Virus record (IMG/VR): IMGVR_UViG_2713896791_000013
Direction: 5' to 3' (one strand)
DNA: 4,516 nt
DNA from: a virus
Taxonomy: Duplodnaviria; Heunggongvirae; Uroviricota; Caudoviricetes
In this document: one piece after another, positions 1-4,516 of the stretch
How the letters are laid out: each line of letters opens with the position of its first letter
Numbering within the stretch: position 1 is the first letter of the stretch
The notes under the pieces: generated by a model
The model's database searches: none
What the model saw: the letters and a program-made list of their open reading frames with translations, nothing else
What the model was told of the DNA's origin: nothing
Translations under genes and position numbers: made by a program

Positions 1-17
1 ACCTTGGTTTAAGAGAA
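1..17. promoter_or_regulatory. Partial crossover site for a serine invertase (left, cix/gix/hix-like); outer half lies beyond the window
   Basis: Bottom strand reads TTCTCTTAAACC-AA-GGT. This fits the recalled hixL (TTCTTGAAAACC AA GGT...) and gixL (TTCCTGTAAACC GA GGT...) pattern of TTC....AAACC, a 2-bp core, then GGT. The site sits at the outer boundary of the repeat, as in P1. Confidence 0.6.
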
Positions 18-681
18 CTCGGTACCAGCGGTGAAAAGATCCCCCTGTTGAGCACGGCTAACACATGGAGTGCGCGCCAGACTTTCAACGGCGGGATCAC
101 CGGGGCGCTGACAGGGAACGCCGACACCGCGACGAAATTGAAAACAGCCATAAACATTAATGGCGTCAGGTTCGATGGTTCTGGTGACATTAATATCAAT
201 ACTCTGGTATCGCGCGGTCGCGTAACGGCCTTGGAGGCGAATGCACAGGGAACATCCGGGATTCAGCTGTATGAGGCATACAACAATGGCTACCCTTCCC
301 CCTATGGCAATGTGCTTCACCTTAAAGGTGCCACCGCTGCTGGCGAAGGTGAGTTATTCATTGGCTGGAGTGGCACGAGCGGTGCCCATGCGCCCGTACA
401 TATCCGTTCGCGGCGGGATACTGATTCTGCCAACTGGTCTGAATGGGCGCAGGTCTATACGTCAAAAGATTCAATTCCCGGCGTCAATGCCAAAGGGGAT
501 CAGGATACTTCCGGCAATGCTGCTACGGCGACCAGATTGCAGACGGCGCGCACTATTAACGGTGTTTCGTTTGATGGTTCTAAAAACATTGAGCTAACGG
601 CTGAAAATTTAAATCTTGAGCAAACCGTAGAACTAGCCGCTGGATCATTGCAGAAAAACCAGAACGGCGCGGATATTCCTG
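1..681. repeat. Left inverted repeat (IR-L), 681 bp, coding for the shared part of the tail fibre
   Basis: Reverse complement of 3836..4516, checked directly at both ends. Three overlapping frames give identical mirrored ORF translations (9..320 with 4197..4508, 241..597 with 3920..4276, and the main fibre frame), which implies nucleotide identity throughout. First mismatch is at 682 (g) versus the complement of 3835 (a). Confidence 0.9.
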
Positions 682-1562
682 GAAAAGATACCTTCACTAA
701 AAATATTGGTGCATGTCGCGCTTTTCACAGTTCTATTAGTACAGGTGCAGGGAACTGGACAACGGCACAATTGATTGAATGGCTGGATTCTCAAGGGGCA
801 TTCAATCACCCATACTGGATGTGCAAATGTTCATGGTCATACGGCAATAATAAAATTATAACCGATACTGGCTGTGGAACTATTCATCTTGCAGGTTGCG
901 TTGTTGAGGTTATGGGTAATAAAGGTGCCATGACCATCCGTGTAACAACGCCAAGCACTTCCACCGGTGGCGGAACCACTAATGCGCAATTTACGTATAT
1001 AAACCACGGTGGAGATTACGCACCAGGCTGGCGGCGTGACTACAGTACCAAAAATCAGCAGCCTGCATTTGCTTTAGGGCAGACAGGAAGCACTGTTGGA
1101 AATGACAAAGCTGTTGGATGGAACTCAATTAGTGGCGTTTATAATGCGACTATTGGTGGAGCATCAACATTGATTCTTCACTTTAATATGAATGCGGGGA
1201 GTTGCCCTGCTGTTCAGTTCCGTGTGAATTATAAAAATGGCGGTATTTTTTATCGTTCAGCGCGAGATGGTTACGGATTCGAAGCTGACTGGTCAGAATT
1301 CTACACCACAACACGTAAGCCATCAGCGGGAGATGTTGGTGCATATACCAAAGCAGAATGTAATTCACGATTTATTACAGGTATTCGATTAGGTACAAAA
1401 TCGTCAGTGCAAACATGGAATGGTCCTGGTTGGAACGATAAATCTGGTTATGTTGTTACTGCCTCAATCAACTCAAATAAGGACGAACTTATTGATACAA
1501 CTCAGGCAAGACCTGTGCAGTATTGTATCAATGGCACTTGGTATAACGCGGGAAGTATTTAA
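3..1562 (+). CDS. Tail fibre protein, C-terminal portion, variant A (5'-partial). Shared region is encoded in IR-L; variant-specific receptor-binding domain from 682.
   Basis: Long ORF ending at TAA 1560..1562. The track's 'M' at 48 is a TTG codon, and the frame has no stop back to nt 3, so the gene starts upstream of the window. Contains the fibre-like repeat motif GNA.TAT.L.TA..INGV.FDGS twice. Followed 2 nt later by a chaperone gene. Confidence 0.85.
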
Positions 1563-1564
1563 TT

Positions 1565-2098
1565 ATGCAGCATTTGAAAAACATCAGATCCGGAAATCCA
1601 AAAACTGTTGAACAATATGAATTGACGCGACAATTCGGTGTTGTCTGGTTGTATTCTGAGGACGATAAAAACTGGTATGAGGAACAAAAGAACTTTCAGG
1701 ATGACACTATAAAAATTGCTTACACATCAGATGGAATTATTGTGGCTATAGATAAAGACGTATCTACAATAAATCCAGAAGGTTTAAGCGTTGTTGAGGT
1801 TGCTGACATTACTGCAAATCGCCGTGCTGACATTTCGGGTAAATGGATGTTCAAAGATGGCGTAGTGATAAAGCGAACTTATACCGAGGAGGAACAGAGG
1901 CAGCAGGCAGAGAATGAAAAACAAAGCCTGTTGCAACTTGTCAGGGATAAAACCCAGCTATGGGACTCACAGCTACGGCTGGGTATCATTTCAGACGAGA
2001 ATAAACAAAAATTAATCGAGTGGATGCTCTATGCGCAGAAAGTCGAATCTACAGACACCTCCAGCCTGCCAGTAACGTTTCCCGAACAACCAGAATGA
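1565..2098 (+). CDS. Tail fibre assembly chaperone (Mu U / P1 U / Tfa family), cognate to variant A
   Basis: 177-aa ORF with ATG at 1565, 2 nt after the fibre stop, and a GGGAAG Shine-Dalgarno-like sequence at 1550..1555. N-terminus MQHLKNI..GN.KT.EQYELT...W.YSED.KNWYEE is recognised from memory as typical of enterobacterial phage tail-fibre assembly proteins. Paralogous to the 2126..2653 ORF. Confidence 0.85.
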
Positions 2099-2101
2099 GA
2101 G

Positions 2102-2121
2102 AAGGCCCGCTATCGGGCCTT
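2102..2121. terminator. Candidate bidirectional terminator hairpin between the convergent chaperone genes
   Basis: Perfect 8-bp GC-rich stem AAGGCCCG / CGGGCCTT with 4-nt loop CTAT, in the 27-bp gap between stop codons at 2096..2098 (+) and 2126..2128 (-). Followed by AATTTT on the + strand; the U-tract is weak in both directions. Confidence 0.5.
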
Positions 2122-2125
2122 AATT

Positions 2126-2653
2126 TTACTCTGGTTTTTGTGGCCATTCTGGCTTTGCCGTATCCACGCGGCTGACCAGAACGCTGTAGCGTTCCCAGGC
2201 TTCCAGTCGTGTACGTTCCTCATCTGTTGCCATATTCAGCCTGACAGCGCGCTCCAGTGGCTGAATAACGCTTTCCGCATCGGAAAGTAACGCGGCCTTT
2301 TGTGATTCGGCCTGTTGTTGCTGTTCTTCTGCCGTATAAATCCGTTTAACCACAGCTCCGTCCTTAAACATCCACTTACCGGAATCATCGGCCCGACGAT
2401 TGGCTGTTATATCGGGGACTTCAACAACGCTAAAGCCTTCAGGATTAAGTGTGGAGGCATCTTTAGTGATGGCTACAATAATATTATTTTCATCGTAAAC
2501 AATCTTTATTGTGTCTGGCTGAAAATTCTTTACCTCTTCATACCAGTTCTTCCCGTCTTCAGAGTAAAGCCAGATAACTCCGTGCTTCTTTGTTAACTCA
2601 TACTGCTCCGGTGTTTTAGCATTACCAATTTTTATGTTCTTTAAGTGGATCAT
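2126..2653 (-). CDS. Tail fibre assembly chaperone (Mu U' / P1 U' / Tfa family), cognate to variant B
   Basis: 175-aa ORF on the minus strand, with its ATG (2651..2653) 1 nt after the variant B fibre stop (2655..2657). About 74% identical to the 1565..2098 product over the first ~123 residues (counted by hand); the last ~55 residues are divergent. Confidence 0.85.
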
Positions 2654-2654
2654 A

Positions 2655-4514
2655 TTAAACGCTCGCTACATTATACCAGGTGCCATTTATATATTTTTGA
2701 ACGGGTCTGTAATAAACGCCAGCTATATTATCGGCAGAATTGGACCCTGTATCCTGAACATTTATACCAGACAATACATGACCTGAAGGGCACTGGAAGT
2801 TCCATGTTTGCCAGTTGTTCACACCATAATATTGCTGTGAGCCAAGCCGAACATCTTTCACATATCGGGAATCAATGTTACCCCAGTTGCTTGGTTGTAT
2901 CTGACCGTTTACAGCAAATATCACCGAGTTATCTGTATTTCGCTGACTATAGAAATGCCAGCCTGAATCATCACCAAGCTCTGCAACAGTTGGTCTTGAC
3001 GAATTTCCCCACAAGTTAAATGATGCATTACGGGCAGCGGTATTTGCACTTGAAAGTGTGAAGAACTTACTTTCCCCAGCCTGAATACCCTTTAATGATC
3101 TTGCTGAACCATTTATAAAGCGGAATACATGCACACCATTAGCATAAGCATCCAGCACCCCATCACCATTTTGTTTAAACCCGGTATCGTTATCTCCTAA
3201 AACTATTGAATTTCCACCCAGGGCATTAGCCGTTCCAATCCCCAGATTTCCGCTAAAAATGGCATTAATACCGAATATTGAGTGAGAACAATAAAACCCT
3301 CGCCCATTGTTAAAATCCAGAATGGCTTGTGCGTTCGTGCTTTCTGTCGCGGGATTAGTTGCTCCCCACTTATATGTTGTTTGACCGACGGTATAATCCT
3401 GAGTTGGAACAATAACCGTTAGCCCTTCTTCAGCAGAAACCCGCACAGGAAAAGCCCTGCCTTCAACGTAAAAAACGCTGCATACATCATCTTCTTTAAG
3501 GCTTGTTACAATGGAATGGATTGCGCGCTCATTAGTCTGATACGTCGAAAAATAACCTGCCGCATATGAACCACGATCAGTCCAGCCACCAGGCATTACC
3601 ATTCCATTGAATTCGCAGTTATTCATTTCGTAATTACCACCGGCAGATGTGGTCGTTATAATCACTCTGGAAGCCAGCTCGCCAGTGCTGCCTGTGGAAC
3701 GCTGGAAAATAACTGGATACCACTTTCCACCAACAGCATTAGACGGCGCGTTAAATACGTACTGCCGCATTCCTTTTTTCTTATCCACCTCGCCTTTGCT
3801 GTAAACATTAATGTTACTCAGGAAGCGATCTTTATCAGGAATATCCGCGCCGTTCTGGTTTTTCTGCAATGATCCAGCGGCTAGTTCTACGGTTTGCTCA
3901 AGATTTAAATTTTCAGCCGTTAGCTCAATGTTTTTAGAACCATCAAACGAAACACCGTTAATAGTGCGCGCCGTCTGCAATCTGGTCGCCGTAGCAGCAT
4001 TGCCGGAAGTATCCTGATCCCCTTTGGCATTGACGCCGGGAATTGAATCTTTTGACGTATAGACCTGCGCCCATTCAGACCAGTTGGCAGAATCAGTATC
4101 CCGCCGCGAACGGATATGTACGGGCGCATGGGCACCGCTCGTGCCACTCCAGCCAATGAATAACTCACCTTCGCCAGCAGCGGTGGCACCTTTAAGGTGA
4201 AGCACATTGCCATAGGGGGAAGGGTAGCCATTGTTGTATGCCTCATACAGCTGAATCCCGGATGTTCCCTGTGCATTCGCCTCCAAGGCCGTTACGCGAC
4301 CGCGCGATACCAGAGTATTGATATTAATGTCACCAGAACCATCGAACCTGACGCCATTAATGTTTATGGCTGTTTTCAATTTCGTCGCGGTGTCGGCGTT
4401 CCCTGTCAGCGCCCCGGTGATCCCGCCGTTGAAAGTCTGGCGCGCACTCCATGTGTTAGCCGTGCTCAACAGGGGGATCTTTTCACCGCTGGTACCGAGT
4501 TCTCTTAAACCAAG
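2655..4514 (-). CDS. Tail fibre protein, C-terminal portion, variant B (5'-partial). Shared region is encoded in IR-R; variant-specific domain 2658..3835.
   Basis: Long minus-strand ORF ending at TAA (complement of 2655..2657). Identical to variant A through residue P211 of the track translation, then unrelated. Frame is open to the window edge; the track start at 4469 is TTG. Variable domain is about 100 aa longer than A. Confidence 0.85.
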
Positions 4515-4516
4515 GT
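3836..4516. repeat. Right inverted repeat (IR-R), 681 bp, mirror of IR-L
   Basis: Same evidence as IR-L; position p on the left corresponds to 4517-p on the right. Confidence 0.9.
4500..4516. promoter_or_regulatory. Partial crossover site for a serine invertase (right), inverted relative to the left site
   Basis: Top strand reads TTCTCTTAAACC-AA-GGT at 4500..4516. The core dinucleotide is AA here and TT at the left end, the inverted orientation needed for inversion rather than deletion. Confidence 0.6.

Follow-up and report, generated by a model that had tools for sequence, protein, structure and literature searches.

The DNA analysed here, a stretch of 4,516 nucleotides that we refer to as the window, is very probably an invertible tail-fibre region, the C segment, from a P1/D6-like plasmid prophage of E. 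coli, in which the invertase Cin would switch the reading between two fibre tips. As judged by sequence comparison, the segment is homologous to the C segment of phage P1, is not phage P1 itself and represents a mosaic on D6-like and P1-like plasmid prophages, with an interior that is closest to the G segment of a Mu-like prophage. The switch mechanism is ordinary and well known; the allele is new, and the unusual part is one of the two tips only. The plasmids pUTAK-19-1 and pUTAK-25-1 are its nearest relatives and differ from the window by 2 SNPs, one at position 587 and one at 1799. Neither cin, the enhancer, a promoter nor the N-terminus of the fibre lies inside the window, and the descriptions of flank elements (cin, enhancer, Sc) given below were taken from relatives that are at least 2 SNPs away from it.

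Architecture of the segment

The two ends of the window are reverse complements of each other. Comparison of the window with its own reverse complement revealed identity of the first 681 bases, the length that the initial annotation had given, and the first mismatches of the arm are located at positions 682, 683, 690 and 691. A repeat search extended the arms to 695 nt at 99% complementarity, separated by 3126 nt (Table 1). Chance cannot account for an exact inverted repeat as long as this. The fibre residues encoded by the repeat are identical in the two versions A and B (226 of 226 amino acids), and the GC content of the repeat is 52% versus 42-45% in the interior.

At its outer ends, each repeat carries part of a recombination site, which is identical to the corresponding part of cixL and cixR of P1. 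Of the 26 bp of each cix site, the 9 outermost nt fall outside the window. The full sites are present in the nearest relatives (L001 and L002), 2 SNPs away, and are identical to cixL and cixR of P1 as well as to those of D6. By homology to the annotated P1 position 32224/32225, crossover is placed at 4|5 and 4512|4513 of the window. The invertible DNA comprises positions 5-4512 (4508 bp) and, owing to the shared ending ACC of the two outer cix half-sites, the window overshoots it by 4 nt on each side. The earlier description of the window as exactly one invertible cassette has to be corrected for the ends, which reach 4 nt too far on either side. A search for further cix- or gix-like sites in the window and 100-nt flanks (cixL, cixR and gix, with up to 35% mismatch) found none besides the two terminal sites.

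Table 1. Coordinates of the features of the C segment within the window
Feature	Position	Strand	Remarks
Left long inverted repeat	1..695	+	Exact to 681; encodes 226 fibre residues common to both versions
Left recombination site, partial	1..17	+	Outer half-site 3 nt (ACC), central TT 4-5 (crossover), inner half-site GGTTTAAGAGAA (12 nt)
Cassette A, promoterless 3' part of fibre gene S	3..1562	+	519 codons; frame open from 3, stop at 1562
Chaperone of A, U'-type tail fibre assembly protein	1565..2098	+	177 aa; Pfam Caudo_TAP, E=1.6e-35
GC-rich hairpin AAGGCCCGCTATCGGGCCTT, probable terminator	2102..2121	.	27-nt gap separating convergent chaperone genes
Chaperone of B, U-type tail fibre assembly protein	2126..2653	-	175 aa; Pfam Caudo_TAP, E=2.3e-37
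Cassette B, promoterless 3' part of fibre gene S	2655..4514	-	619 codons; stop at 2655, frame open to 4514
Right long inverted repeat	3822..4516	-	
Right recombination site, partial	4500..4516	-	Mirrors 1-17; crossover 4512|4513

The content of the segment agrees with the earlier description of two alternative C-terminal fibre domains in opposite orientation, each accompanied by a chaperone gene: there are four open reading frames, two of them with Caudo_TAP matches, arranged as two convergent cassettes. Both fibre frames are open to the ends of the segment and neither Sv part has a start or promoter of its own. Within the segment, 2 promoter-like sites were found versus 7.6 expected. The hairpin between the chaperone genes matches the terminator consensus and likely acts as a bidirectional terminator. 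No RNA family of the Rfam database was detected in the window.

The variable part of cassette A starts at about position 682. It is of the P1 Sv' type, with 265 of 293 amino acids (90%) identical to P1 Sv', and gave matches to Pfam gp37_C and to tail fibre families of PHROGs. Its chaperone U' is 83% identical to U' of P1 and 98.9% identical to U' of the Mu-like prophage. The chaperone U of cassette B shares 92.6% identity with U of P1.

Cassette B has a variable part of 393 aa in the place of P1 Sv (~320 aa), to which it shows 29% amino acid identity, and neither P1 nor D6 matches the region 2700-3822 of the window at the nucleotide level. The fibres of the P2-like phages 9W/P22H4 share 57% identity with this variable part, and gpH of P2 shares 63% with its last ~200 aa. 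A much closer match, at 97.6% amino acid identity, is the silent fibre copy found in a Mu-like prophage (L004). In Pfam no family above threshold was obtained for cassette B, and PHROGs returned generic tail-fibre families only. A sequence search against the PDB matched only the conserved C-terminal ~95 residues, to the Mu fibre protein S (5yvq). The tip is not of the Sv type of P1, D6 or Mu and is classified as a P2-H-like mosaic.

Flanking genes and proposed mode of inversion

In the relatives, a serine invertase of 186 aa, Cin, directly adjoins one end of the segment and contains the Resolvase and HTH_7 domains. A gene for an invertase of about 190 aa had been expected near a flank, and it is found there in the nearest relatives. 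This Cin is identical to P1 Cin at 182 of 186 positions (98%) and to D6 Cin at 184 of 186, and the stop codon of cin is located inside the outer cix half-site, the same as in P1. The recombinational enhancer is identical to that of P1 in 68 of 72 positions. At the other end of the segment, the constant part of S enters in frame in both orientations, as had been anticipated for the 5' part of the fibre gene. The fusion of S to A in L002 is an uninterrupted frame of 997 aa and that of S to B in L001 comprises 1097 aa, with a common prefix of 704 aa. These fusions bear out the earlier proposal that inversion would join an external fibre N-terminus to either A or B, and the gene calls in 10 further loci agree with this layout.

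The flanks of the closest carriers are 97% identical to D6, and their backbone has no nucleotide match to P1 beyond cin..Sc. The P1 late promoter LPs had no convincing match in the D6-like flank; the best one has 6/19 mismatches and is situated at an unrelated place.

The inversion mechanism of P1 has been described (PMC6906374, PMC13172314, bioRxiv 10.1101/2022.07.24.501295, PMC6799933), and the classical facts on P1 used here were drawn from its GenBank annotation and from the first three of these sources. In the bioRxiv study, P1 fibre genes were supplied in trans to a delta-S-cin lysogen. The C segment is not mentioned in PMC9024508. For the segment under study, we propose that Cin, encoded just outside one end and with the enhancer in the 5' coding region of its own gene, would perform strand exchange at the central dinucleotide of two 26-bp cix sites, which lie in inverted orientation at the outer limits of the 681-bp repeats. 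Outside the other end, the constant N-terminal part of S (478 codons in D6-like relatives) would be located together with R and the putative operon promoter. S would read through cix and the repeat, with its 226 shared codons, into whichever cassette faces it. Orientation 1 would then give a 997-aa fibre with tip A of the P1 Sv' type and the chaperone U', and orientation 2 a 1097-aa fibre with the P2-H-like mosaic tip B and the chaperone U. The cassette facing cin would be silent, having neither start codon nor promoter of its own. By this flipping of fibre cassettes, a lysogen population would therefore shed virions of two putative receptor specificities.

It is also conceivable, albeit unlikely, that the segment inverts mainly by homologous recombination between the 681-bp repeats through the host RecA, with Cin and cix being dispensable or inactive. 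Perfect identity over 681 bp is an ample substrate for general recombination, and homogeneous arms are themselves a sign of recombination or gene conversion, the arms of D6 having diverged to ~84%. As a crossover anywhere in identical repeats leads to the same product, the sequence cannot separate inversion by Cin from inversion by RecA. However, Cin is intact and, like the enhancer, highly conserved, and P1, D6 and the plasmids considered here do not differ in either 26-bp cix site despite diverged backbones. Such conservation of cin, enhancer and cix suggests that the site-specific system is under purifying selection. Furthermore, D6 retains its cix sites though its repeats match poorly. Inversion by Cin is thus the reading that we prefer.

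Orientation of the segment among related plasmids

Both orientations, as predicted for a switch of this kind, occur in otherwise identical plasmids represented by finished assemblies. The segments of pUTAK-19-1 and pUTAK-25-1 are identical and lie in opposite orientation, with 6000/6000 and 5999/6000 matching bases in the flanks. In a set of 93,415-bp plasmids, CP057047/052 and CP057059 carry the segment in opposite orientation, and in a set of 97,648-bp plasmids 25-07233 is opposite to three others. Across the relatives, the orientations are split 6:6 (12 loci) and, in a second, overlapping census, 8:7. All of these orientations are taken from assemblies and not from reads; opposite orientations could in principle reflect an arbitrary resolution of the 695-bp repeat by the assembler or the majority call from a mixed culture. 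In a further relative, CP031917, the segment is 14 bp shorter and the annotation lists cin simply as an HTH-domain protein.

A loss of inversion, in which case the orientations in the databases would be assembly artefacts or ancient fixed states, appears very improbable. The repeat exceeds the length of short reads, so that short-read and hybrid assemblers can place the interior arbitrarily, and the shortened segment and plain cin annotation of CP031917 could be read as traces of a frozen relic. Against this stand three independent sets of otherwise identical plasmids in which the orientation is the sole difference, the overall split of ~1:1 and the intactness of all functional parts in most relatives.

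Relation to known inversion systems

The P1 C segment (NC_005856 32225-36480) has the order cin, cix, ~0.6-kb repeat, Sv'-U', then U-Sv in the opposite direction, repeat, cix and Sc-R, which is common to both systems. The segment studied here is colinear with it, and position 1 of the window corresponds to P1 32221. Differences exist in the length of the segment (4508 bp versus 4256 bp in P1) and of the repeat (681-695 nt versus 636 nt (98%) in P1), with ~96% nucleotide identity between the P1 repeat and that of the window. Altogether, the window is covered by P1 to 71% at 89% identity. Phage P1 (Punavirus P1) was considered as the source and is ruled out by these values, by the absence of cassette B from P1 and by the D6-like flanks. 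The initial annotation had regarded the choice between P1, a P1-like plasmid prophage and a new chimera as undecidable from the sequence. The comparisons made here settle this choice in favour of a mosaic other than P1, with D6/P1-like carriers and a Mu-like interior.

The inversion region of D6 (MF356679 32139-36423) has the same gene order, and its cixL and cixR are annotated by homology. Unlike those of the window, the D6 repeats are degenerate, with an exact run of only 28 nt; the D6 interior is only 84% identical over A-U'-U and is devoid of cassette B. That the tail-fibre inversion region diverges among D6-like plasmids is known from earlier work (PMC6799933).

The G segment of Mu follows the same two-cassette logic with homologous S and U genes. 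The recombinases Cin, Gin, Pin and Min form one family. Such G segments also occur in Mu-like chromosomal prophages (e.g. NZ_CM129886, 4.697-4.700 Mb), and the Mu-like prophage compared here has the same A/U'/U/B set as the window, at 93.8% nucleotide identity. In contrast to the window, the repeats measure only 34 nt in Mu and 92 nt (88%) in L004, each gix site lies deeper in the S gene than cix, by ~600 bp, and the flanks carry gin-com-mom. A classification of the window as a G segment of the Mu type (Gin/gix, with repeats of 34 bp) or as a Min region of the p15B type can be practically dismissed: the high identity to the G segment of the Mu-like chromosomal prophage, with gin, com and mom adjoining, does extend over positions 619-3898, but the gix-homologous position (~598-623) is degenerate, with ATT..AAT instead of the ACC..GGT core, the sole sites are of the P1 cix type and mark the outer limits of the 681-bp repeats, the flanks in the relatives are of the D6/P1 type and not of Mu, and two cassettes with only two sites do not make a multi-site shufflon or p15B Min region. 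The P1-type design, which had been favoured over Mu G for its long repeats, is hence upheld by the P1-identical cix sites and the degenerate gix position as well as by the P1 repeat length.

Biological significance

As the mechanism is a textbook one, our results reveal nothing new about the working of DNA inversion switches. They are of modest practical use. Public annotations treat the silent cassette as a gene in its own right, name it 'tail fiber protein' or 'phage tail protein' and let it begin at an arbitrary internal position. Invertibility was unmarked in all plasmid and genome records viewed; D6 does have annotated cix sites. Since the region is not marked as invertible, genome comparisons can misread differences in orientation as rearrangements.

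With regard to its origin, there is about an even chance that the complete interior (A-U'-U-B) was transferred en bloc, in one direction or the other, between the G segment of a Mu-like prophage and a C segment of the P1/D6 kind, with recombination in conserved sequences bordering the cassettes, that B arrived as a new tip and that the repeats were homogenised afterwards. If this block transfer took place, phage-plasmids of bovine and STEC E. coli would have gained with tip B a receptor specificity that is not described for P1, D6 or Mu, and the homogenised 681-bp repeats would record a recent gene conversion after the exchange. Cassette B occurs in phage-plasmids of the P1/D6-like kind as well as in Mu-like prophages; the E. 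coli hosts came from cattle, pigs and human infections. The presence of this uncharacterised receptor-binding tip in phage-plasmids and prophages may thus bear on host range and on the transduction of resistance genes by phage-plasmids.

Inverted repeats and alternative cassettes

Comparison of the 4516 bp with their own reverse complement gave exact identity over the first 681 bases, as far inward as the initial annotation had claimed, with mismatches beginning at 682, 683, 690 and 691. Such an inverted repeat cannot be due to chance. It is about 60 nt longer than the P1 repeat (636 nt), because the B-type and A-type cassettes have a further linker of about 20 residues in common, which is also present in the Mu-like prophage. 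The repeats are approximately 96% identical to those of P1, and the D6 repeats are degenerate, with arms about 84% alike. Homogeneity of the arms differs among relatives: it is perfect over 681 bp here (1-681 against 3836-4516), a single mismatch at position 587 separates the arms in the UTAK plasmids, and in other plasmids (among L006-L016) the first mismatch lies at 19 or 91. Such variation points to gene conversion between the arms within individual lineages. GC content drops from 52% in the repeats (1-681) to 42-45% in the variable parts and chaperone genes (within 682-3835), a step that would fit cassettes of different origin or turnover.

The earlier description of two fibre C-terminal domains in opposite orientation, each with its chaperone, was accurate, as four genes were found (see table). 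The fibre ORFs A and B are identical in their initial 226 residues and about 31% identical beyond, apart from the C-terminal motif RPVQ.(C/Y)INGTWYN, which they have in common. The two Caudo_TAP tail-fibre assembly proteins are 59% identical to one another, which accounts for the 276-nt, 71% inverted repeat I2 detected in the repeat search of the window. The hairpin between their genes probably stops transcription from either direction. Two alternative-frame or antisense ORFs inside the fibre coding frame, present twice because the repeat itself is duplicated, are most likely spurious.

Features of the invertible segment
Feature	Position	Strand	Evidence or remark
Repeat arms	1-695 and 3822-4516	inverted	99% complementarity, 3126 nt spacer (repeat search)
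Partial cix	window start		ACC-TT-GGTTTAAGAGAA; 3 nt of outer half-site, central dinucleotide, 12-nt inner half-site
Cassette A fibre C-terminal ORF	open from 3, stop 1562	+	ORF and tail-fibre PHROG match
Cassette A chaperone (U'), 177 aa	1565-2098	+	Caudo_TAP, E = 1.6e-35
GC-rich hairpin	2102-2121		between convergent chaperone genes
Cassette B chaperone (U), 175 aa	2126-2653	-	Caudo_TAP, E = 2.3e-37
Cassette B fibre C-terminal ORF	stop 2655, open to 4514	-	ORF and tail-fibre PHROG match
gix-homologous position	598-623, mirror 3894-3919		degenerate
Alternative-frame/antisense ORF, 103 aa	9-320	-	mirror copy 4197-4508 (+)
Alternative-frame/antisense ORF, 118 aa	241-597	+	mirror copy 3920-4276 (-)

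Flanks and orientation in related plasmids

Closest in the databases are pUTAK-19-1 (CP157128) and pUTAK-25-1 (NZ_CP157120), two E. coli plasmids of 92 kb that lie 2 SNPs from the window. In both, the gene of a 186-aa Resolvase+HTH_7 protein directly abuts one segment end, its stop codon lying within the outer half-site of cix, just as it does in P1. This Cin is identical to P1 Cin at 182 and to D6 Cin at 184 of 186 residues, and the 72-bp enhancer in the 5' coding region of cin matches that of P1 at 68 positions. The other end adjoins the constant part of S, followed by R, gene 16 and baseplate genes. S continues uninterrupted into cassette A in pUTAK-25-1 (997-aa fibre) and into cassette B in pUTAK-19-1 (1097-aa fibre); of the common 704-aa prefix, 226 residues are repeat-encoded. 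Both the serine invertase gene (sought at about 190 aa) and the 5' fibre part expected at the flanks were thus located in the relatives.

The segments of the two plasmids are identical and lie in opposite orientation relative to flanks that match, over 6 kb each, at 6000/6000 and 5999/6000 bases. Junction-spanning queries (cin end, repeat and 1 kb of A or B) served to sort the other carriers of both cassettes. We found cin beside A in CP157128, CP031917, CP099272, CP057059, CP077462 and 3/4 of the 97,648-bp plasmids, and beside B in CP157120, CP067430, CP057047, CP057052, CP157096, CP076266 and the remaining 1/4. Therefore, two more sets of same-size plasmids (93,415 bp and 97,648 bp) differ in orientation. 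Direct reading of 12 loci gave a 6:6 split. All these orientations come from finished assemblies rather than reads, and some assemblers may resolve a 695-bp repeat arbitrarily. At this level the predicted inversion is supported; what the data demonstrate is the anatomy, the identity of the sites, the in-frame joining of S to each cassette and the existence of both orientations.

Inversion may also be brought about by RecA acting between the perfect repeats, a route that sequence alone does not separate from Cin. Against it stand an undamaged Cin, conservation of the enhancer and cix sites that do not vary across diverged backbones, and for these reasons we argue that a Cin/cix site-specific system is likely maintained. 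A frozen relic is contradicted by near-identical plasmids in opposite orientations and by the even split among the loci.

Strain FWSEC0003 (O45:H2; NZ_CP031917.1 30377-34878, matches H33/H86/H186) has a segment of 4502 bp, shorter by 14 bp. RefSeq lists three tail-fibre fragments there, and at the cin position only a 'helix-turn-helix domain-containing protein'; the switch may be decaying in this strain. Related C segments are interrupted by insertion sequences (ISEc52, ISVsa5) in some plasmids (H57 and H58 from E. albertii, H115 from E. coli GPEC1054). Public annotation presents the silent cassette as a gene of its own, named 'tail fiber protein' or 'phage tail protein' and given an arbitrary start inside the frame (6096-7562 of locus L001 from pUTAK-19-1; 8655-10421 of locus L002 from pUTAK-25-1; window ORF starts TTG 48 and TTG 4469). 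An invertible region is annotated in no plasmid or genome record that was viewed; the D6 record has cix sites annotated by homology.

Crossover sites and proposed mechanism

The window aligns colinearly with the invertible C segment annotated in phage P1, window position 1 corresponding to P1 32221. The annotated P1 crossover lies between 32224 and 32225, which places those of the window at 4|5 and 4512|4513. The complete 26-bp sites of the UTAK plasmids, CAATCCTAAACCTTGGTTTAAGAGAA and TTATCCAATACCTTGGTTTAAGAGAA, are identical to P1 cixL and cixR and also to those of D6. With these sites and the long repeats, the P1 C-segment design proposed initially is upheld. A Mu-type G segment is contradicted by the P1-identical cix sites and the degenerate gix-homologous position (CGGCTGAAAATTTAAATCTTGAGCAA versus gix TTATCCAAAACCTCGGTTTACAGGAA), and a multi-site Min-type region by a site scan of the segment, which found no cix- or gix-like sites beyond the terminal two. 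Both cix and gix sit on copies of a repeated fibre peptide motif, in the versions IQYLGL (cix), IQNLGL (gix) and AENLNL (relic at 598-623).

Following the P1 model (P1 record annotation; PMC6906374; PMC13172314; bioRxiv 10.1101/2022.07.24.501295), Cin would act at the two cix sites and invert the intervening DNA. The external constant part Sc would run on into A together with U' or into B together with U, and the cassette facing cin would be silent. We infer Cin rather than RecA as the catalyst, and likewise the promoter and the receptors. Dependence on O-antigen is described for the S' fibre of P1, and dependence on the LPS core for its S fibre (PMC13172314; bioRxiv 10.1101/2022.07.24.501295). 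Cassette A is of the P1 Sv' type (265/293 aa of the variable part identical), and its tip is likely S'-like.

Mosaic origin of the segment

The initial annotation had left a choice between P1, a P1-like plasmid prophage and a chimera. P1 itself is rejected, since its match extends over only 71% of the 4516 bp, at 89% identity; the segment is a mosaic. In the nearest relatives, the flanking DNA agrees with phage D6 at 97% identity and, outside cin to Sc, has no nucleotide match to P1. Among the loci L007-L016, one of which (L010) is a metagenome scaffold, D6-like backbones carry R of 148 aa and gp16 of 281 aa without lydC, and P1-type flanks carry R of 144 aa, gp16 of 278 aa and a 94-aa lydC-like gene; therefore, one segment occurs on two backbones. 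The U' protein is identical on both.

The interior (619-3898) shares 93.8% identity with the G segment of a chromosomal Mu-like prophage (L004) that has gin, com and mom next to it, and whose U' and B variable part are 98.9% and 97.6% identical to ours at the amino acid level. P1 has a U' of 83% identity and no counterpart of B. Identity of cassette B is 29% to P1 or D6 Sv and 57% to fibres of the P2-like phages 9W/P22H4; over the final ~200 aa it is 63% to P2 gpH. The A/U'/U/B set recurs at 88-94% nucleotide identity in Mu-like prophages with adjacent gin, com and mom (NZ_CM129886.1 4691917-4705141, locus 4951-8273 of L004; matches H120, H124, H125), which differ in their short repeats (92 nt at 88%).

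Knowledge of inversion systems of this kind goes back to the 1980s. That the inversion region diverges among P1/D6-like plasmids was already reported (PMC6799933), and GenBank contains near-identical sequences. In the searchable literature we found no published description of this allele, with its P1-type repeats and cix sites around a Mu-like-prophage-type interior carrying tip B. Since this interior is nearer to Mu-like prophages than to P1 or D6, it suggests that G and C segments have exchanged blocks.

Follow-up and report, generated by a model that had tools for sequence, protein, structure and literature searches.

The cix crossover sites of bacteriophage P1, the invertase Cin and C-segment inversion were defined in 1982-84. 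In the P1 reference record (NC_005856), the Cin/cix system is annotated base by base, and later papers have reviewed it. The same type of site, a 12-2-12 arrangement with an AAACC-NN-GGTTT centre, was found in the G segment of phage Mu (Gin/gix), the P segment of e14 (Pin/pix) and the H segment of Salmonella (Hin/hix), and in each of them a serine invertase adjoins the segment. The tail-fibre switching logic is shared by Mu and e14, while the Hin system switches a promoter and not a coding end. The inverted repeats of the Mu G segment are only about 34 bp long. The Min system of p15B, with its mix sites, also belongs to the Din family, has the core AA and resides on a P1-related plasmid (PMC3241671; notes of the P1 record), and it differs from the DNA described here in having six crossover sites that shuffle several segments, instead of two terminal sites only. 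For P1, a switch of host range by inversion of the C segment has been described in the literature (PMC6906374 among the sources).

The whole stretch of DNA analysed here, 4516 nt of a tailed virus, is called the window below. It was concluded, with a probability of about 95%, that the window comprises the invertible C segment of a P1-like phage-plasmid in full, and that it is terminated at either end by the segment-side half of a Cin crossover site, cixL or cixR. This reading is directly supported by the identity of the sites, their completion by the flanks, the Cin neighbour, the occurrence of both orientations, both in-frame fusions and a junction lying within 19 nt. The system is the P1 Cin/cix system itself, which was already known, and one of the two tail-fibre alternatives of the C segment is not that of P1.

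Crossover sites at the ends of the window

Positions 1-17 of the window read ACCTTGGTTTAAGAGAA, and the reverse complement, TTCTCTTAAACCAAGGT, is found at 4500-4516, as could be seen by direct reading. The in-window part of the left cix site (1..17, minus strand) is composed of three outer-arm bases (1-3), the core (4-5, TT on the top strand) and the inner arm (6-17), and that of the right site (4500..4516, plus strand) of the inner arm (4500-4511), the core AA (4512-4513) and three outer-arm bases (4514-4516). The original prediction, which was made from the window alone, had both ends giving TTCTCTTAAACC-AA-GGT when read from the inside outward (1-17 on the bottom strand, 4500-4516 on the top strand) and the cores in inverted orientation. 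Both statements were correct, with TT at 4-5 and AA at 4512-4513 of the top strand and a core that is not palindromic. Invertible DNA is thus bounded here by two inverted sites with non-palindromic cores.

A search allowing up to three mismatches revealed two copies of the 17-mer in the window, both terminal and none elsewhere (chance expectation 0.02). No internal or secondary cix-like site was present within the window at up to three mismatches to the 17-mer or up to two mismatches to AAACCWWGGTTT, and no further site with the family centre AAACC-WW-GGTTT was found there besides the two terminal ones. A multiple-inversion (shufflon-like) system of the p15B Min type was rejected, since there are two terminal sites only and no internal cix-like site. 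The two copies of the 17-mer are not independent of each other, because each forms the terminal 17 nt of one arm of a 695-nt inverted repeat, so the real question was whether the 17-mer is a recombinase site. What goes beyond chance is its identity, 17/17, to the published cixL and cixR.

Only 17 bp of each site lie in the window, and the remaining 9 bp per side were taken from records which differ from it at two bases. These nearest public records were pUTAK-19-1 (CP157128) and pUTAK-25-1 (NZ_CP157120), with the differences at 587 and 1799. An exact copy of the window was found neither among the public records, where these two were the best with two differences, nor among the contigs carrying the exact U protein of the window, which differ at 80 or more positions. 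In the flanks of pUTAK-19-1 and pUTAK-25-1, the full site on the cin side reads TTCTCTTAAACC AA GGTTTAGGATTG, and the full site on the side of the tail-fibre constant part (Sc) reads TTCTCTTAAACC AA GGTATTGGATAA. We infer that the unseen flanks of the window itself are those of these nearest relatives, and they would then read CAATCCTAA at one end and ATTGGATAA at the opposite end.

Dyad symmetry extends over 8 of the 12 positions in each completed site (P = 0.003 for 8/12 or more by chance). With 26/26 identity, the two sites equal those of P1 and D6 at the equivalent positions, and also cixL and cixR in the published table of Din-family sites (Table 3, PMC3241671). In the P1 record NC_005856, cixL is annotated at 32215-32234 and cixR at 36471-36490; the annotated crossover of cixL (32224/32225) aligns to window 4|5 and that of cixR (36480/36481) to window 4512|4513. 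When the 17-mer was compared across the family, it matched cix at 17/17, pix (pixL) at 15/17, hix (hixL) at 14/17 and gix at 13/17, that is, with differences at two positions in pixL, three in hixL and four in gix, whose core is GA. The gix and pix sites used here were derived again from the Mu and K-12 e14 records.

The 17-mer had been taken for the inner arm, the 2-bp core and the first 3 nt of the outer arm of a 26-bp site, and two checks had been proposed, namely extension by 9 nt in search of a 12-2-12 dyad and comparison with curated sites. Both bore the proposal out, with the flanks of the near-identical records completing two imperfect dyads, and with 26/26 identity of the completed sites to the curated P1 cixL and cixR. 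The assignment to the Hin/Gin/Cin/Pin family was right and can be narrowed, for the site is specifically cix (17/17) and not a generic member (Hin 14, Gin 13, Pin 15). The outer arms, which had been expected to read GGTTT.....AA, were each half as predicted: the arm on the cin side (GGTTTAGGATTG) begins with GGTTT and ends with TG, while the arm on the Sc side (GGTATTGGATAA) ends with AA and begins with GGTAT. The sites do lie exactly at the window edges, as had been stated, and this placement is by construction and not by biology. In the flanks of the nearest records, GGT is common to the outer arms of both sides and is followed by T in one and A in the other; both the inverted repeat and the window stop 3 nt past the core because outer-arm position 4 differs (T vs A). 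The interpretation of the edges as invertase crossover half-sites is supported.

Gene content and inverted-repeat arms of the C segment

Megablast matches to the window came from P1, D6, P7 and numerous P1-like phage-plasmids from E. coli, E. fergusonii, E. albertii and Salmonella; the left 2.7 kb of the window were 87% identical to P1. Between the repeat arms, the architecture is that of two convergent gene pairs, each composed of a tail-fibre C-terminal part and an assembly protein. Part A (3..1562, plus strand), which resembles Sv' of P1 and S' of Mu, carries the Pfam domain gp37_C and has 87% DNA identity to P1. Its frame has no stop from the left window edge to 1562 and is completed by Sc when the two abut. 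The assembly protein paired with A is U'-like (1565..2098, plus strand; Pfam Caudo_TAP, E = 1.6e-35) and has the same annotation in the relatives. On the other strand, part B (2655..4514, minus strand) has a frame open to the right window edge and is paired with a U-like assembly protein (2126..2653, minus strand; Pfam Caudo_TAP, E = 2.3e-37). The exact U protein of the window is widespread, occurring in 682 blocks of the collection, and among the matches listed, 8/8 contigs had it in a P1 context with a Cin-type recombinase adjacent.

Part B contains a unique stretch (2655-3821, or about 2700-3820) which is absent from P1, D6 and Mu. No Pfam match was obtained for it. Its best phage matches were tail fibres of P2-like Peduovirus phages, with 56% amino acid identity over the full length, and its C-terminal half was about 63-65% identical to fibres of Mu-like and P2-like Yersinia and Citrobacter phages. 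The stretch probably represents a receptor-binding module that was acquired by exchange with P2-like phages.

In the 27-nt gap separating the convergent assembly-protein genes, a G+C-rich hairpin (AAGGCCCGCTATCGGGCCTT) followed by AATTTT was identified (2102..2121, plus strand), with 8 pairs, 6 of them G-C, and 0.2 expected in shuffles. Going by its match to the consensus, it is likely a terminator for the expressed pair. An inverted repeat of 276 nt, 1636-1911 against 2307-2582 with 71% complementarity, represents the paralogous U and U' genes facing each other, and it was rejected as a recombination site on that account.

The left arm (1..695) and the right arm (3822..4516) of the C-segment inverted repeat are each 695 nt long and 99% complementary to each other, and both carry the portion of the tail-fibre variable region which is common to the two alternatives. 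They are 96% identical to the arms of P1. The complementarity is perfect over 681 nt (1-681 against 3836-4516), while close relatives have arm differences at 587 (the pUTAK plasmids), from 473 onward (97,648-bp plasmids from Germany) or at 20, 23 and 26 (four plasmids, L023-L026). A sub-lineage with a 4519-nt segment (L019, L020 and L022), which carries the exact U protein of the window and a 3-nt indel relative to it, has arm differences beginning at position 92 and occurs in both orientations relative to cin. The perfect arms of the window suggest that the arms have been homogenised in this lineage, possibly by gene conversion. In one conceivable reading, frequent gene conversion would keep the 681-nt arms identical, given that markers in relatives lie as close as position 20.

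Two open reading frames occur twice each with identical translations, one of 103 aa (9-320, minus strand, and 4197-4508, plus strand) and one of 118 aa (241-597, plus strand, and 3920-4276, minus strand). They are mirror copies because of the inverted repeat, and they are probably not genes, lying on the strand opposite to the tail-fibre frame or in another frame.

Compared with P1, the site positions relative to cin are the same, the stop of cin lies inside the cixL outer arm in both, and both 26-bp sites are identical (26/26, with the outer arms of the window taken from near-identical records). The architecture also agrees, with inverted repeats of about 0.6-0.7 kb and convergent Sv'/U' and U/Sv. 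In contrast, the segment is 4516 nt in the window and 4264 nt in P1, the window arms are 695 nt and perfect to 681 while in P1 the first arm difference is at 563 and divergence sets in from about 617, and P1 lacks the P2-like, probably receptor-binding part which the window carries at 2655-3821. D6 (MF356679), with 84% identity to the window, shares both 26-mers, cixL and cixR, as well as the gene order, but its arms are diverged and differ already at position 29. In P7 (AF503408), a homologous C segment with 83% identity to the window is annotated with S, Sv' and U'. In its central part (about 620-2717), the window is 81% identical to the G segment of Mu.

Adjacent recombinase and natural inversion junctions

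In pUTAK-19-1, the gene of a 186-aa Cin orthologue ends at the base directly before the window, and thus outside it; the same position, with the gene running to the last base before the segment, was found in all loci from Cin-type records. A small serine recombinase is therefore adjacent to the segment in the loci of the relatives. The protein contains the Pfam domains Resolvase (PF00239) and HTH_7 (PF02796), is 98% identical to P1 Cin, and has the Gin invertase structure 3uj3 as its closest solved structure (E = 6e-89). Its TAA stop (L001, 3998-4000) lies directly to the left of window position 1. The final codons and the stop of cin form the outer arm of cixL, so that the site overlaps the 3' end of cin, as in P1. 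The 72-nt stretch annotated inside cin of P1 as the Cin enhancer was conserved at 68/72 positions in pUTAK-19-1, which speaks weakly for function because this stretch is coding sequence. Across 20 loci from 19 Cin-type P1-like records, both orientations of the segment were common, and the cixL-type outer arm was on the cin side in all of them (20/20), whichever way the segment lay.

Junctions were mapped by comparing closely related plasmids with opposite orientations of the segment, using the mismatches between the two arms as markers. The sample consisted of assemblies of related, not clonal, plasmids in seven sets, and both orientations, each with a different gene set, occurred in these sets. 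In every set the segments were identical when aligned in their own orientation, and the flanks matched once one locus had been flipped, with zero differences in most sets and a small number in those less closely related. Beyond each window edge, the first base remained with the flank, and all arm markers travelled with the segment. In window coordinates, the junction interval was 1-586 for pUTAK-19-1 and pUTAK-25-1, 1-679 for pRHB39-C21_3 and pRHB39-C17_3, 1-472 for the four 97,648-bp plasmids from Germany, 1-448 for p18B233LT1 and p18B269LT2 of E. fergusonii, 1-562 for the plasmids of ETEC1706 and ETEC1730, 1-44 for pRHB23-C02_3 and pRHB23-C01_3 of E. fergusonii, and 1-19 for L023-L026.

The last set sharpened the result most. 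These four plasmids are about 98% identical to the window, with 1-5 segment positions differing among them, and their arms read CTCGGTACC and CTTGGCACA, differing at positions 20, 23 and 26. Cin is on one side of the segment in two of them and on the other side in two, and in all four a given arm variant goes with the same tail-fibre alternative. This places the exchange point within positions 1-19 of the window, because the markers at 20, 23 and 26 follow the segment and the outer arms stay with the flanks. This interval comprises the three outer-arm bases, the core (4-5), the inner arm and two more bases, and it excludes exchange in the remaining 660 nt or so of the repeat. The earlier suggestion to map the junctions at single-nucleotide resolution was thus borne out in its main point, the junction being confined to 1-19 and not deeper in the repeats, at a resolution of 19 nt; comparison cannot go finer, since positions 1-19 are identical on both sides. 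Siblings of D6, whose arms differ from position 29, were sought for sharper mapping, and none was found at 99% identity or more.

The pRHB23 plasmids of E. fergusonii (L017, 1-1530; L018, 5760-7292) deviate in their recombinase. Cin is reduced there to a remnant of 225 nt, and a 193-aa invertase is encoded on the opposite strand, with 61% identity to Mu Gin and 60% to P1 Cin. The site on the recombinase side is a hybrid: its inner arm is that of cix, its core is AA, and its outer arm, GGTTTTTGCGAA, agrees with that of hix at 10/12 positions, while the other site is a normal cixR. This hybrid pair of sites appears to be functional, because the sibling plasmids carry opposite orientations. Since the same inner arm and core are paired there with a different invertase, the window by itself does not tell which enzyme is involved.

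Three other explanations have to be weighed against Cin acting at cix. The segment could be flipped by RecA-dependent homologous recombination anywhere in the 0.7-kb repeats, with the resemblance to cix being incidental. The arms, 695 nt long and perfect over 681 nt, would be a good substrate for it, and five of the seven plasmid sets bound the junction merely to the outer 448-679 nt. The remaining two sets speak against it: the interval of the pRHB23 pair is 44 nt, and in L023-L026 the markers at 20, 23 and 26 go with the segment and outer-arm position 4 goes with the flank, leaving 19 nt. For RecA-mediated exchange to be efficient, E. coli needs at least about 23-27 bp of homology, and 19 nt is below that. 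With sites 26/26 identical to experimentally defined cix and the Cin gene adjacent, homologous recombination is extremely unlikely. The sites could also be a relic, with true cix sequence and a switch that is dead, for example through truncation or loss of cin; P1-like plasmids in which cin is truncated or inverted and the C segment damaged have indeed been described (PMC6906374). The window, however, retains two intact sites along with two intact gene pairs and two intact reading frames, and among the nearest relatives, which have full-length cin, the segment is found in either orientation. Perfect sites, or flipped copies among near-identical plasmids, would not be expected of a dead switch, so a relic is most improbable.

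The pRHB23 plasmids give substance to the remaining alternative, in which the sites are genuine Din-family sites and the source element uses a different, Gin- or Hin-like invertase, the recombinase-side outer arm being another one as well. These plasmids share the inner arm and core of the window, have a non-Cin enzyme and occur in both orientations. Their segment is, however, more distant (4292 nt, with arms diverging from position 45), and in all records at least 98% identical to the window, and likewise in the 8/8 listed contigs with the exact U protein, a 186-aa Cin-type gene runs to the last base before the segment and the outer arm is of the cixL type. Another invertase in the source element is thus hardly to be expected. 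In the specific form that the element of the window is a hybrid like that of pRHB23, with cix inner arms served by a non-Cin, Gin/Hin-like invertase via a chimeric site, the idea is very unlikely; if it were true, it would represent a natural modular swap of the invertase and the outer half-site in which the segment-side half-sites are retained.

Proposed inversion mechanism and meaning for P1-like phage-plasmids

Under the preferred reading, Cin acting at cixL and cixR, the inversion would follow the course known for Hin, Gin and Cin. Dimers of Cin would bind to each 26-bp site, and the two sites would be brought together in a synapse that also includes an enhancer, bound by Fis and located in the 5' part of cin; the dependence on Fis and the enhancer is carried over here from the described systems and is to be regarded as presumptive. 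Staggered cuts, offset by 2 nt, would then be made in all four strands at the central AA/TT, the exact cut positions being those expected by analogy, and one half of the complex would turn by 180 degrees through subunit rotation before religation. The outcome would be inversion, because the cores are inverted.

By flipping about 4.5 kb, Cin would join the constant N-terminal part of gene S in frame to either of the two promoterless tail-fibre C-terminal parts, each of which comes with an assembly protein of its own. Both products could be read from relatives that differ in nothing but segment orientation. In pUTAK-19-1 the constant part is fused in frame to alternative B, giving a tail fibre of 1097 aa, and in pUTAK-25-1 it is fused in frame to alternative A, giving one of 997 aa. 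The exchange of the tail-fibre end would be expected to switch the host range.

For annotation, it follows that the two seemingly truncated tail-fibre reading frames are alternative C-terminal ends and not pseudogenes, and assemblies of such phage-plasmids will legitimately differ in the orientation of the segment. The comparison of public plasmids provides an independent and purely computational confirmation that the natural inversions of this lineage exchange DNA within 19 nt of the segment end.

Follow-up and report, generated by a model that had tools for sequence, protein, structure and literature searches.

The classic host-range switch of bacteriophage P1, the invertible C segment, has long been known to carry inverted repeats of ~0.6 kb inside its cix recombination sites, and these repeats are directly visible in the P1 sequence. 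Its invertase, Cin, needs an enhancer and Fis. In the P1 record the cin gene is annotated immediately to the left of the C segment and the constant part of the tail-fibre protein, Sc, to its right. The G segment of phage Mu (Gin/gix) shares the switch logic, but its recombination sites lie directly at the junction of the constant and variable parts, and it has no long repeat, only short (~34 bp) inverted repeats. Outside phage switches, plastid inverted repeats and the palindrome arms of sex chromosomes are more alike within a genome than between genomes, which is attributed to gene conversion. For the arms of the C segment, a search of a limited collection of papers found none that states or tests such homogenisation.

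The stretch of DNA analysed here (the window, 4,516 nucleotides) is the complete invertible C segment of a P1-like phage-plasmid, that is, a host-range (tail-fibre) switch. Its long inverted-repeat structure is already known from P1, a point that the first-pass annotation does not make, and no new system is involved. The explanation that we hold, with good confidence, to account best for the whole is a P1-type C segment whose arms have been homogenised by episodic recombination. The analysis is of modest value, for the view of populations that it affords; that long inverted repeats should evolve in concert is expected and is ordinary biology. Unlike plastid inverted repeats and sex-chromosome palindromes, the repeat sits in a site-specific inversion switch, and the phage-plasmid that carries it is multicopy and exchanges horizontally; homogenisation there competes with the frequent import of foreign alleles. 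The features of the window are the following.

1..17 (+): cixL, inner part; 1-3 end of the outer half-site, 4-5 TT crossover core, 6-17 inner half-site GGTTTAAGAGAA
1..681 (+): arm a of the long inverted repeat; frame from base 3; homologous to the left arm of the P1 C segment
597..622 (+): position homologous to phage Mu gix (the G-segment boundary) by alignment; degenerate
682..1562 (+): Sv'-type receptor-binding tip ('cassette 1', Mu S'-like) with a gp37_C domain
1565..2098 (+): U'-type tail-fibre assembly chaperone (Pfam Caudo_TAP, E = 1.6e-35), corresponding to P1 U'
2126..2653 (-): U-type tail-fibre assembly chaperone (Pfam Caudo_TAP, E = 2.3e-37)
2655..3835 (-): alternative Sv-type tip ('cassette 3'), unlike P1's own Sv; the P1 megablast match covers 71-74% of the window
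3836..4516 (-): arm b, exact reverse complement of arm a (repeat search and base comparison)
4500..4516 (-): cixR, inner part; mirror image of 1-17

Organisation of the segment and its relatives

The C segment of P1 (NC_005856, 32221-36484) aligns with window positions 1-4516 from end to end, with ~89% nucleotide identity over the shared 71-74% of the window (megablast), and the P1 record annotates cixL, the invertible segment, Sv', U', U, the variable end of S and cixR in the aligned region. The crossover annotated in P1 at 32224/32225 corresponds to window 4/5. Base 1 of the window, at which the repeat starts, already lies inside the cix recombination site, and the window ends consist of the inner half-sites and the core; the complete 26-bp cix, in inverted orientation, are found in the nearest relative. 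The full cixL, CAATCCTAAACC TT GGTTTAAGAGAA, is identical to P1 cixL, and the full cixR of the nearest relative, TTCTCTTAAACC AA GGTATTGGATAA, to P1 cixR.

The nearest public sequences are the E. coli phage-plasmids pUTAK-19-1 and pUTAK-25-1, which differ from the window at two bases, 587 (synonymous, in arm a only) and 1799 (within U'). Searches of phages, plasmids and E. coli genomes yielded no sequence identical to the window, and the exact 50-mer around position 587 was absent from genome, viral and metagenome contigs. Cin is encoded outside the window; in these nearest relatives cixL directly adjoins the gene of a 186-aa recombinase that shares 98% identity with P1 Cin. The open reading frames of the window form two convergent sets, 3-1562(+) and 1565-2098(+) facing 2126-2653(-) and 2655-4514(-). 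Arm a encodes ~226 aa of tail-fibre protein S, the shared proximal part of its variable half, joined here to the Sv'-type tip. In the nearest relative (L002) reading continues in frame into arm b from the constant part, Sc, which lies outside the window, and one annotated tail-fibre CDS of 1097 aa joins Sc, across cixR and arm b, to the tip.

The window and its relatives therefore combine a cix pair, an adjacent Cin, convergent tip and chaperone sets, long repeats, in-frame fusion and inversion, as expected of a P1-type C segment, and share with P1 the gene order Sv'-U' / U-Sv and long arms inside cix that code for the common proximal part of Sv. The differences from P1 are of detail. One tip cassette of the window differs from P1's Sv, and the host element of the nearest relative is a D6/P1-like plasmid of another replicon type. 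The arms of the window measure 681 bp, those of P1 have a perfect run of 562 bp and end at about 617, at the gix-equivalent position, arm differences beginning at 602-618; the window arms are ~60 bp longer because its two tips share their first codons. Membership in a multiple-inversion system such as p15B Min or the shufflons, with more than two crossover sites, does not fit: the only crossover sites found in the window are the two terminal cix, and the best internal 26-mers score at most 65 of 98 against cix/gix half-sites.

Nor is the window a Mu-type G segment. Its central ~2 kb (646-2717; Sv'-type tip, U' and U) is about 81% identical to Mu, but homology to Mu is found only from position 646 inward, the repeat is 681 bp long, and the gix-equivalent (~597-622) is degenerate and internal. 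The idea that the arms are a duplicated copy of the constant part of Mu S was rejected, as BLASTP of the window ORF against Mu S gave short local motifs only; between the window arm and Mu Sc there is no homology beyond a ~25-aa motif. The inner end of the arms of P1 (L001) coincides with the position homologous to gix of Mu (L098), which suggests an ancestral Mu-type junction and P1-type sites that lie ~0.6 kb further out.

A second inverted repeat in the window (1636-1911 against 2307-2582, 276 nt at 71%) represents the paralogous U' and U genes facing each other and is, in contrast to the arms, not homogenised.

Natural inversion at cix

The segment occurs in nature in both orientations. 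pUTAK-19-1 and pUTAK-25-1 (L002 and L102) carry the same segment, with 0 differences, between identical but swapped flanks. Two further plasmids, L008 and L109, differ at 2 sites and have their flanks swapped, and all 30 sites that distinguish their arms (16 of them in the outer haplotypes X and Y, see below) travel with the segment, which places the breakpoints outside arm position 20, i.e. at cix. In L103, L104 and L106 the arms are only ~83% alike, yet the same segment (2 differences) is found in both orientations, which agrees with the first-pass annotation that the invertase needs no more than the ~26-bp sites. P7, D6 and related plasmids have the same cix, Cin and flanks, and their segments invert as units; unlike those of the window, however, their two arms are different alleles (about 85% alike in D6) or unrelated after ~150 bp (P7), so that long identity is dispensable. 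The sequences point to Cin as the probable catalyst of these inversions.

In the proposed mechanism, the Cin serine invertase would recombine the two 26-bp cix at the window ends and flip the whole 4.5 kb. In either orientation the constant 5' part of S is fused across cix, with the frame preserved, to one and the same shaft module of ~226 aa (the arm). Beyond it comes one of the two alternative tips for receptor binding, and each tip has a chaperone of its own (U or U'). The 681-bp arms would go back to an old duplication of the shaft module and would not be required by Cin.

Some relatives depart from this arrangement. The E. albertii plasmid pEA32_2 (L011, 6150-6400) has no cin beside its C segment, and its adjacent cix is altered in the outer half; it may be a natural invertase-less, frozen switch. 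Its arms are identical to about position 600 despite the missing cin. In a number of IMG/VR contigs (L045-L057, L068-L070 and L083-L086) an arm homologue with 61-94% amino acid identity follows one cix-like site, with no second site within the fetched flank; some of these contigs stop after the first cix-like site, and the others may represent fixed non-invertible fibres or differently organised switches.

Arm identity within and between genomes

A base-by-base comparison of window 1-681 with the reverse complement of 3836-4516 found 0 mismatches, just as the first-pass annotation had claimed; mismatches begin at 682, 683, 690 and 691, and the repeat continues imperfectly to 695 (695 nt at 99% in the repeat search). 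In the nearest relative it extends 7 bp further outward, again imperfectly (702 bp at 99.0%). A chance origin of a perfect inverted repeat of 681 bp is impossible. The mirrored spurious ORFs noted in the same annotation are exact mirror copies, 9..320(-) of 4197..4508(+) with 103 identical amino acids and 241..597(+) of 3920..4276(-) with 118. The arms of pUTAK-19-1 and pUTAK-25-1 are unlike each other at 587 (T/C), which shortens their perfect run to 586 bp as against 681 in the window. At 844 bp, L064 (IMGVR_UViG_651053023_000001, 6454-11201) has the longest perfect arms observed; its arm allele is ~94 sites per 450 away from that of the window, and its tip cassettes are both different.

Arms were extracted from 42 non-identical C segments, taken from P1, D6, P7, JL22, PLSDB and RefSeq plasmids and IMG/VR contigs; 38 genomes had distinct arm pairs, and the removal of duplicate haplotype pairs partly controlled for kinship. 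MAFFT and ungapped comparisons were used, a global aligner with free end gaps being meaningless for very divergent arms. Over arm positions 1-450, a genome's own two arms had at most 3 differences in 20 of the 38 genomes and none in 13, as opposed to means of 1.4 and 0.37 genomes (maxima 7 and 4) in 5000 random re-pairings. Between genomes the median arm difference is 17 sites, with allele classes 50-104 sites apart. The copies are thus more alike within than between genomes, beyond what chance pairing provides, which supports concerted evolution. The P1 reference, a Sanger-era sequence, has 0 differences between its arms in 1-562. Depending on the genome, the tip pair of cassettes 1 and 3 is accompanied by arm alleles 1/1, 7/7 or 3/3, and the occurrence of the same tips with different matched arm alleles means that the arms co-vary independently of the attached tips. 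A strict linkage of inner-arm haplotypes to tip cassettes was considered and rejected, haplotype 7 lying beside cassette 3 in L020 and beside cassette 1 in JL22 and L013.

On the evidence of about 50 related plasmid-phages, concerted evolution by recombination between the arms, and not a recent duplication, is the supported reading. The arms are identical or nearly so within most genomes and different between genomes, the outcome that the first-pass annotation had linked to concerted evolution. Its choice between 'recent duplication' and 'continuous gene conversion' comes out in favour of homogenisation, with differences within genomes far below those between them; the recent duplication falls away, and 'continuous' is too strong a word.

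We propose that homologous recombination repeatedly overwrites one arm with the other, which results in nucleotide identity and concerted evolution. RecA or a phage recombination function may carry out the exchange; it might be a gene conversion or a crossover, and might involve a single molecule or two copies that lie in opposite flip states. New arm alleles would be imported from other phages along with tip cassettes, giving rise to 'heterozygous' arms that may or may not be homogenised later. The process would work well across the outer ~450 bp and poorly close to the inner border, where the non-homologous tips begin.

Extent and possible routes of the exchange

About 20 of the 42 segments have unequal arms. 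Those of D6, L033 and L040-42 are about 85% alike, and each D6-type arm matches an allele that is homozygous elsewhere; in P7-type and cassette-6-type segments the arms are alike only over the first 130-180 bp. The first-pass annotation had regarded relatives with diverged arms as evidence against its reading, and D6, P7, L103 and the rest of these 20 or so segments are precisely such relatives, though they still invert. The diverged arms are allele replacements or mosaics, not the product of slow decay, and homogenisation is episodic, neither obligatory nor continuous. It is also polar. The ratio of differences within to differences between genomes, in 22 homogenised genomes, was about 0.15 at positions 1-100, at most 0.05 at 101-450 and 0.32-0.44 at 451-600; homogenisation is strong only over the outer ~450 bp and much less so over the inner 150 bp. 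This polarity could stem from a tract edge effect beside heterology, from imports with tip swaps, or from exchange between opposite flip states.

Individual events can be followed in a clade of near-identical segments whose outer arms come in two haplotypes, X and Y, distinguished by 16 sites from position 20 to 266, and in which 13 inner markers (473-575) are heterozygous in every member. X-cassette1 / Y-cassette3 heterozygotes occur in six assemblies and in both flip states (L008, L100, L107, L111, L109 and L110). L020, one of four plasmid records of the same length (H76-H79), and L101 are Y/Y homozygotes with a tract of at least 247 bp; compared with L008 they show 16-17 clustered sites at positions 20-359. 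L027 has a patchy tract, with X in both arms at 20-170 (heterozygous at 71 and 74) and Y in both arms at 212-266. A single tract makes up 16-17 of the about 19-25 differences per 4.5 kb in this clade, and conversion events hence occur about as often as point substitutions do in the whole segment.

The window itself may bear the trace of such an event. At position 587 it has C in both arms, a state unique among 112 loci, and its nearest relatives have T/C, their only arm difference; the chance that a random mutation would place a difference of the window at this very site is about 1.5e-4 by our calculation. The comparisons of L008 with L020/L101, of L027, and of the window with L002 at 587 all reveal discrete conversion tracts, subject to the caveat of assembly artefacts taken up below. 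The C at 587 was also considered as a derived mutation specific to the clade and rejected: the 28-mer around it reveals a widespread, old polymorphism, always in one arm only, and it is the 50-mer context that is clade-specific. No Chi site that might serve as a recombination hotspot is present anywhere in the window.

In L099 the linkage is swapped (Y-cassette1 / X-cassette3) with X still beside Sc, an arrangement that calls for an exchange between arm positions 266 and 473; a Cin flip would give a different outcome. From the sequence, L099 is an apparent candidate for a natural inversion through the long repeats without the invertase. A search for secondary (quasi-)cix inside the arms that could have caused this exchange found no convincing site. 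It is possible, if doubtful, that the arms serve more generally as an active substrate of homologous recombination, combining rare Cin-independent inversion of the central cassettes (as in L099), polar homogenisation, and landing homology for tip swaps. If the arms act in this way, inversion without Cin would leave the outer arm markers on the flanks, as seen in L099; flipping would set the arms in allelic register between co-resident copies and so bring about polar homogenisation; and the swapping of tip cassettes via the arms would occur between P1-like phages.

Homogenisation may, alternatively, proceed mainly between plasmid or phage copies in opposite flip states, with no need of intramolecular conversion. 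We view this route as a tentative option. The arms of such copies are allelic beside identical flanks, a single crossover in an arm would give X/X and Y/Y, and both flip states do coexist in nature; homogenisation is strongest near cix and weakest at the inner border, as an exchange entering from the flanks predicts. This account is at odds with the mild rise of the ratio at the outer edge (about 0.15 at positions 1-100) and with the L008-L020 tract (positions 20-359), which is internal to the arm, while the excess at the inner edge could equally arise from imports with tip swaps or from the usual edge effect of tracts.

Episodic recombination between the arms, by whichever route, has to be weighed against an origin of the identity in the assemblies. 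Lysogen cultures mix both orientations, and consensus assembly or polishing could produce chimeric or collapsed arms; a collapsed or cross-polished repeat would make the perfect identity of the window, and especially C/C at 587, unreal. Repeats of this length collapse in short-read graphs, several IMG/VR contigs break exactly at cix, and the window is alone among the 112 loci in its C/C state, with T/C in the nearest relatives and no exact copy in any collection searched. Even so, we consider an artefact unlikely: leaving site 587 aside, the relatives keep 586 + 94 bp of identity, the Sanger sequence of P1 has the same long identical arms, and the 30 heterozygous arm sites have been kept, in consistent linkage, in six independent assemblies, an indication that heterozygosity is usually retained. 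The caveat weakens single records, namely L099, L027 and the C/C of the window at 587; it leaves the overall pattern, the P1 reference and the X-cassette1 linkage in six assemblies unweakened.

Purifying selection, on the same shaft module or on an embedded nucleotide signal, is a very improbable substitute for recombination. Each arm is indeed translated as part of S in one or the other orientation, and differences between genomes bear the mark of moderate purifying selection. However, many of these differences are synonymous (28 synonymous against 23 non-synonymous among 51 changed codons between the window and L010, 49 against 22 among 71 between the window and L064), with none within the genome, and the isolated phages D6 and P7, complete deposited genomes, have arms that are 15% to over 50% diverged, so that identity is not required. 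A recent duplication of the 681-bp module in this lineage, compatible as it is with perfect identity taken alone, deserves next to no credence, because the cix-arm...arm-cix layout is common to P1, D6, JL22 and dozens of plasmids, the arms of relatives are 1-20% away from those of the window while each genome's pair matches, an arm difference is already present in the nearest relatives, and independent duplications with identical boundaries in each lineage are not credible.

What is worth keeping, beyond the expected concerted evolution, is the evidence for conversion tracts, the candidate for Cin-independent inversion and the polarity. Heterozygous arms are natural markers that tell cix flips from homologous exchange inside the arms; they indicate that conversion keeps the outer ~450 bp uniform and that switching does not need long identity. 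In practice, this bears on the engineering of P1 tail fibres and the movement of tip cassettes between phages, as well as on the assembly and annotation of P1-like phage-plasmids, in which one commonly meets collapsed arms, mirrored spurious ORFs and truncated 'tail fiber' CDSs. In L006, L007, L010, L012, L016 and L017, the tail-fibre genes, whether active or silent, frequently appear as truncated or split 'phage tail protein' CDSs, or lack a CDS, probably as a result of start-codon guessing in the promoterless copy and of frameshifts in some assemblies (L006 is 14 bp shorter).

C segments also contain additional genes and insertions. In phage JL22 (L005, 5189-5665), as well as in L055, an extra gene annotated as a serine acetyltransferase (sacF) lies between the two chaperone and tip sets; the C segment of JL22 measures 5450 bp, and cargo can thus travel within the invertible segment. 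IS elements are found within the C segments of some P1-like plasmids of E. albertii and E. coli, namely ISEc52 (H57/H58) and ISVsa5 (H100).

Follow-up and report, generated by a model that had tools for sequence, protein, structure and literature searches.

Two alternative fibre cassettes with long inverted arms

The window, as we call the whole 4,516-nt stretch of viral DNA analysed here, has a pair of inverted arms that match each other perfectly over exactly 681 nt. It also contains two alternative fibre C-terminal cassettes, a chaperone gene for each of them, and a hairpin near its middle (Table 1). It spans from one crossover site to the other, and its edges coincide with the maximal extent of the inverted repeat. 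A first-pass annotation of this DNA had noted 681-bp repeats, and the arms bear this out, the first of their mismatches falling at arm position 682. The left arm codes for ~227 fibre residues downstream of the crossover that are common to both forms. Arms are perfect in the lineage of the window and 84–95% identical in relatives.

Table 1. Coordinates of the features found in the 4,516-nt window.
Feature	Position (nt)	Strand	Remarks
Left inverted-repeat arm	1..695	+	99% identity to right arm; perfect for nt 1-681
cix site 1, inner part	1..17	.	ACC, 2-bp core TT (nt 4-5), and 12-bp inner half-site GGTTTAAGAGAA
Fibre C-terminal cassette 1, S'/Sv' type	3..1562	+	519 codons plus stop; without own start; Pfam gp37_C
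U'-type tail-fibre assembly chaperone for cassette 1	1565..2098	+	177 aa; Pfam Caudo_TAP, E = 1.6e-35
G+C-rich hairpin between convergent chaperone genes	2102..2121	.	Terminator-like site; RNA fold -25.4 kcal/mol, z = -6.3
U-type tail-fibre assembly chaperone for cassette 2	2126..2653	-	175 aa; Pfam Caudo_TAP, E = 2.3e-37
Fibre C-terminal cassette 2	2655..4514	-	619 codons plus stop; without own start; open frame
Right inverted-repeat arm	3822..4516	-	Perfect for nt 3836-4516
cix site 2, inner part	4500..4516	.	Mirror of nt 1-17; core at 4512-4513

All four genes in the window are open and full length, and the fibre frames run to both window edges with no start, as had been stated in the first-pass annotation. 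One open frame extends from nt 3 to a stop at 1560-1562 (frame +3) and the other from nt 4514 to a stop at 2657-2655 (frame -3); the remaining four frames are closed no more than 32 nt from the window edges. The TTG "starts" at 48 and 4469 are mechanical ORF calls.

Cassette 1 shares 85.6% amino acid identity with D6 S', and its chaperone is 83% identical to P1 U'. The chaperone of cassette 2 is closer still to its P1 counterpart (92.6% identical to U), and the 619-codon cassette itself has no Pfam match. The unique part of cassette 2 comprises 391 aa and is unlike P1 S. As judged by tblastn and PHROG, it is 57% identical to the fibres of P2-like phages over its full length, with its C-terminal half 63% identical to P2 gpH. 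The hairpin between the two chaperone genes is likely a two-way terminator, which would end the fibre operon in both orientations of the segment.

By megablast, complete E. coli phage-plasmids match the window at 98–100%, and the C-segments of P1, D6, and P7 match it within the phage collection. The nearest sequences are those of the E. coli phage-plasmids pUTAK-19-1 and pUTAK-25-1, which differ from the window by 2 nt, at positions 587 and 1799 (99.96% identity), and whose backbone outside the segment is D6-like. The base at position 1799, a G, is specific to the window. Nothing fully identical to the window came up by megablast against phages, plasmids, and E. coli genomes, by a search of viral, genome, and metagenome contigs for the exact 41-mer around 1799G, or through the exact protein sequences of U' and of the 604-aa and 504-aa ORFs. 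P1 shows 89% nucleotide identity over 71–74% of the window. An analogy with P1 and Mu had been drawn for this DNA; the relation to P1 is one of homology and not only of analogy.

cin and a constant fibre part border the segment in near-identical relatives

We read the flanking genes cin, Sc, and R in pUTAK-19-1 and pUTAK-25-1, the two relatives with a 2-nt difference from the window. On one side, a cin gene coding for 186 aa is read toward the segment, and its stop codon immediately precedes window nt 1. Its product matches Pfam Resolvase (5e-51) and HTH_7 (3e-18), has all but 4 of its 186 aa in common with P1 Cin, and could be aligned end to end with the Mu Gin structures 3UJ3 and 4M6F, with Ser9 at the position of the Gin catalytic serine. 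At cin nt 19-90, where the P1 record places the inversion enhancer, 68 of 72 positions are identical to P1 and all of them to D6; a crude scan of this enhancer homologue for the Fis motif G-N13-C was uninformative. The layout matches what the first-pass annotation had predicted, namely a serine invertase with an N-terminal catalytic Ser and a C-terminal HTH, encoded immediately outside one crossover site by a gene with an internal enhancer. That annotation had seen no serine recombinase in the window, and we find none either: the only Pfam domains detected are gp37_C, encoded by the 519-codon cassette, and Caudo_TAP, encoded by both chaperone genes, and the best tblastn match of the neighbouring Cin to the window has E = 2.8.

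Beyond the other cix site, pUTAK-19-1 and pUTAK-25-1 carry the constant fibre part Sc (477 codons), preceded by gene R. The fibre 5' part had been expected at this place, as an upstream continuation of the frame at nt 3, and that frame does continue into Sc, in the other orientation. In pUTAK-25-1, the S protein is 997 aa long, with Sc fused to cassette 1; in pUTAK-19-1 it is 1097 aa long, with Sc fused to cassette 2. The first 704 aa of the two proteins are identical. The frame of the cin-proximal cassette reaches a stop 31 nt outside the window and has no start codon, so only one cassette should be makeable at once, in agreement with the earlier expectation that one cassette is expressible at a time. 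We read the flanks of 12 related loci, and in every one of them an invertase lies at one end of the segment and Sc-R-gp16 at the opposite end.

The crossover cores were placed by homology with the annotated P1 record, whose cixL and cixR 20-mers are identical to those found here. The outer cix half-site lies outside the window and, on the cin side, overlaps the last three cin codons. One could ask whether the segment is a multi-site shufflon like Min of p15B, having extra internal crossover sites and more than two fibre forms, given that the recombinases are related and that homology of the region to p15B is mentioned in the P1 record. Within the 16.5-kb locus, however, AAACCNNGGTTT has only two good matches, one per border; the next-best cix-like matches carry two mismatches and are no commoner than in shuffles. 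Every relative examined shows just two whole-segment orientations, and we give a shufflon practically no chance of being correct.

Both orientations occur, and exchange maps to the segment ends in relatives

Two pairs of plasmids show the inversion. Over 16.5 kb, pUTAK-19-1 and pUTAK-25-1 differ by the inverted segment and one flank nucleotide, their flanks matching at 6000/6000 and 5999/6000 nt. Over 8.5 kb, pRHB39-C21_3 and pRHB39-C17_3 have identical flanks, and their segments are exact reverse complements. The two orientations are about equally common, at 6 versus 5 among near-identical plasmid records with a readable junction and 4 versus 4 among contigs coding for an identical U'. These pairs, which differ essentially by inversion alone, refute the idea of a decayed and fixed remnant that has ceased to switch, the outcome that the first-pass annotation had foreseen for flanks lacking an invertase and a fibre ORF. 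Nothing was found in favour of this idea. The four genes are also open and full length, and cin and both cix sites are intact; the probability of such a remnant is negligible.

The place of exchange was mapped in relatives with diverged arms, the arms of the two plasmid pairs being nearly perfect. (Within these pairs, arm markers occur only at positions 587 and 680.) In four related loci (L015-L018), the arms differ at 29–30 positions, the outermost being 20, 23, and 26, and each arm marker stays with its own cassette in both orientations. Exchange must therefore have occurred within nt 1-19, a stretch that includes the cix core. In three further loci (L011, L012, and L014), with arms ~84% identical, exchange falls within the outer 91 nt. 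Since these 19 nt, with the cix core among them, are the only place left for the exchange, we conclude that inversion in those relatives is site-specific and does not proceed by homologous recombination.

For the lineage of the window itself, inversion might instead be due mainly to RecA-dependent homologous recombination between the arms, or to a recombinase acting in trans, with cin dispensable. Perfect arms of 681 nt are an ample substrate for homologous recombination, and they make a crossover at cix and homologous recombination indistinguishable by sequence there; the markers at 587 and 680 in the plasmid pairs leave exchange possible anywhere outside them. The identity of the arms here, as against 84–95% in relatives, further suggests arm-to-arm gene conversion. 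Yet intact cin and intact cix sites border every relative whose flanks were read, and the marked arms place exchange within 19 nt around the cix core or the outer 91 nt, which is much too narrow for homologous recombination across 0.68 kb. We therefore consider this explanation very improbable. The first-pass annotation had kept it as a fallback should no invertase be nearby; with cin adjacent and exchange at cix in relatives, no such fallback is needed. Another reading, in which ongoing gene conversion keeps the arms identical and RecA-dependent crossovers between them offer a second, Cin-independent route of inversion beside the switch, strikes us as unlikely; the perfect arms provide no markers by which to judge it.

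A candidate late promoter upstream of R

The P1 late-promoter box AAGTTACTT is absent from the D6-like backbone, and we therefore sought another motif. The 92-kb plasmid has 11 occurrences of the pattern AAAT[CA]ACA-N7-nAnnnT, compared to 0.65 in shuffles. All 11 matches are intergenic, 10 of them directly precede late-looking genes, and one ends 38 nt before the start codon of R, at a place equivalent to that of P1's late box. From motif enrichment and position only, we place a candidate late promoter ahead of R, at a distance of ~1.9 kb from the window. A sigma-70 scan found promoter-like sites to be rarer than in shuffles (9 versus 20.8) and thus lends no support to an internal promoter.

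The same segment is found in both P1-type and D6-type backbones. In the P1-type backbones that carry it, P1's own late box AAGTTACTT lies at the equivalent place upstream of R. Its presence in both types of backbone means that the module from cin to cix is swapped as a unit.

A two-state tail-fibre switch

Taken together, these results lead us to read the window, with a probability of about 0.93, as the invertible tail-fibre cassette, or C-segment, of a D6/P1-like E. coli phage-plasmid, working as a Cin-driven two-state switch. In this model, Cin would cleave the two cix sites, each at its 2-bp core, and swap the strands. The switch would thereby pick which receptor-binding C-terminal part, along with its matching chaperone, joins the constant front of the fibre gene S. 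A late transcript would begin just downstream of AAATCACAAACTGAGCATACT, upstream of R; transcription and translation of the cassette facing Sc would give S-U or S'-U', with the transcript ending at the central hairpin. The cassette next to cin would stay silent, for want of a start codon and with a stop in its frame 31 nt outside the segment. We infer Cin catalysis, Fis dependence, late transcription, and the change of host range from what is known of P1.

The system is of an already well known kind, the textbook Cin/C-segment switch of P1, and the window is a new member of it, on a D6-like backbone. Because it is this textbook switch in a D6-like phage-plasmid, it carries little mechanistic weight. 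What it adds is a fibre tip that is absent from P1 and D6 and related to P2-type fibres, and the phages of its lineage are likely to switch between two host ranges. There are also consequences for sequence records. Public annotations list the silent cassette as a gene in its own right, and which orientation is broken or fixed in an assembly is a matter of chance. In plasmid comparisons, the orientation of the segment should be treated as a variable state and not as a strain difference.

Comparison with known inversion systems

What we say of Fis, the 26-bp site architecture, the 34-bp repeats of Mu, and the six sites of p15B draws on established knowledge, the P1 RefSeq annotation, and PMC6906374. 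The C-segment of P1 (NC_005856) has the same gene order: lysis genes, cin, cixL, Sv', U', U, Sv, cixR, Sc, R, and gene 16. It also shares the long inverted arms, of 636 nt in P1 and 681–695 nt in the window. The unique part of the 619-codon cassette, in contrast, is not P1 Sv; only its last 96 aa are similar, at ~41%, and it resembles P2-type fibres. The D6-like backbone differs from that of P1 in lacking lydC, the P1-type cin promoter region, and the late box AAGTTACTT.

The record of D6 (MF356679) shows the same layout of cin and the two cix sites, cixL and cixR, which were annotated there by homology. From inside Sc outward, the right flank has 98% identity to D6, and the cin-side flank plus cassette 1 is 92% identical. 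The spacer between holin and cin differs from that of D6 by 1 base, the spacer upstream of R by 2 bases, and Cin by 2 aa. Unlike the perfect arms of the window, however, the arms of D6 have diverged, being 86–93% identical in two blocks, and cassette 2 is not the same.

The G segment of Mu (Gin/gix) follows the same logic, with Sc outside and Sv-U and Sv'-U' inside, and cassette 1 and the chaperone genes are 81–84% identical in DNA to those of Mu, D108, and SfMu. The inverted repeats of Mu are only 34 bp long, in a G segment of ~3 kb. Arms of 681–695 nt, as in P1, set the window apart from the Mu type with its short repeats limited to the gix sites, and 0.68 kb of sequence coding for fibre is present twice within the segment.

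The Min system of p15B, which has six crossover sites and many arrangements, likewise combines a related serine invertase with fibre-gene cassettes, and regional homology to it is noted in the P1 record. The window differs in having two sites and two states. Finally, the Hin/hix flagellar phase switch of Salmonella uses an invertase of the same family as Cin, acting on 26-bp sites with a 2-bp core and with an enhancer inside the recombinase gene. Hin inverts a promoter along with hin itself, whereas in the system of the window the promoter and the recombinase gene would stay fixed, and coding 3' ends would be swapped.

Four genes in two convergent pairs surround a central hairpin

The window holds four genes, arranged as two convergent pairs between and within the arms of a long inverted repeat. 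The repeat is perfect over exactly 681 nt (1-681 / 3836-4516), the length given for it in the first-pass annotation. Both fibre frames were described there as open to the window edges, as we also find (nt 3, +; nt 4514, -), and the window was said to lack a recombinase gene. Indeed, a Pfam search of the window genes returned no recombinase domain, and tblastn of the window with the adjoining Cin protein gave nothing better than E = 2.8.

Features of the window
Feature	Position (nt)	Strand	Description
Inverted-repeat arms	1-695 and 3822-4516		99% complementary
Fibre C-terminal cassette 1	3 to stop 1560-1562	+ (frame +3)	519 codons; Pfam gp37_C
Chaperone gene after cassette 1	1565-2098	+	177 aa; Pfam Caudo_TAP
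Strong hairpin	2102-2121		separates both chaperone genes; -25.4 kcal/mol, z = -6.3
Chaperone gene after cassette 2	2653-2126	-	175 aa; Pfam Caudo_TAP
Fibre C-terminal cassette 2	4514 to stop 2657-2655	-	619 codons, open frame

Cassette 1, which shares 85.6% identity with D6 S', belongs to the P1/D6 S' type. In cassette 2, the unique part differs from both P1 and D6 S and is like P2-type fibres, with 57% identity to phage 9W over its full length and 63% to P2 gpH in its C-terminal half. Its chaperone, U (window 2126-2653, -), shares 92.6% identity with P1 U, and the last 96 residues of the partner fibre (window 2655-2945, -) only about 41% with P1 S. If chaperone and tip co-evolve, a P1-like U would not be expected beside a P2 gpH-like fibre tip.

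The invertase gene and the constant fibre part adjoin the window

The window has matches in the C-segments of phages P1, D6, and P7 (89% identity to P1 across 71-74% of its length) and, at 98-100% identity, in complete E. coli phage-plasmids. The two best records, pUTAK-19-1 (CP157128) and pUTAK-25-1 (NZ_CP157120), are two bases off the window, at 587 and 1799, and none of the collections searched yielded a fully identical record; all statements on the flanks are read from relatives at most 99.96% identical to it.

In pUTAK-19-1, the last base of a 561-nt gene, cin, lies directly before window nt 1. Its product carries Resolvase and HTH_7 domains (Pfam), shares all but 4 of its 186 residues with P1 Cin, and aligns full-length with solved structures of Mu Gin, with Ser9 at the catalytic position. 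The stretch annotated as the inversion enhancer in the P1 RefSeq record (cin nt 19-90) matches at 68 of 72 positions in pUTAK, where it is identical to D6. An invertase gene had been predicted immediately outside one crossover site, with an enhancer inside it, and both the gene and a sequence homologue of the enhancer are found there. Window nt 1-17 read ACC, then the core TT, then the half-site GGTTTAAGAGAA; joined to the final codons of cin, they form an exact P1 cixL, and the opposite end forms cixR. Apart from these two P1-identical sites, no good cix-like site occurs in the 16.5-kb pUTAK locus, so a multi-site shufflon is not supported.

Three nucleotides 5' of the cin start codon lies a hairpin, UCCCCCCUU-N7-AAGGGGGGA (pUTAK locus L001, 5412-5436, +; -16.7 kcal/mol, z = -2.4), which spans the only Shine-Dalgarno-like run of cin. 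It is terminator-like on the opposite strand, conserved in D6, and absent in P1, and it might hold Cin translation low.

At the far end, the facing cassette stays open in frame for a further 477 codons past the window, up to the start of S, placing the fibre 5' part of these relatives beyond the other crossover site, as predicted. Homologues of R and gene 16 lie upstream of S, which encodes 1097 aa in pUTAK-19-1 and 997 aa in pUTAK-25-1, the first 704 residues being common to both. The frame of the cin-proximal cassette has no start codon and is closed by a stop 31 nt beyond the window edge, so this cassette should be silent, consistent with the earlier expectation that only the cassette facing the external promoter and upstream fibre part is expressed. 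Public annotations present the silent cassette as a gene in its own right, under the name 'tail fiber protein' or 'phage tail protein' (window 96-1562 and 2655-4421, with equivalents in loci L008 and L009). The annotated starts are internal and arbitrary (window-equivalents include 96, 267, 729, and 4421), and these gene calls are annotation artefacts.

The segment inverts by exchange at cix

The reading of the segment as a decayed, fixed remnant, which the first-pass annotation allowed as a fallback, is refuted by plasmid pairs that differ by inversion. Between pUTAK-19-1 and pUTAK-25-1, 6000/6000 and 5999/6000 flanking nucleotides match and the segments are identical but inverted. Likewise, over 8.5 kb, pRHB39-C21_3 and pRHB39-C17_3 differ only in the segment, one copy being the exact reverse complement of the other. 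The two orientations are about equally common, at 6 versus 5 among near-identical plasmid records with a readable junction and 4 versus 4 among contigs encoding an identical U' protein. One viral contig (IMGVR_UViG_2531839476_000011) begins exactly at the inner edge of an arm (window-equivalent nt 3823), as is typical where an assembly breaks at an invertible repeat.

Because the arms of both plasmid pairs are too alike to place the exchange, we used relatives with diverged arms. In four of these (L015-L018), the arms are distinguished by 29-30 mismatches, of which the outermost lie 20, 23, and 26 nt in from the end, and every arm marker is linked to its own cassette in both orientations. Thus, exchange occurred within nt 1-19, which hold the cix core. 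In three others (L011, L012, and L014), with arms about 84% identical, exchange falls within the outer 91 nt. This pattern bears the mark of site-specific recombination at cix rather than homologous recombination over 0.68 kb. Homologous recombination across the arms, or a recombinase acting in trans, had been the other fallback; either is unlikely as the main driver, given an intact cin and cix in every relative with flanks read and exchange at cix wherever it can be mapped.

Arm identity is perfect in the window, about 95% in L015-L018, about 84% in L011, L012, and L014, and 86-93% in D6; pUTAK has a SNP in one arm only, at position 587. The perfect arms of the window lineage suggest concerted evolution or recent gene conversion between arms, and a minor share of inversion in this lineage may be recA-dependent.

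The same kind of segment occurs in two backbones

By sequence, the pUTAK backbone is D6-like: its right flank, from inside the constant fibre part outward, is 98% identical to D6, the holin-cin spacer departs from that of D6 by only one base, and the R-upstream spacer by two. In the D6 record, cin, cixL, and cixR are annotated in the same arrangement. The same kind of segment is present in P1-type backbones (L015-L018, with lydC, the P1 late box, and a Cin one aa from P1 Cin) and in D6-type backbones (L001 and L011-L014), and therefore moves between lineages, with or without cin. Compared with the window, the P1-type loci and L013 carry segments of 98% identity; by an ungapped count, those of L011, L012, and L014 reach about 93%. 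Among D6-like plasmids, divergence is greatest in the inversion region (PMC6799933). The phage-plasmid also carries glnS (glutamine-tRNA ligase; CP157128 14083-15744), already noted for D6-like plasmids (PMC6799933).

A candidate late promoter lies upstream of R

The P1 late (Lpa) box, AAGTTACTT, which lies upstream of R in P1, is absent from the D6-like pUTAK backbone. Reading all intergenic regions of the plasmid, we found the motif AAAT[CA]ACA-N7-nAnnnT, which has 11 sites in the 92-kb plasmid (CP157128) versus 0.65 in shuffles. All are intergenic, and 10 of the 11 lie directly 5' of late-looking annotated genes, including capsid, portal, tail, holin, and R. The copy 5' of R (L001 12436-12456, -) follows a terminator-like hairpin, as in P1, and lies about 1.9 kb outside the window, with 38 nt between its end and the R start codon; in P1-type backbones with the same segment, the P1 box occupies this position. 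From its enrichment and position, the motif is likely a late promoter and may be the late box of the D6 lineage, which would imply a different Lpa specificity. Recombinase, promoter, and fibre 5' part would then all lie outside the window, as the first-pass annotation held, the promoter being placed by its motif.

The element is a P1-type Cin/C-segment

An enhancer and Fis are established aids to site pairing for Cin, Gin, and Hin. Cin made from the fixed gene adjoining the segment would pair both cix sites with the help of the enhancer in its own gene and host Fis, cut at the 2-bp cores, and invert the 4.5-kb segment. Late transcription would run from 5' of R through the constant fibre part, the facing cassette, and its chaperone, and stop at the central hairpin. 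Each virion would therefore carry one of two fibre tips.

The short repeats of the Mu type and the many sites of the p15B type are not features of the window element, whereas it shows the P1-type defining features that can be read from sequence: an adjoining invertase gene, paired border sites, an enhancer homologue, a split fibre gene, and inversion of the segment. The P1 C-segment and Cin have been described in the same terms (PMC6906374), and the element belongs to this already known P1-type Cin/C-segment system.

Follow-up and report, generated by a model that had tools for sequence, protein, structure and literature searches.

The window, by which is meant the whole 4,516-nucleotide stretch of viral DNA analysed here (IMG/VR record IMGVR_UViG_2713896791_000013), carries the same arrangement on each of its strands. 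On both there is a promoterless 3' part of a tail-fibre gene, open toward the end of the segment, and after it a tail-fibre assembly chaperone gene of its own, which matches Caudo_TAP. The two fibre parts begin with the same sequence, which lies as an inverted repeat at the two ends of the window, and then continue into different tips. The parts are the following:

1-17, no strand: inner half of the crossover site cixL, including the central crossover position (between 4 and 5); its outer half lies outside the window
1-681, plus strand: left inverted-repeat arm, coding for residues about 479-704 of the fibre protein S; shaft with two Phage_fiber_2-like repeats
648-680, plus strand: junction box of 11 codons; mirror copy at 3837-3869 on the minus strand
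681-710, plus strand: conserved start of tip a; the tip-b counterpart is at 3807-3836 on the minus strand
681-1562, plus strand: tip a, a receptor-binding C-terminus of the Mu S'/P1 Sv' type, 293 amino acids plus stop (Pfam gp37_C)
1565-2098, plus strand: tail-fibre assembly chaperone of tip a, P1 U' type, 177 amino acids (Caudo_TAP, E = 1.6e-35)
2102-2121, no strand: G+C-rich hairpin between the convergent chaperone genes, terminator-like by consensus match (AAGGCCCGCTATCGGGCCTT, then a T-run)
2126-2653, minus strand: tail-fibre assembly chaperone of tip b, P1/Mu U type, 175 amino acids (Caudo_TAP, E = 2.3e-37)
2655-3836, minus strand: tip b, the alternative receptor-binding C-terminus, 393 amino acids plus stop; 2700-3821 has no P1 counterpart
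3836-4516, minus strand: right inverted-repeat arm, the same 226 codons
4500-4516, no strand: inner half of the crossover site cixR; its outer half, TTATCCAATACC, lies outside the window in the constant part of gene S

Both tips have relatives of known structure. Tip a aligns with the solved Mu S' fibre 8JU3 (an entry that belongs to Mori et al. 2024) from the junction motif through to the C-terminus, with E = 1.8e-183 in phmmer, and its DNA is 81-89% identical to that of Mu and P1. The last ~95 amino acids of tip b align with the C-terminus of Mu S in 5YVQ.

The chaperone genes are paralogues of each other. Positions 1636-1911 and 2307-2582 are 71% complementary over 276 nt, and the chaperones resemble each other far more than do their tips. 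The hairpin between the two genes is likely a bidirectional terminator common to both orientations of the segment; its T-run is on the plus strand, and an A-rich stretch lies upstream.

Within the shaft, a unit of ~29 residues occurs twice per arm, at about 114-200 and 510-597 of the window and likewise in the other arm. Some homologues (P0148, for example) have extra copies of it. Differences in the number of copies seem to be what makes the shaft longer or shorter.

The window is the complete Cin/cix invertible C-segment of a P1-like plasmid prophage, a host-range switch. Two E. coli plasmids of ~92 kb, pUTAK-19-1 and pUTAK-25-1, match it over its whole length at 100%, with 2 mismatches to pUTAK-19-1. 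A dozen further plasmids match at 98-99.6%, and in all ~400 P1-like plasmids gave matches. The C-segment of P1 itself is ~89% identical across 71-74% of the length of the window.

The invertase gene lies outside the window: in the matching pUTAK plasmids cin ends 1 nt before window position 1. It codes for a Cin homologue of 186 amino acids (Resolvase plus HTH_7) that is 97.9% identical to P1 Cin. A putative recombinational enhancer can be placed by its position in P1, within the 5' part of cin, where the matching plasmid has 68/72 identical nucleotides.

The crossover sites are those of P1. The 26-bp cixL of the matching plasmid, CAATCCTAAACC followed by TTGGTTTAAGAGAA, is exactly P1 cixL, and cixR, which codes for ...VIQYLGLRE... 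of S, is likewise identical to its P1 counterpart. The position of the crossover itself, at window 4/5 and its mirror, was placed by homology to the annotation of the P1 record.

Both orientations of the segment occur in sibling plasmids, and this was observed in two independent pairs. One is pUTAK-19-1 with pUTAK-25-1, whose flanks are 100% identical and whose core of 3.1 kb is an exact reverse complement. The other is pRHB39-C21_3 with pRHB39-C17_3, both from one farm; here too the flanks are 100% identical and the core is an exact reverse complement. The S gene changes with the orientation: its product has 1097 amino acids in pUTAK-19-1, where it ends in the minus-strand tip, and 997 in pUTAK-25-1, where it ends in the plus-strand tip. 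Up to residue 704 the two proteins are identical, which bears out the original prediction that both tips are joined in frame to one scaffold. The constant N-terminal part of S, 478 residues upstream of cixR, is outside the window.

Given perfect repeats of 681 nt, RecA too could invert the segment. The plasmids have one natural internal marker by which the place of exchange can be mapped. At position 587 (mirror 3930) the window has a C in both arms; pUTAK-19-1 and pUTAK-25-1 have a T in the arm on the side of tip a and a C in the arm on the side of tip b. The marker is linked to tip a in both pUTAK orientations, which shows no more than that exchange took place outside 587.

A system with multiple inversions, like Min of p15B or the shufflons, was also considered and does not fit. 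It would have more than two crossover sites within the segment, and in a scan of the window for additional ones no internal 26-mer reached 17/26 to either cix or gix.

The inner edge of the inverted repeat is sharp. When the window is compared without gaps to its own reverse complement, there are 0 mismatches over positions 1-681, and the first ones occur at 682, 683, 690 and 691. A repeat search gives arms of 1-695 and 3822-4516 at 99%. Counted per 20 nt, identity is 20/20 up to 680, 12/20 at 681-700 and 10/20 at 701-720, after which it drops to 1-8/20, the background. The stretch 682-720 is still more similar than that: 21 of its 39 nucleotides match, where the in-register background is 22.7% (binomial P = 2e-5), and 0 of 740 background windows of 39 nt are as similar. 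On the two sides the peptide just past the edge reads (G/D)KD(T/R)F(T/L)(K/S)NI.

So far the original prediction described the edge correctly. It had placed the end of perfect identity at 681, on the first base of a codon (GGA Gly on the plus strand, GAT Asp on the minus strand), followed by patchy similarity, (G/D)KD(T/R)F in protein, and then by unrelated sequence. In fact the reading frame stays open all the way to the left edge of the window, and the TTG at 48 is no start but a product of how open reading frames were listed. What had been called residue ~211 is therefore residue 704/705 of an S protein of 997 or 1097 amino acids.

The meaning attached to the edge did not survive as well. 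Position 681 had been taken as a fusion point within a codon, at which the variable part is spliced onto the constant part. It is no DNA switching joint, because the cix crossover sites sit at the ends of the window, with the 478 constant residues beyond; it marks where two alternative coding sequences stop being the same. Its location inside a codon is incidental as well, because in three close relatives (pRHB39, the Salmonella plasmid pGMI14-002_2 and pE16EC0256-4) the identity of the arms stops at 679, in a Pro codon whose third base differs between the two sides (CCA, CCT). That 681 falls within a codon merely reflects the first G common to the codons for Gly and Asp, and has no significance. 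The meaningful boundary is the one between Pro704 and the residue that follows.

Protein structure prediction has little to say on where a fold begins. AlphaFold2 monomer models of the two fibre halves, made from alignments of 14 and 11 homologues, have a mean pLDDT of 36.5 and 35.7, which is too poor for locating a fold boundary. In both of these low-confidence models the first stretch above pLDDT 50 starts 15-20 residues past the junction.

The explanation considered highly probable is that the window is an invertible C-segment of the P1 family, and that 681 is the start of the tip cassettes, directly after a conserved box. Cin, encoded immediately outside one end, would recombine the cix sites, upon which the whole 4.5-kb segment flips. 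Beyond the other end lies the constant 5' part of S, which would then be continued by the plus-strand half or by the minus-strand half. Both halves would provide the same 226-residue piece of shaft, and each its own receptor-binding tip and its own chaperone. Co-resident prophages may exchange tips by homologous recombination, for which the box and the arms would supply the homology. The two arms would then be homogenised, through general recombination or gene conversion, up to the point where homology ends, and this would leave the sharp edge at 681.

The box is part of a longer junction motif that is found on both strands, at 648-710 and its mirror. It reads (L/A)xK(D/N)QNGADIP, followed by x(K/P)xxFxxN(I/L)G. 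The contexts in which it occurs were collected by searching proteins with each tip, extended upstream by 40 residues, as the query. Tip a turns up on shafts of the P1 type, the Mu type (486 amino acids) and the P2 type. Tip b is found on P1-type shafts, on Mu-type shafts (586 amino acids), on P2-type GpH (699-751 amino acids, PF12571) and on a P2/P1 hybrid. In all shaft contexts of tip a the box is invariant, and for tip b it is nearly so. Divergence between the tips begins directly after the box. For a given tip, the sequence upstream of the box is specific to the context (e.g. ...ELAAGS, ...NQASGA, ...AYDNAEKR), and the tip itself comes after the box unaltered.

The DNA shows the same picture. 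A stretch of ~31 nt, CAGAAAAACCAGAACGGCGC(G/A)GATATTCC(T/A)G, is near-invariant while both of its flanks differ. This holds for the two arms of the window, for Mu S' and two plasmids, and for two chromosomal loci, one with a P2-like fibre and the other with a second invertible segment. Mu-type phages give megablast matches to tip a that begin at 640-646, and the matches of E. coli chromosomal prophages to tip b begin at the window equivalent of 646-651. In viral contigs, the exact 20-nt core has at least 113 usable occurrences, which combine at least 12 upstream classes with at least about 19 downstream classes in at least 28 ways.

A scan with a degenerate back-translation of the peptide widens this further. 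The peptide is found in at least 15 synonymous DNA variants, with at least 25 different continuations, and nearly all of the continuations listed begin with x(K/P)xxFxxN(I/L)G. Given that many synonymous variants, the constraint on the peptide is primary.

This changes the reading of the similarity beyond 681. The original prediction had it decaying away from an old recombination joint. It is instead the conserved second half of the junction motif (xKDxFxxNI) and no eroded edge of a repeat, since xKxxFxxN(I/L)G is common to many unrelated combinations of shaft and tip. The box itself appears, from these comparisons, to mark the junction of shaft and tip throughout this superfamily of tail fibres.

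One plasmid record departs from this. In the tip-b arm of pE16EC0256-4 (about 5363-5368 of its locus, equivalent to 653-657 of the window) an extra A in the A-run of the box shifts the frame, and S is annotated there as two coding sequences. The extra A may be a real slip that inactivates the gene, or else an error made in sequencing the homopolymer.

It has also been considered whether the DNA of the box is conserved for a purpose of its own. In this view the ~31-nt box, together with the homogenised arms, would be a selected 'landing pad', with which P1-type phage-plasmids capture tips from co-resident Mu-type and P2-type prophages through recombination at short homology. This is a tentative idea, and it is rather more doubtful than not. 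If it is true, the conservation of the DNA of the box in E. coli elements is kept for exchange, and goes beyond what would follow as a by-product of the peptide.

To see how far the edge moves among relatives, both arms plus tips were aligned for 13 related elements and Mu, which between them have four classes of tip. Where tip a is paired with tip b (the window, pUTAK, pRHB39, the Salmonella plasmid and pE16EC0256-4), sustained divergence starts from about 680-682. Where a Mu-S-type tip is present (P1, D6, E. albertii and E. fergusonii), it starts from ~617, and with the side-tail-fibre-type tip of JL22 it starts from ~593. The breakpoint is thus not fixed among related cassettes; it is at 681, ~617 or ~593 depending on the pair of tips. 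An arm extends as far as the two resident cassettes are homologous.

The C-segment of phage JL22 (3600-5300 of its locus) is about 1 kb longer. Beside the side-tail-fibre-type tip and a Tfa-type chaperone it contains sacF, a gene for a serine acetyltransferase, which means that cargo unrelated to fibres can sit in an invertible segment.

The gix site of Mu aligns at ~617. In another account of the inner boundary, it might be a relic of an ancestral gix or cix site, in which case an older Mu-like segment with short repeats is nested within the larger one, and 681 is an old invertase joint. The crossover site of Mu does lie within coding sequence, in FIQNLGLQE, directly after NGADIPNKPL, and the tips of the window start with the homologous peptide positions after the same NGADIP. 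With a Mu-S-type tip present, as in P1 and D6, the arms end exactly at the place where Mu gix aligns. In addition, tip b has TGTTTACAGCAA (3796-3807, minus strand), which agrees in 10/12 positions with the Mu gix half-site GGTTTACAGGAA. This half-site, however, has no partner and is out of register with the peptide alignment, and it is probably there by chance.

A direct search argues the same way. None of the 26-mers overlapping 630-730, in either arm, scores above 14/26 to cix or gix; scores of at least 14 are found at 33 of ~4430 window positions, with about one expected by chance in the region tested. Furthermore, Mu S' has its true gix and then, 20 codons later, a second box, from which it follows that the box is a separate copy of the motif and not the position of gix. 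The box and motif are also already present in P2-type fibres, which are not invertible. A relic of this kind is improbable. What remains by far the better account is that of the tip cassettes that start after a conserved box.

These cassettes move. Compared to P1, window positions 2700-3821 have no counterpart, while the remainder aligns at 87-96%. Those same positions have 94-97% protein identity to tips on P2-type GpH and Mu-type S fibres. Tip b was therefore replaced and did not diverge, as it has no P1 counterpart yet matches so closely elsewhere. The original prediction had left both options standing, and of the two only replacement holds.

Tip b has been seen in two chromosomal settings as well. 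A P2-like chromosomal locus has it on a fixed P2-type fibre. A chromosomal prophage of E. coli 95JB1 (2299-7217 of its locus) has it unfused, beside a recombinase of 200 amino acids, in the layout tip, chaperone, opposed chaperone, opposed fibre. The 95JB1 locus looks like another invertible segment.

The arms on either side of these tips tend to be more alike within one element than between elements. Over positions 1-580, six lineages have 0-2 differences between the two arms of a record, three have 11-14, and D6 has 96. Between records, the median number of differences from arm to arm is 31-47. In 8/10 lineages the nearest neighbour of each arm is its own partner. Such differences as remain within a record cluster toward the inner end.

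The most telling comparison is between the Salmonella plasmid and pE16EC0256-4. Both carry tip b, and their two copies of it differ at 1 of 318 nt. In the Salmonella plasmid, the b-side arm over 401-681 has 6 differences to the window-type donor and 23 to its own partner arm. In pE16EC0256-4 the same stretch has 2 differences to the partner arm and 51 to the donor type. Positions 489-681 are thus donor-like in the one, and converted to the partner arm in the other. Such a pattern is expected of a conversion tract that extends as far as the box.

The original prediction, that the repeats are kept identical by gene conversion, is supported by the 0-14 differences within most records against the medians between records, and by this pair of plasmids. 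The arms evolve in concert, and from patterns in the sequences of 13 records we infer that gene conversion is what does this.

A simpler possibility is that the arms are identical because they were duplicated recently, with no ongoing homogenisation, and that the boundary is just the edge of the duplication. Taken alone, the perfect arms of the window and of several close relatives are compatible with a young duplication. But lineages whose arms are up to ~17% apart from each other still have arms that are internally identical or near-identical. There are also partial states, in that the arm differences of Salmonella, E. fergusonii and P1 are confined to the region by the inner end, and the same tip adjoins a converted stretch of arm in one case and an unconverted one in another. 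Near-identical arms across lineages, partial states and such stretches together imply repeated exchange between arms. A single recent duplication is very unlikely, and repeated homogenisation up to the end of homology is preferred.

Homogenisation is lineage-specific and not obligatory. The arms of D6 are only 83% alike and are mosaic, each of them being closer to the arms of other plasmids than to its partner. One arm of P7 lacks ~280 nt. D6, P7 and Mu show that function does not depend on identical arms.

The perfect repeat could in principle also be an artefact of assembly, or the pattern could come from targeted hypermutation by a diversity-generating retroelement. The superficial appearance of a constant and a variable part would fit, and nothing beyond that does. 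The same architecture is present in many independent complete plasmid and phage records, P1 included, and the window codes for parts of fibres and chaperones only. The tips are unrelated past 720 in a way that is not adenine-specific, the differences at 681-723 involve all four bases, and the tips match distinct natural cassettes elsewhere. The chance that either explanation is right is negligible, and this leaves the P1-family segment with its exchangeable tips in place.

None of this alters the textbook picture of the host-range switch of P1, and its practical value is modest but real. The natural splice point of shaft and tip is pinned to one residue boundary (…QNGADIP / xKDxF…) that is common to fibres of the P1, Mu and P2 types. 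This boundary is the obvious place to graft tips when P1-based transducing particles are engineered. It is also documented that P1-like plasmid prophages carry a tip that P1 itself does not have.

The exchange of fibre cassettes is not new. Swapping at conserved motifs is the established picture of tail-fibre evolution, and it was reportedly described by Haggard-Ljungquist et al. 1992, Sandmeier et al. 1992, Sandmeier 1994 and Tetart et al. 1998. The 0.6-kb repeats of P1 are likewise said to have been reported in the primary P1 papers (Iida et al. 1982; Hiestand-Nauer & Iida 1983; Lobocka et al. 2004), the first of them in the 1980s.

The system found here is already known as the C-segment of P1 (AF234172 / NC_005856). 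In both, the order is cin, cixL, an Sv'-type tip, U', U, a second tip, cixR and Sc; the annotation of the P1 record itself gives cin, cixL, Sv', U', U, Sv, cixR. The cix sites are identical, Cin is identical at the 97.9% given above, and in both cases the crossover sites enclose long inverted repeats that belong to gene S. Unlike those of the window, the arms of P1 are about 629-636 nt long and 98% alike, and they end at about the window equivalent of 617. They end there because the second tip of P1 is of the Mu-S type. The second tip of the window is a different cassette that shares 64 more nucleotides, and its arms therefore reach 681. The window departs from P1 in this second tip, and the extra 64 nt of arm follow from it.

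The G-segment of Mu (Gin/gix) is similar in that S/S' tips and U/U' chaperones are flipped by a serine invertase, and it has the NGADIP box as well. Its inverted repeat, however, is only 34-41 nt, and the crossover site itself is the junction of constant and variable parts. In the window the crossover sites are 681 nt further out, and there is none at the junction. GpH fibres of the P2 type carry tip b at 94-97%, joined through the box LQK(N/D)QNGADIP as it is here, but in the P2-type contexts examined the fibre is fixed and not invertible, and there is no long duplicated shaft.

Follow-up and report, generated by a model that had tools for sequence, protein, structure and literature searches.

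The C-terminal motif shared by two alternative fibre tips of a putative invertible phage cassette as a probable chaperone-docking hairpin

Overall organization of the locus

The window, by which we mean the whole stretch of viral DNA that was analysed (4516 nt), carries two alternative sets of a tail-fibre tip and a chaperone gene. As seen from the ORF layout, the two sets lie between the arms of a long inverted repeat and are oriented convergently. The features of the window are listed below, with variant A on the plus strand and variant B on the minus strand.

1–695, unstranded: left arm of the inverted repeat (695 nt, 99% complementary), the constant shared part of the fibre gene
ending at 1562, plus strand: fibre ORF of variant A, with a 177-aa ORF downstream
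1359–1559, plus strand: terminal tip module A, 67 aa, with the motif as its last part (delimited by BLASTP of A versus B; matches residues 434–503 of 5YVQ_A)
1509–1559, plus strand: 17-residue C-terminal motif of variant A, followed by the stop codon at 1560–1562 (from the translation; nearly identical to the end of Mu S', 8JU3)
1560–1567, plus strand: stop-start junction A, TAATTATG, with 2 nt from the fibre stop to the chaperone ATG
1565–2098, plus strand: predicted chaperone A, 177 aa, Mu U' type (Caudo_TAP, 122.6 bits; 5YVQ_B, E = 9e-62)
~1565–1909 and ~1910–2095, plus strand: N-domain and divergent C-domain of chaperone A, respectively (delimited by the A/B divergence)
2102–2121, unstranded: hairpin terminator separating the convergent chaperone genes (a palindrome conserved in the A/B alignment)
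2126–2653, minus strand: predicted chaperone B, 175 aa, Mu U / P2 G type, with the N-domain at ~2309–2653 (Caudo_TAP, 128.5 bits)
2651–2657, minus strand: stop-start junction B, TAATATG, with 1 nt from the fibre stop to the chaperone ATG
2658–2708, minus strand: 17-residue C-terminal motif of variant B, with the stop codon at 2655–2657 (from the translation; aligns to the end of Mu S, 5YVQ)
2658–2876, minus strand: terminal tip module B, 73 aa (matches 5YVQ_A; 98.6% identical to the fibre end of a P2-like phage)
2655–4469, minus strand: fibre ORF of variant B, with a 175-aa ORF downstream
3822–4516, unstranded: right arm of the inverted repeat (695 nt, 99% complementary to the left arm)

Based on these repeats, which enclose two opposed tip-chaperone sets, the window appears to be an invertible tail-fibre cassette of the P1 C-segment and Mu G-segment kind, which would serve host-range switching. 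A megablast search aligned the C segment of phage P1 to 71–74% of the window at ~89% DNA identity, and tip A and both chaperone genes were matched by Mu, D108, SfMu, and P2-like phages. In the P1 annotation, the homologous segment is flanked by cin and cixL/cixR. The present window stops at the repeat ends, and therefore the invertase and the full cix sites are not contained in it.

The shared motif and the terminal tip module

Both fibre ORFs stop directly after the motif, which places the terminal module at the extreme C-terminus of each protein. The earlier note had claimed that the two tips share this ending, and the translations agree exactly at the coordinates listed above, with 12 of the 17 residues being identical. 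Among 17-mer pairs drawn at random from the composition of both tips, the maximum was 7 identities, and none of 200,000 pairs reached 12. The claim that the DNA is also similar at this position holds as well; the quoted strings are found at 1527–1548 and at the counterpart in variant B, and 19 of their 22 bases are identical. In contrast, the tips can no longer be called otherwise unrelated, because the last 67 residues of A and the last 73 residues of B are 36% identical (BLASTP, E = 3e-8). Upstream of the motif, the two modules share two more conserved islands, SR(F/Y)(I/V)..(I/V)RLG and SG(Y/H)V(V/L)(T/S).

The same three islands (RYV.DVRLG, SG.V.TG, and the terminal block) are seen in 101 non-redundant relatives, of which the terminal block is the strongest. 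Conservation peaks in the last 17 columns (2.87 bits per column versus 2.00). The consensus of the motif is R-P-(V/I)-Q-x-x-I-N-G-T-W-Y-N-x-x-x-(V/I)-COOH. In the 101 representatives, Q-14 is invariant, and W-7, G-9, and N-10 are conserved in 93%, 87%, and 85%, respectively, whereas conservation within the motif is lowest at its last three residues.

Tip A is matched by Mu S' (8JU3) with an E value of 2e-168 and by 5YVQ_A with an E value of 2e-4. The last ~90 residues of tip B are matched by Mu S (5YVQ_A, residues 414–503) with an E value of 1e-15. The 5YVQ record is entitled 'Complex of Mu phage tail fiber and its chaperone'. An AlphaFold model of the last 85 residues of B had a mean pLDDT of 72, and its accuracy is limited because it represents a monomer of a trimeric domain. 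In a Foldseek search with this model, the sole significant PDB match was 5YVQ_A, with moderate agreement (probability 1.00, TM 0.51, rmsd 6.8). Motif B is predicted to form a β-hairpin, which consists of a strand, the N-G turn, the strand TWYN, and a tail (pLDDT 78–87). Judging from homology and the predicted fold, both tips appear to carry a terminal module of the Mu S / P2 H / P1 S type. An intramolecular chaperone of the peptidase S74 type was also considered, and it was rejected because no S74 domain was detected by Pfam in either fibre.

Chaperone genes

The ORFs downstream of the two fibre genes both exceed the Pfam gathering threshold for Caudo_TAP (PF02413, 22.1 bits). By family (Mu U / P2 G), they are predicted to be Tfa chaperones with a role in fibre folding. 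Chaperones A and B are 59% identical overall, and the identity is concentrated in the first ~115 residues; the N-domains are ~75% identical. Their full-length alignment to Mu U (5YVQ_B) indicates a two-domain build, and lambda Tfa matches the C-domain only. The N- and C-domains of the chaperones assort semi-independently. The C-domains appear to comprise two old subtypes, which accompany the tip type in most cases, though not in all.

Occurrence in other phages

The combination of the motif at a fibre end with a chaperone gene downstream, which was anticipated in the earlier note, proved to be widespread. We gathered 351 fibre ends from annotated phages and IMG/VR contigs, 346 of which had enough downstream DNA. 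An intact chaperone ORF of 150–215 aa follows 341 of these 346 ends, and the remaining 5 are followed by frameshifted or shortened copies. The chaperone start lies between −4 and +17 nt from the fibre stop, mostly at 1–3 nt, in the first 155 pairs.

A profile built from both modules identified 332 representative clusters (50% identity level, E ≤ 0.001) with proteins of 67–2001 aa, and the module ends the protein at its C-terminus in nearly all of the 150 representatives listed. The pattern RP[VIL]Q..[IV]NG.W is present in 76 of the best 144 of the 332 representatives, and it begins exactly 17 residues before the end in 75 of the 76 carriers. This exhaustive search of representatives replaced a protein search with a short profile, which gave only 36 short partial proteins; a scan of genome contigs gave only 2 loci. 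By tblastn, the module was found in 211 phage records. The matches include P2 gpH, Mu S, P1 S, phAPEC8-like phages, Cronobacter CR8, Pectobacterium phiTE, Rac, Salmonella S144, and Hafnia yong1. A literature search for the motif string gave no match.

The breadth of this distribution bears on a possible contact with the receptor, in which the shared residues would bind a common feature of the LPS core. The module makes up the distal tip, and LPS binding has been reported both for the Mu tip and for its Tfa. However, the same motif occurs in phages of Escherichia, Yersinia, Cronobacter, Pectobacterium, Salmonella, and Hafnia, and it is present on both members of host-range-switching pairs, which are meant for different receptors. 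Because the motif is common to fibres with different hosts and to both host-range alternatives, we rejected a receptor-binding role, which is highly improbable.

Origin of the DNA similarity

The DNA similarity between A and B extends past the fibre stop codon without a break over ~400 nt (~1505–1905 versus 2712–2310, 69% identity). The identity rises from ~45% to 60–80% at ~1505 and collapses after ~1905. This block runs over RPVQ and the stop codon and takes in ~115 codons at the start of each chaperone gene. The synonymous (pS) and nonsynonymous (pN) differences between A and B were calculated by the Nei-Gojobori method for four segments.

Upstream tip, 63 aa before the motif: pS 0.60, pN 0.61
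Motif, last 17 aa: pS 0.86, pN 0.15
Chaperone N-domain, aa 1–115: pS 0.93, pN 0.16
Chaperone C-domain: pS 0.84, pN 0.55

The motif and the chaperone N-domain are two co-conserved pieces, and their neighbours on both sides diverge. The S/S' pairs of Mu and P1 repeat the same pattern of pS and pN. Because the synonymous sites are saturated, the DNA similarity is what remains of amino-acid conservation. The conservation of the DNA between A and B is therefore due to selection at the protein level, and it does not represent a recombination patch.

A role of the motif DNA as a homology anchor for tip exchange, at which breakpoints would gather, had been offered in the earlier note. The saturation of the synonymous sites argues against it, as does the length of the exact matches. 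Within the 403 aligned columns (69% identity), the longest exact runs are 11, 11, and 8 nt. RecA-dependent exchange in E. coli is efficient with an exact match of ~20–30 nt, and a run of 11 nt is below the length needed for efficient homologous exchange.

The positions of recent junctions were determined in gapped alignments of 96 representatives, using pairs whose chaperone-N DNA was 93% identical or more and in which the change point was clear. Of these, 24 pairs fall into the bin at the edge of the motif (−60), and a single lineage (L212) takes part in all of them. This lineage has ~60% identity upstream and 95–99% identity from ~60 nt before the stop through the motif and the chaperone gene, as would be expected of an exchange at the motif. 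A cluster of 46 pairs at the motif edge, obtained in a first ungapped scan, was discarded because it also represents essentially this one lineage. The largest class of junctions, with ~14 lineages, lies at −181 to −240, which corresponds to the start of the 70-aa module, and the remaining recent junctions (~40 lineages) lie farther upstream, out to −570; these lineage counts are greedy upper bounds from a coarse test. The junction positions indicate that recent exchange mostly moves the whole terminal module and the chaperone together. Thus, the breakpoints do not cluster at the motif at the coarse resolution of this test, and the proposed homology patch for tip swapping is not borne out.

Two further observations favour the anchor. 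The megablast matches of Mu-like phages end at 2709–2717, the edge of motif B, but the onset of amino-acid constraint explains this end equally well. The combinations at the cluster level (described below) imply old junctions between the tip module and the motif. On balance, a recombination patch is very unlikely.

Conservation could also act on the nucleotides themselves, if the fibre end were kept for the ribosome binding site (RBS) of the chaperone gene and for translational coupling. The stop-to-start spacing of 1–3 nt in most pairs favours this explanation. Purine-rich strings are located 8–12 nt upstream of both chaperone ATGs, with GGGAAG lying within the last codons of fibre A, and in the Mu record the annotated RBS of gene U falls within the final codons of S. 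However, such a constraint can concern only the last three or four codons, whereas third-codon positions are saturated across the motif, of which the last three residues are the least conserved. A nucleotide-level origin of the similarity thus has very little probability, and the chaperone RBS in the last fibre codons, predicted by analogy with Mu, would be a minor overlapping constraint on a region that is conserved by selection at the protein level.

Covariation of the motif and the chaperone N-domain

The relationship between the motif, the tip module, and the chaperone was analysed in a clustered set of 190 unique fibre-end/chaperone combinations, 41 of which are distinct at the cluster level; the sequences are not independent, and linkage contributes to the covariation. 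The chaperone N-type of Mu, P1, and P2 (at least 60% identity) serves six tip modules, and its motif is near-constant, Q(K.|YC)I.G.(W/Y)YN. Conversely, the B-type tip module occurs with seven chaperone N-types, and the last 17 residues differ each time, AYIQKQVNGVWHNVSRV being one of these endings.

In the collapsed set, the adjusted mutual information (AMI) was 0.55 between the motif and the chaperone N-domain (TfaN) and 0.25 between the motif and the tip module, with a bootstrap 95% interval of the difference (0.00–0.53) that touches zero. In the uncollapsed redundant set, the order was reversed (0.58 for the tip module versus 0.41 for the chaperone N-domain), because A-like and B-like chaperones fall together in one 60% cluster. 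The partial Mantel correlation was 0.57 for the motif and TfaN given the tip, and 0.30 for the motif and the tip given TfaN. Motif positions 1, 2, 3, 5, 7, 10, 12, 13, and −4 track the chaperone, and the last three residues track both. The position-wise covariation displayed no N-to-C gradient of the kind expected from crossovers inside the motif.

Two natural chimeras obey the rule that links the motif to the chaperone N-type. In one of them (L094), an S144-like module carries a Mu-like motif, and the chaperone combines, in one fused protein, an N-domain like that of Mu with a C-domain like that of Rac. In the other (L096), two different modules have the same motif core on both fibres, and both chaperones are of the N-type 'NFK.F..YTP...DWYECQK'. 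Coupling is loose inside the Mu/P1/P2 type, where the K-type motif is paired with A-like as well as B-like N-domains, whereas the YC motif with a B-like N-domain was found in 0 of 63 cases. As a whole, motif variation is tied more closely to the type of the chaperone N-domain than to the tip module. The motif is adjacent to the chaperone gene, and part of the covariation could be linkage, although the tip module is equally adjacent.

Proposed role of the motif

The motif is probably a chaperone-docking hairpin at the C-terminus that nucleates folding. This was one of the roles suggested in the earlier note, and it gains support from the homology to the Mu tip, the adjacent Caudo_TAP genes, the co-conservation, and the covariation established above, from which we infer a direct contact between the motif and the chaperone N-domain. 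The alternative suggestion of a trimerisation element, like a role in folding, probably belongs to this docking mechanism.

In the proposed mechanism, the last 17 residues of the module would fold as a β-hairpin, with the near-invariant Q, N-G turn, and W forming the fold core of the module. The same hairpin may also provide the surface recognised by the N-domain of the Tfa chaperone, whose gene is located 1–3 nt downstream. The chaperone would bind the C-terminal end of each fibre chain so that folding of the trimer begins at the C-terminus, and it may remain on the tip after assembly. A passage of PMC9608196 on the work of North et al. 2019 describes that the N-domain of Mu Tfa binds the distal end of the fibre and stays bound, and that the helical C-domain mediates oligomerisation. 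According to a passage of PMC8174754, three Tfa monomers attach at the tip to the individual chains of the fibre. The two tips of the window would keep one docking hairpin because both chaperones have closely related N-domains.

The hairpin might instead act only as a nucleus of folding and trimerisation, with the chaperone contacting other parts of the tip. Q-14, N-10, G-9, and W-7 are retained even beside very different chaperone N-domains, and this retention of Q, N-G, and W whatever the chaperone type points to a structural role that needs no chaperone. The hairpin is the best-confidence part of the module in the model of tip B, and the published fibre model, as given in a passage of PMC9608196, has assembly starting at the C-terminus, which fits a structural nucleus. 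However, a purely structural role leaves unexplained why positions 1, 2, 5, 12, 13, and −4 track the chaperone N-type and not their own module. It also leaves unexplained the co-conservation of the chaperone N-domain and the motif amid diverging neighbours. We therefore consider it unlikely that the hairpin is a structural nucleus alone, and we favour the docking hairpin.

The docking hairpin may be extended to a more specific and rather tentative proposal. Together, the 17 terminal residues of the fibre and the ~100 N-terminal residues of the chaperone might constitute a separable, co-evolving cassette, in which the released C-terminus is handed off in cis. Because the stop and start codons are 1–3 nt apart and the RBS lies inside the last codons of the motif, the two halves of such a cassette would be made consecutively by the same ribosome. 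The motif subtype (WYN, WYT, or W-I/M-N) might then predict which N-domain is able to fold the tip, regardless of the receptor-binding module. If true, this reading would offer a simple rule for which parts are compatible in engineered chimeric fibres.

That the two host-range alternatives of the window end alike, despite their different receptors, would be explained by their chaperones, whose docking domains are nearly identical. The chaperone N-type and the last 17 residues, taken together, look usable as a predictor of fibre-chaperone compatibility in chimeric fibres and retargeted tailocins. The locus also calls for caution in that short conserved DNA at module borders need not mark recombination sites; here it results from constraint on the amino acids. 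The accepted view of how Tfa assists fibre assembly is unchanged.

Comparison with known systems

The window has the gene order, the stop-start junction of 1–3 nt, the two-domain chaperone, and the terminal motif of Mu. Mu S' (8JU3, Mori et al. 2024) and Mu U' are close homologues of variant A and of its chaperone, respectively. The last ~90 residues of variant B and its chaperone are homologous to Mu S (gp49) and U (gp50/TfaMu), respectively (5YVQ, North et al. 2019). Unlike Mu S, variant B has T4 gp34-type repeats upstream of its last ~90 residues, and its terminal module matches the fibre of a P2-like phage. The inverted repeats also differ from those of Mu, being 695 nt long here, as in P1. 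The inverted repeats of Mu are short.

The C segment of P1 (Sv/U, Sv'/U', and Cin) has the same long inverted repeats around two convergent tip-chaperone sets, and its record annotates it as Cin-invertible with Sv'/U' and S/U. In clear contrast to P1, the tip of variant B is replaced; P1 S ends with RPIQKYINGIWYNVAQV on a module of the P2 H type. The same terminal module, motif, and chaperone family are found in P2 gpH/gpG and in Peduovirus operons, and the fibre end that is 98.6% identical to variant B belongs to the P2-like phage OU784549.1. Unlike the cassette, the P2-like loci that were fetched are annotated with one fibre-chaperone pair each and no second set in inverted orientation.

As in lambda Stf/Tfa and T4 gp37/gp38, the chaperone genes of the window are located directly 3' of the fibre genes. 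Lambda Tfa shares the C-terminal Caudo_TAP domain (46% identity over 56 aa with chaperone B), whereas its N-domain is unrelated to those of the chaperones in the window, and the lambda fibre is an HxH-repeat needle that ends with NIAFNYIVRLA and lacks the motif. Fibres of the peptidase S74 type, such as T5 pb1 and K1F endosialidase, likewise have a C-terminal element that nucleates folding of the trimer from its C-terminus. There, fibre and chaperone are made as one polypeptide, from which the chaperone is cleaved, whereas the chaperone here is a separate protein.

Haggard-Ljungquist et al. and Sandmeier et al. are both said to have described, in 1992, the similarity among the C-termini of P2 H, Mu S, and P1 S and among G, U, and Tfa, and North et al. 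in 2019 reportedly gave the structural basis of the Mu fibre-chaperone complex. A fibre atlas of 2025 infers a requirement for Tfa from a Mu-like C-terminal region (PMC12143355). The observation of a shared ending is therefore correct and belongs to phage biology that was already known, with the docking hairpin as described for Mu. What the present analysis adds is that the DNA similarity is driven by selection, that the breakpoints do not cluster at the motif, and that the motif variants track the chaperone N-type.

Mosaicism of the chaperone genes

The chaperone genes are internally mosaic. In the chaperone gene behind variant A (1565-2098, plus strand), the part encoding the N-domain is divergent from the U′ genes of Mu and P1 (loci L003 and L001; pS 0.71-0.76, pN 0.15), and the C-terminal part is near-identical to them (pS 0.35, pN 0.01-0.02). 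The sequences of other loci point to free recombination of the chaperone N- and C-domains. The P24E6b chaperone has an A-like N-domain and a B-like C-domain, and the chaperone of locus L094 combines a Mu-like N-domain with a Rac-like C-domain.

Within the invertible segment, the stretches that encode the homologous N-domains of the window's two chaperones make up an internal inverted repeat (276 nt, 71% identity):

1636-1911, copy in the A chaperone gene
2307-2582, copy in the B chaperone gene

An exchange between these copies would swap the chaperone C-domains. The level of identity seems too low for frequent exchange.

A P1-like invertible segment with an R gene, a fibre and two convergent chaperones is found in the P1-like contig ABLGHV010000021.1 (L096). 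The endings of both fibres contain the same 10-residue stretch, and both chaperones have a non-Mu N-domain with the motif NFK.F..YTP. The entire putative docking pair, which consists of the fibre C-terminal motif and the chaperone N-domain, has been replaced on either side of a single segment.

Damaged and unusual loci

A frameshifted or truncated chaperone gene stands behind an intact fibre end in 5 of the 346 related loci (IMG/VR contigs L024, L032, L081, L113, and L116). The cause is either error in the sequencing or decay of the prophage cassettes. Among the representative proteins, P0158 (2001 amino acids) matches the terminal module weakly at seven internal places and lacks the usual single match at its end, and P0104 (144 amino acids) appears to be a read-through product in which the end of a fibre is fused to the start of a chaperone.

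Intergenic hairpin and window ends

2102-2121, hairpin with the palindromic sequence AAGGCCCGCTATCGGGCCTT and a T-run after it, in the gap that separates the convergent chaperone genes
1-18 and 4499-4516, window ends ACCTTGGTTTAAGAGAAC ... GTTCTCTTAAACCAAGGT

The A/B alignment shows the hairpin conserved in either orientation, and it is probably a bidirectional terminator. By the Cin/Gin site consensus, the window ends resemble half-sites of cix-type crossover sites. If they are such half-sites, the inversion boundaries would be the exact points at which the window was cut. The 4,516-nt window does not contain the invertase gene.

Variant B tip in P2-like and P1-like settings

The terminal module of variant B (variant B tip region 2658-3830, minus strand) is found with 98.6% protein identity over its last 73 amino acids in the P2-like phage L002 (OU784549.1), where it belongs to a fibre-chaperone operon. 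A closely related chaperone stands behind it in that operon. P1 has a different tip at the position occupied by variant B in the window. This type of tip end and chaperone thus occurs in P1-like invertible segments as well as in P2-like operons.

Follow-up and report, generated by a model that had tools for sequence, protein, structure and literature searches.

Tail fibre chaperones U' and U of a P1-like invertible C-segment: a step in identity that probably marks a junction of domain lineages

The two tail fibre chaperones encoded in the DNA analyzed here (4516 nt; hereafter, the window) are very likely the U' and U proteins of a Cin-invertible C-segment, in which the N-terminal domain docks on the fibre and the abrupt loss of identity at the C-terminal domain is a junction between domain lineages, not a determinant of specificity. 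An initial annotation of this DNA had assigned cognate-fibre specificity to the divergent C-terminal part of each chaperone; this assignment is contradicted by both the solved Mu complex and the domain combinations that occur naturally. As corrected here, fibre matching would reside in the N-terminal 35-70 residues, and the divergent C-terminal module appears to be interchangeable across fibre types in nature. The identity of the genes, the limits of their domains, the two states of inversion, and the independence of C-domain type from fibre tip were each observed and are described below.

The invertible segment and its genes

The window is a complete C-segment of a P1-like E. coli phage-plasmid and constitutes what is evidently an active Cin-type host-range switch. 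All 4516 nt are matched at 100% identity by the E. coli plasmid pUTAK-19-1, and the P1 C-segment is colinear with the window (89% DNA identity over 71-74% of its length). The window contains exactly one such segment, cut 4 nt outside each crossover, and is bounded by inverted repeats of 695 nt (left arm, 1..695; right arm, 3822..4516) that are 99% complementary and encode the proximal part common to both variable fibre ends. At the edges lie two 26-bp sites, CAATCCTAAACC-TT-GGTTTAAGAGAA and TTCTCTTAAACC-AA-GGTATTGGATAA, colinear with the annotated cixL and cixR of P1. The window itself holds the inner half of each cix-like site: on the left, the core TT (4-5) and the half-site GGTTTAAGAGAA (6-17), which continues into the pUTAK-19-1 flank and has P1 cixL at the equivalent position; on the right, the half-site TTCTCTTAAACC (4500-4511) and the core AA (4512-4513).

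The surroundings of the segment in pUTAK-19-1 also follow those of P1. A 561-nt CDS annotated as 'recombinase family protein' adjoins its left end, with the position and length of P1 cin, and to its right lie the constant fibre part, an R-like gene, and baseplate genes, as in P1. The S CDS extends from the segment into this flank, the constant 5' part lying outside the segment. Both fibre frames are open through the edges of the window, and two alternative 3' ends lie inside it, each with its own chaperone. In the pUTAK-19-1 orientation, the constant part Sc is fused to Sv, while in the sister plasmid pUTAK-25-1 a 100%-identical segment is flipped and Sc is fused to Sv' as a 997-aa CDS. Because the same segment occurs in both orientations in these sister plasmids, we consider the switch to be active. 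All of the Cin/Gin-type features for which the window was tested were found, i.e., inverted crossover sites, an adjacent invertase gene, constant and alternative parts, and both orientations. Both the switch and its genes belong to the textbook biology of P1 and Mu, and this sequence had already been deposited and annotated. Alternative frames are also open in the two arms, as identical pairs encoding 103 aa (9-320, minus strand, and 4197-4508, plus strand) and 118 aa (241-597, plus strand, and 3920-4276, minus strand); they appear on both strands because they lie inside the 695-nt inverted repeats, and carry no evidence of being genes.

The Sv'-type variable fibre end (3..1562, plus strand) continues in an open frame through the left edge and, in the orientation of pUTAK-19-1, is silent. 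This end shares 94% identity with P1 Sv', and over its distal 288 aa it matches the solved structure of the Mu S' fibre (8JU3). The GenBank record of pUTAK-19-1 has a free-standing 'tail fiber protein' (4096-5562 there, equivalent to window 96-1562) that begins at an internal codon; this is the silent, promoterless Sv' cassette, and its appearance as a separate gene is an artefact that arises when a single state of the inversion is annotated. The Sv-type variable fibre end (2655..4514, minus strand) is fused in this orientation to Sc, outside the window. The last 72 aa of Sv (window 2655-2870) are identical to phage P2 gpH; its body (approximately 2720-3822) had no counterpart in P1 S or Mu S, and in the PDB it matched, weakly, T4 gp34-like repeats and a 'short tail fiber' chain (9CUY). 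Sv' and Sv are homologous over their last 77 aa (38% identity, E 7e-8), while the fibre bodies are unrelated. Both tips end in the motif RP(V/I)QxxINGxWYN, and the terminal motif [RA]P[IVL]Q[KY]xI[NG]GxWYN stands at the end of all seven classes of tip defined below. The two Mu fibre structures differ in composition: 8JU3, of S', is a single chain with no U' chain, and 5YVQ, of S, includes U. The absence of U' from 8JU3 may indicate that this chaperone does not remain attached to its fibre; our literature search on 8JU3 yielded a figure legend and no paper describing the structure.

Each fibre end is followed by a chaperone gene. The U'-type tail fibre assembly protein (177 aa; 1565..2098, plus strand) consists of an N-domain (aa 1-107; 1565-1885) and a C-terminal helical domain (aa 108-177; 1886-2095), and the U-type protein (175 aa; 2126..2653, minus strand) is likewise divided into an N-domain (aa 1-107; 2653-2333) and a C-terminal helical domain (aa 108-175; 2332-2129). 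No strand had previously been given for the second of these ORFs; its position on the minus strand means that the two genes converge, their 3' ends facing each other across 27 nt. Homology searches bore out the proposed membership of both proteins in the tail-fibre-assembly family. Both matched Pfam PF02413 (Caudo_TAP; cut-off 22.1), U' with an E value of 1.6e-35 (122.6 bits) and U with one of 2.3e-37 (128.5 bits), and both aligned over their full length with Mu gpU (5YVQ_B; E 2e-101 for U and 9e-62 for U'). U is approximately 90% identical to the Mu gpU of PDB entry 5YVQ. By these matches, both ORFs encode tail-fibre-assembly (Tfa) proteins, orthologues of the U' (plus strand) and U (minus strand) proteins of P1 and Mu.

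The gene arrangement proposed in the initial annotation also holds. There is one chaperone for each fibre variant, located directly downstream of its own fibre on the same strand, and its start codon follows the fibre stop codon by 2 nt on the plus strand (TAA 1560-1562, ATG 1565) and by 1 nt on the minus strand (stop 2655-2657, ATG 2653). Across 277 related fibre/chaperone pairs, this gap is always 1-4 nt, and such tight spacing makes coupled expression of fibre and chaperone plausible. The 88-93% identity to the Mu U protein of the solved complex, together with literature summaries, suggests that the chaperones act in the folding or trimerization of their cognate fibres and bind the distal tip.

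A terminator scan identified a G+C-rich hairpin, AAGGCCCG-CTAT-CGGGCCTT (2102..2121), in the 27-nt spacer (2099-2125) between the chaperone genes. The predicted fold of 2085-2140 has a dG of -26.4 kcal/mol (z -6.8), none of 200 shuffled sequences being as stable, and the hairpin is probably a bidirectional intrinsic terminator. The spacer measures 27-28 nt in all 70 related segments. In the E. coli K-12 e14 type, the 3' ends of the convergent tfaP and tfaE genes overlap by 29 nt (4518-4546 in the e14 locus), as is conserved in 59 unique pairs.

Around the hairpin, a sliding-window comparison delimited a conserved central core (1780..2500) made up of U' aa 72-177, the terminator, and U aa ~50-175. 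The core is 87-94% identical in DNA sequence to P1 and Mu, whereas its flanks, which hold the fibre tip and the opening 50-70 codons of the chaperone gene, are 65-75% identical; the exchanged unit is therefore the fibre tip together with the 5' end of the chaperone gene. Judged by the same comparison, both C-domains form part of the switch's fixed scaffold. On the U' side, window 1350-1780 (the Sv' tip and the first ~70 U' codons) forms a divergent cassette with 65-75% DNA identity to P1 and Mu and saturated dS, set within sequence where the remainder of Sv' is 80-100% P1-like and the C-domain of U' 95-98% identical. The N-domain of the window's U' constitutes a third variant that lies roughly as far from the U type as from the U' type.

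Conserved and divergent parts of the chaperones

U' and U are 59% identical over their whole length (BLASTP, E 5e-66). The conserved front and divergent back reported for them initially were recovered in a global alignment, in which 91 of the first 123 residues (74.0%), and then 14 of the following 54 (26%), are identical. Evenly spread divergence, which had been named as counting against the claim, was not what the alignment showed: the maximum chi-square breakpoint falls at columns 116-123, its statistic was reached in 0 of 2000 permutations, and it is significant by Fisher's test (p 3e-9). The same step is present in the type phages, where U and U' are 71% identical in the N part and 25% in the C part in P1, and 70% and 28%, respectively, in Mu. 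Our search of the literature on the U/U' domain pattern found no statement of it.

To call the C-terminal parts largely unrelated, as had been done, is nevertheless an overstatement. Aligned directly, they match each other with an E value of 4e-6, and each matches positions 62-131 of the Pfam Caudo_TAP model. Searched alone, the C parts match this model (E 1e-21 and 1e-22; 77 and 81 bits) better than do the N parts (E 6e-9 and 7e-9). In AF2 models, the secondary structures of U' and U are superimposable, and each protein has a confident C-terminal helical hairpin at residues 108-162 (helices 108-139 and 144-162 in U', and 108-138 and 144-161 in U; pLDDT 88-97), while their N-domains were modelled with low confidence (pLDDT 27-64). 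Non-homology of the C parts was thus ruled out by their mutual alignment, the shared Caudo_TAP segment, and the common AF2 hairpin. The two-domain build of Tfa proteins, with a beta-rich, fibre-binding N-terminal domain and a helical C-terminal domain, fits both proteins, the N-domain being poorly modelled. When the U' model was searched by fold against the PDB, only 5YVQ_B was recovered, and the helical hairpin had no meaningful matches. Between the two C types, the hydrophobic core positions (L122, L123, L139, L150, W153, and V160) are invariant, and surface positions differ.

Within a type, it is the C-domain that is the more conserved part, with 93-98% identity across Mu, P1, and pUTAK-19-1, against 78%-95% for the N-domain; for U', the C part is 95-98% identical to that of P1 and Mu U', and the N part 78%. 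Codon analysis indicated that synonymous sites are saturated in both parts when U is compared with U'. For the C part, dN is approximately 1.0 between types and 0.008-0.05 within a type, at a within-type dS of 0.14-0.75, and the within-type values rule out relaxed constraint on this part. For the N part, dN is 0.18 with dS saturated, and the same codon is used at 32 conserved residues where 31.6 are expected, which indicates purifying selection on the N part and no recent gene conversion. These two measures rule out that the similarity of the N-domains stems from gene conversion of one inverted chaperone copy by the other, and no excess similarity of the U and U' N-domains was found within one segment (74% in the window, 69-75% across phages). 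Nei-Gojobori pS values of 0.85-0.97 had suggested that additional divergence of codons between the copies was selected for, but a same-codon permutation test identified these values as a counting artefact, and this possibility was also rejected.

The two C types differ in how widely they occur. The U-type C-domain represents a common lineage, found in 290 phage records and 85% identical to P2 gpG and 46% identical to lambda Tfa. The U'-type C-domain is rarer (63 records) and has distant relatives among TfaE-like proteins and in Fels-2; a homologue search returned close U'-type relatives only and no new domain combinations. On the sequence comparisons, the C-domains are two old, separately constrained lineages of one domain. 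With two constrained lineages, the step at residues ~116-123 would therefore be a domain-lineage junction within the conserved core.

Chaperone domains and the matching of fibres

In the initial annotation, the divergent C-terminal 55 residues were held to recognize the cognate fibre, U acting only with Sv and U' only with Sv'. This reading would account for the sharp localization of the divergence and for the high conservation of each C type within its type, as for a functional surface, and in the type phages the two C types do go with the fibres, U' being paired with the S'-like and U with the S-like kind. We nonetheless judge it highly improbable, beginning with the structure of the Mu S-U complex (5YVQ): 103 chaperone residues (1-103) are modelled, the N-domain is docked on the fibre, and this domain alone makes up the ordered, fibre-bound part of U. 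The C-domain, missing from the crystal model, may make transient contact with the unfolded fibre during assembly. As summarized in papers that cite it, the work of North et al. (2019) has the N-domain binding the C-terminal region or tip of the fibre, and assigns multimerization and assembly to the conserved C-domain.

Natural combinations of chaperone and fibre point in the same direction. We sampled 160 IMG/VR loci, closely related sequences that share at least 84% identity with the queries and are phylogenetically non-independent, and obtained 151 unique pairs of chaperone and fibre tip; grouped at 60% identity, the tips (last 90 aa) form seven classes. In these 151 pairs, the C-domain is strictly of two types, with ~25% identity between them, and one C type serves several classes of tip: the U type occurs with five classes and the U' type with three. 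Tip class 3, which is P1-S-like, occurs with both C types (37 and 7 unique pairs). Individual loci provide further examples. At the U' position of Yersinia phage vB_YpM_3 stands a chaperone that combines a U-like N-domain with a C-domain of the U' type, and the accompanying fibre has a window-Sv-like body and a P1-S-like tip. A second locus (L031) encodes a fibre that is S-like over ~340 aa and a chaperone with a U'-type C-domain, and a third (L014) is another natural chimera with a U'-type C-domain; the fibres at these three loci have S-like tips or are S-like throughout. Hence the class 3 tip, the entirely S-like fibre of L031, and the window-Sv-like fibre body of vB_YpM_3 are all found with the C type that exclusive pairing would deny them.

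We also compared (i) variation along the chaperone with (ii) variation in the fibre tip across the sample. Within each C type, the adjusted mutual information (AMI) of chaperone columns with tip class peaks at residues 2-31 and 41-63, where covariation (residues 1-63) is confounded by physical linkage in that these codons adjoin the fibre gene, and is ~0 from residue 121 on, a null result for the C-domain that the linkage does not affect. None of the columns in the C-domain covaries with the class of the tip. When tip identity was correlated with the identity of individual chaperone segments, Spearman's coefficient was 0.66-0.70 for residues 1-35, subject to the same linkage, and 0.01-0.21 for the C-domain. 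Finally, the U proteins of the window and of P1 are identical at 91% of positions in the N part and 96% in the C part, despite Sv tips whose last 96 aa are only 42% identical; the chaperone thus appears tolerant of variation in the tip.

The explanation that we favour instead assigns docking to the N-domain and a general function to the C-domain. Cin inversion at the cix sites fuses the constant fibre part, which lies outside the window, to either Sv or Sv', and the chaperone gene 1-2 nt downstream is then transcribed, and probably translated, with the fused fibre. The N-domain (approximately aa 1-105) would dock on the distal tip of the nascent fibre. The N-domains may have stayed 74% identical under purifying selection, despite saturated synonymous sites, because the homologous fibre tips present a common docking target. 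The C-domain (the helical hairpin at aa 108-162 and a proline-rich tail) would serve as a family-wide assembly or multimerization module, with U carrying the common, P2-gpG-type lineage and U' the rarer one, each strongly constrained within its type. Any fine matching to the fibre would sit in the first 35-70 residues of the chaperone and be exchanged together with the fibre tip. For docking and chaperone activity, this scheme draws on the Mu structure and the literature; we infer that translation is coupled and also why two C lineages exist. In practical terms, the re-targeting of P1, Mu, P2, or pyocin fibres would call for the transplantation of the fibre tip together with the chaperone N-domain, and either C lineage should do.

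Unlike C-domains in convergent pairs and comparison with known systems

The pairing of one C-domain of each lineage in a single switch extends beyond the window. All 70 unique convergent pairs of the Mu/P1 type have one U'-type and one U-type C-domain, and in 77 unique convergent pairs of the Fels-2 and e14 types the identity of the C-domains is 0.19-0.37, never higher. In all 147 unique convergent pairs of these three types, then, the two C-domains are at most 37% identical, whereas chaperones from unrelated phages reach 46-85%. C-domains of the same type were seen only in tandem orientation (L093, L100, and L169). A selected, conserved design rule acting at the level of either DNA or protein, as opposed to an accident of ancestry, is an unlikely reason for this pattern in our estimation; the pairs represent only about three independent segment lineages, and ancestry alone could have produced the unlike C-domains.

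Long palindromes are unstable and are not tolerated by E. coli. Identical coding 3' ends for the two C-domains would form a long, near-perfect palindrome, with arms of ~165 nt around the terminator, and a constraint on the DNA might then let only segments with unlike lineages persist. The uniform pairing of U' with U C-domains in the 70 Mu/P1-type pairs, the low C-domain identity in the 77 Fels-2- and e14-type pairs, and the existence of same-type C-domains in tandem all agree with such a constraint. We regard it as quite unlikely all the same, as shared ancestry in about three independent lineages gives the same counts, synonymous changes would suffice to break a palindrome, protein identity of 26% goes far beyond that need, and the N-domain repeats have no excess codon divergence. 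Selection could instead act on the proteins, if the C-domains were orthogonal multimerization modules that kept U and U' from co-assembling and so prevented mixed S/S' trimers in a cell that expressed both orientations. Such insulation fits the proposed multimerizing role of the C-domain, the invariant core and differing surface positions of the two C types, and the presence of two unlike C-domains in every convergent pair examined; moreover, S and S' have at least 220 identical residues plus Sc in common, their whole N-terminal part being shared. It presumes, however, that both orientations would be expressed together in one cell at meaningful levels, and Tfa proteins are reportedly exchanging multimers and not a fixed trimer, which also counts against insulation. 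We consider this second possibility very unlikely.

Among known systems, the P1 C-segment, with U' (gp030), U (gp031), Sv'/Sv, and Cin, has the same architecture as the window: the gene order is identical, the chaperones are 177 and 175 aa long, the inverted repeats are long and carry cix, and an invertase gene is adjacent. The P1 C-domains are 95-96% identical to those of the window, and the P1 chaperones have the same step between N and C parts (71% and 25%). The two segments differ in that the Sv body of the window (approximately 2720-3822) is unrelated to P1 S and its Sv tip is of the P2-H type, and in that the N-domains of their U' proteins are 78% identical with saturated dS, although Sv' is 94% identical. 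In the Mu G-segment, the chaperones are gp50 (U) and gp51 (U'); the former is 88% (N) and 93% (C) identical to its counterpart in the window, and the latter 78% and 98%. Mu also has convergent chaperone genes and the same terminator core; its G segment, however, has short inverted repeats and a constant part joined closer to the variable part, and the fibre bodies differ.

P2 gpG shares 91% identity with the window's U in the N part and 85% in the C part, and gpH is identical to the last 72 aa of the window's Sv, but P2 has a single fibre-chaperone pair that is not invertible. TfaE and TfaP of e14 (Pin segment) and the Fels-2 pair resemble the window in being convergent chaperones within an invertase-controlled fibre switch and in having two unlike C-domain lineages; in Fels-2, one C-domain is U-like and one U'-like, each on an unrelated N-domain. 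In e14 and Fels-2, the N-domains are mutually unrelated, the usual pattern of Tfa proteins being a variable N-domain and a conserved C-domain, whereas in the Mu/P1 type, to which the window belongs, the N-domains are the more similar part.
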